Part shown: positions 1-64,000 of the stretch, piece after piece
Layout: each line of letters begins with the position of its first letter
Numbering within the stretch: the first letter of the stretch is position 1
Assembly: GCF_024223415.1 (NCBI RefSeq)
Contig: NZ_CP100500.1
Length of the DNA: 64,000 bases
Strand: one strand, 5' to 3'
Source of the DNA: Escherichia coli
Lineage (GTDB): Bacteria > Pseudomonadota > Gammaproteobacteria > Enterobacterales > Enterobacteriaceae
Made by a program: the position numbers and the translations under genes
The notes under the pieces: model-generated
Seen by the model: the letters and a program-made list of their open reading frames with translations, nothing else
The model's database searches: none
Told to the model about the DNA's origin: nothing

Positions 1-76
1 GGAATGTAAGCGCCAGAAATGCCTGGTGCCGTCCGACCGTATTGAACTGACTCGCCATATGAAAGAGGCCATCTGA
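1..76 (+). CDS. hycF: formate hydrogenlyase subunit HycF, C-terminal end only (truncated by window start)
   Basis: Open frame from position 2 reads [24 protein letters not shown] then TGA at 74-76, overlapping the hycG ATG (TGATG); operon context. Confidence 0.7.
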
Positions 77-843
77 TGAGCAATTTATTAGGCCCCCGTG
101 ACGCCAACGGCATTCCGGTCCCGATGACGGTGGATGAATCCATCGCCAGCATGAAGGCGTCGTTACTGAAAAAAATCAAACGTTCTGCCTACGTTTACCG
201 CGTGGACTGCGGCGGCTGCAACGGCTGCGAAATCGAAATTTTCGCCACGCTTTCGCCGCTGTTTGATGCAGAACGCTTCGGCATTAAAGTCGTTCCTTCA
301 CCGCGTCATGCGGATATTTTACTGTTTACCGGCGCGGTCACCCGTGCAATGCGATCCCCTGCGCTGCGTGCGTGGCAGTCCGCGCCGGACCCGAAAATTT
401 GTATCTCCTACGGTGCCTGCGGTAACAGCGGCGGGATCTTCCACGATCTCTACTGCGTGTGGGGCGGTACGGATAAAATCGTCCCGGTGGATGTTTATAT
501 CCCTGGCTGCCCGCCAACGCCAGCCGCCACGCTGTACGGCTTTGCAATGGCGCTCGGCCTGCTGGAGCAGAAAATTCACGCCCGTGGGCCGGGTGAGCAG
601 GATGAACAACCGGCGGAGATCCTGCATGGCGATATGGTGCAGCCGCTGCGTGTGAAAGTGGATCGCGAAGCACGTCGACTGGCGGGTTATCGTTACGGTC
701 GTCAGATTGCCGATGATTACCTTACACAGTTAGGGCAGGGCGAAGAACAGGTTGCACGCTGGCTGGAAGCGGAAAACGATCCGCGTCTGAACGAGATTGT
801 CAGCCATCTGAATCATGTTGTTGAAGAGGCGCGTATCCGATGA
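76..843 (+). CDS. hycG: hydrogenase-3 small subunit HycG
   Basis: 255 aa ORF; NADH-quinone oxidoreductase 20 kDa-like Cys motifs ([12 protein letters not shown]); recognised as HycG. Confidence 0.95.
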
Positions 844-1250
844 GTGAAAAGGTGGTGTTCAGTCAACTGAGCCGTAAATTTATTGATGAGAACGATGCCA
901 CGCCCGCCGAGGCGCAGCAGGTGGTCTATTACAGCCTGGCGATTGGTCACCACCTTGGGGTTATCGATTGCCTGGAAGCAGCGCTCACCTGCCCGTGGGA
1001 TGAATATCTGGCATGGATTGCCACTCTGGAGGCGGGCAGCGAAGCCCGCCGCAAAATGGAAGGTGTGCCGAAGTATGGTGAAATCGTCATCGACATTAAC
1101 CATGTGCCGATGCTGGCCAACGCATTCGATAAAGCCCGGGCAGCGCAAACTTCGCAGCAGAAAGAATGGAGTACAATGCTGTTAAGTATGTTGCATGATA
1201 TTCATCAGGAAAACGCCATCTATTTTATGGTGAGGAGACTGCGTGACTGA
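840..1250 (+). CDS. hycH: formate hydrogenlyase maturation protein HycH
   Basis: 136 aa ORF overlapping hycG stop by 4 nt; recognised as HycH. Confidence 0.9.
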
Positions 1251-1713
1251 CGTTTTACTCTGTGTTGGCAATAGCATGATGGGCGATGATGGCGCAGGTC
1301 CGCTGCTGGCGGAAAAGTGCGCTGCCGCGCCGAAAGGTAACTGGGTGGTGATTGACGGCGGTAGTGCACCGGAAAACGACATCGTCGCCATCCGTGAACT
1401 GCGCCCTACGCGGTTACTGATTGTTGACGCTACTGATATGGGGCTAAACCCCGGCGAAATCCGCATCATCGACCCGGATGATATCGCCGAGATGTTTATG
1501 ATGACTACCCATAACATGCCGTTGAACTACCTTATCGATCAGTTGAAAGAAGATATTGGCGAAGTGATTTTCCTCGGCATCCAGCCGGATATCGTCGGCT
1601 TTTACTACCCGATGACCCAGCCGATTAAAGATGCGGTAGAAACCGTTTATCAACGACTGGAAGGCTGGGAAGGGAACGGCGGCTTCGCGCAGTTAGCGGT
1701 GGAAGAAGAGTAG
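1243..1713 (+). CDS. hycI: hydrogenase-3 maturation endopeptidase HycI
   Basis: 156 aa ORF, GTG start overlapping hycH stop; recognised as HycI. Confidence 0.93.
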   Translation: MTDVLLCVGNSMMGDDGAGPLLAEKCAAAPKGNWVVIDGGSAPENDIVAIRELRPTRLLIVDATDMGLNPGEIRIIDPDDIAEMFMMTTHNMPLNYLIDQLKEDIGEVIFLGIQPDIVGFYYPMTQPIKDAVETVYQRLEGWEGNGGFAQLAVEEE

Positions 1714-1784
1714 TTTTTCAATAAGGAATCAGGACAGGGATGTTCTTGATGGGGTGAACCAGCTCTGATGCCAAATGCTAAATT

Positions 1785-1864
1785 GCCCGATGCGCTGCGC
1801 TTATCGGGCCTACATGTCGCACGAACTATGTAGGCCGGATAAGGCGTTCACGCCGCATCCGGCA
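1785..1864. repeat. REP/BIME element (two inverted REP units)
   Basis: gcccgatgcgctgcgcttatcgggcctaca ... tgtaggccggataaggcgttcacgccgcatccggca; classic REP palindromes between convergent hycI and ascB. Confidence 0.85.
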
Positions 1865-1871
1865 CGGTTAC

Positions 1872-4762
<2,891 letters not shown>

Positions 4763-4846
4763 CGGAGTTTATCCTGTTATCAGTAGGGTAGATGTAGTTG
4801 TTATCAGTCGACGTGACGGAAAAATGCCGATGCTGAAACGGAATTA

Positions 4847-4936
4847 AGAAACCGGTTTCACAAAATCATGAATAGTTGCCACCAAATAAGCAAGAGAGTT
4901 AATTGTTCATTTTTTATATTTGTGAAACCGGTCACC
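4847..4936. promoter_or_regulatory. ascFB/ascG divergent control region with two LacI/GalR-type operator palindromes (putative AscG boxes)
   Basis: agAAACCGGTTTca at 4847-4860 (perfect 12-bp palindrome) and tgAAACCGGTcacc at 4923-4936, between divergent ascF and ascG starts. Confidence 0.55.
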
Positions 4937-5021
4937 TGAATATTTTTCCCGCCGATTGCGCAAGGACAATCGGCAAACGGTGCAGTACACTGCGTTGATT
5001 GCGTGTAAAGGGATGAAAATG

Positions 5022-6032
5022 ATGACGACGATGCTGGAAGTGGCGAAGCGCGCCGGGGTTTCAAAAGCGACCGTTTCCCGCGTGCTTTCAGGTAATGGCT
5101 ACGTCAGCCAGGAGACTAAAGATCGCGTGTTTCAGGCGGTAGAAGAGAGCGGTTACCGTCCAAACTTGCTGGCGCGCAATCTGTCGGCGAAGAGTACTCA
5201 GACGCTGGGGCTGGTAGTGACCAACACGCTTTACCACGGCATTTATTTTAGTGAATTACTGTTTCATGCCGCGCGAATGGCGGAAGAGAAAGGGCGGCAG
5301 TTGCTATTGGCAGATGGTAAACACAGCGCCGAAGAAGAGCGCCAGGCGATTCAGTATCTGCTGGATCTGCGCTGCGACGCGATCATGATTTATCCGCGCT
5401 TTTTAAGCGTGGATGAAATTGATGACATCATTGACGCGCACAGTCAGCCGATAATGGTGCTTAATCGCCGCCTGCGCAAAAATAGCAGCCATAGCGTCTG
5501 GTGCGATCATAAACAGACCAGCTTTAACGCCGTGGCAGAGTTGATAAACGCCGGACATCAGGAGATTGCTTTCCTTACCGGCTCGATGGATTCCCCCACC
5601 AGCATTGAACGTCTTGCCGGGTATAAAGACGCGCTGGCGCAGCATGGTATTGCGCTCAATGAAAAACTTATCGCTAACGGTAAATGGACGCCCGCCAGCG
5701 GGGCCGAAGGGGTAGAAACGTTGCTCGAACGTGGGGCTAAATTTAGCGCGTTAGTTGCCAGTAACGACGATATGGCGATAGGTGCGATGAAAGCGTTACA
5801 CGAGCGCGGCGTAGCGGTGCCAGAGCAGGTGTCAGTTATCGGATTCGATGATATCGCAATTGCCCCCTATATCGTTCCGGCGCTCTCCAGCGTAAAAATT
5901 CCGGTGACTGAGATGATTCAGGAAATTATTGGACGGCTGATTTTTATGCTCGATGGCGGGGATTTCTCACCGCCGAAAACCTTCAGCGGAAAACTGATCT
6001 GCCGCGACTCACTCATTGCTCTTTCGCGATAA
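5022..6032 (+). CDS. ascG: LacI-family repressor AscG
   Basis: ORF 4956..6032; start moved to MTTMLEVAKRAGVSKATVSRVL (HTH) giving 336 aa. Confidence 0.92.
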   Translation: MTTMLEVAKRAGVSKATVSRVLSGNGYVSQETKDRVFQAVEESGYRPNLLARNLSAKSTQTLGLVVTNTLYHGIYFSELLFHAARMAEEKGRQLLLADGKHSAEEERQAIQYLLDLRCDAIMIYPRFLSVDEIDDIIDAHSQPIMVLNRRLRKNSSHSVWCDHKQTSFNAVAELINAGHQEIAFLTGSMDSPTSIERLAGYKDALAQHGIALNEKLIANGKWTPASGAEGVETLLERGAKFSALVASNDDMAIGAMKALHERGVAVPEQVSVIGFDDIAIAPYIVPALSSVKIPVTEMIQEIIGRLIFMLDGGDFSPPKTFSGKLICRDSLIALSR

Positions 6033-6055
6033 ACATTGTCATCACATGTCATCGT

Positions 6056-6090
6056 CACTAGTGTCGATGACATCTTTTTTCCTGCATTAT
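6056..6090 (+). terminator. intrinsic terminator downstream of ascG
   Basis: atgtcatcg / cgatgacat 9-bp stem with 10-nt loop followed by cTTTTTT. Confidence 0.7.
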
Positions 6091-6180
6091 AGAAATTAAT
6101 TTCCTTAAATAACAGTGAATTAAAAACTGGCATGATTTGTGAATGTATCGGCGCATTAACTGTCATTGCTGGAGAATTTG

Positions 6181-6708
6181 ATGAACCGTTTCATCATTGC
6201 TGACGCGAGTAAATGTATTGGTTGCCGTACCTGTGAAGTGGCGTGCGTGGTTTCTCATCAGGAAAATCAGGACTGTGCATCGCTGACCCCGGAAACATTT
6301 TTACCGCGTATCCATGTCATTAAAGGTGTGAACATTTCCACGGCGACAGTTTGCCGTCAGTGTGAAGATGCACCGTGCGCTAACGTCTGCCCGAATGGTG
6401 CTATCAGCCGTGATAAAGGGTTTGTTCATGTGATGCAGGAACGTTGCATTGGTTGCAAAACCTGCGTTGTGGCTTGCCCGTATGGCGCGATGGAAGTGGT
6501 GGTACGTCCGGTGATCCGCAACAGCGGCGCGGGGCTGAATGTGCGGGCTGACAAAGCCGAAGCCAATAAATGCGACCTGTGCAACCATCGTGAAGACGGC
6601 CCGGCGTGTATGGCGGCTTGCCCGACTCATGCGCTAATTTGTGTCGATCGTAATAAACTTGAACAACTGAGCGCAGAAAAACGCCGCCGTACGGCGCTGA
6701 TGTTCTAA
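6181..6708 (+). CDS. hydN: 4Fe-4S ferredoxin-type electron transfer protein HydN
   Basis: ORF 6166..6708; start at MNRFIIAD gives 175 aa; four CxxCxxCxxxCP clusters. Confidence 0.92.
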
Positions 6709-6860
6709 AAATCTTACAGAACTGTTCTGGCATCAAAGGAATTCCCGGAAATATTCGTAGAATACGGAGCGGGCGGTATCGCCGACCTGAGACTGCCGGA
6801 TACGACGCTGTCGTGTCCGGCAGGGCGGGTTACGCAATTCATGATGGCGGGAATAACTCA

Positions 6861-9113
6861 ATGGCAAAAAACACATCTTGCGGTGTCCAACTGCGTATTC
6901 GTGGCAAAGTGCAGGGCGTCGGTTTTCGTCCGTTTGTCTGGCAGCTGGCACAGCAATTAAATCTTCACGGCGATGTCTGTAATGACGGCGATGGCGTAGA
7001 AGTCCGGCTGCTGGAAGACCCGGAAACGTTTCTTGTTCAATTGCATCAGCACTGCCCGCCGCTGGCGCGTATTGATAGCGTTGAGCGTGAACCGTTTATC
7101 TGGTCACAACTGCCCACTGAGTTCACTATCCGTCAGAGCGCGGGCGGCGCCATGAATACGCAAATTGTTCCCGATGCCGCCACTTGCCCTGCTTGCCTTG
7201 CCGAAATGAATACCCCAGGCGAACGGCGTTATCGTTATCCATTTATCAACTGTACCCACTGCGGCCCGCGCTTCACCATTATTCGCGCCATGCCTTACGA
7301 TCGCCCGTTTACCGTGATGGCGGCGTTTCCGCTGTGTCCAGCCTGTGATAAAGAGTACCGCGACCCGCTCGATCGTCGCTTCCACGCCCAGCCGGTGGCC
7401 TGCCCGGAGTGTGGCCCGCATCTTGAATGGGTAAGTCATGGTGAACATGCAGAACAAGAGGCGGCATTACAGGCGGCTATCGCACAGTTAAAAATGGGCA
7501 ACATTGTCGCCATCAAAGGGATTGGCGGATTTCATCTTGCCTGCGATGCACGTAACAGTAACGCGGTGGCGACACTTCGGGCGCGCAAACATCGCCCGGC
7601 GAAACCGCTGGCAGTCATGTTGCCAGTGGCTGACGGTTTACCAGACGCTGCGCGCCAGTTGCTTACCACGCCCGCTGCGCCGATTGTGCTGGTGGATAAA
7701 AAATACGTACCTGAGATTTGTGATGATATCGCCCCTGGCCTTAACGAAGTCGGGGTGATGTTGCCTGCGAACCCGCTCCAGCATTTGCTGTTACAGGAAC
7801 TGCAATGCCCGCTGGTGATGACCTCCGGCAACCTGAGCGGTAAACCACCGGCTATCAGCAACGAACAGGCGCTGGCGGATTTGCAGGGCATTGCCGACGG
7901 ATTCTTGATACATAACCGCGACATCGTGCAGCGGATGGATGATTCGGTGGTGCGCGAAAGCGGCGAAATGCTGCGCCGTTCGCGGGGGTATGTGCCGGAT
8001 GCGCTGGCTTTGCCTCCGGGCTTTAAAAATGTTCCGCCTGTGCTGTGTCTCGGCGCGGATCTGAAAAATACCTTCTGCCTGGTGCGCGGTGAACAAGCGG
8101 TGTTGAGCCAGCATCTGGGCGATTTAAGTGACGATGGCATCCAGATGCAGTGGCGCGAAGCGTTACGCCTGATGCGAAACATCTACGATTTCACCCCGCA
8201 ATACGTTGTGCATGACGCACATCCTGGCTATGTCTCCAGCCAGTGGGCGCGCGAAATGAATCTGCCGACGCAAACGGTGCTGCATCATCATGCCCATGCA
8301 GCGGCGTGTCTGGCAGAGCATCAGTGGCCGCTGGATGGCGGTGATGTCATTGCTTTGACGCTCGACGGTATCGGTATGGGGGAGAACGGCGCTTTGTGGG
8401 GCGGCGAGTGCCTGCGGGTGAACTATCGCGAATGTGAGCACCTGGGCGGCTTGCCTGCAGTGGTGCTTCCGGGTGGCGATTTGGCGGCGAAGCAGCCGTG
8501 GCGTAACCTGCTGGCGCAGTGCCTGCGCTTTGTGCCGGAGTGGCAGAATTACCCTGAAACGGCAAGTGTGCAACAGCAAAACTGGAGCGTGCTGGCGCGG
8601 GCCATTGAGCGTGGAATTAACGCGCCGCTGGCGTCATCGTGTGGGCGTTTGTTCGATGCTGTGGCGGCGGCACTGGGCTGTGCGCCAGCCACGTTAAGTT
8701 ATGAAGGTGAAGCGGCTTGTGCTCTGGAGGCGCTCGCAGATTCGTGCGACGGAGTGACGCATCCGGTGACGATGCCGCGGGTGGACAATCAACTGGATCT
8801 CGCCACTTTCTGGCAGCAGTGGCTGAACTGGCAGGCACCGGTTAATCAACGCGCGTGGGCGTTTCATGATGCGCTGGCGCAGGGTTTTGCCGCGTTGATG
8901 CGTGAGCAGGCCACGATGCGTGGTATCACTACGCTGGTATTTAGCGGCGGGGTTATTCATAACCGTTTGCTGCGTGCACGTCTGGCGCATTATCTCGCTG
9001 ATTTCACATTGCTCTTCCCGCAGAGTTTACCGGCGGGTGATGGCGGTTTGTCTCTGGGGCAGGGGGTTATTGCTGCGGCGCGTTGGTTAGCGGGTGAACT
9101 CCAGAACGGATAA
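6861..9113 (+). CDS. hypF: [NiFe]-hydrogenase maturation carbamoyltransferase HypF
   Basis: ORF 6813..9113; start at [25 protein letters not shown] (acylphosphatase domain) gives 750 aa; zinc-finger CxxC pairs, YrdC and Kae1-like domains. Confidence 0.93.
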
Positions 9114-9137
9114 AGCGTGTTGCATTTGGACACCCTT

Positions 9138-9220
<83 letters not shown>

Positions 9221-9240
9221 TTTTGGGCACAGTAGCCCGC

Positions 9241-10374
9241 CTACACCGGCAATGTTTTCAACAATCCAAATGCCTCTTTCATCCGATCCTCACTGACCAC
9301 AAAGGCGCGAAGTTGGTCTGCATCGTCAACACCGCGCGCCACCATTCCCTGGCGTTCGGTATTAATTTGCCAGCGTAAATCCTGACGCTGGGTTTCGCCT
9401 GCCAGATGCAGCGGTAATTCCGGCGTTTTGATTTTCACCAGCATCGCCGGTAGTTTCAGTGGCGTGTTATTGCCGAGAAGATTTTTTGCCAGCACCATCG
9501 CGCTAAGTTGAATCGGCTGCAGGAACGGCAGTACCTGACCGTTAATTTCCGCGCAATCGCCCAGCGCGTAAATATCGGCATTACTGGTTTGCAGATAACT
9601 ATCGACGCAAACGCCGCGATTAATCGTCAGCCCGGCGCGTTGTGCCAGGGCTGTTTCCGGGCGCAGTCCGGTGGCGGCAATTACCGCATCCACTTCGATA
9701 CTACGCTGGCGGTCCAGCGTTGCCAGAATGCCAGAATCCGTTTTTTCCAGCCCCTGCAACTGAGATTTCAACAGCAGATGAACGCCCATCTCCGTCAACC
9801 GATGCTGCAAGCGACTGCTTACTTCCGGTGGCATTAACGACGCCAGAATACTGGCAGCGTTGTCGATTAGCGTAACCATTTTGCCTGCACGACAAAAATC
9901 CATCGCCAGTTCGCTACCAATCAAACCACCGCCAACAATCAACACGCGTCGGGCATTCCGCAGTTGCGTTTCACAGGCGCGATACTCTTGCTGACTATTT
10001 AACGTCAGCATTAACTCACGCCCAGGCACTGGCGGGACAAAGGCGCTGGCACCGGTTGCCAGCACCAGCTTGTCGTATTGCCACTGATTATTCTGGCTTT
10101 TCACCACACGGGCTTCGGCATCGATATCCGTCACCCAGGTTTGCGGAAACAGGAGCAGATTAAACTGCTCGGCAAATTCACCCGCCGTCTGGCGGGTAAG
10201 GTCGTCGGCACGTTGCCCCTGACTGATAACATGGCTGAGGTCAGGTTTGTTGTACTCATCCATGCTGTCGGCGGCAATCAGGGTTAATGGAATACTGGCG
10301 TCCTGTTTGCGAATATTTTTCACCAGTTGGCGGGCGGCGAAGCCCGAACCAATGATCACAATGCCGTTGCTCAT
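9241..10374 (-). CDS. norW: NADH:flavorubredoxin reductase NorW
   Basis: 377 aa; FAD/NAD Rossmann motifs ([19 protein letters not shown]). Confidence 0.93.
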
Positions 10375-11810
10375 TTTGCCTCCGATGCCAGTTCGTCAAA
10401 GACGTCTTTGCCGAGGGAGCATTCCGGGCACAGGAAGTTATCCGGGACTTCACTCCACGGCGTTCCTGGCGCAACGTCCTGCATTGGCTCGCCTTTTGCC
10501 GGATCGTAAATCCACTGGCAGACGCTGCACTGCATCCGTGGGCCGAGGTCAGCCGTCGTGGTGGCAGAGGTTTCTTCTTTAACTACCGTATTCACCGTGC
10601 TCTGCGGCAGCGGCGCGAGCGCCCACTGACGGGCGATTTCGCGACCGTGTTCACGGCATAACTCCAGAGCGTCCTGGTCTGGTCGCCATTTCGCTTTCAG
10701 GCTAAGCGACATTTCGAAACCCGCATCCTGCAGGCGCGTGGAAAGACGATCCACCGCACCGCCGCTCCAGCCGTGAGAGCCGAAAGCACTGGCGCGTTTG
10801 TTACGGAAGCGTAATCCGGTCATCTCCTCCACCAGCCCGGCGATTTTCGGCATCATCACGTTATTCATCGTCGAAGTGCCGACCAGCACGCCTTTTGAGC
10901 GGAAGACATTGGTCAGGATTTCGTTTTTATCGCTTCGGGCGACGTTGAAAATTTTCACCGCCACGCGTGGGTCGGTTTCCGCAATCCCCTGGGCGATAGC
11001 GTCAGCCATCATGCGGGTGTTATTCGACATGGTGTCGTAGAAAATGGTGATTCTGTCTTCCTGATAATCAGCGGCCCACTTCAGGTACAGCTCGACAATT
11101 TGCGTCGGGTTATCGCGCCAGACCACGCCGTGGGAGGTCGCTATCATATCGACTGGTAAGTTAAAGCCCAGGATCTCGGTAATTTTCGGCGTTACCAGGC
11201 GGCTGAACGGCGTCAGGATATTGGCGTAGTAACGCTGGCACTGCTCGAAAAGCTCCGTCTGATCCACTTCATCGTTGAACAGATGCTCGTCGCAGTAGTG
11301 CTGACCGAAAGCATCGTTACTGAACAGCACCGCGTCGCCTGTCAGGTAAGTCATCATGCTGTCCGGCCAGTGCAGCATTGGTGTTTCGACAAAAATGAGC
11401 TGTTTGCCGTTGCCGATATCCAGCGTGTCGCCAGTTTTCACCACATTAAAATTCCACTCCGGATGATGGTGATGACCATTTATCGAGTCGATAGCGTTGG
11501 CTGTACAGTAGATCGGCGTATCGGGAATTTGTGCCATCAGTTCGGTTAGCGCCCCGGCGTGGTCCTCTTCTGCATGGTTAATCACGATGTAATCGATATC
11601 CGCCAGATCGATTTCATTACGCAGGTTCTGCACAAATTCGCGGCTGAATTTATGGTCGACGGTGTCGATCAGCACGTTTTTTTCTTCGCGGATGAGGTAG
11701 CTGTTGTAGCTGCTGCCGCGCAGCGTTTTATATTCCGTGCCGTGAAAATCTCGTACTTCCCAGTCACGTTGACCCACCCAATGAATGTTATTTTTCACCA
11801 CAATAGACAT
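10371..11810 (-). CDS. norV: anaerobic nitric oxide reductase flavorubredoxin NorV
   Basis: 479 aa; metallo-beta-lactamase-like, flavodoxin-like, and C-terminal rubredoxin Cys motifs (CSVCQW...CPEC); 4-nt overlap with norW. Confidence 0.93.
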
Positions 11811-11857
11811 AGCAACCTCAATTTATTCAGCGTGTTCTAAAAAGATGTCTTGCTAAT

Positions 11858-11873
11858 TGCAGATTGCGTGCCA
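11858..11873 (-). promoter_or_regulatory. sigma-54 (-24/-12) promoter of norVW
   Basis: Minus-strand reading TGGCACgcaatCTGCA, about 35 nt upstream of norV start. Confidence 0.75.
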
Positions 11874-11928
11874 GTTTTTTATCTAATTGTTTTTACTCTA
11901 TAAATAAAATTATGCTCATTAGTGAGTA

Positions 11929-11984
11929 GTCAAAATGACTATCAATCAAATGGTCGATATGACAATATCTATAGTCAAATTGAC
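11929..11984. promoter_or_regulatory. three NorR enhancer sites (GT-N7-AC inverted repeats)
   Basis: GTCAaaaTGAC 11929-11939, GTCGataTGAC 11953-11963, GTCAaatTGAC 11974-11984, in the norR-norV divergent region. Confidence 0.8.
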
Positions 11985-11996
11985 AGTGAGGCAAAG

Positions 11997-13511
11997 ATGA
12001 GTTTTTCCGTTGATGTGCTGGCGAATATCGCCATCGAATTGCAGCGTGGGATTGGTCATCAGGATCGTTTTCAGCGTCTGATCACCACGCTGCGTCAGGT
12101 GCTGGAGTGCGATGCGTCTGCGTTGCTACGTTACGACTCGCGGCAGTTTATTCCGCTTGCCATCGACGGGCTGGCGAAGGATGTACTCGGTAGACGCTTT
12201 GCGCTGGAAGGTCATCCACGGCTGGAAGCGATTGCCCGCGCGGGTGATGTGGTGCGCTTTCCCGCAGACAGCGAATTGCCCGATCCCTATGACGGTTTGA
12301 TTCCAGGGCAGGAGAGTCTGAAGGTTCACGCCTGCGTTGGTCTGCCGCTGTTTGCCGGGCAAAACCTGATCGGCGCATTGACGCTCGACGGGATGCAGCC
12401 CGATCAGTTCGATGTTTTCAGCGACGAAGAGTTACGCCTGATTGCCGCGCTGGCGGCGGGAGCGTTAAGCAATGCGTTGCTGATTGAGCAACTGGAAAGC
12501 CAGAATATGCTGCCAGGCGATGCCGCTCCATTTGAAGCGGTGAAACAGACGCAGATGATCGGTCTGTCGCCAGGCATGACGCAACTGAAAAAAGAGATTG
12601 AGATTGTGGCGGCGTCCGATCTCAACGTCCTGATCAGCGGTGAGACGGGAACCGGTAAGGAGCTGGTGGCGAAAGCGATTCATGAAGCCTCGCCACGGGC
12701 GGTGAATCCGCTGGTCTATCTCAACTGTGCCGCACTGCCGGAAAGTGTGGCGGAAAGTGAGTTGTTCGGGCATGTGAAAGGAGCATTTACTGGCGCAATC
12801 AGTAACCGCAGTGGGAAGTTTGAAATGGCGGATAACGGCACGCTGTTTCTCGATGAGATCGGCGAGTTGTCGTTGGCATTGCAGGCCAAGCTGCTGAGGG
12901 TGTTGCAGTATGGCGATATTCAGCGCGTTGGCGATGACCGTAGTTTGCGGGTCGATGTGCGCGTGCTGGCGGCGACTAACCGCGATTTACGCGAAGAGGT
13001 GCTGGCAGGGCGATTTCGCGCTGACTTGTTCCACCGCCTGAGCGTGTTTCCACTTTCGGTGCCGCCGCTGCGTGAGCGGGGCGATGATGTCATTCTGCTG
13101 GCGGGGTATTTCTGCGAGCAGTGTCGTTTGCGGCAGGGGCTCTCCCGCGTGGTATTAAGTGCCGGAGCGCGAAATTTACTGCAACACTACAGTTTTCCGG
13201 GAAACGTGCGCGAACTGGAACATGCTATTCATCGGGCGGTAGTGCTGGCGAGAGCCACCCGCAACGGCGATGAAGTGATTCTTGAGGCGCAACATTTTGC
13301 TTTTCCTGAGGTGACGTTGCCGCCGCCAGAAGTGGCGGCGGTGCCCGTTGTTAAGCAAAACCTGCGTGAAGCGACAGAAGCGTTCCAGCGTGAAACTATT
13401 CGTCAGGCACTGGCACAAAATCATCACAACTGGGCTGCCTGCGCGCGGATGCTGGAAACCGACGTCGCCAACCTGCATCGGCTGGCGAAACGTCTGGGAT
13501 TGAAGGATTAA
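11997..13511 (+). CDS. norR: sigma-54-dependent NO-responsive regulator NorR
   Basis: ORF 11922..13511; start at [16 protein letters not shown] gives 504 aa (ORF-track extension would cover the NorR sites); GAF, AAA+ ([14 protein letters not shown]) and HTH domains. Confidence 0.92.
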
Positions 13512-14473
13512 ATAATCCCGGCCTGATAGAAATCCTGCAGGTTAATTGCGCCGACGAGTTTGCCGTTTTCATCTACCACCGGTGCGGCAGTGATTTTGCG
13601 CTTCATCAGGATCTCTTTGGCGTCGATGGCGCGGCTTTGTGCCTGTAATGTGGTACCGCCTGTCGTCATCGCTTCATTAACTGGCGTGGTGAGTGCGCCG
13701 CCGCCAACCAGCCAGCGACGTAAATCGCCGTCGGTAAAGACGCCTTGTACCTGTTGTTGAGCGTCACATACCGCCACCAGCCCCAGACCGGTGCGGCTGA
13801 GTTCCAGCATCGCATCCATCACGCTGGCGGTTAACGCTACCTGTGGGATAGCGTCATCACGACGCATCAGATGATGCACTTTATTCAGCAAGCGAGCGCC
13901 CAGTGCCCCGGCTGGGTGGGAGCGGGCAAAATCTTCTTCATTAAATCCGCGCGCCTGCATGACCGCCATCGCCAGCGCGTCACCCATCATCAGGGTATTG
14001 ACGGTGCTGGAGGTCGGCGCAAGGTGCATCGGGCAGGCTTCGCGTTCTACGGAGATATCCAGCACCGCTTTCGCCGCCAGGCCCAGCGGTGACGTCGGTT
14101 TGCCGGTCATCGCCAGCAGCGCGATAGATTTGTCTTCCAGACGCGGAATAATCAGATCCAGTTCCTTCGCCCCACCGGAGTAAGAGATAAACAGCATCAC
14201 ATCGCGGCTTTCGATCATCCCCAGATCGCCGTGCAGCGCTTCTGCCGGATGGACAAAAAAAGCCGGTGTGCCGGTACTGGCAAGCGTTGCGGCGATTTTC
14301 TTACCAATGTGGCCCGATTTGCCAATTCCCGAAACCACCACTTTGCCTTCGCAGTGCAGGATGATATTGGCGGCGCGAACAAAATCATCGCCCAGACGTT
14401 CCGGTAAACGGCTTGCTTCCTGCAATTCCAGCATTAACGTCTGACGTCCCGCGTTCAGTAGTGCTTCACTCAT
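13508..14473 (-). CDS. gutQ: D-arabinose 5-phosphate isomerase GutQ (SIS + CBS domains)
   Basis: 321 aa; convergent 4-bp overlap with norR stop. Confidence 0.92.
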
Positions 14474-15239
14474 TGCTCTCTCCGGTTATGATCACATCGA
14501 TCCCTTTCTCTTCCAGCGCCTGACGAAACGCCGGATCGATACCTGCGTCGGTAATCAGCTTATCGACGCTTTCAAGACTGCAAACTACGTTGGGGCTTTT
14601 ACGGCCAAACTTTGATGAGTCAGCCATCAAAATCACTTCGCGCGCGGCATTACACATCGCCTTACTGACGGTATAGACCTCGTTGAAGGTGGTTACGCCC
14701 GCATTGAGATCGATGCCGTCGGTGCCCATAAACAATTTATCGAAGGTGAAATGCTCGAAGGCATTCTCTGCCAGCTGCCCGTGAAATGAGGCCGATTTTT
14801 TACGAAACGTTCCGCCTGGCATCAGGATAGTTTGTTCGTTATCCAGTTCAGATAGCGCATTGACGATATGCAGACTGTTGGTCATCACCGTGATGTTATT
14901 AAAGCGCGAGAGCAGAGGCACCATCTGCAAAACGGTGCTGCCAGCATCAAGAATGATCGAATCGCCATCATGAATAAAACCAACGGCAGCTTCTGCTATC
15001 AGCTCTTTCTTGTGGGTGTTGATGAGTGTTTTATGATCGATAGGCGGATCGGCTTCCTCTTTATTCAACACCACTCCGCCATAAGTACGAATGACGGTTC
15101 CGGCATGTTCCAGAATGACCAGATCTTTGCGAATGGTTGTGCCTGTGGTGTCAAAGTATTGCGCCAATTCTTCAACCGAGCATTTACCCTGCTTTTGCAG
15201 ATACTCCAGAATGGCGGCCTGACGCTGACGAGGTTTCAT
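14466..15239 (-). CDS. srlR: DeoR-family glucitol operon repressor SrlR
   Basis: 257 aa; recognised as SrlR/GutR. Confidence 0.92.
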
Positions 15240-15305
15240 GGGCGTGATTACCTGATTTAGGTTTCAAAATGATAACTTCGCAAGCAAGTAACATTCACAA
15301 CGAAA

Positions 15306-15665
15306 TTATCCACGTTTCAGTTTAAGCGCCAATGATAGAGCATTCTGTGATAGTGGATCATGGGGAAAGATCACATCGGGCTGTAAATCACCCGCATGCA
15401 TGCCGGTAATTGCGGGAATTTTTTGCGGTCGGGCGAAGACGGTCAGTCCTTTCATAAACAAGGTGTCGGCGATGCGCTGCTGATCGTCCAGGGCGATGGC
15501 GACCACGACCCGCGGTTTAAAGCGCCCGCTGGAACGGCCCACGCCAACCCGCCCTTGCTGGCATAGTGTGTCGAAGGCACGGTTAAAACGAGAAATTTGC
15601 CAGCCGCCTAAGGCCAGTTGCGCACACCAGGCGATAACGGCGACAGTGATGAGTGCGGATACCAT
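15306..15665 (-). CDS. gutM: glucitol operon activator GutM
   Basis: 119 aa; recognised as GutM. Confidence 0.9.
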   Translation of the reverse strand: MVSALITVAVIAWCAQLALGGWQISRFNRAFDTLCQQGRVGVGRSSGRFKPRVVVAIALDDQQRIADTLFMKGLTVFARPQKIPAITGMHAGDLQPDVIFPHDPLSQNALSLALKLKRG

Positions 15666-15695
15666 AACTTTTCCTTAATGTAGTGGCGGAAGTCC

Positions 15696-15726
15696 TGTAG
15701 GCCTGATGAGCGTAGCGCATCAGGCA
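15696..15726. repeat. single REP unit
   Basis: tgtaggcctgatgagcgtagcgcatcaggca between srlD and gutM. Confidence 0.8.
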
Positions 15727-15740
15727 TTCTATTAGTCTCA

Positions 15741-15763
15741 CGGAGATCCTTAACGGATCTCCG
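15741..15763 (-). other. perfect 9-bp stem hairpin immediately downstream of srlD
   Basis: cggagatcc-ttaac-ggatctccg; no U-run, so probably an RNA stability or processing structure rather than a strong terminator. Confidence 0.5.
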
Positions 15764-15770
15764 CTGTTGA

Positions 15771-16925
<1,155 letters not shown>

Positions 16926-16935
16926 GTTTCAGCCT

Positions 16936-18473
<1,538 letters not shown>

Positions 18474-18710
18474 TTATTGTTTTATTACCAAACGGCAACC
18501 TAATCTAATCAGATCGAAAGATTTAAAAGTGTTATTTTGATCGCAAAATGAAAGATAAATATTTTAATTTGAAAGTTTGAGTAAAAGGATAGCGAGGAGA
18601 ATGAGTTGAGTTATGTAAAGTCCGTATCGGGCAGTGACTACCGCTTCCTTGTGCGGGGCGTGATGCTTTACCATACTTGCCCCTGGTTGAATCTGTTAAA
18701 TGGACCCCTC

Positions 18711-19796
18711 ATGTTCAAGCGTCGTTATGTAACATTGCTTCCCCTTTTTGTGTTGCTTGCCGCCTGTAGCAGCAAGCCAAAACCTACTGAGACTGAAACG
18801 ACCACCGGAACGCCGTCTGGCGGCTTCCTGCTTGAGCCGCAGCACAATGTGATGCAGATGGGCGGTGACTTCGCCAATAACCCGAATGCCCAGCAGTTCA
18901 TCGACAAAATGGTGAACAAACACGGTTTCGATCGTCAGCAGTTGCAGGAAATTCTGTCCCAGGCGAAGCGTCTGGATTCGGTGCTGCGGCTGATGGATAA
19001 CCAGGCACCAACCACATCGGTGAAACCGCCATCAGGTCCGAACGGCGCATGGCTGCGTTATCGCAAAAAATTTATTACGCCGGACAACGTGCAGAATGGT
19101 GTGGTTTTCTGGAATCAGTATGAAGATGCGTTGAATCGCGCGTGGCAGGTGTATGGCGTACCGCCGGAAATTATCGTCGGGATTATCGGCGTTGAAACCC
19201 GCTGGGGGCGCGTGATGGGGAAAACTCGCATCCTCGATGCGCTGGCAACGCTGTCATTTAACTACCCACGCCGCGCGGAGTATTTCTCTGGCGAGCTGGA
19301 AACCTTCCTGCTGATGGCGCGCGACGAGCAGGACGATCCGCTCAATCTGAAAGGTTCCTTTGCCGGGGCGATGGGCTACGGACAGTTTATGCCGTCGTCT
19401 TACAAACAATATGCGGTAGATTTCAGCGGCGACGGGCATATCAACCTGTGGGATCCGGTTGATGCGATCGGTAGCGTGGCGAACTATTTCAAAGCGCACG
19501 GTTGGGTGAAAGGCGATCAGGTCGCGGTAATGGCAAACGGTCAGGCTCCAGGCTTGCCAAATGGCTTCAAAACCAAGTACAGCATTTCGCAGCTTGCCGC
19601 GGCAGGTTTAACGCCACAGCAGCCGCTGGGCAACCATCAACAAGCCAGCCTGCTGCGTCTGGATGTCGGTACCGGTTACCAGTACTGGTACGGTCTGCCG
19701 AACTTCTACACCATTACCCGTTATAACCACAGCACCCATTACGCAATGGCGGTCTGGCAGTTAGGACAAGCCGTGGCGCTGGCGCGCGTGCAGTAA
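18711..19796 (+). CDS. mltB: membrane-bound lytic murein transglycosylase B (lipoprotein)
   Basis: ORF 18606..19796; start at MFKRRYVTLLPLFVLLAAC (lipobox LAAC) gives 361 aa. Confidence 0.92.
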   Translation: MFKRRYVTLLPLFVLLAACSSKPKPTETETTTGTPSGGFLLEPQHNVMQMGGDFANNPNAQQFIDKMVNKHGFDRQQLQEILSQAKRLDSVLRLMDNQAPTTSVKPPSGPNGAWLRYRKKFITPDNVQNGVVFWNQYEDALNRAWQVYGVPPEIIVGIIGVETRWGRVMGKTRILDALATLSFNYPRRAEYFSGELETFLLMARDEQDDPLNLKGSFAGAMGYGQFMPSSYKQYAVDFSGDGHINLWDPVDAIGSVANYFKAHGWVKGDQVAVMANGQAPGLPNGFKTKYSISQLAAAGLTPQQPLGNHQQASLLRLDVGTGYQYWYGLPNFYTITRYNHSTHYAMAVWQLGQAVALARVQ

Positions 19797-19940
19797 CTAT
19801 TTGCAAGAGGGGGGCGTGAGCTTCCCTCTGGCTAATCAGCTTTTTTCTGAATCCTCCTCGTAAAATTGCAACGCCAACACCATCTTCCTGACGAAAGTGC
19901 TATCTTGTCCGGCATAAATTTTTGACTGACAGAGGTTGTG

Positions 19941-20434
19941 ATGACTGACAGTGAACTGATGCAGTTAAGCGAACAGGTTGGGCAGGCGCTGAAAGCCCGT
20001 GGCGCAACCGTAACAACTGCTGAGTCTTGTACCGGCGGTTGGGTAGCGAAAGTGATTACCGATATTGCCGGTAGCTCCGCCTGGTTTGAACGCGGATTTG
20101 TCACCTACAGTAACGAAGCCAAAGCGCAGATGATCGGCGTACGTGAAGAGACGCTGGCGCAGCATGGCGCGGTGAGCGAACCCGTCGTGGTGGAAATGGC
20201 GATAGGCGCACTGAAAGCGGCTCGTGCTGATTACGCCGTGTCTATTAGTGGTATCGCCGGGCCGGATGGCGGCAGTGAAGAGAAGCCTGTCGGCACCGTC
20301 TGGTTTGCTTTTGCCACTGCCCGCGGTGAAGGCATTACCCGGCGGGAATGCTTCAGCGGCGACCGTGATGCGGTGCGCCGTCAGGCTACTGCGTATGCAT
20401 TGCAGACCTTGTGGCAACAATTTCTACAAAACAC

Positions 20435-20438
<4 letters not shown>
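19941..20438 (+). CDS. pncC: NMN amidohydrolase PncC (CinA C-terminal domain family)
   Basis: ORF 19938..20438; second Met gives 165 aa MTDSELMQLSEQVG. Confidence 0.9.
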
Positions 20439-21579
<1,141 letters not shown>

Positions 21580-21610
21580 TCGTTCGTTATTGATGATAAT
21601 AGATAATGTG

Positions 21611-21670
21611 TGCACGGACGGTCCCCTCGCCCCTTTGGGGAGAGGGTTAGGGTGAGGGGAACAGGCCAGC
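21611..21670. repeat. GC-rich imperfect palindromic intergenic repeat (boxC-like)
   Basis: tgcacggacggtcccctcgcccctttggggagagggttagggtgaggggaacaggccagc in the recA-recX spacer; assignment to a named repeat family is from memory. Confidence 0.5.
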
Positions 21671-21773
21671 ACTGGCGTGAAAAATTACTCTCACCTCGAT
21701 CCTCTAACGAATTGGGCCTGCGGGAACATTCTGCACACTCATTGACTATTAAATCTGTTTATCAGCAAAACCT

Positions 21774-21803
21774 GGGTCGCATCTGCGGCCCTTTTGCTTT
21801 TTT
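21774..21803 (+). terminator. intrinsic terminator between recA and recX
   Basis: gggtcgc-atct-gcggccc stem (one G-U pair) followed by TTTTgCTTTTTT. Confidence 0.75.
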
Positions 21804-21821
21804 AAGTTGTAAGGATATGCC

Positions 21822-22322
21822 ATGACAGAATCAACGTCCCGTCTCCCGGCATATGCTCGCCTGTTGGATCGTGCGGTACGCATTCTGGCGGTGCGCGATC
21901 ACAGTGAGCAAGAACTGCGACGTAAACTCGCGGCACCGATTATGGGCAAAAATGGCCCAGAAGAGATTGATGCTACGGCAGAAGATTACGAGCGCGTTAT
22001 TGCCTGGTGCCATGAACATGGCTATCTCGATGACAGCCGATTTGTTGCGCGCTTTATCGCCAGCCGTAGCCGCAAAGGTTATGGACCTGCGCGTATTCGC
22101 CAGGAACTGAATCAGAAAGGTATTTCCCGCGAAGCGACAGAAAAAGCGATGCGTGAATGTGACATCGACTGGTGCGCACTGGCGCGCGATCAGGCAACGC
22201 GAAAATATGGTGAACCTTTGCCAACTGTCTTTTCAGAAAAAGTTAAGATCCAGCGTTTTCTGCTCTATCGTGGCTATCTGATGGAAGATATCCAGGATAT
22301 TTGGCGAAATTTTGCCGACTGA
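21822..22322 (+). CDS. recX: RecA inhibitor RecX
   Basis: 166 aa; recognised as RecX. Confidence 0.92.
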
Positions 22323-22449
22323 ACGCATACGGTATTTTACTTCCCAGTCAAGAAAACTTATCTTATTCCCACTTTTCAGTTACCAGCCCGGCGGTTAAGA
22401 CACGCTGGAGCTGGTGGCGATATTTCGTTAGCTTGATTTCAGGATAATT

Positions 22450-25080
22450 ATGAGCAAGAGCACCGCTGAGATCCGTCAGGCGTTTCTCGACTTTTTCCAT
22501 AGTAAGGGACATCAGGTAGTTGCCAGCAGCTCCCTGGTACCCCATAACGACCCAACTTTGTTGTTTACCAACGCCGGGATGAACCAGTTCAAGGATGTGT
22601 TCCTTGGGCTCGACAAGCGTAATTATTCCCGCGCTACCACTTCCCAACGCTGCGTGCGTGCGGGTGGTAAACACAACGACTTGGAAAACGTCGGTTACAC
22701 CGCGCGTCACCATACCTTCTTCGAAATGCTGGGCAACTTCAGCTTCGGCGACTATTTCAAACACGATGCCATTCAGTTTGCATGGGAACTGCTGACCAGC
22801 GAAAAATGGTTTGCCCTGCCGAAAGAGCGTCTGTGGGTTACCGTCTATGAAAGCGACGACGAAGCCTACGAAATCTGGGAAAAAGAAGTAGGGATCCCGC
22901 GCGAACGTATTATTCGCATCGGCGATAACAAAGGTGCGCCATACGCATCTGACAACTTCTGGCAGATGGGTGACACTGGTCCGTGCGGCCCGTGCACCGA
23001 AATCTTCTACGATCACGGCGACCACATTTGGGGTGGCCCTCCGGGAAGTCCGGAAGAAGACGGCGACCGCTACATTGAGATCTGGAACATCGTCTTCATG
23101 CAGTTCAACCGCCAGGCCGATGGCACGATGGAACCGCTGCCGAAACCGTCTGTAGATACCGGTATGGGTCTGGAGCGTATTGCTGCGGTGCTGCAACACG
23201 TTAACTCTAACTATGACATCGACCTGTTCCGCACGTTGATCCAGGCGGTAGCGAAAGTCACTGGCGCAACCGATCTGAGCAATAAATCGCTGCGCGTAAT
23301 CGCTGACCACATTCGTTCTTGTGCGTTCCTGATCGCGGATGGCGTAATGCCGTCCAATGAAAACCGTGGTTATGTACTGCGTCGTATCATTCGTCGCGCA
23401 GTGCGTCACGGTAATATGCTCGGCGCGAAAGAAACCTTCTTCTACAAACTGGTTGGTCCGCTGATCGACGTTATGGGCTCTGCGGGTGAAGACCTGAAAC
23501 GCCAGCAGGCGCAGGTTGAGCAGGTGCTGAAGACTGAAGAAGAGCAGTTTGCTCGTACTCTGGAGCGCGGTCTGGCGTTGCTGGATGAAGAGCTGGCAAA
23601 ACTTTCTGGTGATACGCTGGATGGTGAAACTGCTTTCCGTCTGTACGACACCTATGGCTTCCCGGTTGACCTGACGGCTGATGTTTGTCGTGAGCGCAAC
23701 ATCAAAGTTGACGAAGCTGGTTTTGAAGCTGCAATGGAAGAGCAGCGTCGTCGCGCGCGCGAAGCCAGCGGCTTTGGTGCCGATTACAACGCAATGATCC
23801 GTGTTGACAGTGCATCTGAATTTAAAGGCTATGACCATCTGGAACTGAACGGCAAAGTGACCGCGCTGTTTGTTGATGGTAAAGCGGTTGATGCCATCAA
23901 TGCAGGCCAGGAAGCTGTGGTCGTGCTGGATCAAACGCCATTCTATGCGGAATCCGGCGGTCAGGTTGGTGATAAAGGCGAACTGAAAGGCGCTAACTTC
24001 TCCTTTGCGGTGGAAGATACGCAGAAATACGGCCAGGCGATTGGTCACATCGGTAAACTTGCTGCGGGTTCTCTGAAAGTGGGCGACGCGGTGCAGGCTG
24101 ATGTTGATGAAGCTCGTCGCGCCCGTATTCGTCTGAATCACTCCGCAACGCACCTGATGCACGCTGCGCTGCGCCAGGTTCTGGGTACTCATGTAACGCA
24201 GAAAGGTTCACTGGTTAACGACAAGGTGCTGCGCTTCGACTTCTCACACAACGAAGCGATGAAACCAGAAGAGATTCGTGCGGTCGAAGACTTGGTGAAC
24301 GCACAGATTCGTCGCAATTTGCCGATCGAAACCAACATCATGGATCTCGAAGCGGCGAAAGCGAAAGGTGCGATGGCGCTGTTCGGCGAGAAGTATGATG
24401 AGCGCGTACGCGTGCTGAGCATGGGCGATTTCTCCACCGAGCTGTGTGGCGGTACTCACGCCAGCCGCACTGGTGATATTGGTCTGTTCCGCATCATCTC
24501 TGAATCGGGTACTGCTGCAGGCGTTCGTCGTATCGAAGCGGTAACCGGAGAAGGTGCTATCGCCACCGTTCATGCAGACAGCGATCGCTTAAGCGAAGTC
24601 GCACATCTGCTGAAAGGCGATAGCAATAATCTGGCTGATAAAGTGCGCTCAGTACTGGAACGTACGCGTCAGTTAGAAAAAGAACTACAACAGCTTAAAG
24701 AACAAGCTGCCGCACAGGAGAGCGCAAATCTTTCCAGTAAGGCAATTGATGTTAATGGTGTTAAGCTGTTGGTTAGCGAGCTTAGCGGTGTTGAGCCGAA
24801 AATGTTGCGTACCATGGTTGACGATTTAAAAAATCAGCTGGGGTCGACAATTATCGTGCTGGCAACGGTAGCCGAAGGTAAGGTTTCTCTGATTGCAGGC
24901 GTATCTAAGGACGTCACAGATCGTGTGAAAGCAGGGGAACTGATTGGTATGGTCGCTCAGCAGGTGGGCGGCAAGGGTGGTGGACGTCCTGACATGGCGC
25001 AAGCCGGTGGTACGGATGCTGCGGCCTTACCTGCAGCGTTAGCCAGTGTGAAAGGCTGGGTCAGCGCGAAATTGCAATAA
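22450..25080 (+). CDS. alaS: alanine--tRNA ligase AlaS
   Basis: 876 aa; class II aaRS motifs, editing domain HxxxH / CGGTH, C-terminal DHHA1. Confidence 0.97.
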
Positions 25081-25094
25081 TATAAGCGTCAGGC

Positions 25095-25121
25095 AATGCC
25101 GTGGACTCGCTTCACGGCATT
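25095..25121 (+). other. hairpin just downstream of alaS stop
   Basis: aatgccgtg-gactcgctt-cacggcatt, 9-bp perfect stem, no U-run. Confidence 0.45.
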
Positions 25122-25314
25122 CGCATTAACGCTATCGACAACGATAAAGTCAGGTTGAAGTTGTGTATATCGGCTAAACTTAGGTTTAACAGAATGTAAT
25201 GCCATGACTGCTTAGATGTAATGTGTTTGTCATTGCTTACTTTTTGGCGTTATATGATGGATAATGCCGGGATACAGAGAGACCCGACTCTTTTAATCTT
25301 TCAAGGAGCAAAGA

Positions 25315-25500
25315 ATGCTGATTCTGACTCGTCGAGTTGGTGAGACCCTCATGATTGGGGATGAGGTCACCGTGACAGTTTTAGGGGTAAAGGGCAACCA
25401 GGTACGTATTGGCGTAAATGCCCCGAAGGAAGTTTCTGTTCACCGTGAAGAGATCTACCAGCGTATCCAGGCTGAAAAATCCCAGCAGTCCAGTTACTAA
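25315..25500 (+). CDS. csrA: carbon storage regulator CsrA
   Basis: 61 aa, exact CsrA sequence [48 protein letters not shown]. Confidence 0.98.
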
Positions 25501-25507
25501 TCTTTCC

Positions 25508-25533
25508 GCGTCTCATCTTTATCGGTGAGACGC
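25508..25533 (+). other. hairpin downstream of csrA
   Basis: gcgtctca-tctttatcgg-tgagacgc, 8-bp stem, weak or no U-run. Confidence 0.4.
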
Positions 25534-25725
25534 ACCCTCAAAATTTCTCCTTCACTCTATAGTCTTTTCGCTTTACTCCCGTTCATTCAACTTAAGTCTC
25601 CATTTTTTTACATTACTGCTATCTGTCAGACCTCCGTTTTTCTGTTGATAAAACACTCTTTTTGACGTTTTTACAGACTAATTGAGCGTGAAGTGTGCAA
25701 ACGATAAAAGTGTGGGAAAAATTGT

Positions 25726-25753
25726 TTGACTTATAAGTCTCAGAAAGTAATAT
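25726..25753 (+). promoter_or_regulatory. candidate sigma-70 promoter of the serV-arg tRNA operon
   Basis: TTGACT 25726-25731, 16-bp spacer, TAATAT 25748-25753, followed by GC-rich discriminator gcgccacgcagcg (stringent-type). Confidence 0.55.
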
Positions 25754-25815
25754 GTGCGCCACGCAGCGACGATGAGCGATAAACAAGTTCTTCGAAGCAC
25801 TCGTAAGAGGCGTGT

Positions 25816-25908
25816 GGTGAGGTGGCCGAGAGGCTGAAGGCGCTCCCCTGCTAAGGGAGTATGCGGTCAAAAGCTGCATCCGGGGTTCGAATCCCCGCCT
25901 CACCGCCA
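25816..25908 (+). tRNA. serV: tRNA-Ser (anticodon GCU)
   Basis: 93-nt cloverleaf with long variable arm; acceptor GGTGAGG/CCTCACC; anticodon loop ctGCTaa; genomic CCA. Confidence 0.95.
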
Positions 25909-25911
25909 TTT

Positions 25912-25988
25912 GCATCCGTAGCTCAGCTGGATAGAGTACTCGGCTACGAACCGAGCGGTCGGAGGTTCGAATCCTCCCGGATGCACCA
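25912..25988 (+). tRNA. argV: tRNA-Arg (anticodon ACG), copy 1
   Basis: 77 nt gcatccgtagctcagctggatagagtactcggctACGaaccgag...ggatgcacca. Confidence 0.95.
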
Positions 25989-26123
25989 TATTCTCCGTAA
26001 CCTTCAGCGATGAAGGTATGGAAGAGGTGGCGGTACTAACCGCAGGCACCAGGGAGGATAACGTTGCTTTAGCAACGGCCCGAAGGGCGAGCCGCAAGGC
26101 GAGTAATCCTCCCGGATGCACCA
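25989..26123 (+). repeat. structured 135-nt inter-tRNA element ending in a 19-nt tRNA-Arg 3-prime remnant
   Basis: Several short hairpins (ccttcagcgatgaagg, cgttgctttagcaacg); terminal aatcctcccggatgcacca at 26105-26123 matches the tRNA-Arg T-arm/acceptor 3-prime end; near-identical copy at 26404-26536. Confidence 0.8.
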
Positions 26124-26187
26124 TCTCTTACTTGATACAGCTTTAGTAGCGGTATCAAAAAATCTGCAGTAAAGTAAGTTTCCCGAT

Positions 26188-26264
26188 GCATCCGTAGCTC
26201 AGCTGGATAGAGTACTCGGCTACGAACCGAGCGGTCGGAGGTTCGAATCCTCCCGGATGCACCA
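26188..26264 (+). tRNA. tRNA-Arg (anticodon ACG), copy 2
   Basis: 77 nt, identical to copy 1. Confidence 0.95.
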
Positions 26265-26326
26265 TCTCTTACTTGATATGGCTTTAGTAGCGATATCAAT
26301 ATCAGCAGTAAAATAAATTTCCCAAT

Positions 26327-26403
26327 GCATCCGTAGCTCAGCTGGATAGAGTACTCGGCTACGAACCGAGCGGTCGGAGGTTCGAATCCTCCCGGATGCA
26401 CCA
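26327..26403 (+). tRNA. tRNA-Arg (anticodon ACG), copy 3
   Basis: 77 nt, identical to copy 1; only 62-nt spacer from copy 2. Confidence 0.95.
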
Positions 26404-26536
26404 TATTCTCCGAAATCTTCAGCAATGAAGATATCGAAGAGGTAGCGGAATTAACCGCAGGCACCAGGAAGGATAACGTTGCTTTAGCAACGGCCCGAAG
26501 AGCGAACGCCAGCGAGTCATCCTCCCGGATGCACCA
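26404..26536 (+). repeat. second copy of the structured inter-tRNA element with tRNA-Arg 3-prime remnant (26518-26536)
   Basis: about 90 percent identical by eye to 25989-26123; ends catcctcccggatgcacca; no intact tRNA follows. Confidence 0.8.
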
Positions 26537-26683
26537 TCTTCTCCAAAAAATTTCCTTCAAAAATATCTCATTTCTAAATAACTACTTTATCCATTTCCTG
26601 AATTTTCTTCTCCTTCGCCATCAGCGACAAAATCAAGCAATTACGCTAAAGTAGCGTCATATTTTTCGACTTGCGAGAAGACC

Positions 26684-27250
26684 ATGTACGAGCGTTATGC
26701 AGGTTTAATTTTTGATATGGATGGCACAATCCTGGATACGGAGCCTACGCACCGTAAAGCGTGGCGCGAAGTATTAGGGCACTACGGTCTTCAGTACGAT
26801 ATTCAGGCGATGATTGCGCTTAATGGCTCGCCCACCTGGCGCATTGCTCAGGCAATTATTGAGCTGAATCAGGCCGATCTCGACCCGCATGCGTTAGCGC
26901 GTGAAAAAACAGAAGCAGTAAGAAGTATGCTACTGGATAGTGTCGAGCCGCTTCCTCTTGTTGAAGTGGTGAAAAGTTGGCATGGTCGTCGCCCAATGGC
27001 TGTAGGAACGGGGAGTGAAAGCGCCATCGCTGAGGCATTGCTGGCGCACCTGGGATTACGTCGTTATTTTGACGCAGTCGTCGCTGCCGATCACGTCCAA
27101 CACCATAAACCTGCGCCAGACACATTTTTGTTGTGCGCGCAGCGTATGGGCGTGCAACCGACACAGTGTGTGGTCTTTGAAGATGCCGATTTCGGTATTC
27201 AGGCGGCCCGTGCAGCAGGCATGGACGCTGTGGATGTTCGCTTGCTGTGA
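26684..27250 (+). CDS. yqaB: HAD-family sugar phosphatase YqaB
   Basis: 188 aa; HAD motif I FDMDGTILDTE. Confidence 0.9.
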   Translation: MYERYAGLIFDMDGTILDTEPTHRKAWREVLGHYGLQYDIQAMIALNGSPTWRIAQAIIELNQADLDPHALAREKTEAVRSMLLDSVEPLPLVEVVKSWHGRRPMAVGTGSESAIAEALLAHLGLRRYFDAVVAADHVQHHKPAPDTFLLCAQRMGVQPTQCVVFEDADFGIQAARAAGMDAVDVRLL

Positions 27251-27675
27251 GTGAAGCGTTATCGCTTTTCTCATTGTTTGCCAGTAGTTTTCTCAGCGCT
27301 ACACTATTACCCGGCAACTCCGAAGTCGTGCTGGTGGCAATGTTGCTTTCCGGGATCAGTCATCCCTGGGTTTTAGTTTTAACAGCAACAATGGGTAATA
27401 GCCTTGGAGGGTTAACTAACGTTATCCTTGGGCGTTTCTTTCCACTGCGTAAAACATCGCGCTGGCAAGAGAAAGCTACCGGCTGGCTGAAACGCTATGG
27501 TGCAGTCACACTATTATTAAGCTGGATGCCCGTGGTTGGCGATTTACTGTGTCTCTTAGCGGGGTGGATGCGCATCTCGTGGGGACCGGTAATCTTTTTT
27601 TTGTGCCTTGGTAAAGCGTTACGTTATGTTGCAGTTGCAGCAGCGACCGTTCAGGGCATGATGTGGTGGCACTAA
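27247..27675 (+). CDS. yqaA: DedA/SNARE-associated family inner membrane protein YqaA
   Basis: 142 aa; 4-nt overlap with yqaB. Confidence 0.88.
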   Translation: MSEALSLFSLFASSFLSATLLPGNSEVVLVAMLLSGISHPWVLVLTATMGNSLGGLTNVILGRFFPLRKTSRWQEKATGWLKRYGAVTLLLSWMPVVGDLLCLLAGWMRISWGPVIFFLCLGKALRYVAVAAATVQGMMWWH

Positions 27676-27720
27676 TTGTAGGCCTGCACATATGGTCACC
27701 ATTACAGTTATGCTAATTAA

Positions 27721-29304
<1,584 letters not shown>

Positions 29305-29312
29305 CAGAAAAG

Positions 29313-29385
29313 AAAAAGGCCACTCGTGAGTGGCCAAAATTTCATCTCTGAATTCAGGGATGATGATAACAAATGCGCGTCTTTC
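29313..29385 (-). ncRNA. micA: MicA (SraD) small RNA
   Basis: Reverse complement reads gaaagacgcgcatttgttatcatcatccctgaattcagagatgaaattttggccactcacgagtggccttttt, with terminator hairpin ggccactcacgagtggcc plus U-run. Confidence 0.95.
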
Positions 29386-29453
29386 ATATACTCAGACTCG
29401 CCTGGGAAGAAAGAGTTCAGAAAATTTTTAAAAAAATTACCGGAGGTGGCTAA

Positions 29454-29969
29454 ATGCCGTTGTTAGATAGCTTCACAGTCGATCATACCCGGATGGAAGC
29501 GCCTGCAGTTCGGGTGGCGAAAACAATGAACACCCCGCATGGCGACGCAATCACCGTGTTCGATCTGCGCTTCTGCGTGCCGAACAAAGAAGTGATGCCA
29601 GAAAGAGGGATCCATACCCTGGAGCACCTGTTTGCTGGTTTTATGCGTAACCATCTTAACGGTAATGGTGTAGAGATTATCGATATCTCGCCAATGGGCT
29701 GCCGCACCGGTTTTTATATGAGTCTGATTGGTACGCCAGATGAGCAGCGTGTTGCTGATGCCTGGAAAGCGGCAATGGAAGACGTGCTGAAAGTGCAGGA
29801 TCAGAATCAGATCCCGGAACTGAACGTCTACCAGTGTGGCACTTACCAGATGCACTCGTTGCAGGAAGCACAGGATATTGCGCGTAGCATTCTGGAACGT
29901 GACGTGCGCATCAACAGCAACGAAGAACTGGCGCTGCCGAAAGAGAAGTTGCAGGAACTGCACATTTAG
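29454..29969 (+). CDS. luxS: S-ribosylhomocysteine lyase LuxS
   Basis: 171 aa; HTLEH metal-binding motif. Confidence 0.96.
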
Positions 29970-30000
29970 TCAGTAAACTATCTTCACAATTAATTGAAAA

Positions 30001-30024
30001 AAGCCAGTTCAAATGAACTGGCTT
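30001..30024 (-). terminator. intrinsic terminator of emrRAB (possibly bidirectional with luxS)
   Basis: aagccagttc-aaat-gaactggctt, 10-bp perfect stem; on the minus strand it is followed by TTTTTcAATT. Confidence 0.75.
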
Positions 30025-30032
30025 AGTTGTAC

Positions 30033-31571
30033 TTAGTGCGCACCGCCTCCGCCGCCACCTGCGCCAAAGGGCGGTTTAGCAAACCACACCAGCCCCAGCA
30101 AGACGAGGAATATCCCGGCTGACATCCAGAAGATCTCATTTGCGGAAATAATCAGCCCCTGATTGGTGATCTGCTGGGCAATCCAGCCTGATGCCTGCTG
30201 TTGTGTCATCCCAAGCCCTTCCAGTTGACTGTACATCGCCTGGGCATTCGGGTTGAACGGGTTTACCGACTCAGTCAACTGCGCATGGTGCATCGACTCG
30301 CGGTTGGTCCACATGGTCGTGGTTATCGACGTGCCAATAGACCCCGCCAGCGTTCGCGTAAAGTTGGAGAGGCTCGATGCCGCCGCCAGTCGTTCCGGTG
30401 GCAAACCAGACAGCGTAATGGTGGTCAGCGGCATAAAGAAGCAGGCCACCGCAAACCCCTGGATAAACTGCGGCCAGGCCGACGCGCCAAAATCCATACC
30501 CGGTTCAAAGGTATAGGCACGCCAGTAGAAGCAGACGGCATACATAATAAAGCTGAAGGTTACCAGCCGCCGCATATCCAGTTTATGCGCGAAGCGGCCG
30601 ATAATCGGCGACAGGATCACCGGAATAATCCCTACCGGCGCAGAGGCCAGACCTGCCCACGTTGCCGTGTAACCGTAGACCTCCTGCAACAACTGCGGCA
30701 GCAGAACAATAGCGCCGAAGTAGAGCATATACGCGAGGCTGATACACAAGCAGCCGATGGTGAAGTTGCGCGACTTAAACAACGACAGATCGACTATCGG
30801 GTTATCGTCGGTCAGCTCCCAGACAATCAGGAAGCAGATAGCCACCACCGCCACCACGGTAAGGATGATAATTTCCTGTGATGAAAACCAGTCCAGCTCT
30901 TTACCGCGGTCGAGCATAATCTGCAGGCTGCCGATACCAATAACCAGCAGTGCCAGCCCCACGGCATCAATCCGCCGCCGTTCGGTGCGGGTTTCACGTC
31001 CGCGCAGAGTTTGCAGTGTCATCAACACCACCGCCACGCCAATCGGCACGTTGATGAAGAATATCCAGCCCCAGTGGTAATTATCGCTGATATACCCGCC
31101 GAGGATTGGGCCGCAAATTGGCGCGACAATCACCGTCATCGACCACAACGCCAGCGCGATTGAGCGTTTGGCTGGCGGGTAATTATTCAGCAATAGACTT
31201 TGCGAAAGCGGGATCAACGGCCCGGCGACAATCCCCTGAATCACGCGGAAGAAGATCAGCATATTCAGGCTGCTGGAGACACCACACGCCCACGACGCAA
31301 TAGCAAAGGCGATGGTTGACCAGAGGAACAGTTTCACTTCCCCGACGCGCTTTGCCAGCCAGCCGGTAAGCGGGATCGAGATAGCATTCGCCACCCCGAA
31401 AGAAGTGATTACCCACGTTCCCTGGCTGAGCGATGAGCCCAGATTCCCGGCGATAGTGGGGATCGCCACGTTAGCAATGGTGGAGTCCAGCACCTGCATG
31501 AATGTCGCCAGTGACAGCGCAATCGTCATAATGACCAGTTGCGCGCCTTCCAGCGGTTTTTGCTGTTGCAT
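30033..31571 (-). CDS. emrB: multidrug efflux MFS permease EmrB
   Basis: ORF 30033..31580; start at MQQQKPLEGAQL gives 512 aa; 14-TMS-type MFS. Confidence 0.93.
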   Translation of the reverse strand: MQQQKPLEGAQLVIMTIALSLATFMQVLDSTIANVAIPTIAGNLGSSLSQGTWVITSFGVANAISIPLTGWLAKRVGEVKLFLWSTIAFAIASWACGVSSSLNMLIFFRVIQGIVAGPLIPLSQSLLLNNYPPAKRSIALALWSMTVIVAPICGPILGGYISDNYHWGWIFFINVPIGVAVVLMTLQTLRGRETRTERRRIDAVGLALLVIGIGSLQIMLDRGKELDWFSSQEIIILTVVAVVAICFLIVWELTDDNPIVDLSLFKSRNFTIGCLCISLAYMLYFGAIVLLPQLLQEVYGYTATWAGLASAPVGIIPVILSPIIGRFAHKLDMRRLVTFSFIMYAVCFYWRAYTFEPGMDFGASAWPQFIQGFAVACFFMPLTTITLSGLPPERLAAASSLSNFTRTLAGSIGTSITTTMWTNRESMHHAQLTESVNPFNPNAQAMYSQLEGLGMTQQQASGWIAQQITNQGLIISANEIFWMSAGIFLVLLGLVWFAKPPFGAGGGGGGAH

Positions 31572-31587
31572 CACACGCACCTCTGGA

Positions 31588-32760
31588 TTAGCCAGCGTTA
31601 GCTTTTACGATATCGTCGATCAGTTTATTGACAGGTGCCAGGCTGATTTCACGCGCGGTACTTACCGCAACCGGTGTGGAACGTACTTTATTTGCCAGTA
31701 CCTGACCGTCACGGTTAGTGGTATTGACGCTCACCAGCGTGGACAAACCGATACGCAGCGGATATTGCTCCAGCTGTTTCTGGTCCAGTTCGATACGCAC
31801 AGGCAGACGCTGAACGACTTTGATCCAGTTACCGGTCGCATTTTGCGCTGGAAGCAGTGAGAACGCGCTACCTGTGCCCATATCCAGACCAACCACTTTA
31901 CCGGTGTATTTCACATCATCGCCGTAAATATCGGTGGTGATGGTGACCGGCTGACCGATGCGCATATTGGCAATCTGCGTCTCTTTAAAGTTGGCATCCA
32001 CCCACATATTGGTGGCTGGAACGACCGCCATCAGCGGCGTCGTTGGGCTAATTTGCGCCCCAGGCTGTACCGCGCGGCGGGAGACATAACCGGTCATCGG
32101 ACTGACAATACGAGTACGCTCCAGCGCCAGCCAGGCGTTACGTACTTCGGTGGCAGCCTGTTGCACGGCAGGCTGATCTTCCAGTTTAGTCCCCAGAATC
32201 ATCGCCTGATTGGCATTGTATTGTTGAATCGCGACGTCCAGTTGCGCCTGGGCACTGGTAACGGCGTCGCGGGCGTGTTGCAGCTCTTCGCGACCAATCA
32301 GGTTGGCATTGCCCAGCGGCACACGGCGGTTGTAGTCGCTTTGTGCTTTCGCGAGGGCGATTTTTTGCACCTCAATATTCGCCTGCAACTGTTTGCTGTT
32401 AATCATCAGCTGGTGGGTTTGGCGAACGCTGGAAGCCAGTGCAGTTTTGGCTTTTTCAAACGCCTGGCGAGCATCTGTCGGGTCGAGAGTGACCAGCACG
32501 TCGCCTTCTTTTACAAAATCGGTGTTATCGGCCCAGACTTTCGTCACGCTGCCAGACACCTGAGACATAATTTGAATTTGATTCCCTGCCACGTATGCGT
32601 CATCGGTTTCTTCGAAGTGACGCAGTACCAAAAACCAATAAATCCCTATCGCTACGGCAATAATTATAAAGAGCAAGGTGAGAAGGAGGAGCAGACGCTT
32701 ACGTTTGCCGCTCTTCTTTACCGGTTGCTGCGGGGTTTGAGTCTCCGCATTTGCGCTCAT
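31588..32760 (-). CDS. emrA: multidrug efflux periplasmic adaptor EmrA
   Basis: ORF 31588..32772; start at MSANAETQTPQQ gives 390 aa. Confidence 0.93.
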   Translation of the reverse strand: MSANAETQTPQQPVKKSGKRKRLLLLLTLLFIIIAVAIGIYWFLVLRHFEETDDAYVAGNQIQIMSQVSGSVTKVWADNTDFVKEGDVLVTLDPTDARQAFEKAKTALASSVRQTHQLMINSKQLQANIEVQKIALAKAQSDYNRRVPLGNANLIGREELQHARDAVTSAQAQLDVAIQQYNANQAMILGTKLEDQPAVQQAATEVRNAWLALERTRIVSPMTGYVSRRAVQPGAQISPTTPLMAVVPATNMWVDANFKETQIANMRIGQPVTITTDIYGDDVKYTGKVVGLDMGTGSAFSLLPAQNATGNWIKVVQRLPVRIELDQKQLEQYPLRIGLSTLVSVNTTNRDGQVLANKVRSTPVAVSTAREISLAPVNKLIDDIVKANAG

Positions 32761-32815
32761 ATTGTTCTCCACGATCTTCTTAACTCATCGGCTGAGCCGA
32801 CCTGCTTGCCAAAAA

Positions 32816-32854
32816 GGCCAGCATGTTGCGATGCTGGCCAGTCATTTTTTCTTT
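32816..32854. other. stable hairpin between mprA and emrA
   Basis: ggccagcat-gttgcg-atgctggcc (9-bp stem) at 32816-32839; T-run on plus strand 32844-32854, TTTTTgg on minus strand. Confidence 0.55.
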
Positions 32855-32886
32855 TATAAATCTGGATTTTTGAGCGAGATGACGCG

Positions 32887-33417
32887 TTAGCTCATCGCTT
32901 CGAGAACCACACCGTCTTGTTCCATCTGGTCGAGACGGGAGAGCAATTTGCGGGTGATTTGCTCGAGCTGATCTTTTTCTGTTGTGCTGAGCGCGGACCA
33001 GAGTTGATGCAGGCAGTTATGCTGCGGTGGTAAAACCTCGCGCAAAAACTCGTGACCTTTTTCCGTTAATTGCAGATGCAGGCAGCGGCGATCGTTATCG
33101 CTTTCACGACGTTCGATCCAACCGCGTTTTTCCAGTTCATCGGCAATACGCGTCGCGTTGGTACGGGATGATCCAAGAGCACAACTTAATTCAGAAGGCT
33201 GAATACTGTGGTTTTCCTGAGACTCCAGCGTAATCAACGCCATAAACAACGTCTCGTTAATCCCCTGAGCCTTCAGCATTTTATTGCGGTTCTCCAGCAG
33301 CTTGCTTTGCATGTGCATGCAAAGACGAGTCAGAAGGATCTCCTGATAAGGAAAATCTTCGTGGCGGCTGGCGCGAAATTTTAGCATTTGTTCAATGGGC
33401 GTAAACGAACTATCCAT
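32887..33417 (-). CDS. mprA: MarR-family repressor MprA (EmrR)
   Basis: 176 aa; recognised as MprA/EmrR. Confidence 0.93.
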
Positions 33418-33507
33418 TTGGGTATGACCTCATTAATTTCAGCCGATATAGTAACGACAGTGACAAATAAAGTAAATGTATTGTTTTAGAAAAATGATTC
33501 TTGTGGG

Positions 33508-33843
33508 TTATATAATCGCCATCACTTTCCAGGCGAGCCCATAGGCCAGCGCACTAAGCAGTGTTGGGATGATAATGCTGCGTGTTTTATAGAAACTGGC
33601 ACCCAGTACCGCGAAGCCGACCAGCGTGGGCACGAAACGGCGTGTATCGTGCATCACTTCTGGTGCGGTAGAGACAACCAGCAGAGCGCATATCGAGGCG
33701 ATGCCAATGGTGTCGAGCAAAATACCTACCGCGCCACGTTTGGTTGGGCGGGCATTACCCACACGCAGGCGCAGCGGCAAATAGCGGAAGCAATAATTCG
33801 CTGCGCCAACCAGTAACCCAAGCAGCAGAACCTCATAGCTCAT
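33508..33843 (-). CDS. ygaH: branched-chain amino acid (L-valine) exporter small subunit YgaH
   Basis: 111 aa AzlD-like membrane protein. Confidence 0.88.
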
Positions 33844-34570
33844 CGGGCGCTCCTTGCCAGAATGCCTGGATTAACGCAGTGAGGCAGCCACAGACAATGC
33901 CTGCCAGAATGGCGACGGGAATAGAAAATAGCGTTACGCCTGCAAGGGCACCAACTAACGCTGCGGTAACGCAAAGAGATTGTTTGCGCTGGAAAGAGGC
34001 GAGCAGGAAACTCATAAAGAGTGCCGGAAGCATAAAACCTAATGCTGCTTCAACGGCGGGATAACCTTGCAGCAAGCCGCTGCCGGAGAATGCCCCTATT
34101 ACCGTACCAAATACCCACGATGACCATGAACTGAAGGCAATGCCGATCATCCAGTTCTCGCTCCAGCGGCGATTATTGCGTACCAGTTTTGCGGTGGCGG
34201 CGGCAAAAACCTCATCCGTCAGGCCAAACGCCCATAGGGCTGTTTTCGATTTTTGCAGACGCTGAATAATACGGCTACGCAGTGACGGGCCATACAAAAC
34301 ATGGCGAACATCCATTGCCATGACGGTCAGTGCAGCAACCCACAAACTACTCCCTGCTGCCAGCATCGCGGTAATGACGAACTGGCTCGCGCCTGCATAA
34401 ATGATGCAGGAGAAAAAAACGCTTTCGAGAGGAGAGAATCCCAGACGGGTCGCATTCAGACCGAACGCAAAGGCCACCGGAATATAACTAATAACAATCG
34501 GTAAACTGTCTTTGCATCCTTCCATGAAGGTCGCCGAACCAGGAGCAGGCTGTGGAGTAGGGCTTTCCAT
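33833..34570 (-). CDS. ygaZ: branched-chain amino acid exporter large subunit YgaZ (AzlC family)
   Basis: 245 aa; 11-nt overlap with ygaH. Confidence 0.88.
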
Positions 34571-34693
34571 AGAGTGTACGCTTAACGATTGTTAATATTA
34601 TAAATAGACTGAATGAATATCTTAACCTTATCAGACTGATGGGCTTCTTAACACCCTTATAAGTGTAAAGCCACGAAAACGGTTGCTGATTGC

Positions 34694-35878
34694 TTAATTT
34701 GCGGCTTCCTGACGATGAAAACCTCGCCACCAGACCAGTAAGTTAACCAGGGCAATCGTCGCGCCAGCCAGACAAACGCCAGCCCAACCGCCATGTTGCC
34801 AGGCTGAGGCTGAAATTAGCGAACCGGCGGCACCGCCAATAAAGTAGCTGGTCATGTAACCTGCGGTCAGGCGATTACGCGCATCAGGATGTATTCGATA
34901 AATTACCGTCTGGTTAGTGATATGCACGCCCTGCACGGTGAGGTCCAGCACCAGGATGCCGATAATCAGTGCCAGTACGGAAGTGTGTCCAAACCAGATT
35001 GCCAGCCATGAAAGTAACAGCAGCAGCAGACCGAAAGTTGTGGTGTGGTGCGATTTGCCCTTGTCGGCAAAACCGCCCGCCGGACGAGCGCTCAACGCTC
35101 CGGCAGCTCCCGCAAGCCCAAACAGACCAATGACACCATCGCTGTAGTTAAAAGGTGGAGCGGCAAGCAAAAAGGCCATTGAGGTCCAGAGAATGCTGAA
35201 GTTGGCAAAGGTCAGGCAGCCCAGCAACGCGCGGGTGCGCAGGATCTTATTGCTGATAAACATACTGAAAACGGAACCCAACAACTGTGGGTAATTGAGG
35301 TGGGTTTCTGATTTCATTTGTGGCAGACCACGCCATAATGCCAGCGCCATCAGTGCCATTAACACCGAGGCAACCCAAAAGACGGTGCGCCAGCCGCCGA
35401 GGTTTGCCAGTAACCCGGCAACGGTTCGTGCCAGCAAGATCCCCAACAGCAGACCGCTCATAATGGTGCCAACCACTTTGCCGCGTTTGTCCGGTGAAGC
35501 CAGCGTCGCTGCCAGTGGAACCAGAATTTGTGCCACGACTGAGAATAAACCGGTTAATGCCGTACCGAGGATCATCATCGCCAGCGACTGACTGCTGGCG
35601 GTAATCAACATGCCGCATGCCGCCAGTAAGGTCATCGAGACAATCAGGCGGCGGCGTTCAAACATATCACCGAGGGGAACAAGAAACAGTAGACCTGCGG
35701 CATAGCCCAACTGCGCGGCGGTAACAATAAAGCCTGCCGAACTGGCGGAAAGGGAAAAGTTACGCGCGATGGTGTCGAGCAATGGCTGGGCGTAATAGTT
35801 ACTGGCTACCGCCAGACCGGTGGCGATAGACATCAGCACGATCAGCGCCGGGCTAAGCTCATGATTAGGTTTAGTCAT
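34694..35878 (-). CDS. ygaY: MFS transporter YgaY, uninterrupted here
   Basis: 394 aa continuous ORF with about 12 hydrophobic segments. Confidence 0.8.
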   Translation of the reverse strand: MTKPNHELSPALIVLMSIATGLAVASNYYAQPLLDTIARNFSLSASSAGFIVTAAQLGYAAGLLFLVPLGDMFERRRLIVSMTLLAACGMLITASSQSLAMMILGTALTGLFSVVAQILVPLAATLASPDKRGKVVGTIMSGLLLGILLARTVAGLLANLGGWRTVFWVASVLMALMALALWRGLPQMKSETHLNYPQLLGSVFSMFISNKILRTRALLGCLTFANFSILWTSMAFLLAAPPFNYSDGVIGLFGLAGAAGALSARPAGGFADKGKSHHTTTFGLLLLLLSWLAIWFGHTSVLALIIGILVLDLTVQGVHITNQTVIYRIHPDARNRLTAGYMTSYFIGGAAGSLISASAWQHGGWAGVCLAGATIALVNLLVWWRGFHRQEAAN

Positions 35879-35978
35879 TATTTTTGTTCATCAGGTGATG
35901 ATTAAGCTGGAAATCAATAATAGCGGATGTTGATGAATATGGGATGAAAGATAGATTGTTGAAATGTGCGGTGTGGTT

Positions 35979-36060
<82 letters not shown>

Positions 36061-36069
36061 GAATAAAAA

Positions 36070-37062
36070 TTACTTCTGCGCTGCCAACGCCTCATTCACC
36101 CAGCCATCGAACTGTTGCTGGTGGGCTTTGATCCAGCCATCAACGTGGCCCTGAATATCGCCTTCTGAGGCTTTGCCGTCATGCATAATGGCGTTCTGGG
36201 CGTTAATATCTGCCACTGGCAACTGCATAATGGCAAACAGTTTCGCTGCTGCCGGGTTTTTCTCGGCCCAGGCTTTATTGGCAACGATATGCATGGTGCT
36301 GACCGGGAAGCCGTAATTCGCGCCATTCGGCAGTTTGGTATCGGCATTTTTATCGCCCGGCAGTGCAGAGAACGGCACCTGCAACCAGACCACATCTTTC
36401 CCTGGCTTCAGCTCATTACTCACCCAGTACGGCGTCCAGGTGTAGTAAAACACCGGTTTGCCCTCTTTGTAGCGACTGATGGTGTCGGCCATCATCGCTG
36501 CGTAGTTCCCCTGATTATGCGTCACGGTGTTGGTCAGTTCATACGCGGCAAGCTGGTGGTTGATCGCACCTTCGCAGCCCCAGCCTGGGTTACAACCGGT
36601 TAAATCCGCTTTACCGTCGCCGTTGGTATCGAACAGTTTGGCGATCTTCGGATCTTTCAGTTGTGCGATGTTGGTGATTTTGTACTGGTCGGCGGTTTTC
36701 TTATCGATCAGGTAACCCTGTGCCGCGCCGTTAACAAATACCCCTTCACGATAAAATTTCTTATCGCCACCGGCAGCTTCGTACATGTTGTCATGCAGTG
36801 GCGTCCAGTTCACGGCGGTGAAGGTTGCATCGCCGGAAGCAAGCGAGGTGTAGCCAACGTTGTAATCCACTTCGCTGGGTTTATTGACGGTATAACCTAA
36901 TTTCTCCAGCGCACGACTGACCAGCAGTGTCTGGAAGGTTTCTTCGGTGATGGTGCTTTGAACTGGATTAACAGTAATGCCTTTGCCCGGCAGATCGGCA
37001 GCAAAAGTTTGTGTAGAGATAAGCGTGGCAAACGCTGTCGCAAAAAGTACGCTATGTCGCAT
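36070..37062 (-). CDS. proX: glycine betaine/proline ABC transporter periplasmic binding protein ProX
   Basis: ORF 36070..37110; start at [21 protein letters not shown] (signal peptide) gives 330 aa. Confidence 0.93.
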
Positions 37063-37118
37063 TGTTATTCCTTTTTTTGGCAGGGTGATATGCCCGGCGT
37101 CACCGGGCAAGTGCAGAG

Positions 37119-38183
37119 TTACTTAATGAATGGGCGGGTCAGCAGACCGACAGGGCCAGTGGTGTACCAGCGACGGTTGCCGCGACTGCGTGAGTCGCGC
37201 CCAACGGCCTGCGTCAGGCGATCGAGGATAATGGCGAGGATCACAATCCCGACGCCGCCAACGGTGGCAAGCCCCATATCCAGACGACCGATACCGCGAA
37301 GTACCATCTGACCCAGCCCGCCGACGGCAATCATCGAGGCGATGACCACCATAGAAAGGGCCAGCATCAGCGTCTGGTTAACGCCCGCCATAATGGTCGG
37401 CATCGCCAGCGGTAACTGAACTTTGAACAGCATCTGGCGCGGGCTGGCACCGAATGAGCGCGAGGCTTCAATCAGATCCGCCGGAACCTGGTTAATCCCC
37501 AGAATGGTCAGACGGATAATCGGCGGCAGAGCAAAGATGATCGTCACCACCACGCCCGGCACGTTACCGATACCAAATAGCATGACGATTGGCACCAGAT
37601 AAACAAACGCTGGCGTGGTCTGCATGGCATCAAGCAGTGGACGAATAATTTTCGCCGCTCGCGGACTTCTCGCCAGCCAGATCCCCAACGGCAAACCGAT
37701 GACGATACAGAACAGCAGGGCGGTTAACACCAGCGCCAGAGTAACCATTGCCTGCGACCAGGCACCGATTGCGCCGATGGCAATCAGCGAAACCAGCGTC
37801 GCCACGCCCATTCCGACCCCGGAAATCTGCCAGGCGATGAGAGCGAAAACGATAATCGCCACCGGCGCGGGCATACCCAGCAGCAATTGCTGGAAACCGT
37901 TGAGGATATAATCAACCGGAACGCGCACGCCCTGGAAGACGGGACGGAAATGGGTAACGACCCAGTCGATCCCTTCAGTGACCCAACTGTCGAGCGGGAT
38001 CAGCGTTTTATGGAACGGATCGAGAATATTAAAATGCTCGACGTTTGGCGCAGGCGTACTGGTCAGCCAGTCAGCACCACCGCCGTCAGTCGGTGCAGTC
38101 GCCGGTGTACCCCAGGCGTCTGCGGATTGCGCGGCACTGTCCGCCGCTGGCGTGGTATCCCACGGATTATTTTGATCAGCCAT
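37119..38183 (-). CDS. proW: glycine betaine/proline ABC transporter permease ProW
   Basis: 354 aa. Confidence 0.93.
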
Positions 38184-39378
38184 TATTTACCCCCTCACGA
38201 TCTAAAGCGCGCAGCAGCATTCCTTTCGAAATGATGCCGACATACTGTTGGTCCTCGTCGACCACGGGCACCGCACAGGGTGCCTGTCCGACATGAGAGA
38301 GCAACTCGCTAAGAGGCGTTTGTGCATCGACCGCTAACGGCGCATCAATCAGCGCCGCATCAAGACCTTGCTGTTGCGTTAACGCGGTTTTAAGCGAATC
38401 GATAGACACGGCGCCGACAAACTTATTACCGCGTTCGATAACGTAGCCATATTCGCGGTCTTCATCCTGCAATAATTTCAGCGCCGAACGTGGGCCGAAG
38501 CCAGGGGTTTTACGAATTAAGCCATTCGGTGTCCGGCGGGCAATATCTTTCGCACTGAATACCTGACTAATATCAACGCCACGGAAGAAGGTACGGACAT
38601 AATCATTCGCCGGATTATTGAGAATTTCATCCGGTGTGCCGACCTGTACCACTTCACCATTTTGCATAATGGCAATTCGGTCGCCAATACGCATGGCTTC
38701 ATCGAGATCGTGGGAAATAAAGACAATGGTGCGCTGATGTTTCGCCTGTAATTTTACCAGCTCATCCTGCATCTCGGTGCGAATTAATGGATCGAGTGCC
38801 GAGAAGGCTTCGTCCATTAATAATATATCCGGATTAATCGCTAACGCGCGGGCTAATCCCACACGTTGACGCATCCCGCCAGAGAGTTCATCCGGGTAGC
38901 TGTGGGCATAATTTTCCAGCCCGACCTGACGCAGTGCATCAAGGGCTTTTTCCCGGCGTTCTTCGGCATTAATTCCGGCCAGTTCCATACCGAACGCAGT
39001 ATTGTCCAGCACGGTCATATGCGGCATTAAGGCAAAGGACTGGAAGACCATCGCAATCTTTTTTCTGCGCACCTCACGGAGTTCGGCGTCGGATATTTTG
39101 GCAATATCCACACCATCAATCAGCACTTGCCCGCGGGTGGGTTCAATCAGGCGATTGAGAAGGCGTACCATTGTGGATTTACCCGAACCGGATAATCCCA
39201 TGATGACAAATATCTCGCCTTCTTCAATGGCCAGACTGGCGTCTTTTACGCCAAGCGATAGCCCAGTTTTTTCCAGAATTTGTTCTTTTGAAAGTCCTTG
39301 TTCGATATATTTGAAAGCTCGCTGTGGATGCTCACCAAATATTTTATAAAGATTTTTAATTTCTAATTTAATTGCCAT
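38176..39378 (-). CDS. proV: glycine betaine/proline ABC transporter ATPase ProV
   Basis: 400 aa; Walker [11 protein letters not shown]-terminal CBS domains. Confidence 0.95.
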
Positions 39379-39587
39379 GCAATAGAAAGATTCCTGTTAT
39401 TTGTTTATGTCGATACATTACCCAATGGAAATAGTCACTTTTTTCTACCCTAACATACTGAGAATCTGAGGCAACCCCTGAGGGCAAATGTGGCATGAAT
39501 ATTGATGTGAGCAAATCGCCGGAATTTCCCATGATATAAGGGCTGAGAGCAAATCGAGAAAAGTTGATATTTTTTGTCAAAGATAGC

Positions 39588-39619
39588 AAAAAAACGCCTG
39601 AATATTGTGGTTTCAGGCG
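39588..39619 (-). terminator. intrinsic terminator of nrdHIEF
   Basis: Minus-strand hairpin cgcctgaa-accacaata-ttcaggcg followed by TTTTTTT. Confidence 0.8.
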
Positions 39620-39733
39620 AATAATGCAACAGAGTATTAGTGTAGATCACCACAAATTATTTACGTGATATAAAGCTATTTGGCGGGAATTATTTCCCTG
39701 TCGCGGGTAGTGATATTTTTGAAAATAACACCC

Positions 39734-40702
<969 letters not shown>

Positions 40703-42847
40703 TTAAAGTGCACAGGAGACGCAGCCTTCAATTTCAGTGCCTTCCAGCGCCATCTGACGCAGGCGGATGTAATAGAGCGTTTTGATACCTTTGCGCCAGG
40801 CGTAAATCTGCGCTTTGTTGATATCGCGAGTGGTGGCGGTATCGGGGAAAAACAGCGTCAGCGAAAGCCCCTGATCGACATGGCGAGTCGCTTCCGCGTA
40901 GGTGTCGATGATCTTTTCTGCGCCGATTTCGTAAGCGTCCTGATATAGCGCCAGATTTTCGTTAGTCATAAACGGGGCAGGGTAGTAAACGCGCCCTGTT
41001 TTGCCCTCTTTGCGTATCTCTACTTTCGCCACAATCGGATGAATACTCGACGTAGCATGGTTGATATAAGAGATAGAACCGGTTGGCGGCACCGCCTGAA
41101 GATTCTGGTTGTAAATGCCGTAGCGCATCACGTCGTCGCGCAGCTGCGCCCACATCTCACGGGTAGGTAACGTAATACCGCTACGGGCAAACAGTTCGCC
41201 AACTTTCGCCGTTTTCGGCTGCCAGTTCCCTTGCAGATATTGGCTAAAATATTCACCACTGGCATAGCGTGACTGTTTGAACCCGGCGAAGGTTTCACCG
41301 CGTTCGCGTGCCAGCAACATCGAGGTACGCAGTGCGTGCCAGGTGATGGCATAGAAATAGAGATTGGTGAAATCCAGTGCTTCCGGCGAACCATAAGCGA
41401 TGCCTTCTCGCGCCAGATAGCCGTGTAAATTCATCTGCCCCAGTCCGATGGCGTGCGAGGCGGCATTTCCGGCTTCGATGGACGGCACGCTGCGGATATG
41501 ACTCATATCTGATACTGCCGTTAAACCGCGCACGGCAGTCTCTACCGTGCGGGCAAAATCGGGGGAATCCATGGTGTGCGCAATATTCAACGAACCTAAA
41601 TTGCAGGAGATATCATGGCCTGTGCGGGCATAGTCGAGATTCTCGTCATACTCTGAGGCGCTGTTAACCTGCAAAATTTCTGAGCAGAGATTACTCATAT
41701 TTATGCGCCCGGCGACAGGGTTAGCACGGTTTACCGTGTCTTCATACATGATGTACGGATAGCCAGACTCAAACTGGATTTCTGCCAGTCGCTGGAAGAA
41801 ATCACGGGCGTTGAGGTATTTTTTGCGAATGCGTTCATCGGCAACCAGTTCGTCATAGTGTTGGCTGATGGCCACATCGGCAAACGGCTTGCCATAAACT
41901 CGCTCTACGTCATAAGGCGAAAACAGCGCCATCTGCGCATTCTCTTTTGCCAGATGGAAAGTGATATCCGGGATCACCACGCCCAGCGACAGTGTTTTAA
42001 TGCGGATTTTTTCGTCGGCATTTTCCCGTTTCGTGTCGAGAAAACGCAGAATATCGGGATGATGAGCATGTAAATAGACTGCACCAGCCCCCTGACGAGC
42101 GCCGAGTTGGTTGGCATAGGAAAATGCGTCTTCCAGCATTTTCATCACCGGAATTACGCCAGAAGATTGATTTTCAATACGTTTAATTGGCGCGCCCGCT
42201 TCTCGCAGATTCGACAGCAAAAATGCCACGCCGCCGCCGCGTTTCGACAGTTGTAGTGCGGAATTTACCGCCCGGCCAATCGACTCCATATTGTCTTCAA
42301 TACGCAGCAGAAAACAGGAAACCAGTTCGCCGCGCTGCTGCTTACCGCAGTTGAGGAATGTCGGCGTGGCTGGCTGAAAGCGTCCTGACAGCATCTCATC
42401 AGTGAGCTGCGTCGCCAGTGTTTCATCGCCTTGTGCCAGCGTCAGCGCCACCATCGTGACTCGATCGGCAAAATCTTCCAGATAACGTTTACCGTCGAAT
42501 GTCTTCAACGTATAGCTGGTGTAAAACTTCCATGCCCCGAGGAATGTCTGGAAACGAAAACCGCTGGTGTGTGCGTGGGCAAACAGCGTAATGACAAAGT
42601 CGCGAGGGTAGCGATTAAGAACGCTTTCATCATAGTAACCTTCGTTGACCAGCCAGTTCAGGCGCTGCTGCTGGCTACTGAAGGTCACACTGTTCGGACG
42701 CACATGCGTCGCAATAAAGGCGTCAACGGCCTGGCGGTCTTTATCGAACTGAATGCGACCTGCGCTATCGTAGAGGTTAAGCATCGCATTCAGCGCGTGA
42801 TAATCCATCGTTTCCTGCGTCAGGCGTTCTGCGGTTGTCGTTGCCAA
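40703..42847 (-). CDS. nrdE: class Ib ribonucleotide reductase alpha subunit NrdE
   Basis: 714 aa; C-terminal CVSC motif. Confidence 0.95.
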
Positions 42848-43230
42848 AATTCGGTTACTCCTTTACGAACGTTTTCGATATCGCTTTGCGTACCCATGAG
42901 TTCAAAACGGTACAGCCACGGCACGCCGCATTTCCGGGCAATCACATCTCCGGCGCGGCCATACGCCTCACCAAAGTTGCGATTACCCGAAGCAATAACG
43001 CCGCGAAGCAACGCCCGGTTGTGCTCGTCGTTTAAAAAGCGAATTACCTGTCGTGGCACCGCGCCAGCCGTACCGCCGCCGCCGTAAGAGGGCACGATCA
43101 GGATGTAAGGCTCGTCTACCTGAATCCGTTCCCGCTCATTGAGCGGGATGCGCACCGCGGGCAGACCTAAACGTTCGATAAAACGCTGCGTGTTTTCGGA
43201 GCTGCTGGAGAAGTAGACGAGCTGGCTCAT
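42820..43230 (-). CDS. nrdI: flavodoxin-like NrdI
   Basis: 136 aa; 28-nt overlap with nrdE start. Confidence 0.93.
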
Positions 43231-43472
43231 GCACTGGCCGCGTGTGGCGCTGGATGCAGACGGTTAATCATGTCCGGACGGAAACCAGACCAGCTAAGAT
43301 CGCCAGCAATCACTACCGGCAACTGACGAAAGCCCTGAGCACGCAACGCTTCTGCCGCTTCAGGAACGCGATCGACATTAATCATTTCAAAATCAAAGCC
43401 CTGGTTTTCCATCGCCCGTTTGGTGGCGTGGCACTGAACGCAATCGTTACGAGTGTAAATAGTAATGCGCAT
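43227..43472 (-). CDS. nrdH: glutaredoxin-like NrdH
   Basis: 81 aa; CVQC redox motif. Confidence 0.93.
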
Positions 43473-43658
43473 GATTCGTATTTCCGTTTAAAATGAAGAT
43501 ACGGCGCGATGATACGCGTCGGGTTGTCTCTCTGTTGATACAGAGATACTAGATGTAGTTGAAAAAAAATTCAACCACACAAGATATAGCAAATAGTGGT
43601 CGAAAGTACCCTGGGTATGAGCGTGACGGGGTAGGGGGATTTTTGTGATTCACCAGGC

Positions 43659-43688
43659 AAAAAGAAACCCCGAAGACAGGCTTCGGGG
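43659..43688 (-). terminator. intrinsic terminator downstream of ygaM
   Basis: Minus-strand hairpin ccccgaag-cctgt-cttcgggg followed by TTTcTTTTT. Confidence 0.75.
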
Positions 43689-43719
43689 TCAAAGACGCGT
43701 ATTTATTATCATTTTTGCA

Positions 43720-44049
43720 CTACGATTTACGCATGCTCAACAACGCACCGATAAAAATACCTACCGCAGCAGCAGTTCCCACACTACACCAGGGTCTTTC
43801 ACGAACAAAAGAATCCGCGCAGCCAACGGCATCGCGTGCGGCTTGCTGGACGCGAGTACGACCATGCATTCGCGCCCTGGTTTCTTTCAGCAATGCCTGA
43901 GCTTTACTGCGTGCGGCTTCAGCTTCCCCTTTGGCGTCGCTGCCCCAGGACTTCAATACAGATTCGAGGCTGTCAGCTAATTGATTGACATCATTCTGGA
44001 TATCCTGCACGCCATCATCAACGTCGTTGCGGTTCGGTCGGTTAAACAT
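43720..44049 (-). CDS. ygaM: ElaB/YqjD-family ribosome-associated tail-anchored membrane protein YgaM
   Basis: ORF 43720..44061; start at MFNRPNRNDVDDGV gives 109 aa; C-terminal TM. Confidence 0.85.
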   Translation of the reverse strand: MFNRPNRNDVDDGVQDIQNDVNQLADSLESVLKSWGSDAKGEAEAARSKAQALLKETRARMHGRTRVQQAARDAVGCADSFVRERPWCSVGTAAAVGIFIGALLSMRKS

Positions 44050-44200
44050 ATGATCCCCCATTAGAATTCGATGTAATTTTCAGTGTAGACCATAATTTTC
44101 TTAACTGAGGTTCATCGCGGCTTTATGGACTTTTCTGAAAGCGTTGTGAATGCGCAATCAGGTAAGGTAGGCCCGCGGTTGATAATAACGAGGATCAAAT

Positions 44201-44545
44201 ATGTATTTACGACCAGACGAGGTGGCGCGCGTACTTGAAAAAGTCGGTTTTACTGTCGATGTGGTAACCCAGAAAGCGTATGGTTACCGCCGTGGGGAAA
44301 ATTATGTCTATGTTAATCGCGAAGCGCGAATGGGACGTACCGCACTGGTAATTCATCCAACATTAAAAGAACGTAGTTCGACACTGGCTGAACCCGCTTC
44401 CGATATTAAAACTTGCGATCATTATCAACAATTTCCGCTCTATTTAGCAGGCGAGCGACACGAGCATTACGGTATCCCGCATGGCTTTAGTTCGCGTGTT
44501 GCGCTTGAACGTTATTTGAATGGTTTATTTGGCGAAGCCAGTTAA
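44201..44545 (+). CDS. ygaC: uncharacterized protein YgaC (DUF2002)
   Basis: 114 aa. Confidence 0.85.
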
Positions 44546-44551
44546 AGACGC

Positions 44552-44572
44552 GACTGGCGATGCCAGTCGCGA
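44552..44572. other. hairpin between convergent ygaC and alaE
   Basis: gcgactggc-gat-gccagtcgc, 9-bp perfect stem; weak U-runs on both strands. Confidence 0.45.
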
Positions 44573-44581
44573 AAAGAAGAG

Positions 44582-45031
44582 TCAGGCTTTTACCTGCTGG
44601 TAATGGCTGACTTTAAACAGTCGGCGGCAATAATCGAGGAAGTAGCCATAAACCGCCCCCATCAACATCGAAACAACGATGTTTGAACTGACCGCCGCCA
44701 TAATCTGATGCCAGTCTGCGCCCACCACTAACAAGATCGCCACATACACCGGTGACTGGAACGTCACATAAGCCAGGATATCCGCCAGATTTTTTATCCA
44801 GCCCGACGGGCTAACTTTGCGTGCCGCGCGCATAAACAGATCGCGGTACATACCGTATGGCCATGCAATTAAGATGTTCACCGGAATCGCTACCAATCTG
44901 GAATAAAAAGACTGTTCGAAGCTCATTCCGGAGAGGAAAACTTCAATACACATGTTCACGACAGAACAGTAAACAACCATCGCGAACGTATCTGCAACTG
45001 CATGACGCAAGCGTGACTGCGGTGAGAACAT
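44582..45031 (-). CDS. alaE: L-alanine exporter AlaE
   Basis: 149 aa membrane protein. Confidence 0.88.
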
Positions 45032-45697
45032 GCTAATGCTCCTTAATAAAAGCGTAATGGGATGTTAATGGAGATGAAAGCAGTGGATCTCATTGCCATC
45101 TGCATTTTCTCATAGCGTATATCGCTGGCTATGACTAATCAATTAGTGAAAAATTTTTATTTAGTCAGTTTTTGTAGATAAAATATTCCGTAACGGCTCG
45201 TTTTTTGTACATTGTGGGTTTTTACATGCCGATATGATTTATTTTCAATTAAATCAATTAGATATGACCTTGCCTTTAATTTCACTAATGAAAGTTTGGG
45301 GTGAGGTAACGCTATAAGCGTAGAGAATTCGGTGTATGTCGTGACCGGGTCATTTACAGCATTTTTTATGCCAGAAAATGTACATTAACAGCAGAAAGCA
45401 CCAGTGAGGGGTGTTTTCTTTTATTCTATTATATTGCATTTTTATTCACTTCGGTTTTGTCAGGCTTGCGGAATTAGCGAGCATAGAGCGCCACTCTGTT
45501 CACCAATAACCTAAATTACTCATCAAAATGGCTAATATATAATCTTGAAATTATTCTGAGAGTTTCAGAAAATAACAGCTGAAATAATCTCGCGCAGGAC
45601 TGTAAATAGATTAAATTTTGTGGAAATATAATAAGTGATCGCTTACACTACGCGACGAAATACTTTTTTGTTTTGGCGTTAAAAGGTTTTCTTTATT

Positions 45698-46102
45698 ATG
45701 TCCGTAATGTTACAAAGTTTAAATAACATTCGCACCCTCCGTGCGATGGCTCGCGAATTCTCCATTGACGTTCTTGAAGAAATGCTCGAAAAATTCAGGG
45801 TTGTCACTAAAGAAAGACGTGAAGAAGAAGAACAGCAGCAGCGTGAACTGGCAGAGCGCCAGGAAAAAATTAGCACCTGGCTGGAGCTGATGAAAGCTGA
45901 CGGAATTAATCCGGAAGAGTTATTGGGTAATAGCTCTGCTGCTGCACCACGCGCTGGTAAAAAACGCCAGCCGCGTCCGGCGAAATATAAATTCACCGAT
46001 GTTAACGGTGAAACTAAAACCTGGACCGGTCAGGGCCGTACACCGAAGCCAATTGCTCAGGCGCTGGCAGAAGGTAAATCTCTCGACGATTTCCTGATCT
46101 AA
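45698..46102 (+). CDS. stpA: H-NS paralogue StpA
   Basis: 134 aa; H-NS-like N-terminal coiled coil and C-terminal [12 protein letters not shown]-binding motif. Confidence 0.95.
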
Positions 46103-46110
46103 TTACTGAG

Positions 46111-46140
46111 GCCGGATGTCGCTGCCAGGGCGCGTCCGGC
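46111..46140. repeat. REP-like palindromic hairpin between stpA and ygaP
   Basis: gccggatgtcgctgccagggcgcgtccggc with gccgga/tccggc ends. Confidence 0.5.
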
Positions 46141-46148
46141 GTCGCTTC

Positions 46149-46673
46149 TCAAGCTCGTTGGTTCCACGGCATCTTATCTAACAACCTTGCCATTCCACAA
46201 AAACCGCTGATTCCTGCAAACAGTAACCCGGCACCAACAAAGCCACTTAATAAGAAGAAACCGCTATTTACGGTATAACCCAGTACAACGCCGATTAATA
46301 TTAAACCACCCGCAGCGATCTGCACCTGGCGCATTAACGGCAAGGGTTGAGATTTATTTACCGCTACTGGCAATCCTGCTTTTTTCCAGCCATCAATCCC
46401 ATCTTCGAGTAAAAAGATTTCTGCGGGGGCGGCAATCGCTGCTAATTTATCGGCATTATTACTGGTGCGTTTACCTGCCTGGCAGTGGAATATAATTTGC
46501 TCGCGACGTAATTTAGCCGGGAGACCTGACTGTTCCAGCACGGATAATGGAGCCAGATCTGCTTCAGGAATATGTTCACGAAGATATTCATCAGCGTCAC
46601 GAATATCGATTAACTTTGCGCCGCGTGCGATTAATTCTTGTGCATCATGCGGCGAAATGGTTGTCAAAGCCAT
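46149..46673 (-). CDS. ygaP: rhodanese-domain inner membrane sulfurtransferase YgaP
   Basis: 174 aa; rhodanese active-site Cys (HCQAGKR) and C-terminal TM helices. Confidence 0.88.
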
Positions 46674-46682
46674 AGTGACTCC

Positions 46683-46982
46683 TTACGGACAATAGACATT
46701 TTTCAGGGTGGCGATAATGGCATTTACCGCCTCATTTTTAATGGAATATAGAATGCGTTGGGTATCCCGTTGGCTGTCGATAAGCCCTTCGTCCCGCATA
46801 CGGGCGAGATGCTGTGATGTCGCAGAGGCACTCAGTCCGGTAATGCGCGTCAGCTCTCCCGCGCTGGTGCCGGGGGAACCGCTAAGCATGCACAGAATCA
46901 GCAACCGTTTAGGGTGGCTCATTGCTTTCAATAAGGCCGCTGCCTGTTCGGCACTGGCCTGTAATTGCGCGAGTTCAGTCAT
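46683..46982 (-). CDS. ygaV: ArsR/SmtB-family transcriptional regulator YgaV
   Basis: 99 aa; wHTH. Confidence 0.88.
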   Translation of the reverse strand: MTELAQLQASAEQAAALLKAMSHPKRLLILCMLSGSPGTSAGELTRITGLSASATSQHLARMRDEGLIDSQRDTQRILYSIKNEAVNAIIATLKNVYCP

Positions 46983-47164
46983 ATTTATTTAAGCATTTCC
47001 TAAATTAAGTAAACTCTAAACTAAAAATGCAACATATACCAGCCTCAGCAGCGTAAATGAGAGTAAAAGCGTAAGCTGAAACTGGCAGCCTCCGCTAAAA
47101 TTACTACGCTTAAGAGATAAAATCTCTTTTTAAACAATGAGTAATTTTCTTATAGGGAGTACAT

Positions 47165-47323
47165 ATGGGTTTCTGGAGAATCGTCATCACCATCATTCTG
47201 CCGCCGCTCGGCGTGCTGCTCGGTAAAGGGTTCGGTTGGGCGTTCATTATTAATATTCTGCTGACACTGCTTGGGTATATCCCCGGTTTGATTCACGCGT
47301 TCTGGGTGCAAACCCGCGATTAA
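47165..47323 (+). CDS. yqaE: Pmp3/UPF0057-family small membrane protein YqaE (52 aa)
   Basis: ATG at 47165 after GGGAG RBS; MGFWRIVITIILPPLGVLLGKGFGWAFIINILLTLLGYIPGLIHAFWVQTRD; below the ORF-track length cutoff. Confidence 0.85.
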   Translation: MGFWRIVITIILPPLGVLLGKGFGWAFIINILLTLLGYIPGLIHAFWVQTRD

Positions 47324-47406
47324 ACCTGTGCTCACCCCCGCGGCGTTAACGCGCCGCGTTCCTCTGCTACACTTTCTGAGTGTTTCCGTTAACGAATGAG
47401 GTAGCT

Positions 47407-47856
47407 ATGGGTCTGTTCAATTTTGTGAAAGATGCCGGAGAAAAACTCTGGGACGCGGTTACAGGTCAGCACGATAAAGACGATCAGGCGAAGAAGGTGC
47501 AGGAGCATCTGAGCAAAACCGGTATACCTGATGCCGATAAAGTGAACATTCAAATTGCCGACGGCAAAGCGACGGTCACTGGTGACGGTCTGAGTCAGGA
47601 GGCGAAAGAGAAAATCCTTGTTGCGGTGGGGAATATTTCCGGCATTGCCAGTGTTGATGATCAGGTGAAAACGGCGACACCAGCCACTGCCAGCCAGTTT
47701 TATACCGTTAAGTCTGGCGATACTCTGAGTGCCATTTCCAAACAGGTCTACGGTAACGCTAATCTGTACAATAAAATCTTCGAAGCGAATAAACCGATGC
47801 TAAAAAGCCCGGATAAAATTTATCCGGGGCAAGTGTTGCGTATTCCAGAAGAGTAG
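47407..47856 (+). CDS. kbp: potassium-binding BON/LysM domain protein Kbp (YgaU)
   Basis: ORF 47380..47856; start at [14 protein letters not shown] gives 149 aa; C-terminal LysM ([14 protein letters not shown]). Confidence 0.9.
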
Positions 47857-48519
47857 TTAATTGCCAGCCATCGCCTGCTGGATAATGGGAATTGGCGTCA
47901 GTAAATGCTGGCGCATTAACTCACTGGCGCGCGCGGTATCTCGCGCCAGTACCGCCGCAGTCAGGGTCTGGTGCTGATCGTGTTTATCCTCCAGCATTTC
48001 CACCGAAAGCACTGTTTGTCGCAGCCAGATAAATCGATAGCGCGCCGCCAGATCAAACAACCGTTCACGCATTTGCAGCAAATAGTGAGAACCACAGCCT
48101 GCCACAATTGCCGTATGAAACGCCTGATGACGCAGATCCCACTCATCAAGCATTTTCTCGCTGGCGTCACGGGCCTCAAGCTTACTCAACAGATGCGCTT
48201 TTGCGAGAACGTCTGCCTCCCACTCATCGCCACCGCGGGCAATCGCCAGACTCACTAACATCGCTTCCATATTGGCGCGGGCATCGAAAATATCGAGCAA
48301 CTCCTGCTCTGACATAGACGCCACCCGATACCCTTTTTGATTCACCACCGTGACCAGCCGTTCCGCCACCAGTTGCGAAAGAGCTTCCCGTAACGGCCCA
48401 ACGCCAAGTGCATAACGCGATGTCAGCAAACTCATTCGTAATTTTTCATCCGGTTGAAAATTACCGCGAATAATATCGTTCTTCAGCCAGCGATAGCCAT
48501 CCAGAGACGTAATGGTCAT
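47857..48519 (-). CDS. csiR: GntR/FadR-family regulator CsiR
   Basis: ORF 47857..48537; start at MTITSLDGYRWLK gives 220 aa. Confidence 0.9.
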   Translation of the reverse strand: MTITSLDGYRWLKNDIIRGNFQPDEKLRMSLLTSRYALGVGPLREALSQLVAERLVTVVNQKGYRVASMSEQELLDIFDARANMEAMLVSLAIARGGDEWEADVLAKAHLLSKLEARDASEKMLDEWDLRHQAFHTAIVAGCGSHYLLQMRERLFDLAARYRFIWLRQTVLSVEMLEDKHDQHQTLTAAVLARDTARASELMRQHLLTPIPIIQQAMAGN

Positions 48520-48539
48520 GGTGTGACTCCTGATCATTA

Positions 48540-49940
48540 TCAGCGCGTATTATGAACGGGTGTTTTTTGCCACAATACCAGCTTTTTCCAGCGAGCCATA
48601 ATTGGCACGGTACAGATAATCCCTATCGCTAATAAGCCGGTAGAGATCACTTCTAACTGTTGCGCCGGGCGGAATAACATCACCACCAACACAAAGGTAA
48701 TAAAGCCGATTACCAGCCAGGTGAGCCACGGGTAAAGCCACATGCGCAAGCGAATTTCGCTTCCTTCTGCTCGCAGAATTTTACGCATCCGCAACTGTGA
48801 AACGGCGATGACTAAATAAACCAGCAGGGCGATAGCACCGGAGCTGTCTATCAGGAATTTAAACACTTTCGCAGGTGCGTAATAGTTCACCACCACCGTT
48901 AAAAATGCCGCGCCGGTGGAGAGTAACACCGCCACGTACGGGGTTTTACTGCGGTTGATTTTACCCATTACCGCGGGCGCATCACCGCGACGGCTTAAGG
49001 AGTAGAGCATCCTGGAAGCGGTATACAGCGCCGAGTTCAGGCAACTGGTTACGGAAAGTAATATCACGCAGTCCATGATTAATTTCGCATGGGGAATATT
49101 GAGCAATTCCAGAACCGAGCGATAAGAACCAACGGCTTTCAGCCCCGGCATATTCCACGGTATTAATGCCACGACGACAAAAATAGAGCATAAATAGAAA
49201 ATAGAAATACGCCAGATAACCGAGTTGGTGGCGCGGACAATATGTTTTTCCGGCGTGTCGGATTCCGCGGCGGCAATGGTGACAATTTCTGCGCCCATAA
49301 ACGAGAACATGGTGATCAACATCGCGCTTAATACCGCGCCGAAGCCGTTGGGCATAAAGCCGCCGCTATCCCACAATCTTGAAATACCGCTCACGTCGGC
49401 ATACGGGTAAAAACCGCTAATTGCGACTGCACCAAGGAAAATAAAGGCCAGGATAGCGATGACTTTGCACAGCGCCAGCCAGAACTCAAATTCGCCGTAG
49501 TTTTTAACGCTTAATAAATTACTGCCAGTTAAGGCGAGGGTAATGACGAGGGAAAATAACCAGATGGGAATGCCTGGAACCCACGAGTGCAGGATCATGG
49601 CGGCGATGTTGGCTTCCAGTGGGATAACCAGTACCCAAAACCACCAGTACAGCCAGCCGATGGTATAGCCCGCCCAGCGGCCAATGGCTTTATCGGCATA
49701 GGTGGAAAACGAACCGGTATCGGGCGTGGCAACCGCCATTTCCGCCAACATCCGCATAATCATAACCACCAGTAGCCCGGCGAACAGATAGGCCAGTAAT
49801 ACCGCCGGGCCCGCTTCGGCGATGGCGACGCTGGAACCGACAAACAGACTTGCGCCGATAACACCGGCAATAGACAACATGGTGACATGGCGTGACTTCA
49901 GCCCGCCGCCTAACTCATGTGGTTGCGATGATTGCCCCAT
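48540..49940 (-). CDS. gabP: gamma-aminobutyrate permease GabP (APC family)
   Basis: ORF 48540..50003; start at MGQSSQPHELGGGLKSRHV gives 466 aa. Confidence 0.93.
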   Translation of the reverse strand: MGQSSQPHELGGGLKSRHVTMLSIAGVIGASLFVGSSVAIAEAGPAVLLAYLFAGLLVVMIMRMLAEMAVATPDTGSFSTYADKAIGRWAGYTIGWLYWWFWVLVIPLEANIAAMILHSWVPGIPIWLFSLVITLALTGSNLLSVKNYGEFEFWLALCKVIAILAFIFLGAVAISGFYPYADVSGISRLWDSGGFMPNGFGAVLSAMLITMFSFMGAEIVTIAAAESDTPEKHIVRATNSVIWRISIFYLCSIFVVVALIPWNMPGLKAVGSYRSVLELLNIPHAKLIMDCVILLSVTSCLNSALYTASRMLYSLSRRGDAPAVMGKINRSKTPYVAVLLSTGAAFLTVVVNYYAPAKVFKFLIDSSGAIALLVYLVIAVSQLRMRKILRAEGSEIRLRMWLYPWLTWLVIGFITFVLVVMLFRPAQQLEVISTGLLAIGIICTVPIMARWKKLVLWQKTPVHNTR

Positions 49941-50090
49941 CCTGAATCCTCTCGAAAGTGTGTCACTTGGGAGAGCGCCCCGACATTTCCCGCGTCGGGT
50001 CACGCGTTTAATTGTTATTGATTCTTTTTGCCGGAGAGCGGCTCCGCCTTACCCGGCCAACATAGATTTCTTCCTGTTCACGTACAGATT

Positions 50091-50167
50091 GTCGGATGCG
50101 GCGTTAACACCTTATCCGACCTACACTCTCGTAGGCCGGACAAGACGCGTAAGCGTCGCCTCCGGCA
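50091..50167. repeat. REP/BIME element
   Basis: gtcggatgcggcgttaacaccttatccgacctaca ... gtaggccggacaagacgcgtaagcgtcgcctccggca between gabT and gabP. Confidence 0.85.
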
Positions 50168-50178
50168 TGGGGGCGGTG

Positions 50179-51459
50179 CTACTGCTTCGCCTCAGCAAAA
50201 CACTGGCCGATGATCTCCAGACCCTGACGAATCTGAGCATCTTCAATTGTGAGCGGTACAAGGATGCGCAGCACGTTGTAATACGGGCCGCAGGAGAGAA
50301 GAATCAGACCTTTATCGCGGGCGCGCGCCACGATTTCGGCGGTGAGTTTGGCGTCCGGTTTGCTGTGATCGCCATCTTCAAACAGCTCGATGGCGATCAT
50401 CGCTCCCAGCCCGCGTACGTCGCCGATCTCCGGGTGTTTTTCGGCTATCGCCAGCAATCCATCTTTCAACTTCTGCCCCAGATCGTTGGCTTTTTGCAGC
50501 AGATTTTCCTGCTCAAACACCTTCAACACTTCCAGCGCAGCCACGCAGGCAATCGGGTTACCCGCATAGGTGCCGCCCAGACCGCCTGGAGCGACGGCAT
50601 CCATCACTTCCGCGCGCCCGGTGACGCCCGCCAGCGGGAAGCCGCCTGCGATCGATTTCGCAAAGGTGGTAAGATCTGGTGCCACGCCCATTTGCTCCAT
50701 CGCAAACAGCGTGCCGGTACGCCCCGCGCCGCTCTGCACTTCATCGGCAATCAGCATGATCCCGTGCTCATCACACAGCGCGCGTAAACGCTGCATAAAA
50801 GCTGGCGTCGCGGCGTAGAAACCGCCTTCGCCCTGAACCGGCTCAATCACGATGGCGGCAATATCTTCCGGCGCCGCATCATTTTTAAAAATTCGGTGGA
50901 TACTGGCGATAGCATCATCTTCACTGATGCCGTGCAGTGGGCAAGGATAAAGCGCGCGATAAACGTGCCCTGGCATCAGGCCCATGCCCGCAGAGTACGG
51001 ATTCACCTTGCCGGTCAGCGCCAGCGTGTAATGCGTGCGCCCGTGATACGCGCCGCTAAAAGCGATGGTGCCGCTACGTTTGGTGGCAGCGCGGGCGATT
51101 TTCACCGCGTTTTCCACCGCTTCGGAACCGGTCGTAACCAGCAGCGTTTTCTTGGCGAAATCGCCTGGCACCTTCTGATTCATAATCTCGCACAGCTCCA
51201 GATACGGCTCGTAAGCCAGCACCTGGAAGCAGGTGTGCGACAATTTTTTCAACTGCGCTTCCACCGCCGCAACCACTTTCGGATGCAGGTGCCCGGTATT
51301 GAGCACCGCAATGCCGCCCGCGAAATCAAGATACTCACGGCCTTCAACGTCCCACACCCGGCAGTTTTCCGCGCGGTCAGCGAAAATCGGGTGAATTTGC
51401 CCAACGCCACGGGGAATCGCCTGACTGCGGCGCTGCATTAACTCTTTATTGCTGCTCAT
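50179..51459 (-). CDS. gabT: 4-aminobutyrate aminotransferase GabT (PLP-dependent)
   Basis: 426 aa. Confidence 0.95.
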   Translation of the reverse strand: MSSNKELMQRRSQAIPRGVGQIHPIFADRAENCRVWDVEGREYLDFAGGIAVLNTGHLHPKVVAAVEAQLKKLSHTCFQVLAYEPYLELCEIMNQKVPGDFAKKTLLVTTGSEAVENAVKIARAATKRSGTIAFSGAYHGRTHYTLALTGKVNPYSAGMGLMPGHVYRALYPCPLHGISEDDAIASIHRIFKNDAAPEDIAAIVIEPVQGEGGFYAATPAFMQRLRALCDEHGIMLIADEVQSGAGRTGTLFAMEQMGVAPDLTTFAKSIAGGFPLAGVTGRAEVMDAVAPGGLGGTYAGNPIACVAALEVLKVFEQENLLQKANDLGQKLKDGLLAIAEKHPEIGDVRGLGAMIAIELFEDGDHSKPDAKLTAEIVARARDKGLILLSCGPYYNVLRILVPLTIEDAQIRQGLEIIGQCFAEAKQ

Positions 51460-51472
51460 TCGCGTTCTCCAG

Positions 51473-52921
51473 TTAAAGACCGATGCACATATATTTGATT
51501 TCTAAGTAATCTTCGATGCCATACTTCGAACCTTCACGACCCAGACCCGAGGCTTTAATGCCGCCGAACGGGGCCACTTCATTGGAAATAATCCCGGTAT
51601 TGATGCCGACGATGCCGTACTCCAGCGCTTCGCCCACGCGGAAGACGCGGCTTAAATCACGGGCGTAGAAATAGGCGGCAAGACCAAATTCGGTGTCATT
51701 GGCTTGCGCAATCACATCGGCTTCATCTTTAAAGCGGAATAGCGGGGCGAGGGGGCCGAACGTCTCTTCTTTCGACACTTTGGCGTTGGCCGGAACGTCC
51801 ACCAGAATGGTCGGCTGGAAGAAGTTGCCGCCGCGTTCATGTGCTTTACCGCCGCAAACCACGCGCGCGCCTTTCTCCAGCGCATCGGCGATATGCTCTT
51901 CCACTTTTGCTACCGCTTTTTCATCAATCAGCGGCCCAATAGTGACGCCTTTCTCCAGCCCGTCGCCGATGTGCAGTTTGCTCACCGCCTGCTGCAATTT
52001 TTCGGCAAAACGGTCATACACGCCGTCCTGCACGTATAAACGGTTGGCGCAGACGCAGGTTTGCCCGGCGTTGCGGAATTTCGAGGCCAGCGCGCCTTCC
52101 ACGGCTTTGTCGAGGTCGGCATCGTCAAAGACGATAAACGGCGCGTTGCCGCCCAGCTCCAGCGACACTTTTTTGATGTCTTTCGCGCACTGTTCCATTA
52201 ACTGGCGGCCAATTTCGGTCGAGCCGGTAAACGACAGTTTGCGTACCAGCGGGTTGCTGGTCAGTTCATTACCCACCGCGCCCGCCGAACCGGTGACCAC
52301 GTTAAACACGCCAGCCGGAATGCCCGCGCGGATCGCCAGCTCCGCCAGCGCCAGCGCAGAGAACGGCGTCTGACTGGCGGGCTTCAGCACCATCGTGCAG
52401 CCTGCCGCCAGCGCCGGACCGGCTTTGCGGGTAATCATCGCCGCCGGGAAGTTCCACGGCGTGATAGCCGCGGTGACGCCAATCGGCTGCTTGATAACAA
52501 TCAGGCGTTTATCGGCCTGGTGACCGGGAATGGTGTCGCCATAAATACGTTTGCCTTCTTCGGCAAACCACTCAATAAAAGAGGCGGCGTAGCTGATTTC
52601 ACCTTTCGCTTCAGCCAGTGGTTTGCCCTGTTCGAGGGTCATCAGGCGCGCTAAATCGTCCTGATGCTCCATCATCAAATTGAACCAGTTGCGCAGAATG
52701 TTGGCGCGTTCTTTGGCGGTGAGCGCACGCCAGGCGGGCAGGGCGCGGTTGGCGGCGTCGATAGCGGCGCGAGTTTCATCAGCGCCCATTTTCGGCACGC
52801 TACCCAGCTTGTCGCCGTTCGCCGGATTGGTGACGTCGATGACTTCACCATTGTTGGCGTCCAGCCATTCCCCGTTAATCAACGCCTGCTGGCGGAATAA
52901 TTTACTGTCGTTAAGTTTCAT
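51473..52921 (-). CDS. gabD: NADP-dependent succinate-semialdehyde dehydrogenase GabD
   Basis: 482 aa; aldehyde dehydrogenase motifs. Confidence 0.95.
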   Translation of the reverse strand: MKLNDSKLFRQQALINGEWLDANNGEVIDVTNPANGDKLGSVPKMGADETRAAIDAANRALPAWRALTAKERANILRNWFNLMMEHQDDLARLMTLEQGKPLAEAKGEISYAASFIEWFAEEGKRIYGDTIPGHQADKRLIVIKQPIGVTAAITPWNFPAAMITRKAGPALAAGCTMVLKPASQTPFSALALAELAIRAGIPAGVFNVVTGSAGAVGNELTSNPLVRKLSFTGSTEIGRQLMEQCAKDIKKVSLELGGNAPFIVFDDADLDKAVEGALASKFRNAGQTCVCANRLYVQDGVYDRFAEKLQQAVSKLHIGDGLEKGVTIGPLIDEKAVAKVEEHIADALEKGARVVCGGKAHERGGNFFQPTILVDVPANAKVSKEETFGPLAPLFRFKDEADVIAQANDTEFGLAAYFYARDLSRVFRVGEALEYGIVGINTGIISNEVAPFGGIKASGLGREGSKYGIEDYLEIKYMCIGL

Positions 52922-52943
52922 TGTTACGTCCTGTTTTCAAAGG

Positions 52944-54212
52944 TTATTGATTAAATGCGGCGTGTAAGGCATCCACACTACGTGCCGCTCGCAGCGTGCG
53001 TCCGGGGTTACTCTGGCTTGCCAACAGCGTTTGTACCTTGCTGACAATATGCGCACCAATAGGAATTGCTGATGTCGCTGCCGGGGAGGGCGCGTTGCAG
53101 GTGTGGATCGTGCGCGGGGTGGTGACAAACAGAAAATCGTCAATCAGCTTGCCGTCCGGCGATACCGCCTGCGCCCGCACACCGGCGGGCCAGGGCTGGA
53201 GATCGCTTAACGAAAGCCGGGGACAATACTTTTGCACCAGCCGCAGATAGCCGCTTTTGCAAAGCGAGTTTTTCATCTCGCCCAGTCCTGAGCGTAGATG
53301 GTTTTGCAGCACCCGGCGAATCCCCGACGAGCTCAAAATCTCCAGCGTGTCACTAAATGAGAAGTCGCGCTTGCGATAGCCTTCGCGTTTGAAAGCCAGC
53401 ACCGCGTTTGGCCCGACGGTCACGCTGCCGTCGATCATGCGGGTGAGATGCACGCCCAAAAATGGCATCGCCGGGTCGGGAATGGGGTAAATCAGGTGGT
53501 TAACAATCTGGTTATGCTCCGGCGCCAGGCGGAAATACTCGCCGCGGAACGGGCAGATGATAAAGCCCGGTTCGAGGCCGAGCATTTTCACTAGCCGGTC
53601 AGCCATCAGCCCGGAACAGCTAATCAGCGTCGATGCTTCATAGTCGCCGCCCTGACGGGTACGTATCACCACGCCGCTTTTATGCTCACTAAGGCCGCTG
53701 ACTTCGGCGTTATAGATAATCTCGCCGCCTCTGGCCTGGAAAATTTTTGCCATCGCCGCCGTTACTTCGCGGTAGCTGACAATGCCGCTGGACGGCACAA
53801 AAATACCGCCAAGCCCGGTGATATTCGGTTCGCGCTCGCGCAGTTCATCGGCGTTTAACCACTCGCGCTCGATACCGTTCGCGGCCGTGCGTTCCCATAA
53901 GGCGCGCATCCGTTCCATTTCGAGTTCAGACGTGGCGACCAGCATCTTGCCGCAGTTGTCGTAGCGAATGCCGTTTCGATCGCAAAAGGCTTTGGTGGCG
54001 CGGTTTCCCGCCAGGCAAAACTGCGCCTTCAGACTGCCGGGCGTGTAATAAACCCCGGCATGGATCACGCCGCTGTTGTGGCCCGTCTGGTGACAGGCCG
54101 GGCCGGACTCTTTTTCCAGCAACGCAATGCGTGCGTCCGGATAGACATCAATCAGTTGCATGGCGGTCGACATGCCGATGATGCCGCCGCCAATAATCAC
54201 AAAATCATACAT
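52944..54212 (-). CDS. lhgO: L-2-hydroxyglutarate oxidase/dehydrogenase LhgO (YgaF)
   Basis: ORF 52944..54278; start at MYDFVIIGGGIIG (FAD motif) gives 422 aa. Confidence 0.9.
   Translation of the reverse strand: MYDFVIIGGGIIGMSTAMQLIDVYPDARIALLEKESGPACHQTGHNSGVIHAGVYYTPGSLKAQFCLAGNRATKAFCDRNGIRYDNCGKMLVATSELEMERMRALWERTAANGIEREWLNADELREREPNITGLGGIFVPSSGIVSYREVTAAMAKIFQARGGEIIYNAEVSGLSEHKSGVVIRTRQGGDYEASTLISCSGLMADRLVKMLGLEPGFIICPFRGEYFRLAPEHNQIVNHLIYPIPDPAMPFLGVHLTRMIDGSVTVGPNAVLAFKREGYRKRDFSFSDTLEILSSSGIRRVLQNHLRSGLGEMKNSLCKSGYLRLVQKYCPRLSLSDLQPWPAGVRAQAVSPDGKLIDDFLFVTTPRTIHTCNAPSPAATSAIPIGAHIVSKVQTLLASQSNPGRTLRAARSVDALHAAFNQ

Positions 54213-64000: not shown

Follow-up and report, generated by a model that had tools for sequence, protein, structure and literature searches.

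Two AscG boxes in the ascF-ascG control region of Escherichia coli, one of them superimposed on a CRP site

The spacer between the divergent genes ascF and ascG of Escherichia coli carries two boxes of similar sequence, one a perfect palindrome and the other an imperfect copy. What does each of them do? They could be paired operators of the repressor encoded alongside, they could be joined by looping, or one of them could belong to another regulator altogether. We examined these boxes in a stretch of 64,000 nucleotides of E. coli DNA (contig NZ_CP100500.1), referred to below as the window. The region is the established control region of the cryptic E. coli arbutin/salicin/cellobiose operon. 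Positions 4600-5200 are 100% identical to strain SCU-316 and approximately 99% identical to K-12-like strains, and the annotation of the two flanking genes is ascF / ascG. The divergent spacer measures 256 bp between the ascF start codon (ATG 4762, minus strand) and that of ascG (ATG 5019/5022, plus strand). It differs from the K-12 spacer by 5 SNPs, all of which lie outside both boxes. Coordinates of the genes and of the elements discussed here are collected in Table 1.

Table 1. Genes and regulatory elements of the asc locus, in window coordinates.
Feature	Position	Strand	Basis
ascB, 6-phospho-beta-glucosidase, 474 aa, intact	1872-3296	-	NF007356 1-474/474, 1085.7 bits (cut-off 623); RefSeq annotation of 100%-identical strain
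ascF, PTS cellobiose/arbutin/salicin IIBC, 485 aa, intact	3305-4762	-	NF007311 1-485/485, 1025.8 bits (cut-off 722); annotation
Box 1, primary AscG operator AGAAACCGGTTTCA	4847-4860		Reverse complement is the published PascF site; core conserved; identical in K-12
Left arm of 14-nt perfect inverted repeat, ACCGGTTTCACAAA	4851-4864		Repeat search; left break point in TUM1226
Predicted ascF -10, CATGAT	4865-4870	-	Phylogenetic footprinting; predicted start near 4858 (+/- 4)
Predicted ascF -35, TTGCTT, 17-bp spacer	4888-4893	-	Phylogenetic footprinting
Right arm of 14-nt perfect inverted repeat, TTTGTGAAACCGGT	4919-4932		Repeat search; right break point in TUM1226
CRP box TGTGAAACCGGTCACC, centre 4928.5	4921-4936		Consensus, ChIP-seq motif, conserved spacing
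Box 2, auxiliary AscG site TGAAACCGGTCACC, superimposed on CRP box	4923-4936		GAAACCGGT repeat; two sites reported for ascFB
Predicted ascG promoter: -35 AGGACA 4963-4968, 17-bp spacer, -10 TACACT 4986-4991	4963-4991	+	Conservation of xxGACA and GTGCAGTACACTGCG across genera
Conserved palindrome GCAGT-AC-ACTGC (GCAGTACACTGC), overlapping predicted ascG -10	4982-4993		Conservation; within GTGCAGTACACTGCG at 4980-4994
ascG, LacI/GalR-family repressor, 336-337 aa, intact	5019-6032	+	332/336 identical to K-12 AscG; Pfam; PDB 3DBI, 3BRQ

The genes on both sides of the spacer are complete. An earlier reading of this DNA, made from the letters alone and called here the first-pass annotation, had described ascG and ascFB as intact, and full-length profile matches bear this out; ascB is intact as well. 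AscG consists of a Pfam LacI HTH domain at residues 3-48 followed by a periplasmic-binding-protein fold up to residue 330, and it differs from K-12 AscG at 4 amino acids. The further step taken in that annotation, from intact genes to a regulatable operon, does not follow. Intact ascG together with intact ascFB is the classical cryptic configuration, and no inducer of AscG is known (PMC3505978). Expression of asc arises on disruption of ascG by IS186 (PMC3505978, Table 1).

A pattern search finds exactly two AscG-like boxes in the ascF/ascG spacer. Box 1 is built around a perfect 12-bp palindrome, GAAACCGGTTTC, at 4848-4859, and its 14-mer has 1 mismatch to the consensus TGAAACCGGTTTCA (13/14). 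Box 2 contains the 12-mer GAAACCGGTCAC at 4924-4935, and its 14-mer has 3 mismatches to the same consensus (11/14); the left half and the centre are perfect, and the right half is poor. The two lie 76 bp apart, measured start-to-start and centre-to-centre alike. The sequences, coordinates and spacing of these AAACCGGT-core boxes had all been given correctly in the first-pass annotation. Ishida, Kori and Ishihama reportedly arrived in 2009 at TGAAACC-GGTTTCA as the AscG box consensus, working on the ascFB promoter of K-12. Allowing up to 3 mismatches, TGAAACCGGTTTCA has 7 matches in the 64-kb window, two of which are boxes 1 and 2. Among 20,000 shuffles of the 256-bp spacer, 1.07% contained one match at this threshold and none contained two, and because no shuffle gave two sites with 3 or fewer mismatches, the pair is not a product of chance. 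The boxes also share a direct repeat, GAAACCGGT, at 9/9 positions. Both are base-for-base as in K-12, where box 1 occupies 2839426-2839439 and box 2 occupies 2839350-2839363.

The primary operator of the AscG dimer is already known, and box 1 corresponds to it. The AscG site taken from PascF (Guharajan 2021, Table S3) reads TGAAACCGGTTTCT, the reverse complement of box 1, and AscG acting on this PascF site at +1 of a synthetic promoter is "a strong repressor" (Guharajan 2021). The earlier proposal of LacI/GalR-type operators in the ascF-ascG control region is right; they are AscG operators, box 1 being the published one. For comparison we assembled 79 loci encoding AscG relatives, with one genome per species; 53 of these have the AACCGGTT core upstream. 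In all 53, the core of box 1 is invariant and stands in the same place, and the outer positions drift from GAAACC through GGAACC to GGTAACC. The core-bearing loci include Escherichia, Citrobacter, Enterobacter, Klebsiella, Raoultella, Phytobacter and Kosakonia, and also Lelliottia, Pseudocitrobacter, Aeromonas, Yersinia, Rahnella, Cedecea and Atlantibacter. Within E. coli, the box 1 40-mer is exact in 2,247 of 4,699 records and nearly all of the others are 1 base off. In the strains sampled, the changed base is the outermost one (A4847G) or a flanking one (C4861T), and never one inside the 12-bp palindrome.

Box 2 is a composite element, a CRP activator site and an AscG-like box at once. The 16-mer TGTGAAACCGGTCACC has 1 mismatch to TGTGA-N6-TCACA and is the sole site in the 64-kb window with 1 mismatch or fewer. 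In ETEC H10407, the CRP ChIP-seq peak at ascG/ascF carries the motif GGTGACCGGTTTCACA, which is the reverse complement of TGTGAAACCGGTCACC. The first-pass annotation was right to see an AscG-type box in the imperfect copy and missed the CRP site at the same position. A CRP-like box lies 74-75 bp centre-to-centre from box 1 in 52/53 orthologous loci, and the CRP boxes found at the position of box 2 read, for example, TGTGATTACGATCACC in Citrobacter and TGTGATTTTGATCGCT in Klebsiella. The spacer AACCGG, which gives the AscG half-site TGAAACCGG, is present only in four Escherichia-type loci and absent from the other 49. These four are E. coli E69, E. coli SCPM-O-B-8794, Escherichia sp. E1V33 and a 99%-identical metagenome-assembled genome labelled Citrobacter. 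Across the 53 loci, a second AscG core at a conserved position of the spacer is seen in no other genus. The retention of the CRP box across genera, together with the restriction of AACCGG to Escherichia-type loci, argues that the CRP site is ancestral at the position of box 2 and that its likeness to an AscG box is derived. With the Escherichia changes, the extended CRP consensus has lost its T and its A (TGTGAT...ATCACA has become TGTGAA...GTCACC), and the site has therefore moved away from CRP and towards AscG.

That ascFB "has two binding sites" is stated in a passage of PMC3505978 with a citation of Ishida 2009. Apart from ascFB, the reported AscG target is the K-12 prpR-prpB spacer (NC_000913.3 348444-348681), which holds four direct TGAAAC repeats (TGAAACGCGG, TGAAACATTGCC, TGAAACGTTAAC and TGAAACGC). 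No full AscG box with 4 or fewer mismatches was found in that spacer, only TGAAAC half-sites, which suggests that AscG can use half-sites and that a single good half-site may be sufficient. Binding of AscG at box 2, with its one good half, is plausible because the prpR-prpB target holds half-sites only. The 2009 abstract of Ishida and co-workers reportedly describes two AscG sites upstream of ascFB, and AscG is said there to repress by interfering with CRP at an overlapping CRP box and with the binding of RNA polymerase; this account fits the arrangement of box 1, box 2 and the CRP site exactly. The box 2 40-mer is exact in 4,544/4,699 E. coli records (96.7%). The segment between the boxes is visibly polymorphic in E. 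coli, where the 40-mer used as a control is biased by the rare alleles that this strain carries there and demonstrates polymorphism, not rigorous relative constraint.

A strict sigma-70 consensus scan of 4700-5080 returned no promoter, and the promoters were therefore predicted from conservation. For ascF, most of the closer orthologous loci have (C/G)ATGAT at a constant distance from the operator. The TTG of the -35 element is invariant in 28/28 aligned spacers, and "CTTG" stands at a fixed position in the 53 loci. Read on the ascF-sense strand, TTG, a 17-bp spacer and (C/G)ATGAT precede box 1 without indels. The predicted ascF promoter matches 7/12 consensus positions, and a promoter this weak, falling below the strict scan, fits dependence on an activator, CRP. 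We infer the exact start sites from these elements; box 1 is predicted to lie at roughly -2 to +12 of the ascF start and so to overlap it, a classical placement for a repressor that sterically excludes RNA polymerase. The centre of the CRP box would be located at about -70.5 from the predicted ascF start (~4858) and at about -70 from the predicted ascG start (~4998). The CRP box would be nearly equidistant (~70 bp) from the two predicted starts, so that a single CRP dimer might serve the divergent promoters jointly. The boxes had been described earlier as bracketing the divergent promoters. This holds for the predicted ascF core promoter, which lies between them, and fails for the predicted ascG promoter, whose conserved -35 and -10 elements lie to the right of box 2 and outside the pair.

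The spacer contains further conserved elements. GTGCAGTACACTGC, which holds the palindrome at 4982-4993, is nearly invariant in the closer loci from Escherichia to Aeromonas, with one position varying in three loci, and the Yersinia/Rahnella group has GTGTAGAAT in its place. The palindrome may be a site for another regulator. The predicted ascF 5' UTR contains a 10-nt perfect direct repeat, TGTTATCAGT, at 4775-4784 and 4799-4808 (24 bp apart), and also CTGTT..ATCAGTAGGGTA, which is conserved in several genera. An ascG-ascF locus is found in Aeromonas rivipollensis and A. media, with an AscG identity of 71-73%. The Aeromonas loci keep the operator (TGGAACCGGTTCCA), the CRP box, the spacing and the ascG-proximal palindrome, and they resemble those of Enterobacteriaceae more closely than the Yersinia loci do, which suggests that the regulated cassette was transferred horizontally as a whole.

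From the anatomy of the spacer we propose a model of repression. An AscG dimer on box 1, on or just downstream of the ascF start, would occlude RNA polymerase. Box 2 lies inside the CRP site, ~70 bp upstream of the predicted ascF start, which would correspond to a class I position. Here we infer that AscG occupies the perfect half-site of box 2 and competes with cAMP-CRP. Repression would then be twofold, with the polymerase blocked and the activator removed. On a synthetic promoter, AscG was almost without effect when its site stood at -61 (Guharajan 2021), and any effect of box 2 would therefore be exerted through competition with CRP and not through direct contact with the polymerase. The model starts from direct observations, namely the sequences, which coincide with published AscG and CRP sites, the conservation pattern and the intactness of the genes. 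Against it stand the poor right half of box 2 (3/14 mismatches), the source for AscG at box 2, which is a secondary citation, and the lack of any sigma-70 promoter passing the strict scan, the start sites being predicted. Taken as a whole, with box 1 as primary operator, box 2 as a site of competition between AscG and CRP, and the ascF promoter between them, we consider the model likely to be correct.

Other explanations of the box pair were weighed against this model. The first-pass annotation raised the possibility of looping, in which AscG dimers on both boxes would touch one another and loop out the 76-bp segment with the ascF promoter, in the manner of LacI/GalR. The geometry is suitable, in that the 76-bp centre spacing falls among 75.5 and 77.5 bp, the published spacings for a stable relaxed LacI loop, and the ascF core promoter sits between the boxes. 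However, AscG ends at residue 336 without a C-terminal tetramerisation segment, and the published LLhA/Q55A chimera with the AscG regulatory domain shows less than 2-fold spacing dependence. All orthologous loci outside Escherichia have a single operator, and the 74-75 bp spacing is explained by a conserved CRP-to-promoter geometry that is older than box 2. The suggestion of looping is thus unsupported, and as the main mechanism we rejected it on the AscG C-terminus, the chimera data and the lack of conservation of the operator pair; that it nevertheless operates seems to us improbable. We give a similarly small chance to box 2 being a CRP site only, with an incidental likeness to AscG boxes and AscG acting through box 1 alone. 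Every other genus does have a CRP box without AACCGG at the position of box 2, the box has 3 mismatches and a displaced right half, and occupancy by CRP has been shown in vivo by ChIP-seq in ETEC. Against this, the 9/9 match of GAAACCGGT continues into a perfect inverted repeat of 14 nt shared with box 1, a length never reached by a spaced inverted repeat in 5,000 shuffles of the spacer (the longest was 13, once). The spacer changes lead from the extended CRP consensus towards an AscG box, box 2 is almost invariant within E. coli, and the secondary source, in the passage cited above, gives two AscG sites at ascFB. A third explanation, that the boxes serve the paralogues GalR/GalS through cross-talk and not, or not only, AscG, is very improbable. 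Both positions have been published as candidate GalR operators on the basis of sequence analysis (2839356, and AAGAAACCGGTTTCAC at 2839425-2839440), but these candidates are in silico and the ascF site is not among the new ChIP-chip-confirmed sites of the same paper (yaaJ, purR, ytfQ). Moreover, the boxes strictly co-occur with ascG adjoining ascF throughout the 53 loci.

The 14-nt inverted repeat formed by the two boxes raises a further alternative, an invertible promoter element by which ascFB would be turned ON or OFF. The predicted -35 and -10 elements lie between the repeats, and one natural isolate carries the corresponding rearrangement. In E. coli TUM1226 (NZ_CP135719.1 2152125-2152253), the 54 bp between the arms (4865-4918) are exactly inverted; this segment has 2 mismatches to the reverse complement of our sequence and 44 to the direct sequence. 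The inversion points the predicted ascF core promoter (-35/-10) towards ascG. Yet the inverted form is a singleton, found in 1 of 4,699 E. coli records, and at this frequency it is to be taken as a rare mutation or an assembly error and not as a switch. The neighbours of the element are ascF and ascG, with no recombinase gene adjoining the locus, and the extended repeat is confined to Escherichia. A fimS-type switch was accordingly rejected on the singleton inversion and the lack of an adjoining recombinase gene, and we regard its chances as close to nil. A set of 31 records at 90-95% identity was considered as further inversion carriers and rejected, TUM1226 alone being inverted.

Insertion sequences in the ascF-ascG promoter region of other strains had been put forward as something to look for. 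None of the 4,699 E. coli records with the locus has an element of at least about 800 bp in 4600-5200, and each covers at least 80% of the segment in one place; shorter elements (less than about 800 bp, such as IS1) could escape this search. The 4.2-kb asc locus is likewise covered to at least 80% in one place in 4,697/4,699 genomes, in a search that would mask insertions of less than about 2.5 kb. There is no match at all to the ascG-ascF region in 728 of 5,426 complete E. coli genomes (about 13%), which is in line with a report that ascG is less prevalent in ExPEC. In one genome (WL164, H40), ascFB has been lost and ascG alone is kept, adjoining an IS621-family element.

How the second box came about can be addressed from the comparison of genera. 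Box 2 could have arisen by rewriting of the 6-bp spacer and inner flanks of an ancestral CRP site, for example from TGTGAyTCCGATCACC to TGTGAAACCGGTCACC, maybe in one templated, quasi-palindrome-correcting mutation for which the half-site of box 1 served as template and by which a short inverted repeat grew to 14 perfect bp. We offer this reading, with the consequences given next, as a tentative one that is less likely than not. If the overlay is as we propose, the activator site has come under the direct control of AscG, which could contribute to asc being so tightly silenced, or "cryptic", in E. coli, where this silence is unusual in its tightness. This provides a testable idea on why asc is silent in E. 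coli despite intact genes. The 14-bp inverted repeat would now also make the promoter segment prone to inversion, as in the one natural isolate, and more generally a promoter can become fragile and invertible when its paired operators form a long inverted repeat. The element is already in the literature, and the analysis has little bearing on genome annotation. It does offer a natural example, within one genus, of a repressor site evolving atop a pre-existing activator site.

The box pair is an already described regulatory element made of textbook-type operators, and the closest known system is the pair of AscG boxes at K-12 ascFB. This is the same locus with both boxes identical, the differences being the 5 spacer SNPs and the 4 amino acids of AscG. 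The operators lac O1/O3 and gal OE/OI are similar in that a promoter has on either side a dyad operator for one and the same LacI-family repressor, and lac O3, like asc box 2, is an upstream operator that overlaps or adjoins a CRP site. Unlike the lac and gal pairs, the asc pair belongs to a repressor with no evidence of dimer-dimer association, and its second operator is not conserved outside Escherichia. The operator of PtxS, a LacI-family regulator of Pseudomonas, has the identical consensus 5'-TGAAACCGGTTTCA-3' and is located at +5 to +18 of kgu, also in the start or early transcribed region. PtxS differs from AscG as a regulator, in its effector (2-ketogluconate) and in its regulon, and the shared 14-bp consensus means that the motif alone does not name the regulator; the genomic context does. 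Finally, the asc spacer resembles class I CRP sites that are overlapped by a specific repressor, with a CRP box ~70 bp upstream of the predicted start lying under a repressor half-site. Here the position is counted from a predicted start and the overlap is lineage-specific, the CRP box of other genera being without the AscG motif. The new aspect is comparative only, and a modest one: Escherichia alone has a second AscG box overlying the conserved CRP site.

Follow-up and report, generated by a model that had tools for sequence, protein, structure and literature searches.

The DNA analyzed here (a stretch of 64,000 nucleotides, hereafter the window) is part of an E. coli chromosome and is collinear with that of strain SCU-316 along its full length, at 99.8–99.97% identity. 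The only part of the alignment that contains gaps is the tandem repeat of a tRNA array at 25816–26400 on the plus strand; it holds one long tRNA (tRNA-Ser in SCU-316) and three more, while the array of SCU-316 has one Ser and four Arg tRNAs. At the locus of interest, norW and norV lie on the minus strand and are followed by the divergent norR on the plus strand and then by gutQ and srlR. The three nor genes are as follows:

9241–10374, minus strand: norW, NADH:flavorubredoxin reductase, 377 aa, intact ORF (NF003437, 682 bits)
10371–11810, minus strand: norV, flavorubredoxin NO reductase, 479 aa, intact ORF (NCBIfam equivalog NF003954, 1047 bits, matched end to end)
11997–13511, plus strand: norR, NO-sensing enhancer-binding protein, 504 aa (NCBIfam equivalog NF003451, 823 bits against a cut-off of 476)

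The norW reading frame overlaps the norV stop codon by 4 nt, and our norV call agrees with the RefSeq annotation of the near-identical strain SCU-316. Each of the three products scored above the NCBIfam equivalog cut-off for NorR, NorV, or NorW. A Pfam search of NorR identified the GAF, Sigma54_activat, and AAA_lid_14 domains and listed no helix-turn-helix family; we infer that the helix-turn-helix domain is present because the equivalog matches over its full length and the literature describes one. The protein has GAFTGA at residues 262–267 and carries the iron ligands R75, D96, D99, C113, and D131. The rpoN and IHF genes fall outside the 64-kb window.

The divergent norR–norV intergenic region spans 11811–11996 and, at 186 bp, is equal in length to that of K-12 MG1655. 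An earlier note on this DNA had described a complete norVW sigma-54 promoter and triple NorR enhancer in it. All four of the elements that it named are present at the positions it gave, but "complete" went too far in that the IHF site or sites of the control region had been omitted. The elements that we located, numbered relative to the predicted norV start, are:

11847, minus strand: norV transcription start (+1), inferred (±1 nt), 37 nt upstream of the norV ATG
11874–11858, minus strand: sigma-54 (−24/−12) promoter of norVW, CTGGCACGCAATCTGCA, best matrix match of the window and the same sequence as K-12 ChIP-seq site OS25
11880–11892, minus strand: IHF-consensus-like 13-mer AAACAATTAGATA, two mismatches to WATCAANNNNTTR, at −45 to −33 and abutting the −24 element
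11929–11939: NorR site 1, promoter-proximal, GTCAAAATGAC (norV sense GTCATTTTGAC), centre −87, called from K-12 identity and conservation
11953–11963: NorR site 2, GTCGATATGAC (norV sense GTCATATCGAC), centre −111, same as the wild type of the Site2 primers
11974–11984: NorR site 3, promoter-distal, GTCAAATTGAC (norV sense GTCAATTTGAC), centre −132, same as the wild type of the Site3 primers
11922–11996, plus strand: 25 codons in frame with norR and upstream of its ATG, not coding, holding the three NorR sites

Read in the norV sense, the order is therefore site 3 (11984–11974), site 2 (11963–11953), site 1 (11939–11929), an A/T-rich spacer, and the sigma-54 element (11874–11858). An Rfam scan of 11600–12200 with E-values up to 1 found nothing, so that a structured RNA is not an alternative for the region. 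Rfam matches elsewhere in the window were the MicA sRNA (83.9 bits; 29314–29385, minus strand) and naRNA4 (76.4 bits; 35983–36060, minus strand).

For the promoter, we built a 17-column sigma-54 matrix from 40 other ChIP-seq-proven E. coli sites, with norV and hydN left out. In this weight-matrix scan, which had been proposed as a check on the initial reading of a TGGCAC-N5-cTGCA element, the norV 17-mer ranked first with 18.2 bits among about 128,000 positions. The element itself is present at 11873–11858 on the minus strand, 11858 being the last A of TGCA. It has the GG-N10-GC form, is oriented correctly, and lies just upstream of norV; given a +1 at 11847, the GG falls at 11872–11871 (−25/−24) and the GC at 11860–11859 (−13/−12). 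The chance of a match of at least 18.2 bits somewhere in a random window is about 0.11, and by our own scaling it is about a thousandfold lower when just this intergenic region and this orientation are considered. The −12 element starts with C rather than the consensus T, and the same is true of the functional K-12 promoter. Letter for letter, the 17-mer equals K-12 site OS25, which is bound by sigma-54 in ChIP-seq and assigned to norV (Bonocora et al, 2015; PMC4591121). The PSSM score of OS25, 12.27, is among the highest in Table 1 of that study, and the site is flagged as experimentally confirmed in EcoCyc (PMC4591121). RpoN holoenzyme selects the norR–norV spacer in vitro in K-12 genomic SELEX, and the Salmonella homologue is sigma-54-bound, sigma-54 dependent, and induced 16-fold by a promiscuous activator.

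Other sigma-54-like sequences occur in the window. A second sigma-54 promoter, CTGGCATGATTTGTGAA (6127–6143, plus strand), lies upstream of hydN–hypF; it is the same as K-12 ChIP-seq site OS26 and is FhlA-dependent in the literature. The second-best match of the scan, CTGGCATAAAAAATGCT (45358–45374, minus strand; 17.2 bits), is located between stpA and alaE and is identical in K-12. It is not among the intergenic ChIP-seq sites in Table 1 of Bonocora et al and is either unbound, perhaps silenced in an A/T-rich region, or present in the lower-stringency lists of that study only. The sequence GTGGCATGAATATTGAT (39490–39506, plus strand) corresponds to K-12 ChIP-seq site OA04, with coordinates mapped via SCU-316, and is antisense in the first proV codons; Salmonella, too, has a sigma-54 ChIP-chip site at proV. 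A further match, GTGGCACGCAAATTGTT (62209–62225, plus strand; 15.1 bits), lies inside ypjA, a frameshifted pseudogene in the near-identical strain. A K-12 genomic SELEX study also lists a peak of RpoN holoenzyme at the srlB–srlD junction, corresponding to about 16500 in the window. At this junction, the matrix scan gave no strong sigma-54 match, the nearest being at 17317–17333 (minus strand; 12.3 bits).

The three GT-N7-AC inverted repeats that had been claimed are the NorR sites listed above, 11984 being the last base of site 3, and all of them have the stricter form GTC-N5-GAC. Site 1 sits within the perfect palindrome TAGTCA-TTT-TGACTA and equals both the site-1 21-bp oligonucleotide GATAGTCATTTTGACTACTCA and the wild type of the Site1 primers (PMC2831303). 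The same holds for the whole set, as the palindromes and their flanks all equal the wild-type versions of the Site1–Site3 mutagenic primers (Tucker et al, 2010; PMC2831303). In K-12, a GT/AC to GG/CC change in a single site, whichever of the three it is, is enough to abolish norV-lacZ induction, and each site is thus essential; the change also removes NorR protection at the mutated site and lowers both ATPase stimulation and open-complex formation (PMC2831303). When genomic SELEX was carried out with NorR, the protein was bound only at the norR–norV spacer (PMC8249747).

We then placed these elements relative to the norV transcription start. By the rule that we used, transcription is predicted to begin 19 bp downstream of the motif centre, and the distance given for norV from there to the start of the gene is 37 bp (PMC4591121). 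In the window, 11847 is 37 nt from 11810, matching the K-12 distance; the exact +1 in this strain is a prediction from sequence. The methylation-protection limits reported relative to the mapped norV start in K-12 are −137 and −84 (PMC2831303). With +1 at 11847, position −137 is 11984, which on the norV-sense strand is the first G of site 3, and −84 is 11931, the last G of site 1; the sites span −137/−127, −116/−106, and −92/−82. If +1 is moved by one base, both footprint limits fall on non-G residues, and 11847 is the only register that fits. A mapped start inconsistent with the −24/−12 element had been named as the result that would speak against the promoter. As an indirect check, the published footprint numbering, itself derived from the mapped start, is consistent with the element, since −137 and −84 both land on outer G residues, in site 3 and site 1, respectively. 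The positioning expected for NorR-dependent activation is thus supported, the elements being identical to the characterized K-12 sites and the footprint register fitting.

Compared with K-12, the norR–norVW region is the same in length (186 bp), sigma-54 17-mer, three NorR sites, spacing, Shine-Dalgarno sequence, and both start codons. It differs by three SNPs (11922, 11916, and 11885), all located between site 1 and the −24 element and none in a functional element. The SNP at 11922 turns an upstream in-frame ATG of K-12 into GTG in the window. Among 5426 complete E. coli genomes, 421 bp around the norR–norV region had a match in all but one, with 100% identity to SCU-316 and 95–99% to most other E. 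coli; the norVW control region was accordingly found in 5425/5426, with one genome lacking any match. This allele of the control region is rare, as identity of at least 99% across a 150-bp region was seen in only 65 of the 5426 complete-genome records. In E. coli NZ_OZ547117.1 (2301029–2301121), only 62% of the 150-bp control region could be aligned, at 91.5% identity. This genome and the one without a match may have disrupted or divergent norV control regions.

To compare the region across Enterobacteriaceae, one genome per species was scanned with the first 200 NorR residues, which yielded 80 loci, 78 of them with enough upstream DNA; together with the window, this gave 79 sequences. Exactly three GTC-N5-GAC sites were present upstream of the best sigma-54 match in 77/78 loci (78/79 with the window). 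In all 78 three-site sequences, the spacing from start to start was 21 bp between sites 3 and 2 and 24 bp between sites 2 and 1. The distance from site 1 to the sigma-54 17-mer varied from 63 to 66 bp, with a mode of 65 found in 58 sequences. The sole exception to the three-site pattern is Superficieibacter electus (L054), whose site 1 reads TTCATTATGAC with TT for GT; spacing and promoter are kept. Column conservation was approximately 0.90–0.91 in the sites, where the GTC and GAC half-sites are invariant, 0.53–0.63 in the spacers between the sites, and 0.57 between site 1 and the promoter. Salmonella (STM2840), Citrobacter, Klebsiella, Enterobacter, and others thus share with the window the three GTC-N5-GAC sites, their 21/24-bp spacing, the 63–66 bp to the promoter, and an IHF-like 13-mer abutting the −24 element, whereas the spacers of the relatives diverge (53–63% column conservation). 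A spacer that has diverged in sequence but kept its length is as expected for a looping architecture.

The promoter itself showed one systematic difference. All 79 sequences have TGGCA and the TG of the −12 element. The −12 element is CTGCA in Escherichia, including the window, and in Salmonella, Citrobacter, and Kluyvera, but TTGAT, with GA for the canonical GC, in Enterobacter, Klebsiella, Kosakonia, Raoultella, and relatives. Each form occurs in about half of the 79 sequences (loci L014–L083, ~120 nt upstream of the norR ATG).

A conserved island lies next to the −24 element, within the otherwise 57%-conserved spacer. When WATCAANNNNTTR is read in the norV sense, its informative positions (C, A, A ... 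T, R) coincide with the columns that are conserved in the island, and at this fixed offset the 13-mer has 0–1 mismatch to the consensus in 53/79 sequences; Kluyvera and Citrobacter werkmanii have a perfect match. In the window, an A/T-rich tract (11893–11915) lies 5′ of the 13-mer, and the SNP at 11885 relative to K-12 falls at an N position. In K-12, IHF has been reported to bind the DNA that separates enhancer and start site, and a later paper mentions a second IHF site in the control region. The segment 11880–11892 is likely to be the promoter-proximal IHF site, judging from where the consensus falls in the alignment. We rejected a plus-strand reading of the same segment, TATCTAATTGTTT, which would place the consensus C and neighboring positions on some of the least conserved columns, and prefer the minus-strand reading, in which the consensus falls on conserved columns. 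A search for the IHF consensus with at most one mismatch gave no match in the spacer and 124 in the whole window, and such a search is uninformative alone.

Conserved as it is across Enterobacteriaceae, the IHF-like 13-mer is weakened in Escherichia, where it carries two mismatches, one of them an A at position 3 in place of the consensus T. Conceivably, the weakened predicted 13-mer, together with the three allele-specific SNPs of the looping spacer, could give this lineage a basal norVW level or an inducibility different from that of K-12, but we regard this as unlikely. If true, such tuning would be a quantitative variant of the known mechanism.

Taken as a whole, 11811–11996 is almost certainly the canonical E. 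coli norVW control region. Nothing in the sequence stands against this reading; the region is already known, and it has no unusual feature in this strain. Because the K-12 region is identical in all functional elements, this strain is expected to behave like K-12, with NO-inducible transcription of norVW that depends on rpoN and norR. Such transcription has been shown for the K-12 region, and the K-12 literature is also our source for sigma-54 occupancy, the binding of NorR and IHF, NO sensing, and the fact that none of the three sites can be dispensed with. In the resulting scheme, sigma-54 RNA polymerase would sit as a closed complex on the −24/−12 element, and NorR dimers would bind the three GTC-N5-GAC palindromes (−87, −111, and −132), helped by flanking DNA. 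The three sites would scaffold an inactive hexameric AAA+ ring, and bending of the A/T-rich spacer by IHF would allow the ring to touch the polymerase. Nitrosylation by NO of the non-haem iron in the NorR GAF domain would then release the repression of the AAA+ domain and free the GAFTGA surface. ATP hydrolysis would drive open-complex formation, and norVW would be transcribed from about 11847.

This architecture resembles NtrC-glnAp2 and other sigma-54 systems, in which an activator site is located ~80–140 bp from the −24/−12 element, an AAA+ hexamer acts on DNA, and IHF introduces a bend. In contrast to NtrC, NorR is controlled by NO on the GAF-domain iron, not by phosphorylation, and it pre-assembles in an inactive form on the enhancer. 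Compared on the basis of the literature (a statement quoted from Tucker et al, 2004), the NorR-type enhancers upstream of Ralstonia eutropha norA and Pseudomonas aeruginosa hmp have in common with norVW sigma-54 activation and the GT-N7-AC core, to which NorR orthologues bind, but the target genes differ. The arrangement of three enhancer sites with a sigma-54 site has been described as unique to E. coli norVW.

The three sites may have an additional role, one that is not a strict rival to norVW activation, namely as an operator that would allow NorR to repress the divergent promoter of its own gene. This norR promoter would have to be within or next to the sites and would be blocked by bound NorR. 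We consider this moderately probable. Negative autoregulation was reportedly found by Hutchings et al in 2002. The sites cover the whole norR 5′ region. As 12 bp separate the end of site 3 from the norR ATG, the complex assembled on the sites probably restrains transcription of norR as well. The RefSeq name of the K-12 protein is "dual regulator", and NorR regulates both norR and norVW (PMC8249747). Against this, a simple sigma-70 scan of the region gave no promoter-like site on the norR strand. Its sole match (9/12) is on the norV strand, overlaps sites 1 and 2, and is no better than those in shuffled sequences.

A different reading of the same DNA would have NorR start at GTG 11922, giving a protein of 529 aa with the NorR sites inside its coding sequence. 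The frame is indeed open for 31 codons upstream of the ATG, K-12 has an ATG at the codon at 11922, and, as had been pointed out, an N-terminal extension from the GTG to 11996 runs through all three sites. We saw no Shine-Dalgarno sequence upstream of GTG 11922, however, whereas GAGG is present at 11988–11991, 5 nt before ATG 11997, and is conserved in relatives. In 26/78 relatives, including three other Escherichia-type loci, the frame upstream of the ATG stays open for 16 codons and then meets a stop at the 17th, and 14/78 relatives have no upstream in-frame start at all. The equivalog profile also begins at residue 2 of the shorter form, positions 3–511 of NF003451 aligning with residues 2–503 of the 504-aa protein. 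RefSeq annotates 504 aa in both K-12 and the near-identical strain, and R75, D96, D99, C113, D131, and G266 of GAFTGA match their published numbers in the 504-aa form. A 529-aa NorR is thus very improbable. The preference for the shorter start at ATG 11997 was justified, and the evidence for it is better than the original argument that the sites would lie in coding sequence.

Finally, we asked how much weight the motifs carry by themselves. The bare GT-N7-AC pattern occurs 209 times in the window compared with 185 expected, and 81% of random 64-kb sequences contain three copies within 60 bp. In mltB (19669–19730), four overlapping or adjacent copies cluster by chance within 60 bp. Because triples are this common in random sequence and a cluster of four arises by chance, the GT-N7-AC core, as first written, is too degenerate to be diagnostic alone. 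The stricter GTC-N5-GAC has 14 matches in the window, and a triple within 60 bp was obtained in 0/1000 random sequences; when length (186 bp) and dinucleotide composition are kept, three bare cores have P = 0.003. A reading of the motifs as accidental matches to short, degenerate consensus sequences in A/T-rich intergenic DNA, devoid of regulatory meaning, would agree with the background frequency of the bare core, with the 1.8 matches per window expected for the sigma-54 16-mer pattern TGGCAC-N5-TTGCA with one mismatch, and with the absence of the 17.2-bit match from the K-12 ChIP-seq intergenic sites, but it is extremely improbable and already refuted by conservation data and published mutagenesis: the strict triple did not arise in random sequence, half-sites, spacings, and promoter distance are invariant across genera, and the elements are identical to K-12 elements that were bound and mutated in experiments. 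The decisive support for the norVW control region is position, conservation, and identity to characterized K-12 DNA, not motif statistics alone.

Two cautions follow for work of this kind. The published GT-N7-AC core is no evidence by itself, and a high sigma-54 matrix score, as between stpA and alaE, need not match a reported bound site. The finding changes nothing that is known; a textbook enhancer and the norR start were recognized from sequence alone. The region in question is important for NO detoxification in infection, and as the PnorV/NorR sensor it is used in engineered probiotics.

Follow-up and report, generated by a model that had tools for sequence, protein, structure and literature searches.

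The recA-recX spacer of Escherichia coli: a conserved terminator and an optional BoxC-containing palindrome

BoxC repeats were reportedly described by Bergler in 1992 and by Bachellier in the 1990s, and the PIT elements by Hoyne and Maher in 2000/2002. Holder et al. (2015; PMC4666352) treat the TMECO of their own study, the BoxC repeat of the 1990s and Hoyne and Maher's PIT (potential intrastrand triplex) elements as one family. Their census found 23 copies in Escherichia coli MG1655; over 56 E. coli strains it counted 823, spread over 63 loci, and TMECO loci were more variable locally than control loci. From a structural perspective, oligonucleotides of the class named type A mm form a stable purine-motif intrastrand triplex in vitro, as seen by CD and NMR, whereas in vivo DMS footprinting did not support a stable triplex, the duplex form being dominant (PMC4666352). 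As for transcription, the same paper, summarising the work of Hoyne and Maher, describes PIT/BoxC elements as lacking promoter and terminator activity and as having no effect on RNA polymerase.

The second described system is the passage of transcription from recA into recX. In E. coli, recX is co-transcribed with recA (PMC3062782), and in K-12, which carries a short form of the intervening spacer, read-through of the recA terminator into recX is about 10%, a figure of Pages, Koffel-Schwartz and Fuchs (2003), as cited in PMC3542578, that comes from K-12 only. Other elements with which the locus described here can be compared are the BIME/REP and ERIC (IRU) repeats, likewise imperfect palindromes that differ from strain to strain and sit between a stop codon and a terminator, and the MITEs, small non-coding palindromes with short terminal inverted repeats and with filled and empty alleles.

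The window analysed here is a stretch of 64 kb from E. coli in which recA and recX are separated by a spacer of 242 bp (Table 1), 100% identical to many complete genomes; a first-pass annotation had given 243 bp, its other features of the spacer being as described. Upstream of recA lies a LexA/SOS box, the function of which we take to be established knowledge for E. coli recA. In our reading, which we hold to be likely, the spacer combines two unrelated things, a conserved leaky terminator and an optional, near-neutral BoxC passenger. Both components are already known, since the BoxC/TMECO repeat is catalogued and the leaky recA terminator feeding recX is published, so that the locus adds little new biology; what it offers is a comparison of two stable alleles and a concrete case of repeat turnover.

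Table 1. Features of the recA-recX region, with positions counted from the first nucleotide of the 64-kb window.
Feature	Position	Strand	Description
recA promoter-like site TTGATA-16-TATAAT	20435..20462	+	LexA/SOS box CTGTATGAGCATACAG at 20441-20456, overlapping the promoter
recA CDS	20518..21579	+	MAIDENKQ...ETNEDF, then stop; matches the recA annotated in RefSeq
recA-recX spacer, long allele	21580..21821	+	242 bp; shared unchanged by many E. coli genomes; RefSeq annotates no gene here
Composite palindromic BoxC element, 190 nt	21584..21773	.	ends approximate; from K-12 alignment and homology to the gcvP-ygfF, yijF-gldA, sstT-alx and adk-hemH copies
Left terminal inverted repeat TTGATGATAA	21590..21599	.	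partner 21759-21768, TTATCAGCAA; 90% complementary
Left outer arm of the palindrome	21597..21626	.	pairs with 21722-21751; 30 nt, 70% complementary; also in the MFE fold
71-codon GTG-start ORF	21610-21825	+	traverses repeat and terminator; from the mechanical ORF list
BoxC/PIT/TMECO unit, type A with one mismatch	21624..21659	+	CCCTCGCCC-CTTTG-GGGAGAGGG-TTA-GGGTGAGGG-G; fits the published consensus pattern
G-run block GGGGAGAGGGTTAGGGTGAGGGG	21637..21659	+	sense strand of the recA 3' UTR
Decayed inverted second BoxC unit	21688..21724	-	reads ctctcacctcgatcctctaacgaattgggcctgcggg; copies keeping both units read CCCTCACCCCGACCCTCTCCCTGAAAGGGCGAGGGG
Right terminal inverted repeat TTATCAGCAA	21759..21768	.	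GCAAAA next to it (21765-21770) is able to pair with the U-run of the terminator
recA intrinsic terminator	21774..21803	+	7-bp stem with one U·G pair, 4-nt loop, tail UUUUGCUUUUUU; identical in K-12
recX Shine-Dalgarno-like AAGGA	21811..21815	+	6 nt 5' of the ATG; read directly from the sequence
recX CDS	21822..22322	+	166 aa

The GC-rich 36-mer singled out by the first-pass annotation (ccctcgcccctttggggagagggttagggtgagggg) lies at 21624-21659. The TMECO consensus, CCCTCNCCC N3-6 GGGNGAGGG N3 GGGNGAGGG [G/T/C/-], is matched at 21624-21658 (plus G), and the 36-mer is letter for letter that of the "type A mm" MG1655 elements 7, 11 and 15 (Table 1 of PMC4666352). Judged by sequence, the motif is a member of the known, catalogued and dispersed BoxC/PIT/TMECO family. 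It shares with that family the intergenic position, the multiple copies and the presence or absence from strain to strain. Of the paired arrangement at five MG1655 sites, a type A unit (TTA loop) with an inverted type B unit, it shows the type A unit together with a decayed inverted homologue; it also differs in its place in the recA-recX spacer, where K-12 has no copy, and neither recA nor recX is named in the supplements of Holder et al. (2015). The suspicion that the repeat belongs to a dispersed intergenic family is thus borne out by its identity to catalogued BoxC/TMECO copies and by its multi-copy occurrence across genomes, whereas the term "imperfect palindrome" suits the 36-mer less well: the GC-rich motif is real, but it consists of one C-block and two G-blocks, the triplex-type pattern of BoxC/TMECO. 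The G-run block is furthermore the only canonical G-quadruplex motif (four runs of at least three G, with loops of 7 nt or less) on both strands of the whole 64-kb window.

Family membership had to come from other genomes, because a 30-mer from the motif, with up to 3 mismatches allowed, found no further copy in the 64-kb window, as it found none in 100 shuffles of it. The search beyond the locus that the first-pass annotation had called for returned multiple places per genome, and the motif is not unique: in about 5,425 complete E. coli genomes, those that match the spacer at all do so at a median of 6-7 places, with up to 14, and the long-allele genomes among the matches listed have mostly 8-14. 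All the BoxC copies examined are intergenic (gcvP-ygfF, yijF-gldA, sstT-alx, hrpB-mrcB, fepB-entC, lldD-trmL, tauD-hemB, adk-hemH, frlR-yhfS, yjdP-phnP and fabI-ycjD).

The 36-nt motif is only the left unit of an imperfect palindrome of 190 nt, at 21584-21773, a composite that was overlooked in the first-pass annotation. Alignment with the gcvP-ygfF, yijF-gldA, sstT-alx, fepB-entC, adk-hemH and other copies gives the order of the family unit as an outer arm, a type A unit, a loop of about 27 nt, an inverted type B unit and a second outer arm. In the window, the inverted unit is homologous by alignment to the second BoxC unit, having diverged so far that it falls outside the consensus and fails the strict TMECO pattern. 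Moreover, unlike the BoxC pair as described, the repeated unit here extends for about 40-50 nt beyond that pair on each side, up to terminal inverted repeats. To our knowledge, this extended BoxC unit with its terminal inverted repeats has not been singled out in the BoxC literature, and a literature search for a name of a larger BoxC composite (with RSA, IRU or BIME) returned nothing relevant.

The whole insert is predicted to fold, as RNA, into one long hairpin (z = -5.6 for the spacer) that leaves the terminator free, the 36-mer being paired with its decayed partner at 21688-21724 and not with itself. For the element between 21594 and 21772, the calculated fold energy is -71.9 kcal/mol in the sense RNA and -55.4 kcal/mol in the antisense, a difference of 16.5 kcal/mol, while in the gcvP-ygfF copy, which has kept both units, it is symmetric (-85.4 and -86.8 kcal/mol). 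Several right-arm changes replace C by T on the non-template strand of recA and preserve G·U pairs in the sense RNA, so the asymmetry could stem from selection for the structure of the recA transcript or, alternatively, from a C-to-T bias or transcription-associated deamination of the non-template strand. A stem of about 155 nt and -72 kcal/mol, predicted in the sense orientation and more stable there than in the antisense, would suit an element of mRNA stability or processing, acting as a REP-like 3'-UTR hairpin that shields recA mRNA from 3' exonucleases in read-through transcripts, or as a cleavage site for RNase III or RNase E through which recA and recX would decay independently, and sister lineages do carry REP/BIME at the same position. 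We nevertheless regard this role as quite improbable: terminated recA transcripts already carry a protective terminator hairpin, we know of no experimental evidence for BoxC in RNA decay, and the asymmetry amounts to a handful of C-to-T changes that deamination of the non-template strand would explain equally well.

In an alignment with K-12, the 190 nt at 21584-21773 stand in place of 16 nt (CTTGTTTGATACACAA) of the 68-bp spacer, a net difference of +174 bp, and the hairpin, its tail, the distance to recX and the recX ribosome-binding site are base for base as in K-12. This insertion polymorphism had been missed by the first-pass annotation. The long allele is carried by 1634 of 5425 complete E. 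coli genomes (about 30%); in the remaining genomes, as sampled, the locus is 174-175 bp shorter (366-367 vs 541 bp) and the spacer measures about 67-68 bp, the locus being in E. coli essentially biallelic, with both alleles stable. Across about 1630 genomes the long allele is at least 99% identical, and it is also found, with the same decayed right arm, in Escherichia sp. E1V33, in which the insert has 6 differences and the flanks differ from those of the window at 36 of 1001 nt (about 3.6%). A near-invariant allele shared with a lineage of diverged flanks must be considered old and retained. More generally, both alleles sit on flanks that are 3-5% diverged, so both are old or have been moved by recombination. 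Two genomes with the long allele, O145 str. RM9872 (H14) and strain 95-3192 (H71), have only 2 matching places per chromosome; this retention of the recA-recX copy in BoxC-poor lineages hints at an import of the recA region by recombination.

For a comparison outside E. coli, 79 recX loci were taken, one genome per species, of which 77 yielded a spacer for the comparison. The modal spacer in these enterobacterial loci is 67-70 bp, most loci outside E. coli being of similar length, and the repeat-bearing insert is absent from every non-Escherichia locus examined. The outgroup genera have short spacers in which the 20-mer before the hairpin resembles that of K-12, and the K-12 20-mer itself is found unchanged in E. 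whittamii and a divergent "E. coli" lineage, as well as towards the left of the E. albertii spacer. The short or K-12-like form of the outgroups and of four Escherichia lineages speaks for the short form as the ancestral one and for a single origin of the long form. The pair of filled and empty alleles, the small size and the terminal inverted repeats TTGATGATAA and TTATCAGCAA recall a MITE, but the insert has no clean target-site duplication, and the short allele carries 16 replaced nucleotides in lieu of a simple empty site. In the alignment with K-12, the search for a target-site duplication flanking the insert yielded only a poor similarity between TTAATCGT and TTAAATCT. A simple MITE insertion with target-site duplication was for these reasons rejected as not demonstrable.

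The other component of the spacer is the terminator. Its stem is formed by GGGTCGC (21774-21780) and GCGGCCC (21785-21791), with one T·G pair and the loop ATCT (21781-21784), and is followed by the tail TTTTGCTTTTTT (21792-21803) and by 18 nt (21804-21821) before the recX ATG at 21822. With six of the seven stem pairs G-C, a tail of TTTTGCTTTT and a position 195 nt past the recA stop codon, the structure has the features of an intrinsic terminator. The hairpin with a G-U pair and an interrupted U-run, 18 bp before recX, is therefore located where the first-pass annotation had placed it, although the gap between repeat and hairpin, given there as about 100 bp, measures 114 nt. By itself the structure would not stand above chance, since a simple terminator scan found 2 where 2.5 were expected; its significance lies instead in its conservation in 77 related loci. 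In fact, a hairpin of the form AAGGGCYGC-loop-GCRGCCC followed by TTTT(T)GC(A/T)TTT is present in 77 of 77 enterobacterial recA-recX spacers, and in an alignment of 47 sequences the core GGG/CCC and GC/GC pairs are invariant, while one stem pair covaries (UA in 20, UG in 16, CG in 11) and a second varies between CG (39) and UG (7). A G·U pair in the stem is common among these loci and the interruption of the U-run is shared nearly everywhere, so the imperfections are not peculiar to this window; being so widely shared, they would fit a conserved and deliberately leaky terminator. The attenuated read-through from recA into recX proposed by the first-pass annotation is right, and had already been published for K-12 (about 10%, PMC3542578; co-transcription, PMC3062782).

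Taken together with the published measurements, these features point to the following picture. The ancestral, slightly imperfect Rho-independent terminator, conserved across the Enterobacteriaceae, would halt most of the LexA-controlled recA transcripts, while a minority, about 10% in K-12, would continue into recX; a leaky terminator downstream of a LexA-controlled gene would in this way make RecX, which inhibits RecA filaments, SOS-inducible and hold it in a constant low ratio to RecA. In about 30% of E. coli, an optional non-coding mosaic palindrome, built round a BoxC unit and a decayed inverted unit, lies in the presumably tolerant stretch from the recA stop codon to the foot of the terminator hairpin. 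It would add a long and stable stem-loop to the 3' untranslated region of recA, while no change is seen in the hairpin and U-run of the terminator, in the ribosome-binding site of recX or in the spacing of these elements. The insert is most likely a selectively near-neutral passenger, a neutrality that we infer.

The first-pass annotation had instead made the repeat part of the attenuation layout, as an addition of further RNA structure, and in its strongest form this proposal would make the repeat a working part of attenuation, with its RNA structure tuning the passage past the terminator into recX. Just 5' of the terminator the sense strand is indeed predicted to form a very stable RNA hairpin, and the long allele is highly conserved. 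Moreover, an A-tract at the right end of the insert might reach the U-run: compared with the K-12 leaky terminator, with which the window shares hairpin, U-run, recX distance and recX ribosome-binding site, the long allele has 174 extra untranslated nucleotides upstream and, before the hairpin, GCAAAACCU where the short allele has ACACAA, and in the prediction the GCAAAA at the insert's right end pairs with the first 7 residues of the tail (probability at least 0.83), while in the short allele, in the K-12 context, the predicted tail pairing is only partial. On modelling grounds, pairing of the tail by GCAAAACCU could alter the efficiency of termination. However, the insert makes no difference to the predicted formation of the terminator stem, the probability of which is at least 0.91 in both contexts. 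The examination of a regulated attenuator or riboswitch gave no predicted competing anti-terminator pairing and no known leader family in Rfam, in which a scan of 20000-23000 with E up to 10 returned chance-level matches only, the best being Antizyme_FSE (E = 1.8), on the BoxC hairpin. Furthermore, PIT elements are summarised in PMC4666352 as having neither terminator activity nor an effect on RNA polymerase. About 70% of E. coli, among them the K-12 strain in which read-through was measured, do not carry the insert, nor does any non-Escherichia locus examined, and the terminator is conserved in all of these, so that the repeat is not necessarily part of attenuation, and we consider it unlikely that it is a working part of it. 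The U-run pairing, the near-invariance of the long allele and the asymmetry of the sense-strand fold leave room for a modest effect of the insert on termination or mRNA stability, which is conceivable.

A product encoded by the spacer itself, be it the 71-codon GTG ORF or a small RNA, is extremely improbable. The ORF does figure in a mechanical ORF list, but it traverses the repeat and is missing in 70% of strains, RefSeq has no annotation here, Rfam has no match, and the promoter scan found no sigma-70-like or promoter-like site in the spacer; a recX promoter within the insert was rejected on this last ground. As a gene, the ORF was rejected because it consists of repeat sequence, is strain-specific and is unannotated in RefSeq, and it is almost certainly spurious. 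For annotation purposes, the spacer is better labelled as a BoxC-containing repeat insertion followed by the recA terminator than as a composite attenuator, and the ORF should be disregarded. On the reading of a conserved terminator with an optional passenger, the coexistence in E. coli of two old and stable alleles of the recA 3' UTR, with spacers of 242 bp and 67-68 bp, constitutes a natural experiment, and the allele pair is usable for testing the effects of BoxC on termination, mRNA stability and RecX dosage.

The spot just 5' of the recA terminator is a hotspot at which BoxC, REP/BIME and ERIC replace one another across lineages, which makes recA-recX a concrete example of repeat turnover at a single terminator-proximal site repeatedly taken by different families. 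In Escherichia sp. MOD1-EC7003 (L008, locus about 479-1500), the spacer extends over 1022 bp. The BoxC element survives there as a decayed left half, behind which stand five tandem units, each about 190 bp long and composed of a REP pair (BIME) and a duplicate of the terminator hairpin, GGGGCGCATTTGCGGCCC. In this genome recA matches the window at every one of its last 500 nt, whereas 27 of the 501 positions of recX differ, so that the spacer looks like a recombination junction. The 238-bp spacer of Escherichia albertii (L010) contains the K-12-type 20-mer, a degenerate duplicate of the hairpin (GGGACGTATCTGCGAC), a BIME, a right-end motif CTTTGTCAGCAAAACCT that recalls the long allele of E. 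coli at its right junction, and finally the true terminator; its BIME is thus a different repeat at the same spot. The 195-bp spacer of Silvania confinis (L022) carries CAGTAAGTGACTGGGGTGAGCG, which from the ERIC2 primer sequence we take to be an ERIC/IRU element, and the two 149-bp spacers of L064 and L069 share the two outer flanking stretches of L022 without the ERIC core and, on sequence grounds, may be ERIC remnants. In all three, the insertion lies upstream of the conserved hairpin.

Such turnover raises a further possibility, in which the relevant entity is the DNA and not the transcript: a transient triplex, H-DNA or G-quadruplex of BoxC, formed during replication or transcription, might turn the spacer into a rearrangement and recombination hotspot. 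In vitro, oligonucleotides of the exact 36-mer class form triplexes, and TMECO loci are more variable than controls (PMC4666352), the BoxC unit holds the sole G4 motif of the 64 kb, the spacer is much rearranged among Escherichia lineages (BoxC, BIME, BIME arrays with duplicated hairpins), and in one lineage a recA 3' end identical to that of the window is joined to a recX diverged by 5.4%, as expected of a recombination junction at the spacer. Nonetheless, in vivo footprinting did not back a stable triplex, the duplex being dominant (PMC4666352), and within E. coli the locus is cleanly biallelic with each allele stable. Lineages devoid of BoxC, such as Silvania, with ERIC, and Kluyvera, also have insertions here, so the hotspot may belong to the site rather than to BoxC. 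An active role of BoxC DNA is, all things considered, rather unlikely.

A comparison with the BIMEs at the same position shows both a difference and a likeness. The core of the window spacer is BoxC, with no REP/PU or ERIC core, and no REP (palindromic unit) such as GCCGGATGCGGCGTGAACGCCTTATCCGGCCTAC was found in 21580-21821 when compared with the REP-bearing L008 and L010. The end motif TGAGA-N4-TGAYAA, on the other hand, is common to BoxC composites and BIMEs, and is shared by the BoxC composite ends with the BIMEs at recA-recX in E. albertii and Escherichia sp. MOD1-EC7003. At yijF-gldA (L002, 1470-1670, vs L093), the site is taken by a BoxC composite in 641 genomes and by a REP/BIME in K-12 and most others. 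The two alternative alleles have the same junctions (GAGTTTCAGA on the left, TCAAACTCCCGG... on the right) and lie directly 5' of a terminator-like hairpin, CTCCCGGACAATCCGGGAG-TTT. This locus was rejected as a filled/empty pair for the definition of the element ends, since its other allele is a BIME at the same junctions. At adk-hemH in K-12 (L089, 478-520), a BoxC copy with an internal deletion has its central loop fused to the right-end motif CTTATCAGCAATCTCA, which adjoins a terminator-like hairpin downstream of adk (GGCCGGATATTCATTCGGCC-TTTT).

The shared ends and the alternative alleles hint at a common frame or mechanism, which may already be implicit in the older BIME literature. A bolder proposal is that the BoxC composite is a BIME-type mosaic with REP-BIME end motifs, that such cassettes swap 5' of terminators at recA-recX, yijF-gldA and adk-hemH through a shared mechanism of targeting, mobilisation or gene conversion, and that the long allele retunes the RecX:RecA ratio. 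We give it only a small chance, but if it were true, one mechanism would be aimed at the feet of terminators and the RecX:RecA ratio would be measurably retuned in about 30% of E. coli.

As regards mobile replicons, Holder et al. (2015; PMC4666352) reported no association of TMECO with plasmids. In the searches made here, the matching places on plasmids amount to 9-12 in all, and the 154.7-kb plasmid NZ_CP074792.1 carries, at 1627-1664, a perfect 38-nt match to the BoxC unit.

Follow-up and report, generated by a model that had tools for sequence, protein, structure and literature searches.

A three-gene tRNA-Arg(ACG) array with two tRNA-linked repeats at the serV-arg locus of an Escherichia coli strain

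Escherichia coli K-12 has 22 TLRs, tRNA-linked repeats, at ten loci, the first of which were seen in 1978 (Egan & Landy 1978, Rudd 1999, as summarised in PMC8144298). What defines a TLR is that its final 18–19 nt are the same as the 3′ terminus of whichever tRNA or rRNA lies upstream of it; a strain deleted for all 22 has been constructed, an effect of the repeat family on processing has been suggested, and TLRs are without known function save for the three that are rRNA-linked (PMC8144298). Those three, RrA, RrB and RrF, are located 3′ of the 5S rRNA in rrnA, rrnB and rrnD. As is characteristic of the class, their ends copy the 3′ end of the upstream stable RNA, and they are transcribed within the stable-RNA operon and processed (PMC8144298). 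They differ from the elements considered here in being linked to 5S rRNA, in their position between two terminators and in binding Hfq and CsrA in vitro, and the 19 tRNA-linked TLRs, the arg ones included, score <0.01 in a CsrA-binding predictor (PMC8144298). The other described system to be compared is the RtT family of Rfam (RF00391), with rttR of the tyrT-tyrV operon, whose repeats are of ~175 nt each.

Among the loci with TLRs is the serV-arg operon, to which the tRNA-Arg(ACG) genes of K-12 are confined. In MG1655 there are four of these genes, argV, argY, argZ and argQ, with gaps of 198, 62 and 198 nt between them, and alignment places three elements, one after each of argV, argZ and argQ. 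They bear the names raV, raZ and raQ in the strain table in the supplement of PMC8144298. How does the locus compare in a strain where the array is shorter?

The serV-arg locus of the window

The window, i.e., the whole stretch of 64,000 nucleotides that was analysed, has the synteny csrA - serV - tRNA-Arg(ACG) array - yqaB. Its flanks, alaS-csrA upstream and yqaB-yqaA downstream with the yqaB ATG at 26684 (placed after the GPEC1446 RefSeq annotation), match several E. coli chromosomes at 100% identity, and therefore the locus is the E. coli serV-arg tRNA operon (Table 1). ARAGORN identified tRNA-Ser(GCU) and, following it, three tRNA-Arg(ACG) genes, found no fourth tRNA-Arg in the window, and located the single other tRNA of the window at 58356. 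A previous sequence-only reading of this DNA had described the three tRNA-Arg genes 3′ of serV as identical 77-mers, and ARAGORN and an exact-string search agree on this, the Rfam tRNA scores also being equal for all three. The same reading placed a 135-nt element with a 19-nt tRNA 3′ end after copy 1 and a 62-nt gap between copies 2 and 3, both of which were found; the gap between copies 1 and 2 is 199 nt. Its statement that K-12 has four tandem tRNA-Arg(ACG) genes is borne out by the MG1655 annotation, so that the reference locus is not itself three-copy. The window has three tRNA-Arg genes and two elements, not the K-12 form of four tRNA-Arg genes and three elements.

Table 1. Features of the serV-arg locus in coordinates of the window
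Feature	Coordinates	Strand	Basis and remarks
Candidate sigma-70-like promoter, TTGACT-16-TAATAT	25726..25753	+	Consensus scan 9/12; ~60 nt 5′ of tRNA-Ser
tRNA-Ser(GCU), serV orthologue	25816..25908	+	ARAGORN; Rfam tRNA 56.8 bits; identical to K-12 serV (alignment)
tRNA-Arg(ACG) copy 1, argV position	25912..25988	+	ARAGORN; Rfam 67.1 bits; identical to K-12 argV
tRNA-linked repeat Ea, orthologue of K-12 raV, 135 nt	25989..26123	+	Sub-threshold RtT match; MFE; K-12 alignment
3′ domain of Ea	26046..26123	+	RNAalifold consensus and pair counts, 14 Arg-type elements
Pseudo-3′ end of Ea, exact copy of the closing 19 nt of tRNA-Arg (AATCCTCCCGGATGCACCA)	26105..26123	+	Suffix comparison; starts in T-loop
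64-nt spacer	26124..26187	+	Start TCTCTTACTTGATA... = start of spacer directly 3′ of tRNA (repeat search)
Interval bound to hold the putative unit-loss junction	26179..26292	+	139-bp removal test; first informative SNP 26293
tRNA-Arg(ACG) copy 2	26188..26264	+	ARAGORN; Rfam
62-nt short spacer, 'A..A' type	26265..26326	+	SNPs at 26293 and 26324
tRNA-Arg(ACG) copy 3, last of array, argQ position	26327..26403	+	ARAGORN; Rfam
tRNA-linked repeat Eb, terminal, raQ positional equivalent, 133 nt	26404..26536	+	RtT 22.6 bits; MFE
Pseudo-3′ end of Eb, 18 nt identical to tRNA	26519-26536	+	Suffix comparison
Weak terminator-like hairpin and T-run, between array and yqaB	26643..26667	+	Pattern scan

A second element after copy 3 and the lack of a tRNA beyond it had also been pointed out, and this element is present, though it is of 133 nt and its tRNA end of 18 nt. 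What does not hold is the use that was made of it, namely as the mark of a missing gene. As a rule the array of K-12 and of most E. coli closes with an element 3′ of the last tRNA and no tRNA beyond, and as the K-12 array also ends in this way, the terminal element of the window is no sign that a gene has gone. As for signals, the promoter candidate is a pattern match only, with 2 such sites found against 1.4 expected, the terminator-like pattern is weak (2 sites found against 1.1 expected), and the 64-nt spacer has a weak hairpin (z = -1.9).

Origin of the three-copy array

A flank-only query, made of the unique flanks of the locus, was searched in 5,426 complete E. coli genomes, and a spread sample of 59 from the 5,425 that matched, plus the 45 best matches, served in place of a full census of architectures. 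Array length in the genomes sampled is from ~455 to 1273 bp, and the representatives of the length classes have 3–6 tRNA-Arg genes and 0–4 elements. Judged by array length, ~54 of the 59 have four copies, 3 have three, and five and six copies are each present in 1, on the assumption that equal array length is equal architecture, one representative of each length class having been checked; the K-12 architecture accounts for 22 of the 59. Three-copy arrays of 690, 587 and 455 bp occur too, in unrelated lineages. Among the best 45 matches listed, nine genomes have flanks at least 99.9% identical to those of the window, and in these nine the array is of 860 bp, the four-copy allele, in six (e.g., NCTC10444), of 721 bp, the length class of the window, in two, and of 900 bp in one. 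Both three-copy relatives are from chickens, and the four-copy ones are from calf, pig, human and waste water. At this locus there is also a precise 134-nt presence/absence difference with a direct repeat at its bounds, and, from the existence of E. coli genomes with anything from 0 to 4 elements, the elements are dispensable at the locus.

The closest four-copy relative, NCTC10444, has flanks identical to those of the window, and its layout is tRNA, element, tRNA, 62-nt spacer, tRNA, 62-nt spacer, tRNA, terminal element. On removal of 139 bp, a tRNA plus a 62-nt spacer, its locus becomes the 2723 nt of the window with 0 mismatches. The removal works equally well at any of 115 consecutive start positions, due to 115 nt of perfect identity, and the interval that has to contain the junction runs from the final 9 nt of the 64-nt spacer through tRNA copy 2 into the 62-nt spacer, of which it takes in the first 28 nt. 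Four-copy NCTC10444 and TUM13936 have a terminal element identical to Eb, and in an O157 strain it differs from Eb by 2 nt. The 0-mismatch deletion, together with the same terminal element in four-copy relatives, therefore argues for loss of an internal short unit, and by sequence comparison it came about among the identical tandem tRNA genes, through unequal homologous recombination or replication slippage. That the event was a loss and not a gain rests on parsimony. Two SNPs tell the short spacers of the four-copy parent apart, the second spacer being the one left in the window, and since other lineages share these SNPs the four-copy form is not a recent duplication. The ancestor would have had tRNA, 135-nt element, 64-nt spacer, tRNA, 62-nt spacer, tRNA, 62-nt spacer, tRNA and terminal element, and its loss of one 139-bp unit would have left three genes for the sole tRNA that reads CGU, CGC and CGA. 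The change in copy number by recombination between repeats, which the sequence-only reading had proposed, thus stands to the extent that one repeat unit appears to have been cleanly lost, but the unit is an internal tRNA with its 62-nt spacer. By the standards of copy-number change in tandem tRNA arrays this is ordinary: one exact unit is gone, its breakpoint cannot be placed within the perfect identity, and related genomes gain and lose units, with 3 to 6 copies.

Is the fourth gene really gone from the chromosome, or just from the assembly? A true four-copy array of 860 bp could have been collapsed by one 139-bp unit, with the spacer SNPs picked from mixed reads. The remaining short spacer of the three three-copy genomes with the same flanks is A..A in the window, G..G in DSM 103246 and G..A in GPEC1446, which is as random consensus choice would give, and six genomes with the same flanks are four-copy. 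However, the 721-bp array is present in at least two independent complete-level RefSeq genomes plus the window, the 690-, 587- and 455-bp architectures show three copies to exist in unrelated lineages, long reads easily span 860 bp, and the chicken origin of the three-copy relatives, as against the other sources of the four-copy ones, may be a lineage signal. Collapse is quite unlikely on these grounds, and the three SNP combinations at the junction fit one lineage having lost a unit three times independently or, with less likelihood, collapse of the repeat on assembly. Another derivation begins with a K-12-like array, from which raZ x raQ crossing-over would have removed argQ in a 275-bp deletion and left a chimeric terminal element, and it has in its favour that pairwise alignment to K-12 has one clean 275-bp gap and that the 5′ part of Eb matches raZ and the 3′ part raQ. 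But the 'chimeric' element is already present in the four-copy strains named above, the route involves ~7 extra substitutions in the element where that from NCTC10444 involves none, and identity to the K-12 flanks is just 98.8%. K-12 was rejected as parent, this derivation being highly improbable. Preferred, and in our estimation very probable, is that the window has a minor allele of the csrA-serV-arg(ACG)-yqaB operon which has lost one 139-bp unit, and whose elements are TLRs of a divergent short RtT subfamily, either dispensable or with a subtle function. Both parts of the locus are of known kinds, the array being a case of tandem tRNA copy-number change and the elements belonging with TLR/RtT.

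The two elements, their relatives and their folding

No base separates Ea from tRNA-Arg copy 1 or Eb from copy 3, so each is inside a tRNA operon, directly 3′ of a stable-RNA gene, and terminates in 19 nt (Ea) or 18 nt (Eb) of tRNA end. A direct-repeat search recovered the unit of tRNA plus element as a 180-nt repeat of 94% identity, and showed the pseudo-3′ end and its trailer to repeat the true tRNA 3′ end and trailer. The two align to the MG1655 elements after argV and argQ, and with raV, raZ and raQ they share locus, sequence family, a position directly 3′ of a tRNA-Arg(ACG) and the 18–19 nt identical to the tRNA 3′ end. While Ea hardly differs from the K-12 element after argV, Eb, in the terminal (raQ) position, differs from raQ at ~11 positions and its 5′ part resembles raZ. 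The sequence-only reading had not recognised the element as a tRNA-linked repeat or as a relative of RtT.

Full-length matches to the Rfam RtT model score 29.1 bits for Ea (33.3 in a truncated alignment) and 22.6 for Eb, below the gathering score of 45 bits, and for that reason the elements were rejected as members and filed as distant relatives. The K-12 counterparts fare similarly, with 29.2 for raV, 31 for raZ and 22.8 for raQ, and Arg-type elements of Escherichia, Salmonella and Enterobacter are at 22–41 bits, also below threshold. Relatives linked to Tyr, Lys, Pro and Ser tRNAs, and to tRNA-Arg in Yersinia, score 55–137 bits, the tyrT-operon (Tyr) copies of K-12 reaching 133–137 and the Pro, Lys, Ser and Yersinia Arg copies 55–95. 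What the Arg elements and RtT have in common, as seen with MAFFT, is a core of ~45 nt consisting of AACGUUGC-loop-GCAACG, GCCC-GAA-GGGC, a short GC hairpin and GAGUAAUCC, and the full-length cmscan alignments of Ea and Eb likewise contain the common core AACGUUGC..GCAACGGCCCGAAGGGCGA..GAGUAAUCC. The resemblance to rttR extends from the core hairpins and the ...GAGUAAUCC junction to the host tRNA 3′ end, the closing helix formed with the T-stem/acceptor 3′ strand, and recurrence in tandem with tRNA genes. Unlike RtT, however, Ea and Eb have an unrelated 5′ half, with two small hairpins instead of the RtT 5′ domain and its GGUUCGA segment, and they are shorter (Ea is of 135 nt). Taken on their sequence, the elements of the window are a divergent short subfamily of the known RtT family.

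A scan for a 19-nt motif of the core, with one genome per bacterial species, gave a wider view. The motif has two occurrences in the window, where 0 are expected by chance, and is common to 68 tRNA-linked elements in other genera, behind genes for tRNA-Tyr, Lys, Arg(ACG), Pro and Ser(UGA) in many Enterobacterales as well as Gilliamella and Photobacterium. These elements end 50–55 nt further on in 18–20 nt of their own host tRNA, and most of them pass the RtT threshold, at 55–95 bits. Matches in high-GC non-enterobacterial genomes (Bradyrhizobium, Micromonospora, Actinomycetota MAGs and others) have no tRNA upstream and are probably due to chance or coding.

By eye, the 5′ hairpins could be taken for the D and anticodon arms of a decayed tRNA-Arg copy. 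That candidate was dropped when the shuffle test gave no signal: local alignment of the 5′ 116 nt with tRNA-Arg scores no better than the shuffle mean, with 232 of 500 shuffles for one element and 425 of 500 for the other scoring at least as high. Neither ARAGORN nor the Rfam tRNA model had a match on the elements, i.e., they have no likeness to a tRNA body. The weak Rfam matches antisense to the tRNAs (Plastid-ycf2, HPnc0260 and others) are all sub-threshold and reflect tRNA-like composition. A relative in Yersinia nurmii keeps a 37-nt tRNA-Arg fragment.

The hairpins that the sequence-only reading wished to see folded are real features of the predicted structure, with a minimum free energy far better than that of shuffled sequences for both Ea (-63 kcal/mol, z = -6.1) and Eb (-44.4 kcal/mol, z = -4.1), 0 of 200 shuffles being as good. 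Ea has two 5′ hairpins and a 78-nt 3′ domain; the domain is of 76 nt in Eb, and so in both it is tRNA-sized. In the RNAalifold consensus of 14 Arg-type elements from >10 genera, where the 5′ hairpin pair is variable, GCACC.GGGAGGAU pairs with AUCCUCCC.GGAUGC to close a three-hairpin junction and the ACCA-3′ tail is unpaired; the closing duplex of Ea comes to -20.1 kcal/mol. Pair counts on the 14 elements have 95.5% of cells paired, and compensatory change in seven pairs versus 2.9 ± 1.0 in shuffles (0/500) and at most 3 in slid controls. Helices 3 and 4 are inside the motif used for collecting the relatives, so their invariance is uninformative and no support was counted from them. Within the Arg type the closing helix hardly varies, since its 3′ strand is fixed by the tRNA, and most support for it therefore comes from comparison across hosts, where the 5′ strand pairs best with the 3′ strand of its own host (Tyr, Lys and Arg). 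As modelled, the closing helix is similar to the host tRNA's coaxial acceptor/T-arm.

Two other accounts of the elements have to be set against the conserved RNA that this describes. Identity from T-loop to CCA is what T-loop-type att sites of tRNA-targeting integrases are expected to have, and genomic islands carry their own copy of the tRNA 3′ end. The elements might then be scars of a mobile element that targeted the T-loop, brought its own tRNA 3′ end and was mostly lost, with 116 nt left between 19-nt direct repeats. The repeated run of 18–19 nt from T-loop to CCA accords with this, as does the core being behind five tRNA species, each time with the 3′ end of its own host, and the precision of element presence and absence at the repeat boundaries. 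Yet in the 116 nt between the repeats there is no integrase or island DNA and no conserved ORF, unequal crossing-over between array units gives presence and absence equally well, the core is an RNA of conserved structure in which compensatory changes are seen from genus to genus, and the upstream strand co-varies with the host 3′ strand, which speaks for selection on RNA and not for a decaying scar; we think this origin very unlikely. A coding role, i.e., for a small basic peptide on the model of the tpr 'protamine-like protein' in the tyrT repeat, is extremely improbable. Ea does have a 42-codon ATG ORF (26018-26146) and tpr is annotated within rttR in K-12, but in Eb the ATG is ATC and there is no equivalent to the 42-aa ORF, leading to rejection of coding potential, and variation among copies and genera tracks base-pairing and not codons. 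The reading kept is of structured repeats of the TLR/RtT kind.

Processing, possible function and meaning

Ea and Eb would be co-transcribed with the tRNAs, each folding as two 5′ hairpins and a tRNA-sized 3′ domain in which a helix that reproduces the T-stem and acceptor 3′ strand of the host tRNA would close the three-hairpin junction and leave the ACCA tail. The element 3′ end may then be treated like a tRNA end, with an RNase E cut and subsequent RNase T/PH trimming, and the element would be set free as a separate RNA of ~130 nt, its insertion being presumably harmless to maturation of the neighbouring tRNAs. Because the element ends like a tRNA and is followed by the same trailer, it is probably cut and trimmed at its 3′ end as a tRNA is, and freed as a separate RNA. 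The annotated K-12 rttR RNA, from the tyrT operon, ends exactly at the pseudo-CCA of its RtT copy, in keeping with this. It is in keeping too with the idea of the sequence-only reading that the pseudo-3′ end could influence RNase processing, an idea akin to the one published for the repeat family (PMC8144298).

Are the elements, then, dispensable passengers or do they have a subtle function? Either would suit the reading preferred here. A bolder proposal, which we hold to be unlikely, is that the 3′ domain is a selected, host-specific mimic of the acceptor/T-arm helix with an ACCA tail and a conserved three-hairpin module where the T-loop would be, and so a functional RNA and not a passenger, e.g., a decoy or buffer, or a processing guide. 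Were it so, the decoy could act on enzymes or toxins with recognition of tRNA ends, of which RNase P, RNase T/PH, the CCA-adding enzyme, poly(A) polymerase and tRNA-targeting nucleases are candidates, and the alternative role would be that of a built-in processing guide for polycistronic tRNA precursors.

With tRNA-Arg(ACG) confined to one locus in K-12, the source strain of the window probably has three genes instead of four for the tRNA reading CGU, CGC and CGA, and a three-copy strain may have slightly less tRNA-Arg2. In a strain reduced to one copy tRNA-Arg2 is 16-fold lower and growth is impaired in LB medium specifically, and one-copy and duplicated-operon strains show that rich-medium growth can shift, as can the division of TadA editing between tRNA and mRNA (PMC13170351). 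For loss of one gene in four the phenotype is likely mild, with tRNA-Arg2 dosage falling modestly at most. The major arginine tRNA, tRNA-Arg2, which is the main TadA substrate, thus has as its sole gene family a recombination-prone tandem array whose copy number drifts from 3 to 6 among E. coli strains, and as an instance of array change what deserves remark is just that four copies persist in most lineages despite turnover of spacers and elements. While little hangs on the locus itself, the wider point is the TLR/RtT family, which is conserved, structured and mimics tRNA ends, and was first described more than forty years ago.

The core module behind other tRNA genes

The matches to the core motif (L019-L138), found in genome contigs with GCAACGRCCCGAAGRGYGA, show that many Enterobacterales, as well as Gilliamella and Photobacterium, have the same core module downstream of tRNA genes for Tyr, Lys, Arg, Pro and Ser. 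Where the module is tRNA-linked, its end is always the 3′ end of its own host's tRNA, and in the long forms the 5′ strand of the host T-stem and GGTTCGA stand directly upstream of it, a layout that reads as if the module had been placed within the T-loop. Where the host tRNA is that for Pro, Lys or Ser, tRNA and element are separated by a terminator-like hairpin with a T-run. Bacteria that are high-GC or unrelated also give exact matches (Bradyrhizobium, Micromonospora, and Actinomycetota and Myxococcota MAGs); most of these have no upstream tRNA, and chance or coding sequence probably accounts for those without one. Two others (Marinobacterium and Amphritea) are placed 121 nt downstream of tRNA-Arg(CCG), with no 3′-end copy detectable at either.

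Features of the window and of loci fetched for comparison (L-numbers)
Feature	Location	Strand	Remarks
42-codon ATG ORF	window 26018-26146	+	inside first element (Ea)
MicA sRNA	window 29314-29385	-	Rfam 83.9 bits, above gathering score
naRNA4 match	window 35983-36060	-	Rfam 76.4 bits, above gathering score
tRNA, CAT anticodon	window 58356-58431	+	ARAGORN label tRNA-Met; elongator Met or lysidine-modified tRNA-Ile2
Arg-linked element, Yersinia nurmii	L080 2034-2160	-	RtT (RF00391) 70.8 bits, above threshold
40-nt mini-element	second or third inter-tRNA gap		gap length 101-102 nt; precedes a normal spacer
Core-motif matches, high-GC or unrelated bacteria	L029, L033, L034, L044, L058, L064, L065, L074, L075, L085 and others

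Variant forms and neighbouring features

The Arg-linked element of Yersinia nurmii keeps an internal 37-nt tRNA-Arg fragment, from anticodon arm to T-loop, whose score none of 500 shuffles reached; this piece of the tRNA body is absent from the E. coli type. The ORF of the window's first element recalls the annotated tpr ORF of the tyrT repeat, but its conservation does not extend to the second element (Eb), where its ATG is ATC. Elsewhere in the window, MicA and the naRNA4 match are ordinary for this chromosomal region.

Some E. coli alleles (L005, L007, L009, L014, L017), an O157 strain among them, carry a mini-element composed of the full element's first 13 nt, the hairpin CATCA-GTGA-TGATG, which differs in sequence from that of the full element while retaining pairing, and a short tail; it has neither core nor pseudo-3′ end.

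Array variability in E. coli

The window, DSM 103246 and GPEC1446 (L002, L004, L016) each have three tRNA copies and identical flanks, and their sole differences are SNPs at window positions 26293 and 26324, the same that separate the two short spacers of the four-copy parent. Because the combinations differ (A..A in the window, G..G in DSM 103246, G..A in GPEC1446), these spacers imply either three separate 139-bp losses within one lineage or repeat collapse in assembly.

Across the csrA-yqaB intervals (L004-L018) tRNA-Arg(ACG) genes number 3-6 and linked elements 0-4; in E. coli this array is hypervariable. Since about nine in ten sampled E. coli genomes nevertheless keep four tRNA copies, though spacer and element content differs greatly, that persistence hints at selection on gene dosage.

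Follow-up and report, generated by a model that had tools for sequence, protein, structure and literature searches.

micA, a Sigma-E-Dependent Small RNA Gene on the Strand Opposite to gshA and luxS in an Escherichia coli Genome

The spacer between gshA and luxS in the Escherichia coli contig NZ_CP100500.1 (assembly GCF_024223415.1), of which a stretch of 64,000 nt (hereafter the window) was analysed, carries on its minus strand the small RNA gene micA. The feature is micA itself and not just a similar element; the match lies far beyond chance. It is almost certainly the sigma-E-dependent, Hfq-binding and mainly trans-acting micA, located on the opposite strand in the gshA–luxS spacer, the RNA of which can also form duplexes with luxS leaders. 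MicA is an RNA of about 70 nt, induced by envelope stress or in stationary phase (2015 review of MicA; Udekwu & Wagner 2007, PMC1851643). The gene, its control by sigma-E, its targeting of ompA and its antisense relation to the luxS leaders are already known, having been published between 2001 and 2010 and reviewed in 2015.

Identity and Position of micA

A scan against all Rfam families (cmscan), which was repeated on the full window, gave a MicA match (RF00078) on the minus strand at 29314–29385, with 83.9 bits against a gathering score of 41 and an E-value of 2.4e-12; positions 1–75 of the 75 in the model were covered, that is to say, the match is full length. The gene is placed between gshA and luxS and on the strand opposite to both, which is the placement that marks the MicA family. 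In the annotation of K-12 MG1655, micA (b4442) is a 73-nt ncRNA separated from the gshA stop by 8 nt, and the luxS ATG comes 69 positions beyond its first base. Positions 29305–29470 of the window are 100% identical, base for base, to K-12 MG1655. Since this identity takes in the spacer (29305–29453, 149 bp between two plus-strand ORFs) and b4442 is annotated there, micA corresponds to 29313–29385 of the window (Table 1). The differences from K-12 are four single-base ones only, all of them within gshA and upstream of the spacer. Almost every complete E. coli genome carries the 361-bp region (5422 of 5426, at an identity of at least 95%). In summary, the feature shares with MicA (SraD; Rfam RF00078; K-12 b4442) its length, structure, promoter motif, seed, terminator and gshA/luxS neighbours, and it differs nowhere from the K-12 gene.

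The original prediction, made from the letters alone, had placed MicA here, convergent with gshA and divergent from luxS, and the Rfam match, the ORFs and the K-12 annotation agree with it. Its start coordinate of 29313 is exactly the K-12 equivalent, and the alignment to the known MicA sequence, on which the prediction had staked itself, contains no mismatch. The 9 bp to the gshA stop and 69 bp to the luxS start that it gave are right as offsets (29313 − 29304 and 29454 − 29385); the intervening bases number 8 between the gshA stop and the MicA 3′ end, and 68 between the MicA +1 and the luxS start.

In another record, NZ_CP033096.1 (L001, locus 4105–4255), the spacer is 100% identical to that of the window, yet the RefSeq/PGAP annotation is without a micA feature, whereas the K-12 record has one. 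The missing micA is an annotation gap and no difference in biology.

Table 1. Coordinates of micA, its parts and its neighbours in the window
Feature	Position	Strand	Basis and remarks
gshA CDS, glutamate-cysteine ligase, 518 aa	27748–29304	+	ORF and E. coli genome annotation; convergent with micA
Published distal luxS promoter P1: −10-like TATGAT 29109–29114, start G 29122	29109–29122	+	Udekwu 2010 and sequence reading
MicA Rho-independent terminator, 7-bp GGCCACU stem (29335–29318) and U tail	29308–29335	−	Terminator scan, fold
micA, 73-nt MicA/SraD small RNA	29313–29385	−	Rfam, K-12 b4442, identity to K-12
MicA internal stem-loop, nt 23–44	29342–29363	−	Rfam consensus structure, MFE fold
MicA single-stranded seed, nt 8–24, against the ompA translation initiation region (−21 to −6)	29362–29378	−	RNAduplex
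Proximal luxS mRNA 5′ end (R3)	29371–29372	+	Derived from the published 14–15 nt overlap
micA sigma-E-type promoter: −10 TCTGA 29392–29396, −35 GAACTC 29413–29418, A/T tract 29421–29436	29392–29436	−	Sequence, conservation
luxS Shine-Dalgarno GGAGG	29442–29446	+	Sequence; 5 nt from the A/T tract of the micA promoter
luxS CDS, S-ribosylhomocysteine lyase, 171 aa	29454–29969	+	ORF and annotation; divergent from micA

Promoter of micA

A sigma-E promoter was taken to consist of a GGAACTT-like −35 element and a TCTGA- or TCAAA-like −10 element directly upstream of +1, and this is what precedes micA: a T7A5T4 tract is followed by TGAACTC (−34 to −28), a 16-nt spacer and TCTGA (−11 to −7). Among the matches listed in the comparison described below (111 distinct loci), the −35 and −10 elements alike show a conservation of about 90% or higher. 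It has been reported that the transcription of micA is strictly sigma-E-dependent (Udekwu & Wagner 2007, PMC1851643). The promoter sits within the 5′ UTR of luxS, and the GGAGG in front of the luxS ATG is conserved in other species.

Structure, Terminator and Seed of MicA

In the RNA, nt 51–68 form the GGCCACU stem followed by UUUUUCUUUU, and an A/U-rich linker precedes the stem; in the window, the stem at 29335–29318 is followed by TTTTTCTTTT. In the terminator scan, this hairpin appears for the minus strand and not for the plus strand, in line with the assignment of the terminator to MicA in the original prediction. As judged from sequence, the U-tailed terminator together with the A/U-rich linker are the features of an Hfq-binding module. 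The minimum free energy (MFE) fold contains a free 5′ region, the internal hairpin and the terminator, with a z-score of −3.1, and the first 22 nt from the 5′ end form no pairs in the consensus of the Rfam family. In the MFE fold the extreme 5′ GAAAGA is also paired with the U tail, which was set aside as a folding artefact, as the Rfam consensus has the 5′ end single-stranded. The pairs of the internal stem-loop are retained in 94–97 of 97 sequences, with compensatory changes at two of them; among the loci listed, such changes are found in just 3 of the 13 helix pairs of MicA, and they are few because the RNA is so highly conserved.

When the seed was tested against the K-12 ompA leader (RNAduplex), it paired at −21 to −6, right over the ribosome-binding site, with 16 paired bases and a total of −26.5 kcal/mol; 8 of 500 shuffled controls were equally good. 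In trans, the activation of sigma-E leads to MicA, the 5′ seed of which pairs, with the help of Hfq, with ompA and other envelope-related mRNAs. This pairing blocks translation and promotes decay, so that the envelope load drops under envelope stress, the function being taken from the literature and the sequence features being those seen here.

RybB is the other major sigma-E-dependent envelope-stress small RNA of enterobacteria. Like MicA, it has a sigma-E promoter, uses a 5′ seed, depends on Hfq and represses omp mRNAs, but the sequence and the locus of RybB are unrelated to those of MicA, and we know of no antisense relation between RybB and the leader of a neighbouring gene.

Comparison across Enterobacterales

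The comparison set was obtained by an exact-pattern scan for MicA nt 3–26 in one-genome-per-species contigs, which gave at least 120 loci from Escherichia, Citrobacter, Enterobacter, Klebsiella, Pantoea, Erwinia, Serratia, Yersinia, Rahnella, Dickeya, Pectobacterium, Edwardsiella, Hafnia, Tatumella and others. As the loci were chosen by an exact match to nt 3–26, the conservation of the seed within the set is by construction, and the set consists of lineages in which the seed has not diverged. Among the matches listed, luxS lies on the opposite strand beyond the micA +1 in all 116 loci with enough flank, and gshA is convergent with micA in all 113 loci with enough flank. The offset from the micA +1 to the luxS ATG has a median of 73 (IQR 71–80, range 68–180) in the loci listed, and that from the gshA stop to the micA +1 has a median of 81 (IQR 79–82, range 74–171). 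The compact gshA–micA–luxS layout thus appears, from these sequences, to be the ancestral norm of Enterobacterales and no peculiarity of the window. The region had earlier been called an "unusually compact three-gene overlap zone": the close spacing is real, but "unusually" does not hold, as the spacing is the norm across the Enterobacterales loci listed.

Among the matches listed, the distance from the micA +1 to luxS is 123–180 nt in 11 of 116 species, against the usual 70 or so (loci L008, L014, L025, L035, L037, L045, L051, L059, L084, L088 and L094; those named include Kluyvera, Pseudocitrobacter, Pluralibacter, Superficieibacter and an Enterobacter sp.). The extra 50–110 nt lie between the A/T tract of the micA promoter and the luxS Shine-Dalgarno sequence, and contain an imperfect hairpin which ends beside the latter. 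Such an insert could be an added element of the luxS leader or a small inserted repeat.

The same loci bear on the alternative that the region codes for a small protein, either a 46-aa ORF on the plus strand (29326–29466) or a 48-aa ORF on the minus strand (29241–29387), both of which appear in the mechanical ORF list. A stop-free plus-strand frame was found, however, in 58 of 110 distinct species loci listed, the open frame differs among these, and the indels in the loops and linker of MicA break the frame. The ATG of the minus-strand ORF begins 2 nt upstream of the MicA +1, and therefore the start of this ORF is not on the MicA RNA. There being no conserved frame among the loci listed, the small-ORF reading of the spacer was rejected, and we consider a coding function hardly conceivable.

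luxS Transcripts Antisense to MicA

Three luxS mRNA species have been detected in E. coli (Udekwu 2010, PMC2956633), and the experimental data on luxS given in this section are from that study unless another source is named. The transcript from the distal promoter P1 has a sigma-S-dependent start at a G at −332 from the ATG, which maps to G29122 inside gshA, and a C and then TATGAT are found at 29108–29114. The P2 5′ ends, which map to AU-rich stretches of the MicA complement, have the appearance of processed ends. In the short form, R3, the overlap with the 5′ end of MicA amounts to 14–15 nt, for which De Lay & Gottesman (2009) are cited in the study. Transcripts running antisense to MicA were likewise recorded in a separate RNA-seq study. 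A sigma-70 promoter for a proximal luxS start (ATGATA-18-TATACT, 29363–29392) was considered and rejected, as it is one hit against 0.8 expected by chance and its predicted start misses the published 5′ end at about 29372.

Because the two genes are on opposite strands, any luxS RNA with its start upstream of 29385 runs antisense to MicA, as had been predicted; the geometry and the 2010 study both bear this out, and the remark in the original prediction that the arrangement is known is correct, since it was published in 2010. The term "overlap zone" is apt for the transcripts and the promoters, but not for the gene bodies, as no annotated genes overlap. Every luxS transcript from 29385 or upstream, among them the sigma-S P1 transcript (29122) and the RNA with the proximal 5′ end (about 29372), is perfectly complementary to MicA over the whole or a part of its length. 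In the mechanism proposed for the cis action, MicA and the long luxS leaders form a long duplex, the cutting of which by RNase III gives the short luxS mRNA. This cis processing rests on one experimental study with supporting RNA-seq, the geometry being what was computed here. When MicA was overexpressed, R3 went up and P1/P2 went down; R3 is missing in the rnc mutant, that is to say, luxS processing depends on both MicA and RNase III. The long 5′ UTR of the P1 transcript, which fully overlaps the opposite transcript, and the processing of the duplex by RNase III resemble cis-antisense or "excludon" units, but the principal and well-supported role of MicA is in trans, and LuxS protein was unchanged in the published test.

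The main cis effect may instead be transcriptional interference, in which a polymerase from the micA promoter or a bound sigma-E holoenzyme blocks the plus-strand polymerases coming from gshA or luxS P1. The micA promoter lies inside the luxS 5′ UTR and the units run head-on, gshA and luxS are without a canonical plus-strand terminator between them, and the 2015 review raised steric or transcriptional interference as a possibility. However, the shift in luxS isoforms was also obtained when a plasmid provided MicA in trans, which, together with the dependence of the short form on rnc, favours an RNA–RNA mechanism over interference, and we consider interference as the main effect unlikely.

Alternatively, MicA may be purely trans-acting and its overlap with the luxS leaders a by-product of conserved synteny, without regulatory consequence for LuxS or AI-2. 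In the published test, LuxS protein did not change detectably on overexpression of MicA, and in the 2015 review the influence on luxS is still described as "unclear". There is no clear synonymous constraint at P1 within gshA: in a noisy profile of third-codon-position entropy over the last 150 gshA codons of 49 genomes, the shallow dip near 29107–29119 is within the noise of other dips. The 50–110-nt insertions in 11 of the 116 species listed point likewise to a flexible spacer length. On the other hand, the levels of the luxS isoforms depend on MicA and RNase III, the arrangement is kept without exception in the 116 species loci listed, and luxS-upstream deletions in Salmonella lead to MicA-linked biofilm phenotypes (2015 review). 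A neutral overlap thus remains a reasonable explanation, which we hold to be possible rather than probable. The reading of MicA as mainly trans-acting, with duplexes on the luxS leaders in addition, is the one retained here.

Read-Through from gshA to luxS

In the 8 nt after the MicA terminator stem, there are 6–7 T on the MicA strand against 0–4 T on the gshA/luxS strand in the roughly 117 species listed. As the U tract of the hairpin is on the MicA strand only, it does not provide a canonical intrinsic terminator for gshA before luxS, and no canonical plus-strand intrinsic terminator was found between the gshA stop and luxS by the terminator scan or by the T-tract check in these species. That is, for want of a T tract on the luxS strand, plus-strand transcription can pass the MicA hairpin.

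A gating of gshA-to-luxS read-through by MicA may be put forward as a speculative idea. Read-through from gshA to luxS would be the default, and MicA driven by sigma-E would separate or silence the luxS part through cleavage of the duplex by RNase III, polymerase collision, or both, which would couple envelope stress to the balance of glutathione synthesis against the activated-methyl-cycle/AI-2 pathway. We regard this full scheme as quite improbable.

Other Features of the Window

Further features of the window were recorded. The tRNA array upstream of yqaB (25816–26403) consists of tRNA-Ser(GCU) and only three tRNA-Arg(ACG), whereas the K-12-like strain CP53 has four; across E. coli genomes, the array holds a variable number of tRNA-Arg copies (1–4 in the hits), and the exact arrangement of the window was found in 8 of 5425 genomes at an identity of at least 99%. 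Orphan 3′ ends of tRNA-Arg without a tRNA body are present at 26105–26123 and 26518–26536 (AATCCTCCCGGATGCACCA; the second copy has C for the first A), and, lying inside the repeat units of the array, they resemble what unequal recombination among the tRNA copies would leave behind. Between the convergent genes luxS and emrB, a perfect 10-bp hairpin (AAGCCAGTTC/GAACTGGCTT) is located at 30001–30024; it is listed by the scan on both strands, and the T tail after the hairpin (TTTTTCAATTA) is on the emrB strand only. Finally, the minus strand at 35983–36060 matches naRNA4/CssrE (RF02564), a family of nucleoid-associated RNAs derived from REP elements, with 76.4 bits against a gathering score of 59.5.

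Significance

The practical value of the result lies in annotation, as PGAP misses micA in an identical region of a non-K-12 strain. For the study of luxS itself, deletions or fusions at its 5′ end can disturb micA together with its promoter, which is a known confounder of "luxS" phenotypes (2015 review).

Follow-up and report, generated by a model that had tools for sequence, protein, structure and literature searches.

What is a strong, G+C-rich hairpin doing between the repressor gene and the pump genes of a multidrug efflux operon? The window analysed here, a 64,000-nt stretch of E. coli DNA, carries the emr genes on its minus strand, in the E. coli order gshA–MicA–luxS–emrB–emrA–mprA–ygaH–ygaZ. 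Read along the minus strand, the open reading frames follow as ygaZ, ygaH, mprA (emrR; 33417-32887), emrA (AUG at 32760-32758) and emrB; beyond emrB lie luxS on the plus strand and the MicA sRNA on the minus strand. The locus is almost uniform within the species: of 5,426 complete E. coli genomes, 5,409 match the 261 bases round the hairpin at 95% identity or more, with the flanking genes annotated as emrR and emrA. The spacer is framed by the following features.

32887-33417, minus strand: mprA (emrR) coding sequence, 176 aa, MarR-family repressor of the operon; identified from the open reading frame, RefSeq emrR in identical E. coli DNA and homologues named MprA/EmrR.
32840-32886, minus strand: mprA 3' untranslated stretch, A/U-rich (…AAAAAUCCAGAUUUAUAAAAGAAAAAAUGACU) and unstructured; from sequence and fold.
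31588-32760, minus strand: emrA coding sequence, 390 aa, membrane-fusion subunit of the EmrAB-TolC pump; open reading frame with MSANAE… from an internal ATG, and RefSeq annotation.
32767-32770, minus strand: emrA Shine-Dalgarno sequence GGAG, within the near-invariant block GAUCGUGGAGAA (majority fraction of the block 0.995).

The emrA AUG is the fifth codon of the mechanically called GTG open reading frame. The untranslated stretch past mprA is mostly unpaired in the fold, where it forms weak short-range and long-range pairs without alignment support, and contains a short island of conservation, UCCAGAUU. On the coding strand, an 11-nt direct repeat, identical at 10 of 11 positions, links the end of mprA (CGATGAGCTAA, 32887-32897) with the sequence just past a second, smaller hairpin (CGATGAGTTAA, 32780-32790) and may be due to chance. 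Further along the window, a search of 29000-36000 against Rfam (E <= 10) returned nothing at the hairpin, and MicA (RF00078, 83.9 bits, 29314-29385, minus strand, upstream of luxS) was the sole family above its gathering score. Between the convergent emrB and luxS genes, at 30001-30024, lies a 10-bp hairpin, flanked by a T-run on each side and likely to be a bidirectional operon-end terminator.

Two features make up the element between mprA and emrA.

32816-32839, minus strand: terminator hairpin with a 9-bp stem, GGCCAGCAU/AUGCUGGCC, and a 6-nt loop, CGCAAC; from sequence, fold, alignment and PMC12704781.
32811-32815, minus strand: U-tract UUUUU, followed by GG and abutting the stem; the expected site of RNA release; from sequence.

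On the coding strand the RNA reads AAAAGAAAAAAUGACU-GGCCAGCAU-CGCAAC-AUGCUGGCC-UUUUUGGCAAG, the stem arms at 32839-32831 and 32824-32816 pairing perfectly over 9 bp. On the plus strand the same DNA is an inverted repeat, GGCCAGCAT (32816-32824), a 6-nt loop (32825-32830) and ATGCTGGCC (32831-32839), which is likewise perfect over 9 bp and has six G-C pairs. For the 24-nt hairpin the folding energy is -15.5 kcal/mol (z = -4.6), a value reached by none of 200 shuffled sequences. Thus, the initial annotation was right to describe a strong, perfect, GC-rich stem of 9 bp between the two genes and a short U-run after it on the coding strand, where the five U's at 32815-32811 abut the stem. Its spacings need amendment: the stem had been placed 30 bp past the mprA stop, and the distance from the stop (TAA, 32889-32887) to the first stem base is 47 nt, 32 nt being the gap to the edge of the interval originally flagged (32854). 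The distance from the hairpin to the emrA start, given as 56 bp, comes to 55 nt when counted to the AUG.

The hairpin was the top terminator-like site on either strand in a consensus scan of 29000-36000, and neither the sequence nor the scan revealed a further terminator-like hairpin between the mprA stop and the emrA start. By the measure of dinucleotide shuffles, 64 kb should contain 0.54 perfect stems with 9 bp or more, a loop of 3-8 nt and six or more G-C pairs; the window holds nine distinct perfect stems of the at-least-9-bp class, six of them G+C-rich, and several are followed by a T-rich tail and are terminator-like. The pattern GGCCAGCA-N3-10-TGCTGGCC matched once in the window and in none of 100 shuffles. 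A rough score of the d'Aubenton-Carafa type was about +12 for the E. coli hairpin, a terminator-like value that is indicative only, as it was computed with modern folding energies. The element therefore combines what is looked for in an intrinsic terminator: a stable G+C-rich stem-loop, a U-tract immediately 3' of the stem, and a position downstream of mprA on the mprA strand.

Published transcript data bear directly on this identification. In a 2025 PNAS study of the UhpU sRNA (PMC12704781), the main mprA RNA detected by northern blotting was about 900 nt long, in keeping with a predicted 888-nt ygaH'-mprA RNA and not with the 3.5-kb mprA-emrAB transcript; 5' RACE placed its start inside ygaH at codon 49, and a Term-seq signal was seen between mprA and emrA, where a canonical Rho-independent terminator is described. 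The reported start can be located in the window.

33697-33699, minus strand: ygaH codon 49, the reported alternative start of the 888-nt ygaH'-mprA RNA; the text of PMC12704781 mapped onto the ygaH open reading frame, 33508-33843.

Counting 888 nt down from this codon (33699-33697) brings the 3' end to 32812-32810, at the last U's of the run 32815-32811. Because the count ends at the U-tract, and because the spacer holds no other terminator-like hairpin, the published mprA-emrA terminator is the hairpin at 32816-32839. The suggestion in the initial annotation that the hairpin could attenuate the transcription of emrAB, or shield the 3' end of mprA, agrees with both the Term-seq and the northern data. 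The supplementary tables of two further Term-seq papers (PMC7815308 and PMC12207403) contain no mprA or emrA entry. We judge it very probable, at roughly 85%, that the hairpin and its U-run act on the coding strand as a Rho-independent terminator. This element is already in print and of ordinary design, so its confirmation adds little as discovery; the literature supplies the 3' end at the U-tract site and the short main isoform, and the present analysis its anatomy, the coordinate match and its conservation.

How, then, is the pump expressed? Two sets of expression data speak to this. Deletion of emrR in Salmonella raises emrA 5.7-fold and emrB 5.9-fold (PMC6469979), and nine evolved E. coli strains classed as mprA mutants in the PMC7686311 supplement show emrA raised by log2 2.9-4.4. 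The only MprA operator described, as cited in PMC6469979, lies at the promoter upstream of mprA. In our consensus scan the minus strand showed no promoter-like site in the interval from the hairpin to emrA. Since emrAB rises upon loss of MprA and no promoter was found downstream of the hairpin, termination at the hairpin is probably partial, and we infer that emrAB expression depends on read-through. Two candidates for separate control within the spacer were considered and rejected. An emrA promoter at or after the hairpin is suggested to the eye by TTGGCA (32812-32807), which resembles a -35 element and has no acceptable -10 element at 16-18 nt; an MprA operator in the spacer was discarded for want of similarity to the mprA promoter region.

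On this basis the following sequence of events may be proposed. RNA polymerase arriving from the mprA promoters would transcribe the G+C-rich stem, which would fold at a time when the active site still contains the weak rU:dA hybrid of the U5 tract. The greater part of the polymerases would then release their RNA at about 32812-32810, giving short, hairpin-capped mprA messages, chiefly the 888-nt ygaH'-mprA RNA, and a minority would read through to produce the mprA-emrAB mRNA. The hairpin would in this way act as a fixed, leaky valve: repressor mRNA would outnumber pump mRNA, and emrAB would still be driven from the promoter that MprA controls. Hence, it would determine how much pump mRNA accompanies each repressor mRNA in a multidrug efflux operon of clinical relevance, and would account for a short main mprA transcript in what is annotated as a single mprA-emrAB operon. 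One observation sits uneasily with a valve of constant setting. In the same nine strains mprA itself rises by only log2 1.6-2.7, less than emrA, and a constant read-through fraction does not by itself explain this difference. Instability of the mutant mprA mRNA, the second, unregulated start in ygaH or modulated read-through could each account for it.

To place the element in an evolutionary setting, one genome per species was scanned, giving 80 loci with EmrR at 90-99% identity, from which 76 mprA-emrA spacers were extracted and 72 distinct sequences aligned. The fraction of the 72 sequences carrying the majority base was as follows.

Four-fold degenerate sites of mprA, taken as a neutral proxy: 0.66.
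32886-32844, minus strand, the first 43 nt past the mprA stop: mean 0.72.
Hairpin 1, 5' arm: 0.92.
Hairpin 1, loop: 0.54.
Hairpin 1, 3' arm: 0.97.
Tail after hairpin 1: 0.92.

Among these 72 Enterobacteriaceae sequences the terminator arms and tail, together with the second hairpin, are far more conserved than silent mprA sites. The stem core, GGCCAGCA/UGCUGGCC, is near-invariant across Escherichia, Salmonella, Citrobacter, Enterobacter, Klebsiella, Raoultella, Leclercia and Kosakonia, whereas the loop varies freely in both sequence and length while the arms are kept. Over the 72 sequences, 94.8% of alignment cells in hairpin 1 are paired and three of its pairs have changed on both sides; for the two hairpins together the figure is 96.3%, as against 13-47% with the partner shifted out of register by 1-3 columns, and both-sided changes occur in five of 16 pairs, for example GGCCUGCA/UGCAGGCC in one Enterobacter. 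RNAalifold recovers the helix of hairpin 1 de novo from the same sequences. Strong covariation was looked for and set aside as an argument, the stems being near-invariant among the 72 Enterobacteriaceae sequences. What speaks for the stems is chiefly the difference in conservation between their arms and the loop, along with a small number of double changes and the diverged hairpins of Shimwellia and Pantoea. In these more distant relatives a hairpin still stands in this position: a diverged one, GGCCAGCG/CGCUGGCC, followed by UUUCUGA, occupies the same place in Shimwellia, as does a diverged stem followed by UUUUU in Pantoea. Within E. coli the element was found in 5,411 of 5,426 complete genomes.

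Several loci depart from the common arrangement. In Erwinia psidii (L083) a long terminator with the same GCCAGCG core lies past mprA, and the next gene is a convergent methyltransferase gene rather than emrA. In Serratia (L081) a gene for an outer-membrane efflux protein starts 21 nt past mprA, and the hairpin is absent. In one Enterobacteriaceae genome (L019) the 3' untranslated region of mprA is longer by an insertion of about 60 nt, which lies upstream of a hairpin that is itself intact.

The tail of the hairpin differs between lineages. The sequence UUUUUGG (alignment columns 90-97; window 32809-32815, minus strand) is confined to Escherichia and a few Kosakonia-type genomes; UUUCUGA(C/U)A is the tail in 57 of 74 scored spacers, and UUUCUGA, which is equally invariant, is that of most other genera. 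Outside Escherichia the d'Aubenton-Carafa-type score is near 0 and ranges from -10 to +19, figures that are again rough and, being based on modern energies, indicative. From sequence alone, the hairpin may be a weaker terminator outside Escherichia, or may be conserved there for another reason. Were it a weaker terminator there, the strong conservation of the hairpin would not be fully explained by termination alone.

Such conservation extends beyond the terminator to a second structure in the emrA leader.

32787-32801, minus strand: second small hairpin, GUCGGC-UCA-GCCGAU, of 6 bp including one G·U pair, with a 3-nt loop; from fold and alignment.

This hairpin lies 14 nt past the terminator and 26 nt before the emrA AUG, and folds at -7.0 kcal/mol (z = -3.8). 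Its arms are conserved at 0.97-0.98 in the 72 sequences, matching the terminator stem in this respect, with 98.8% of cells paired and two pairs changed on both sides. Shimwellia has a different stem in its place, CCAGU-CUC-ACUGG. The sequence from the second hairpin to the emrA start codon, including GAUCGUGGAGAA with the ribosome-binding site, is near-invariant at 0.995. The second hairpin has no Rfam match at E <= 10; it may stabilise the 5' end of an emrAB mRNA made by processing, act as a pause signal or belong to a regulated leader.

It is tempting to speculate that read-through is itself regulated, the first hairpin acting as a conditional attenuator under the influence of a factor, an sRNA or translation through the stem, with both hairpins and the Shine-Dalgarno block forming one sensing unit. 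The 80 nt from hairpin 1 to the emrA AUG, conserved at 0.87-0.99 as against 0.66 at silent sites, invite this explanation, as does the presence of a second conserved hairpin to which no role has been assigned. The rise of emrA above mprA in the mprA mutants of the PMC7686311 supplement points the same way, as do six mutations in the mprA-emrA spacer selected by CCCP, according to a bioRxiv preprint (10.1101/392977), and a 21-codon open reading frame (32845-32780) that spans both hairpins. Against this, the 72 sequences contain no conserved antiterminator pairing or other competing structure and no conserved leader open reading frame: RNAalifold returns the two hairpins and two 3-bp long-range helices that lack covariation. 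The region likewise has no Rfam match at E <= 10, and the mprA stop, 47 nt upstream, is too far away for a terminating ribosome to melt the stem. Some E. coli have AUA in place of the AUG of the 21-codon frame; other Escherichia, and other genera, have CUG. As a leader peptide this frame, MTGQHRNMLAFLASRSAQPMS (32780-32845, minus strand), which starts 3 nt before the stem, was accordingly rejected; its start codon is not conserved and it is probably no gene. On balance, we consider a conditional attenuator unlikely. It is similarly improbable that the 80 nt from the terminator to the emrA start form a conserved regulatory leader in which read-through or the stability of its product is modulated, or that the capped mprA 3' end is a small RNA. 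The conservation of the leader, the second hairpin and the recurrent natural and laboratory mutations are compatible with a regulatory leader and no proof of one; were that reading true, it would give the EmrAB pump a second, post-initiation layer of control.

An explanation that dispenses with termination altogether is that the hairpin serves RNA stability or processing, the 3' ends at the U-run arising when a 3'-to-5' exonuclease trims cleaved operon mRNA back to the stem. Term-seq by itself does not separate termination from such trimming, and the published Term-seq signal and northern blots fit either route. The phylogenetic pattern can also be read in this light, the stem being almost invariant though the tail is only UUUCUGA in most genera, as if the stem mattered more than the U-run. 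The geometry in E. coli nevertheless favours termination: the U5 tract abuts the stem, as in canonical terminators, and the 888-nt length puts the 3' end 4-6 nt past the stem base, in or just after the U-tract, as is typical of termination. The authors of PMC12704781, too, read the site as a terminator. We therefore regard trimming as the source of these ends as decidedly unlikely.

The palindrome folds on both strands, with an A-rich stretch upstream and a U-run downstream, and this raises the question of whether it is bidirectional and, as the initial annotation had suggested, might stop antisense transcription as well, here on the plus strand and heading out of emrA in the direction of mprA. 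The relevant feature is the complement of the A-rich stretch.

32845-32855, plus strand: T-run TTTTTTCTTTT, the complement of the A-rich stretch upstream of the terminator; from sequence.

The long plus-strand T-run noted at the outset is real, but it does not adjoin the stem, from which it is separated by AGTCA and hence offset by 5 nt; the U-tract abuts the stem on the minus strand only. The consensus scan did list a plus-strand site, though only because the scan tolerates an offset tail, and folding the region on the plus strand gives no significant structure (z = -1.5). The neighbouring genes are all on the minus strand, no plus-strand gene or promoter-like site reads into the hairpin, and the papers searched contain no report of an antisense transcript. 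With its T-run 5 nt off the stem and no gene or promoter-like site reading in, a function in stopping antisense transcription is very improbable. Least credible of all is a DNA-level element, either a palindromic protein-binding site or a dispersed repeat of the REP/BIME type, to which the perfect palindrome and the conservation of sequence as well as pairing might point, since the element is single-copy in the window and occurs a median of once in each E. coli genome (range 1-2) rather than in many related copies, lacks resemblance to the mprA promoter/operator region, and keeps its arms while the loop is free in both length and sequence, which is the mark of an RNA stem.

We return, then, to the Rho-independent terminator as the preferred reading, and to what natural and selected variation at the site would do to it. 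Mutations that weaken or bypass the hairpin should raise EmrAB without touching the repressor, whether they are changes in the stem, insertions of IS elements or frameshifts that bring ribosomes through the stem; as a result, resistance surveys scoring only the mprA coding sequence could miss them.

Variants affecting the site occur among sequenced isolates. In the E. coli blood isolate AF57 (L086), a copy of IS4 interrupts the terminator stem and so parts mprA from emrAB (L086 2560-2680 and 4010-4145); its target duplication of 12 bp, CGCAACATGCTG, corresponds to window 32819-32830. In the urinary E. coli isolate M45 (L090 1570-1680 and 2400-2485), IS1 lies directly past the U-tract in the orientation of emrA, with the duplication CCTTTTTGG at about window 32809-32817. 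These are two independent IS insertions at one spot, both in clinical isolates. In STK78-E (L085 396-575) a 90-bp tandem duplication (window 32776-32865) doubles both hairpins, placing two serial terminators before emrA. E. coli MprA proteins of 212-219 aa (P0001, P0005, P0006 and P0038) represent frameshift or stop-loss alleles whose frame stays open across the hairpin; those of 212-214 aa stop at UAA 32782-32780, about 20 nt before the emrA AUG, and the 219-aa allele stops at a UGA overlapping that AUG. Ribosomes crossing the stem in these long alleles might suppress termination.

Laboratory selection has reached the same interval, the CCCP evolution experiment yielding six selected mutations in the mprA-emrA intergenic region, as reported in bioRxiv 10.1101/392977; other evolution and TraDIS papers list only mutations in the mprA coding sequence or upstream of it and do not mention the hairpin. 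The IS4 and IS1 insertions, the duplication, the long MprA alleles and the CCCP mutations would all be expected to change read-through into emrAB. New leads thus emerge from the conservation of the leader, the second hairpin, the lineage-specific U-tract and the recurring mutations and insertions at the site, of which the conservation pattern and the second hairpin are modest ones.

Set beside known systems, the element is first of all the terminator of PMC12704781, with which it shares the position between mprA and emrA, the GC-rich stem-loop, the poly-U tail, the Term-seq signal and the end of the 888-nt ygaH'-mprA RNA. In that study the terminator served only to define the transcript; its conservation, the second hairpin and the natural variants are added here. 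The A/U-rich single-stranded stretch, terminator hairpin and U-tail also recall the 3'UTR-derived, Hfq-binding sRNA modules of the CpxQ, SdhX and UhpU type. In contrast to these, no short stable RNA, Hfq binding or target has been reported for the mprA 3' end, and its U5 tract is short for Hfq. The literature search gave no support for a small RNA from the mprA 3'UTR, the only match for mprA and RIL-seq being the pairing of UhpU with the mprA 5' end; by analogy, an Hfq-binding module at the mprA 3' end is only a possibility.

Canonical intrinsic terminators of E. coli, as defined by the d'Aubenton-Carafa criteria of 1990, consist of a stem-loop and a U-tract. The mprA-emrA hairpin resembles them in its 9-bp G+C-rich stem, its 6-nt loop, the adjacent U5, the A-rich stretch on its 5' side and its position shortly past a stop codon. 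It differs in that its U-tract is short, five U's followed by GG, and in that it lies inside an operon and not at its end, the operon-end terminator proper being the 10-bp hairpin between emrB and luxS. Since it lies within the operon, the mprA-emrA terminator must be leaky. Partial terminators inside operons are known to set unequal expression, as with the intercistronic attenuator of rplL-rpoB and the terminator between rpsU-dnaG and rpoD. The efficiency of these two has been measured, whereas partial efficiency at mprA-emrA is deduced from emrAB regulation only. Like them, the mprA-emrA hairpin is placed between the cistrons of one transcription unit, such that the upstream gene would be expressed above the downstream genes, which would need read-through to be expressed.

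Follow-up and report, generated by a model that had tools for sequence, protein, structure and literature searches.

The ygaY gene lies on the minus strand of a 64,000-nucleotide stretch of the Escherichia coli contig NZ_CP100500.1 (here called the window), where positions 34694 to 35878 form one unbroken open reading frame (ORF) of 394 codons, from ATG to TAA, in both the ORF listing and an independent translation. At the base composition of the window, 394 stop-free codons would arise by chance with a probability of ∼7 × 10−9. A sequence-only reading of this DNA, which gave no strand, had described the frame as uninterrupted, and retranslation agreed: the frame starts with ATG, has a single terminal stop, and contains no premature stop. 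The ORF order likewise bore out the placement of ygaY beside ygaZH. The same-strand neighbors are proW and proX upstream and ygaZ (245 amino acids [aa]), ygaH (111 aa), and mprA/emrR (176 aa) downstream, an order that matches RefSeq genomes (proVWX, MFS transporter, ygaZ, ygaH, emrR, and emrA). The YgaY protein of the window is 100% identical to WP_021557117.1 of strain SCU-316, which is annotated as “MFS transporter.” The features of the locus are as follows.

33833 to 34570, minus strand: ygaZ, subunit of an AzlC-type L-valine exporter, 245 aa, the downstream neighbor (ORF and annotation of identical synteny)
34597 to 34625, minus strand: sigma-70 promoter of ygaZH (TTAAGA-17-TATAAT), located between ygaY and ygaZ (sigma-70 scan)
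34694 to 35878, minus strand: ygaY, 394 codons followed by TAA, encoding a 12-transmembrane-helix (12-TM) MFS transporter in the YnfM family (TCDB 2.A.1.36) (ORF, Pfam MFS_1, and AlphaFold2 model)
35610 to 35623, minus strand: perfect 7-bp tandem repeat within ygaY (alignment with K-12)
35879 to 35970, minus strand: conserved 92-nucleotide (nt) region next to the ygaY ATG, probably promoter and 5′ untranslated region (strain alignment, from which the promoter role is inferred)
35980 to 36060, minus strand: two REP-like palindromes (BIME) after the proX stop and outside ygaY (sequence and alignment)
36070 to 37062, minus strand: proX, binding protein of the glycine betaine/proline ABC transporter, the upstream neighbor (ORF, with the annotated start giving 993 bp, and annotation)

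An intact ygaY is already known: thousands of RefSeq genomes list it as “MFS transporter,” and the K-12 copy is likewise on record as a pseudogene. The frame as such has little discovery value, and the K-12 ygaY is in routine use as a neutral integration site. In the published papers that name ygaY, it figures solely as a pseudogene, as the anchor of an H-NS bridge, or as a control or integration site, and we found no functional data on it among them.

Pairwise alignment with K-12 located the disrupting mutation as a 7-bp gap at nt 256 to 262 of the ORF. The MG1655 gene (b2681) is annotated as a 1,178-bp pseudogene and the DH1 copy as “frameshifted”; together, the MG1655 annotation and the deletion confirm the earlier statement that ygaY is disrupted in K-12. 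The two sequences represent the same locus and gene (K-12 YgaY is UniProt P76628) but are not identical. The window carries two perfect copies of the repeat, GCGGCAT GCGGCAT (nt 256 to 269; codons 86 to 90, AACGM; TM3), and reads through to 394 aa, whereas K-12 keeps one copy and reaches a stop at codon 89, which cuts the product to 88 residues and leaves 14 stops in the original frame. Putting the 7 bp back into K-12 gave a clean 394-codon frame with no further lesion. Its product differs from the window protein at two residues (N210D and S263G), and the two genes are separated by 27 synonymous and 2 nonsynonymous changes (dN/dS = 0.025). That the restored frame is clean and nearly identical indicates that the K-12 lesion is recent and the only one.

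Apart from the 7 bp, the window and K-12 are identical over the 5′ 362 nt (nt 1 to 362) and the 3′ 156 nt (nt 1030 to 1185), and all 29 differences fall within nt 363 to 1029. The 5′ haplotype of the window is thus that of K-12 without the deletion. Comparison of alleles showed that the first T of the repeat (nt 262) produces Cys88 in the window, where most alleles have Gly88; other alleles contain imperfect repeats, GCGGCAGGCGGCAT and GCAGCGGGCGGTAT, that encode Gly88 and not Cys88. An exact match to the 87-nt haplotype that contains the perfect repeat occurs in 677 of 5,426 genomes, E. coli C among them. We infer that a GGC-to-TGC substitution (Gly88 to Cys88) may have made an imperfect repeat perfect and prone to slippage, and that replication slippage would then have collapsed it in the K-12 lineage.

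The codon for residue 88 (window positions 35615 to 35617, in TM3) specifies Gly in most Escherichia and Citrobacter sequences. The single Salmonella ortholog compared has Cys88, as does the window, in a different codon context (GCGGCTTGCGGAAT), and the position therefore tolerates both Gly and Cys.

Across 5,426 complete E. coli genomes, ygaY was matched in 5,418, with at least 80% of the gene in 5,413, and it was always chromosomal. An 80-nt probe spanning the K-12 junction had a perfect match in 354 of the 5,426 genomes (353 under a strict E value cutoff), and the remaining genomes aligned with it only with a gap. In an even sample of 60 matches, every recognizable name or source label was that of a K-12 derivative (MG1655, BW25113, W3110-type, DH5alpha, C600, J53, JM109, MC4100, and TG1, among others). 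Nearly all records had such a label; the few without one had genomes of about K-12 size, and no natural isolate could be identified. These data bear on whether the K-12 pseudogene call could be an artifact of annotation or sequencing, the two sequences being really equivalent. We found no point in support of this explanation and regard it as having practically no chance of being correct, as the same 7-bp junction recurs in ∼353 independently assembled K-12-derived genomes and the gap produces all 14 in-frame stops.

Among non-K-12 genomes, the footprint of the gene was exactly 1,185 bp in 36 of 36 full-length matches (from a 40-match sample spread across the whole-gene results). Eight non-K-12 strains (seven diverse natural isolates and BL21[DE3], with O157:H7 included) had an intact, unflagged 394-aa coding sequence that we retranslated. 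The population sampling shows that net indels are rare, while nonsense substitutions were checked in these eight strains. An intact ygaY is the species norm, found in ∼93% of complete genomes, and its loss by the 7-bp deletion is a trait of the K-12 lineage.

A loss of ygaY that is independent of, and unlike, the K-12 lesion was observed in PCP06021, an E. coli isolate from Galapagos seawater. There (contig positions 4001 to 4463), a natural deletion that takes out ygaZ has fused approximately codon 53 of ygaY with the beginning of ygaH.

Whole-gene identity to the window allele reached at least 99% in 21 of the 5,418 genomes, and four strains (SCU-316, O78 strain 3, GPEC1446, and NCTC10444) were identical to it. 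With so few close matches, the allele might be taken for a rare, odd variant. We rejected this, as the allele combines common haplotypes in an ordinary mosaic: in a set of 10 alleles, 4 sites are private to it, and its protein shares 99% identity with the common forms. The middle of the gene (nt 363 to 1029; window positions 34849 to 35516) differs from K-12 by 4.3%, and this divergence between identical ends points to intragenic recombination.

We compared ygaY with its relatives within and beyond the species. Between the window allele and eight other E. coli alleles, dN/dS ranged from 0.025 to 0.065; it was 0.046 against the Salmonella ortholog and 0.043 against the Citrobacter ortholog, with a dS of ∼1. 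By these substitution ratios, ygaY is under strong purifying selection. Orthologs of 391 to 394 aa with 92 to 99% identity are found in Shigella, E. fergusonii, E. marmotae, E. albertii, Citrobacter, and Salmonella, those of Citrobacter and Salmonella all being 394 aa long, and every one listed is named merely “MFS transporter.” The sequence-only reading had suggested that this strain may carry a functional exporter. Our analysis supports that suggestion with two qualifications: its strain-specific wording makes the gene seem less common than it is, as the gene is intact in most complete genomes and in sister genera, and the word “exporter” derives from relatives of YgaY.

The gene order in Citrobacter is that of the window (proVWX-ygaY-ygaZH-mprA-emrAB). 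In Salmonella, ygaY directly follows proX without ygaZ or ygaH, and a 496-bp gene-free gap (contig positions 5186 to 5681) precedes mprA. This arrangement speaks against any necessary coupling of ygaY function to the valine exporter; a functional tie between ygaY and ygaZH, which we had considered, is weakened by it. A search of the literature for STM2812, the locus tag in Salmonella, returned nothing.

To characterize the upstream region, we aligned the proX-ygaY spacer across strains. The 92 nt before the ygaY ATG are identical in six of seven E. coli strains, including those in which the distal part of the spacer is different. Within them lies a −10-like hexamer, TATTAT (35922 to 35917, minus strand), held in a core, CCGCTAT(T/G)ATTG(A/T)TTTCC, that is common to E. 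coli, Salmonella, and Citrobacter. Our scan of this spacer found no consensus sigma-70 promoter, and no strong −35 element or Shine-Dalgarno sequence was recognizable in it, so that ygaY may be expressed weakly or only under certain conditions.

The distal half of the same spacer is filled by the palindromes at 35980 to 36060, which we take to be REP elements from the REP consensus and whose copy number varies by strain. The spacer is 191 bp long in the window, K-12, O157, APEC O18, and G12 and ∼290 bp in L725, ECONIH4, rl0044, and BL21(DE3), the aligned ECONIH4 spacer having an extra REP pair. In M114, it measures 452 bp and contains an unrelated insert.

On the other side of the gene, a terminator scan of the ygaY-ygaZ spacer found none. 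The TTAAGA and TATAAT hexamers in this spacer are those of the constitutive ygaZH promoter listed by Shimada et al. (PMC3946193). Transcripts of ygaY can be detected in K-12, where their level increases after hyperosmotic shock, above all when StpA is missing, and ygaY anchors an H-NS bridge to the downstream regulatory element of proVWX (10.1101/2023.07.10.548347).

The protein has the attributes of an MFS member. Its Pfam MFS_1 (PF07690) score is 141.1 bits against a gathering cutoff of 33.4 (E = 5.3 × 10−41). In the Kyte-Doolittle profile, 11 hydrophobic segments are strong and one more, at residues ∼336 to 358, is weaker, in agreement with the approximately 12 segments noted earlier, and basic residues are gathered in alternate loops. 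An AlphaFold2 model built on an alignment of 77 diverse homologs (pLDDT, 95.3; pTM, 0.93) shows the MFS fold, with twelve TM helices arranged as two bundles of six and a linker helix at residues 196 to 209, and has TM-scores of 0.84 to 0.87 to MFS crystal structures. The core of motif A is present in the TM2-TM3 loop, though not every position (residues 68 to 77, P-L-G-D-M-F-E-R-R-R); among the 77 homologs, P68 never varies, and conservation of G70 and D71 is at least 90%. A second copy of the motif (G-G-F-A-D-K-G-K) is located in the TM8-TM9 loop.

The subfamily is less easily assigned. No NCBIfam equivalog or subfamily model reaches its cutoff for YgaY, so that no substrate can be transferred. 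The DHA1 subfamily models (Bcr/CflA, EmrD, Cmx/CmrA, and SotB-like) all score below cutoff, with best scores of 63, 52, 51.7, and 48.9 bits against cutoffs of 401, 303, 400, and 200.9, respectively. The full-length matches below cutoff are to efflux families (SotB-like PRK03545, Bcr/CflA, Cmx/CmrA, and MxcK). In a sequence search, the PDB yielded only weak partial matches, to GlcP, Qdr2, and EmrD, the best of them being to the sugar importer GlcP over the N-terminal half only. In a Foldseek search of the PDB, on the other hand, the top hits were the exporters SotB, MdfA, and NorA (TM-score, 0.78 to 0.90).

The DHA1 antiporter motif C (GxxxGPxxGG) is absent from TM5, which reads G142-L-L-L-G146-I-L-L-A-R151, and the whole protein contains no GP dipeptide. 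As motif C is missing, we do not place YgaY in DHA1. Its likeness to SotB (6kkk/6kkl), MdfA (4zp0 and 6euq), and NorA (8tte) is one of fold, with a root mean square deviation of 2.3 to 4.4 Å over ∼380 to 395 alignment columns. Sequence identity to these proteins is 15 to 17%, and YgaY differs from them in lacking motif C and any DHA1 NCBIfam match above cutoff. Although YgaY is not filed as a DHA1 member, the modeled structural neighbors support the view that it may work like a DHA1 exporter.

A paralog offers a further point of comparison. In an entry given in PMC5417439, YgaY (P76628) is TCDB 2.A.1.36.3, of the YnfM family. YnfM, the founder of this “acriflavin-sensitivity” family and a proton-dependent exporter of glutarate and other dicarboxylates, shares with YgaY the 12-TM architecture and an arginine in TM5. 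The K-12 YnfM (b1596) aligns with YgaY over its full length (residues 1 to 390) at 26% identity (E = 9 × 10−21), and R151 of YgaY, at least 90% conserved in the 77 diverse homologs, aligns with the YnfM arginine. Glutarate export by YnfM has been reported both in E. coli BL21(DE3), where it is CCCP sensitive, and in Corynebacterium glutamicum; in BL21(DE3), deleting ynfM alone abolished glutarate efflux (PMC12622518). YnfM is only a distant paralog, and YgaY did not make up for its loss in BL21(DE3). As ygaY is intact in that strain, YgaY is not a redundant glutarate exporter under those conditions. Export of glutarate by YgaY, which the analogy with YnfM would suggest, is made unlikely by the same data.

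Taken together, the ygaY of the window is very probably the wild-type, functional-looking allele of a conserved enterobacterial gene that encodes a 394-aa, 12-helix MFS secondary transporter of the YnfM family. From homology and fold, our best guess is that YgaY would operate by the usual rocker-switch mechanism of the MFS and export a small metabolite, possibly an organic anion, in a proton-coupled manner. This reading draws on the nearest solved folds (the exporters SotB, MdfA, and NorA), on the CCCP-sensitive export of glutarate and other dicarboxylates by the paralog YnfM, and on the near-invariant TM5 arginine (R151) common to both. More tentatively, YgaY could actively export a small metabolite of physiological relevance, maybe an organic anion bound through the TM5 arginine; its role would have been hidden because almost all transport genetics in E. 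coli was carried out in K-12, the single lineage without the gene. We consider this stronger claim possible, with the odds somewhat against it.

An opposite direction of transport, with YgaY as an importer (a solute:H+ symporter), seems unlikely to us. The MFS fold does not dictate direction and the antiporter motif C is absent; in addition, the strongest N-terminal profile similarity is to the aromatic acid/H+ symporter TIGR00895 and the glucose importer GlcP (PDB 4lds), and ygaY adjoins the uptake system proVWX. Set against this are the full-length profile matches, which are to the SotB-like PRK03545, Cmx/CmrA, Bcr/CflA, and MxcK efflux families, the closest structures, all three of which are exporters, and YnfM, which exports in the assays done in E. 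coli and Corynebacterium. A different objection is that the frame may be intact and the gene cryptic, that is, hardly expressed or dispensable, so that K-12 lost nothing. The upstream spacer, with its lack of a sigma-70 consensus promoter and of an obvious Shine-Dalgarno sequence, is compatible with this, as are the facts that K-12 thrives without ygaY, that the deletion serves as a neutral control or integration site, and that most of ygaY is missing, along with ygaZ, from one natural isolate. A cryptic gene would, however, hardly be expected to have a dN/dS of 0.03 to 0.06 within the species and ∼0.045 across genera at saturating dS, a length and position conserved from Escherichia to Salmonella, and a 92-nt upstream region more conserved than its own synonymous sites. 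The K-12 transcripts that rise after hyperosmotic shock (10.1101/2023.07.10.548347) also speak against it, and we consider crypticity quite improbable.

K-12 is atypical at ygaY, and knockout collections and fitness screens based on it are therefore uninformative on YgaY. If YgaY is indeed an exporter with a hidden role, strains with an intact allele (the present one, BL21, E. coli C, and pathogens) would be distinguished from K-12 by a phenotype in efflux or tolerance, which should come to light once the 7 bp are restored in K-12. The lesion, a simple and repairable collapse of a 7-bp repeat, allows a clean isogenic test of function.

YgaY is among the conserved enterobacterial transporters still without an assigned substrate. 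Its wider family comprises 1,153 representatives of 50%-identity clusters at an E value of ≤10−30. One ENA protein of 596 aa, encoded on a 5.4-kb contig, scores 1,078 bits at 72% identity and outranks full-length homologs of identical size; it probably reflects an internal duplication or an assembly artifact.

Follow-up and report, generated by a model that had tools for sequence, protein, structure and literature searches.

An inverted repeat upstream of nrdHIEF in Escherichia coli encloses box 1 of the documented NrdR operator

Background

The NrdR box is a 16-bp partial palindrome of the form acaCwAtATaTwGtgt, in which position 4 is C, position 13 is G and the centre is AT. Rodionov and Gelfand are said to have predicted an NrdR operator in the nrdHIEF promoter of E. 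coli K-12, and Torrents et al. reportedly described this operator, with its boxes 1 and 2, in 2007. NrdR boxes occur as tandem pairs with 15-16 bp between them, or 31-32 bp from centre to centre (PMC2892513, PMC12176259). E. coli NrdR binds a 57-bp fragment of the K-12 nrdHIEF promoter with a KD of 138 +/- 32 nM in the presence of ATP plus dATP, and the same fragment is not bound with ATP alone; DNA binding requires dATP plus ATP or ADP on NrdR (PMC12176259). In this fragment, box 1 is joined to box 2 by a 15-nt linker, each box is 16 nt long, and a flank of 5 nt is added at either end (PMC12176259). The corresponding sites of Salmonella Typhimurium are NrdR1 and NrdR2 (Panosa et al. 2010, PMC2892513). 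Of the two, box 1 dominates functionally at this nrdHIEF promoter, and its mutation raises nrdHIEF expression as far as deletion of nrdR does (PMC2892513).

Two other regulators act on the operon. nrdHIEF is a member of the core Fur regulon (PMC10164565, PMC4676285), and it is activated from a type II IscR site, with half-sites of the form CCxYA, whose right half embeds the -35 element (PMC8561392).

The present analysis concerns the nrdH upstream region in a 64-kb window, that is, the whole stretch of 64,000 nucleotides that was analysed. A first-pass annotation had noticed there an inverted repeat in an AT-rich context and had proposed that it could be the NrdR or the Fur site expected for the operon.

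The nrdH locus and the inverted repeat

The window is part of an E. coli chromosome: 361 bases around the repeat have matches in 5,421 of 5,426 complete E. coli genomes, with identities of up to 99.7%, and the features annotated beneath these matches are ygaM and nrdH. Identity to the ygaM-nrdH region of E. coli genomes is 97-99.7%. The locus contains the following features.

43227-43472, minus strand: coding sequence of nrdH, the first gene of nrdHIEF, with its ATG at 43472
42820-43230, minus strand: nrdI (open reading frame and K-12 annotation)
40703-42847, minus strand: nrdE (open reading frame and K-12 annotation)
39734-40693, minus strand: nrdF (open reading frame and K-12 annotation)
43720-44061, minus strand: ygaM open reading frame
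43666-43690, minus strand: intrinsic terminator of ygaM (10-bp stem, then a T-run)
43574-43600, no strand assigned: inverted repeat ACCAC-N17-GTGGT, exact match

The repeat (ACCACACAAGATATAGCAAATAGTGGT) has a single exact match within the window, on the plus strand at 43574-43600, which places it 102-128 bp upstream of the nrdH start codon. The GC content is 31% over 43540-43600 compared to 51% window-wide. Both the repeat and its AT-rich context are therefore as first described.

The repeat as such carries no statistical weight. Its exact pattern is expected 0.04 times per window, a figure that applies to a pattern picked after the sequence had been viewed. The 168-bp interval 43473-43640 contains 10 perfect inverted repeats with 5-nt arms and loops of 3-30 nt, against 3.5 +/- 2.3 in shuffled versions, and 93% of the shuffles contain at least one. 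An Rfam scan of the whole window returned no match in the nrdH upstream region; thus, no known riboswitch or small RNA explains the repeat.

A pair of NrdR boxes

The functional element at this locus is very probably a pair of 16-bp NrdR boxes, with the repeat built around the first of them.

43577-43592, minus strand: NrdR box 1, TTGCTATATCTTGTGT in nrdH orientation, upstream of the -35 hexamer and abutting it
43546-43561, minus strand: NrdR box 2, CAACTACATCTAGTAT, whose final six bases are the -10 hexamer
43562-43576: linker of 15 bp between the boxes, containing the -35 hexamer

Box 1, also written TTGCTATATcTTGTGT, lies entirely within the 27-bp repeat. Both boxes carry the C at position 4, the G at position 13 and the central AT. 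Their centres, at 43584.5 and 43553.5, are 31 bp apart (about three helical turns), which is the spacing of NrdR operators. The location also fits: the operator lies in front of a class Ib ribonucleotide reductase (RNR) operon, 74-120 bp upstream of the nrdH ATG, and the pair overlaps the inferred -10 and -35 hexamers.

The bound 57-mer (PMC12176259) maps to 43541-43597 on the minus strand with two mismatches (55/57 identical), so that the window shares with K-12 the locus, the 16 + 15 + 16 bp layout and the position relative to nrdH. The window differs from K-12 by C instead of A at 43583, position 10 of box 1, and by T instead of C at 43568 in the linker; both positions vary within the family, 43583 being C in 63, A in 47 and G in 7 of 117 species. 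Box 2 is identical to that of K-12. The NrdR operator of nrdHIEF is documented, textbook regulation and already known, and the identity of 55 of 57 positions to the bound K-12 fragment predicts that NrdR also binds the exact allele of the window.

A symmetric position weight matrix (PWM) for NrdR was trained on the four K-12 nrdAB and nrdDG boxes only, leaving out those of nrdHIEF. Box 2 scored 11.0 bits and box 1 7.6 bits, which places them fifth and thirteenth, respectively, among 63,985 positions. The C at 43583 lowers box 1 from the 12.0 bits of K-12 to this value in what is a small-sample matrix. Neither box is significant singly in 64 kb, shuffle maxima averaging 13.7 bits. Scored as a pair at 31 bp, they reach 18.6, the best value in the window; the runner-up scores 9.3, and the maximum of 200 shuffles is 18.1. 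The first-pass annotation had tied its proposal to a matrix hit in this interval, and the scan, once run, gave the box pair the top pair score of the 64 kb.

Conservation was assessed in other genomes. A degenerate pattern representing the NrdH motif CVQCHATK, run once against genome contigs, found 120 loci, nearly all from Enterobacteriaceae, and 117 distinct nrdH upstream regions, including that of the window, were aligned. The top-scoring NrdR pair was spaced by exactly 31 bp in all 117 sequences. In box 1, the core positions C43589, A43587-T43584 and T43582-G43580 are 97-100% conserved, and T43577 belongs to the set conserved at 93-100%. In box 2, positions 43560-43546 are 80-100% conserved, with AGTAT invariant and 43561 variable. 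Box cores, TGG-TTGAA and TAGTAT are 93-100% conserved overall; A43570 of the -35 hexamer itself is conserved at 80%. The Salmonella NrdR1/NrdR2 locus is orthologous, has the same spacing and aligns with the window column for column; the left half of box 1 reads TTCCCA in the aligned Salmonella loci and TTGCTA in the window.

The repeat itself does not behave as an NrdR palindrome in this alignment of 117 Enterobacteriaceae, since its dyad does not coincide with that of the box and its arms are not both conserved. The centre of the repeat is at 43587, 2.5 bp from the dyad of box 1 at 43584.5. All five arm positions are complementary in the row of the window only, and most rows retain one or two of the five. 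The left arm, ACCAC, lies outside box 1. Its family consensus is ATCtA, and the bases of the window at its five positions are shared by 76, 12, 75, 9 and 12% of species; conservation is thus lacking at three of them. On this lineage-specific sequence, constraint is not detectable in the 117-species alignment. In the right arm, GTGGT, only the initial GT (43578-43577) belongs to box 1, of which it forms the end; a conserved GG follows, and with the final T the -35 hexamer begins. These three elements account for the conservation of the arm. The 27-bp repeat is thus a fortuitous composite around NrdR box 1 and no unit of function. The proposal that the palindrome is an NrdR site was right as to the place, with box 1 nested in the repeat, and wrong as to the element and its limits, given the offset dyad and the excluded left arm. 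A palindrome picked by eye landed on a documented NrdR operator, whose boundaries are here corrected to two 16-bp boxes 31 bp apart.

Promoter and repression

The promoter elements assigned to nrdHIEF in the window are as follows.

43569-43574, minus strand: inferred -35 hexamer TTGAAT, inside the 15-bp linker and separated from TAGTAT by a 17-bp spacer
43546-43551, minus strand: inferred -10 hexamer TAGTAT, 100% conserved in 117 species
43539-43540, minus strand: approximate transcription start, placed from the -10 position and the Salmonella numbering

TTGAAT-17-TAGTAT is the sole conserved hexamer pair. Within the -35 hexamer, TTGA is 93-100% conserved and TTGA(A) 80-100% among the 117 species. 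A strict promoter scan omits this pair, which has 8 of 12 consensus matches. The weak candidate picked by the scan, TCAACA-18-TATCAT (43538-43509), was rejected as the main promoter, its hexamers being poorly conserved compared to the invariant TTGAA and TAGTAT.

The Fur box of S. Typhimurium is reported at -309 (PMC2892513). With a start site 6-7 nt after TAGTAT, the end of the Fur-like 19-mer of S. enterica subsp. diarizonae falls at -310; this supports the start site, because the published Salmonella position is reproduced within about 1 nt. Some Salmonella lineages (for example, subsp. diarizonae, L030) have a carboxymuconolactone-decarboxylase-family gene upstream, unlike the window. In L030, the sequence matching the published -309 Fur box lies inside this decarboxylase-family gene, and it is not applicable to the window.

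The layout suggests how repression would work. With the -35 hexamer in the linker and the -10 hexamer in box 2, NrdR on both boxes would cover the core promoter. NrdR carrying dATP plus ATP or ADP forms a tetramer that occupies both boxes and represses transcription, and NrdR carrying ATP only assembles into higher, non-binding oligomers, leaving nrdHIEF derepressed. Repression would then proceed by promoter occlusion.

Three further palindromic sequences were observed near the promoter. A GC palindrome or hairpin, CGACGCG-TATCAT-CGCGCCG, lies at 43502-43521 in the inferred 5' UTR; its stem is 70-88% conserved and its loop is variable. The alignment contains almost no compensatory change in this candidate hairpin, and no structure is claimed for it. 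An imperfect inverted repeat, GTCTCTCTGT/ACAGAGATAC at 43526-43549, spans the inferred start site and is poorly conserved, and another, TGTAGTTGAA/TTCAACCACA at 43554-43579, pairs the -35 region with the left half of box 2.

A putative IscR site

Part of the conserved right arm lies beyond NrdR box 1 and may belong to the IscR site. Type II sites have half-sites CCxYA and TRxGG about 7 bp apart, the right one embedding the -35 element.

43569-43595, minus strand: IscR type II activator site, approximate span, in a register deduced from sequence

G43576 and G43575 are 95-99% conserved, yet they belong to neither the NrdR box nor the -35 hexamer. An IscR half-site would explain their conservation, and this GG within the right arm possibly represents the right-hand half of the type II activator site. 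The conserved sequence TGTGG at 43579-43575 (T43579-R-x-G43576-G43575) fits TRxGG and is the putative right half-site; it is positioned directly upstream of the -35 hexamer, as in IscR-activated promoters. The departure from such sites is in the left half, a degenerate one in this lineage: TGCTA, without the CC, is found in the window and K-12 where the family consensus has TCCYA.

It is a serious, if tentative, possibility that the conservation of the right arm reflects an IscR type II site and not NrdR, with apo-IscR at about 43569-43595 recruiting RNA polymerase to the weak -35 hexamer. The match to TRxGG and the conserved GG favour such a site; the left half lacking CC in the window and K-12, and a register deduced from the bases themselves, count against it. 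An IscR site would in any case be compatible with the NrdR assignment, not exclusive of it, and the NrdR box pair remains the preferred reading of the locus.

Fur

A second proposal was that the repeat is a Fur operator, at which iron-loaded Fur dimers bound to the AT-rich palindrome would repress nrdHIEF. The membership of nrdHIEF in the core Fur regulon speaks for it, as does an 11/19 match to the Fur 19-mer consensus at 43583-43601; however, matches of this quality arise about once per 160 bp of the window. The repeat itself is dissimilar to the 19-bp Fur consensus (GATAATGATAATCATTATC; hexamer arrays), although the operon, like those with known Fur boxes, is Fur-repressed and carries a weak array of two matches over the nrdH ATG. 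A published scan by Chen et al. assigned nrdHIEF only a 10.1-bit Fur site and no cluster (PMC2189734).

As counting consensus matches was too crude, a Fur PWM was built from 11 K-12 Fur-regulated intergenic regions. A region meant as fhuF (L130) was excluded from training, being the wrong locus through shifted gene labels in the K-12 ChIP-exo sheet. The peak labelled acnA in the ChIP-exo data is presumably near tonB. In the K-12 sheet of PMC10164565 supplement 3, which uses NC_000913.2 numbering, labels are shifted relative to coordinates in places, and the peak labelled fhuF maps to lgoR. Real sites received leave-one-out scores of 7-19 bits. No score of at least 2 bits was found anywhere in 43574-43600, so that the repeat does not qualify as a Fur box. 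Within the interval 43473-43640, the best matches lie over the ATG with an offset of 6 nt, one scoring 7.6 bits (43467-43485) and the other 6.5 bits (43461-43479). Among 113 species, the best match in -400 to +40 is centred at -4 to +5 in 106, with scores of 7.6-12.2 bits.

The reproducible peaks of published ChIP-exo data lie at the same place. Three regions of MG1655 fall in the window: P87 at 43590-43624, P88 at 43445-43474 and P89 at 43456-43464 (PMC10164565 supplement 3). The two Fur features discussed here are listed below.

43445-43485, no strand assigned: Fur-associated element over the nrdH start codon (PWM matches, ChIP-exo peaks, conservation)
43590-43624, no strand assigned: Fur ChIP-exo region P87 of MG1655, overlapping the repeat by 11 bp at its left arm

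Seven other strains checked each have one 13-bp peak, labelled intragenic for nrdH (PMC10164565 supplement 3). The peak of ATCC 8739 maps to 43456-43468 of the window, and the mapped nrdH peaks of W3110 and ATCC 8739 are just inside the gene.

The overlap of P87 with the left arm is the remaining point in favour of a Fur operator at the repeat. The P87 region contains no Fur PWM match of at least 2 bits, and it is absent from the single nrdH peaks of the seven other strains. Nine classic Fur promoters served as calibration: each has one peak at 0-25 bp from its strongest motif, and additional satellite peaks lacking a motif are common at 110-275 bp. P87 is most likely such a satellite peak, because it is about 140 bp from P88 and P89 and has no motif. 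Moreover, O157 and CFT073-like strains lack the left-arm segment, and their nrdH is still under Fur control. A Fur operator at the repeat is therefore extremely improbable, and this part of the original proposal is unsupported, with the evidence for Fur centring on the nrdH start codon. Fur PWM matches, ChIP-exo peaks and cross-species conservation indicate that the Fur element of nrdHIEF is most likely the one overlapping this codon. The Fur site of nrdHIEF should be looked for there and not in the AT-rich promoter.

The 20 nt preceding the nrdH ATG (43473-43492, AAACGGAAATACGAATC...) are about 100% identical in 117 species, far beyond what a Shine-Dalgarno sequence needs. This invariant stretch coincides with the weak Fur-like array and with the ChIP-exo peaks at the start codon.

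The best Fur-like intergenic 19-mer, AAAAATGATAATAAATACG at 43698-43716 (13/19 matches, 13.3 bits), lies between the ygaM stop codon and the terminator. It was rejected as a functional Fur site: its score equals the mean of shuffle maxima, it has no K-12 ChIP-exo peak, and among 113 sequences a match of at least 8 bits near -235 occurs only in the window's own, so that the site is not conserved.

Window-wide, the strongest Fur PWM matches are at 56150-56168 and 58159-58191 (17.3, 16.3 and 15.2 bits). The top single match to the NrdR PWM is also in this AT-rich ygaQ/ypjC/tRNA-Ile region, and the K-12 ChIP-exo table contains a Fur region labelled 'ygaQ intergenic' (PMC10164565 supplement 3).

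Variation upstream of box 1

Apart from the invariant 20 nt that precede the start codon, the analysis had two other mildly useful by-products: a conserved hairpin that lies upstream of box 1, and a promoter-proximal polymorphism within E. coli whose boundary falls midway through this box. The polymorphism affects the following segment.

43588-43625, minus strand: K-12-type-specific segment of 38 bp, which holds the left arm of the repeat and the left half of box 1

A total of 1,389 of the 5,421 matching complete E. coli genomes (about 26%), Nissle and O157:H7 among them, lose their similarity to the window at 43587, the centre of box 1. Upstream of 43587, the window reads ...TTTCGACCACTATTTGCTATA, compared to ...AATCAATCTAAAATTCCCATA in Nissle and O157:H7, which is the family consensus; likewise, Nissle and O157:H7 read ...AATCAATCTAAAATTCCCATAT... 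where the window and K-12 read ...TTTCGACCACTATTTGCTATAT... Strains of the Nissle/O157:H7 type have two extra genes between ygaM and nrdH (L133 and L134 1555-3408), which encode a PLP-dependent aminotransferase-family (MocR-like) protein and a carboxymuconolactone decarboxylase-family protein. Across 108 loci, the neighbour of nrdH is the decarboxylase-family gene in 57 and ygaM in 48.

The K-12-type segment was seen only in the window, in K-12 and in Escherichia sp. MOD1-EC7003, where the arm is ACCAT. Given this restriction, the ACCAC arm is a recent, lineage-specific sequence. The 38-bp replacement created that arm, turned TTCCCA into TTGCTA in the left halves of both box 1 and the putative IscR site, and degraded a hairpin conserved in the family.

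The replacement could also have brought in, as the 27-bp repeat, an operator confined to this lineage and bound by some other dimeric regulator. In both the window and K-12 the two arms pair without a mismatch, the left-arm segment is a discrete variant present in about 74% of complete E. coli genomes, and MOD1-EC7003 has the same segment with one arm mismatch. Against this, arms of five bases are expected by chance, this relative already has ACCAT, the repeat matches no known motif, and its right arm is fully accounted for by other conserved elements. Such an operator is highly improbable. It is very unlikely, too, that the K-12-type replacement of 43588-43625 rewired the control of nrdHIEF in roughly three-quarters of E. 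coli and left the repeat as a lineage-specific operator footprint. If it had, the consequences might be, for example, an altered affinity for NrdR or IscR, or a new protein contact marked by the MG1655-only region P87. The preferred reading is still a fortuitous composite around NrdR box 1.

Across Enterobacteriaceae, a GC-rich hairpin with differing stem sequences (for example, CCCCGCCG/CGGCGGGG, CCCCGTCG/CGACGGGG and CCCTCGCCGG/CCGGTGAGGG) recurs at about 17-40 nt upstream of box 1, and the window retains a degraded copy at 43607-43633. RNAalifold returned no consensus structure for the 117-sequence upstream alignment, the hairpin being supported by explicit pair counting only, and no U-run follows the stem. 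Over columns 72-79 and 87-94 (alignment A2), 61.7% of cells are paired, against 26-46% in slid controls; the covariation score of 0.24 compares with 0.04-0.13 for the controls. The G-U pairs fit the nrdH-sense strand.

Other features of the window

Elsewhere in the window, Rfam matches at gathering score were obtained for the following RNAs.

29314-29385, minus strand: MicA small RNA
35983-36060, minus strand: naRNA4/CssrE
25816-26400: cluster of four tRNAs
58356-58428: one further tRNA

Follow-up and report, generated by a model that had tools for sequence, protein, structure and literature searches.

The long AT-rich gap between alaE and stpA in an Escherichia coli genome matches the known divergent control region of the two genes

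The stretch 45032-45697 of the window (the whole 64,000-nt stretch of Escherichia coli DNA that was analysed) is, judging from its sequence and its neighbours, the divergent stpA–alaE control region of E. coli, which is already known. It is very probable that the whole gap is a control region shared by stpA and alaE, composed of three zones, regulated by Lrp and H-NS, and devoid of any extra gene. The gap is ordinary, and its reading as a target of nucleoid proteins has already been published. Its discovery value is small, as it is a textbook-type divergent control region and already a model case of DNA bridging by Lrp. The longest core gap of the window can be explained without a hidden gene, and it can be divided into two promoters with one leader each, a conserved upstream array, and a freely evolving spacer. 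The features are listed in Table 1.

The distance from the start codon of alaE to that of stpA is 666 bp, and the length of 667 bp given in an earlier note on this DNA was wrong. The same note placed the gap upstream of stpA. This is true of stpA, but not as the sole target, since the gap lies equally upstream of the divergent alaE. The flanking genes are divergent, the region is homologous to its K-12 counterpart, and two promoters face outward, all as expected for a member of the stpA–alaE region. A 901-bp query around the gap matched 5,419 of the 5,426 complete E. coli genomes, and the flanks were always annotated as alaE and stpA. At least 80% of the query is present in 5,416 of the 5,426 genomes, with the gap lying between the two genes. 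The K-12 RefSeq annotation has zero features between b2669 (stpA) and b2670 (alaE).

The GC content is 34.4% in the gap and 50.8% over the 64-kb window, and the earlier description of the gap as strongly AT-rich was correct. An equal or higher AT content was found in 2.2% of the 666-bp windows, and all the others lie within an island at 55-60 kb. The remaining intergenic gaps of the window have a pooled GC content of 42%, with several at 32-37%. AT-richness alone is ordinary; what sets the gap apart is its length. Gap lengths were ranked on the annotation of a strain that is 99.9% identical, and by this ranking the alaE-stpA gap is indeed the longest non-coding stretch in the core part of the window, as had been claimed. 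The runner-up is the 355-bp gap between nrdF and proV, while a longer gap (758 bp) is found outside the core, in the degenerate ypjCB/tRNA-Ile island. It had also been stated that the gap holds no ORF of 60 aa or more, and the largest ORF wholly within 45032-45697 has 42 aa. Internal tandem or long repeats and mobile-element remnants were considered and dropped, as the gap has short repeats only.

Table 1. Features of the stpA–alaE region and its flanks, in window coordinates.
Feature	Position	Strand	Basis
alaE CDS (L-alanine exporter), left flank	44582..45031	-	149-aa ORF, E. coli annotation
alaE 5′ UTR, 78 nt, start G45109	45032..45109	-	K-12 start 2799086, transferred
20-aa upstream ORF in the alaE leader	45043..45105	-	ORF comparison
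Conserved alaE upstream block	45112..45266		identity 0.6-0.97 across non-Escherichia genera, gapless
alaE core promoter (proposed): -10 TACGCT 45114-45119, 17-bp spacer, -35 TTGATT 45137-45142	45114..45142	-	hexamers, mapped start
Variable AT-rich centre, 37% GC, zero recorded transcripts	45272..45610		cross-genus alignment
Terminator-like hairpin then T-run, strain-specific	45393..45419	+	terminator scan, folding
stpA core promoter (proposed): -35 TGGAAA 45621-45626, 17-bp spacer, -10 TACACT 45644-45649	45621..45656	+	distance to mapped start
stpA 5′ UTR, 41 nt, start G45657	45657..45697	+	K-12 start 2798537, K-12 alignment
stpA CDS (H-NS paralogue), right flank	45698..46102	+	134-aa ORF, E. 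coli annotation
ygaP ORF, second Lrp peak, cooperates with the intergenic peak	46149..46673	-	PMC10127797

Where are the transcripts of the two genes initiated and terminated? The SMRT-Cappable-seq operon tables of K-12 (PMC6131387) give a stpA transcript from 2798537 to 2798047 and an alaE transcript from 2799086 to 2799651, and both starts agree with the known operon starts. No third coordinate lies in the K-12 gap among the entries listed. The K-12 starts were carried to the window via the K-12 alignment, and thus the starts given for this strain are transferred ones: G45657 on the plus strand for stpA and the G at 45109 on the minus strand for alaE. The ~547 bp between the two starts have zero recorded transcripts among the K-12 entries listed. 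As for 3′ ends, the K-12 Term-seq data (PMC7815308) place those near the gap at the stpA terminator and inside stpA. Among the 3′ ends listed, none falls in the gap, and the next one is at 2800533. The end inside the stpA CDS, at around 45950 in the window (K-12 2798243), is a strong one of the "internal" class. The transcript evidence covers K-12 under a few growth conditions. Spurious or condition-specific transcripts are possible in the gap, for example in hns mutants. The earlier note had held that its proposal of a small gene or sRNA would fall if the stpA 5′ UTR were the only transcription or translation signal. Another signal is present in the gap, and its cause is ordinary, since 78 nt are occupied by the alaE 5′ UTR.

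Is the architecture of the gap shared by other genera? I scanned one genome per species with AlaE and obtained 80 loci, in 58 of which stpA is the divergent neighbour. The stpA–alaE gap is always long and AT-rich (475-789 bp and 31-43% GC in 58/58 Enterobacteriaceae loci). In the alignment of the 58 loci, sequence conservation is limited to the two promoter-proximal ends. On the alaE side, the alignment is gapless from 45032 to ~45266, with peak conservation at 45112-45190. At the stpA end, conservation spans 45612-45697 and is found around CTGGAAATATAA, the -10 pattern TAnnnT, and the leader. The centre between these ends (45272-45610) is gap-rich, with a cross-genus identity of 0.04-0.46 and a length of 144-459 bp. 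An alignment of the 901-bp region from seven E. coli genomes has 50 variable sites, of which 35 fall within 45260-45499. By these alignments the ~340-bp centre turns over fast; it probably encodes nothing.

Conserved ends with a free AT-rich middle give a modest hint that what is maintained is length and composition, not sequence. The centre might then be a protein-coated spacer that selection keeps long and AT-rich wherever stpA neighbours alaE, which I regard as rather unlikely. Such a spacer would govern the geometry of Lrp bridges and of H-NS/StpA filaments, and would let both promoters answer one regulator in opposite ways. Selection on the length and AT-richness of the centre is the sole mildly novel idea that remains; as a lesser variant, the Escherichia-restricted 20-codon ORF of the alaE leader may be a young translated regulatory ORF.

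Some loci depart from the common arrangement. In Kosakonia and some other genera (e.g., loci L046, L049, L054, and L059), stpA is not adjacent to alaE, and in the loci without an adjacent stpA the nearest mechanical ORF of at least 80 aa upstream of alaE is often >800 bp away. Since an ORF-free stretch persists where stpA is absent beside alaE, the long upstream region may be a property of alaE and not of stpA. In E. coli QL57EC (L088:1924-3000), an IS1-family element lies beside a truncated alaE whose N-terminus is missing. The locus has lost about half of the stpA-alaE gap but retains stpA with its proximal promoter. It is a rare case in which the control module of alaE has been deleted naturally. 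In Citrobacter amalonaticus (L011:2866-3000), a GC-rich insertion of ~120 bp directly upstream of alaE replaces the usual leader and promoter-proximal sequence. The insertion ends in …CCTGAAGTATAACGAGTATA, which is similar to the terminus of the enterobacterial ERIC/IRU repeat, and the locus has no Rfam match.

The alaE-proximal end is the larger of the two conserved modules. The alaE Shine-Dalgarno sequence AAGGAG is located at 45039-45044, and there is no indel relative to K-12 across the stretch of the alaE 5′ UTR. The alaE promoter hexamers follow the patterns TAnnCT and TTGnTA with a constant spacing in 57/58 related loci, while the start site is only 5 nt after the proposed -10, nearer than usual. 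A perfect 14-bp palindrome, ACTAATCAATTAGT, overlaps the -35 at 45134-45147, and nearly all genera retain it as (A/G)CTA(A/G)TTGnTAGT. Its form suggests a site for a dimeric regulator, and a regulator assignment was not found for it in the literature. The conserved upstream block contains an invariant A/T block, AAAAATTTTTATTTA, at 45149-45163. Two kinds of repeats are also present in this block: TTTTTGTA(G/C)AT occurs at 45169 and 45202 with a spacing of 33 bp, and AATCAATTAG occurs at 45137 and 45252 with a spacing of 115 bp. Motif spacing of ~33 bp is typical of Lrp arrays, and for this reason I infer that the repeated motifs of 45112-45266 are a putative Lrp-binding array.

In Enterobacter, Lelliottia, and Leclercia, a C/A-rich stretch, CAAACAAACCAACCTAAAGCACTA, is conserved in the alaE 5′ UTR (e.g., L026:2930-2960). 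The E. coli alaE leader keeps only the CACT core of this stretch. CAAACAAACCAACCTAAAGCACTA resembles C/A-rich sRNA targets or translational enhancer elements. GcvB control via a C/A-rich alaE leader was considered and dropped, as no paper links alaE and GcvB mechanistically.

Small proteins encoded in the gap were also searched for. There are seven ORFs of at least 20 aa, and none of them is kept outside E. coli and its closest relatives in the Escherichia alignment. The one in the alaE leader, a 20-codon ORF, could be a translated leader peptide that couples or tunes alaE translation. It lies entirely inside the mapped alaE 5′ UTR, its stop codon TAA overlaps the AAGGAG of alaE, and its frame is kept in E. 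coli, locus L004, and E. albertii despite changes at 10/20 residues in E. albertii. However, a leader peptide is very unlikely. The AUG comes 4 nt after the 5′ end of the alaE transcript and has no Shine-Dalgarno sequence. A stop codon and a 6-nt deletion shorten the ORF to 5 codons in three other Escherichia lineages, and Citrobacter, Salmonella, Enterobacter, and Klebsiella lack the ORF. No conserved RNA structure, of the attenuator type or otherwise, was detected in the alaE leader across 27 sequences, and the consensus pairs show no covariation. The supplement of one small-ORF ribosome-profiling study has no stpA or alaE entry. The 20-codon ORF is probably not functional. A leader-peptide attenuator at alaE was rejected separately, because there is no conserved structure and no T-run terminator, and the upstream ORF is not found across genera.

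The earlier note had also raised the possibility of an unannotated sRNA or small gene in the gap, which is unsupported: no Rfam match, extra start, 3′ end, or conserved ORF was found. Neither the window nor 10 related loci gave anything near an Rfam threshold, and the promoter-like sites in the gap number three, compared with 3.3±1.8 in shuffles. It had been noted that no recognisable terminator is visible. A hairpin with a T-run does exist at 45393-45419, but it is strain-specific. Its 10-bp stem and T-rich tail, folding at -12.5 kcal/mol (z=-2.65) in the window, are what would speak for an unannotated plus-strand sRNA in the centre that ends at this position. Such an sRNA is extremely unlikely, as no promoter-like site lies upstream of the hairpin, no start site is found there among the K-12 entries listed, and no Term-seq 3′ end is found at the K-12 equivalent among those listed (PMC7815308). 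The upper stem rests on lineage-private substitutions. One substitution relative to K-12 completes the stem in the window, and the hairpin is weaker in K-12. In other E. coli, non-compensated substitutions break the upper stem, leaving a mismatched hairpin (-7.4 kcal/mol, z=-1.1), and other Escherichia have no such hairpin. Polymorphism in the gap is also highest where the hairpin lies. The hairpin is probably fortuitous.

A small membrane protein encoded by the hydrophobic 32-codon ORF at 45411-45509 on the plus strand (MFSFILLYCIFIHF... in K-12), which is open in 7/7 E. coli sequences with an ATG start in 6/7, has an almost negligible probability: the window has a GTG start with a purine-rich stretch abutting the start codon at zero spacing, 5/32 residues differ between two E. 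coli strains and purifying selection is thus not apparent, other Escherichia have a broken or unrelated frame, T-rich DNA gives Phe/Ile/Leu-rich ORFs by chance, and no start site is nearby among the K-12 entries listed.

The stpA-proximal end is a compact module in which the promoter is followed directly by the short leader. As an aside, a 105-codon ORF on the minus strand (45679-45996) is antisense to stpA and overlaps the gap by 19 nt. This mechanical ORF is unannotated in every genome inspected.

Phased A/T tracts had been reported for the gap as a whole, but they were not borne out globally. Over the whole gap, the periodic AA/TT signal at 10-11.5 bp does not exceed that of dinucleotide shuffles (p=0.29), and the best sub-region, 45032-45250, reaches p=0.06. 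Curvature was predicted with the Bolshoy-Trifonov wedge model, which was checked on synthetic phased and unphased A-tracts. The mean curvature of the gap is in the top 0.7% of the window in this model. When compared with composition-matched shuffles, neither the mean (p=0.13) nor the maximum (p=0.19) stands out, while strongly curved positions are in excess (51 versus 11.6±11.4, p=0.007). Predicted curvature peaks are located near 45174-45200, 45359, 45522, and 45610, and the conserved alaE upstream block has one at 45152-45211. Since only the count of strongly curved positions exceeds the shuffles, the gap is predicted to have several locally curved segments and no regular phasing.

The suggestion of a nucleoid-protein-regulated promoter is borne out by the literature (PMC10127797, PMC3946193, PMC4668568). 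Lrp ChIP-seq revealed a double peak, with one peak in the stpA-alaE gap and the other inside ygaP, and removal of the ygaP peak lowered the Lrp-mediated activation of stpA >5-fold (PMC10127797). In reporter assays, the activation of stpA is Lrp-dependent and alaE is Lrp-regulated. The repression of alaE in minimal medium is slight. When leucine, isoleucine, and valine are supplied, a single Lrp peak remains and alaE is strongly activated. Atomic force microscopy (AFM) showed that purified Lrp bridges the stpA-alaE fragment and that leucine abolishes the bridging (all PMC10127797). The induction of alaE by L-alanine and L-leucine via Lrp is cited in another paper (PMC6801825). The stpA/alaE spacer is labelled 'HNS' in a published promoter table (PMC3946193), and a further paper describes stpA as silenced by H-NS and as dependent on Lrp in minimal medium (PMC4668568). 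Neither gene is mentioned in the Kroner preprint or the microproteome paper. In the gap itself, a scan for the Lrp consensus gave four matches, each with three mismatches, and a scan for the H-NS motif gave one match with two mismatches. Both results are no more than the AT-rich composition gives. Since the matches are weak and explained by composition, the placement of the binding sites to the base pair remains inferential.

Taken together, the shared control region very probably works as follows. The first zone, the alaE-proximal ~235 bp, carries the 78-nt leader, a sigma-70 promoter, and ~150 bp of conserved A/T-rich repeats. The second zone, the stpA-proximal ~85 bp, carries a promoter and the 41-nt leader, and the third is the fast-evolving AT-rich centre of ~340 bp. 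As shown in the literature, Lrp on the gap and on the ygaP site bridges both in minimal medium, so that stpA is activated and alaE is slightly repressed. Leucine (and alanine too, according to the literature) dissolves the Lrp bridge, and the residual Lrp strongly activates alaE. H-NS silences stpA. The conserved repeats with a spacing of ~33 bp are candidates for the Lrp sites, and the AT-rich, locally curved DNA may be the substrate of silencing by H-NS and possibly StpA.

The closest known system is the K-12 locus, stpA (b2669)–alaE (b2670), which has the same flanking genes in the same orientation. The mean column identity between the K-12 gap and that of the window is ~98% over the gap and its flanks, with two 1-nt indels only, and the promoter hexamers around the mapped start sites are identical. 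K-12 differs by ~20 substitutions, nearly all of which are central, while one adjoins the alaE start site. The K-12 stpA leader is 42 nt because its T-run is one T longer than that of the window. The Lrp multi-site regions of dadAX, ilvIH, and oppA have paired Lrp peaks, a leucine response, and cooperative bridging as at stpA-alaE, and stpA-alaE was handled together with dadAX and oppA in one study (PMC10127797). In contrast to the Lrp arrays of dadAX, ilvIH, and oppA, the Lrp sites of stpA-alaE are putative and their consensus matches are weak. The gap also resembles H-NS-silenced regions of the proU type in its low GC content, its 'HNS' mark (PMC3946193), and its predicted curved segments. 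The proU (proV) locus is in the same window, and the GC content is 37.5% upstream of proV compared with 34% for stpA-alaE. Unlike proU, the stpA-alaE gap is much longer, has two divergent promoters, and has a single weak match to the high-affinity H-NS motif.
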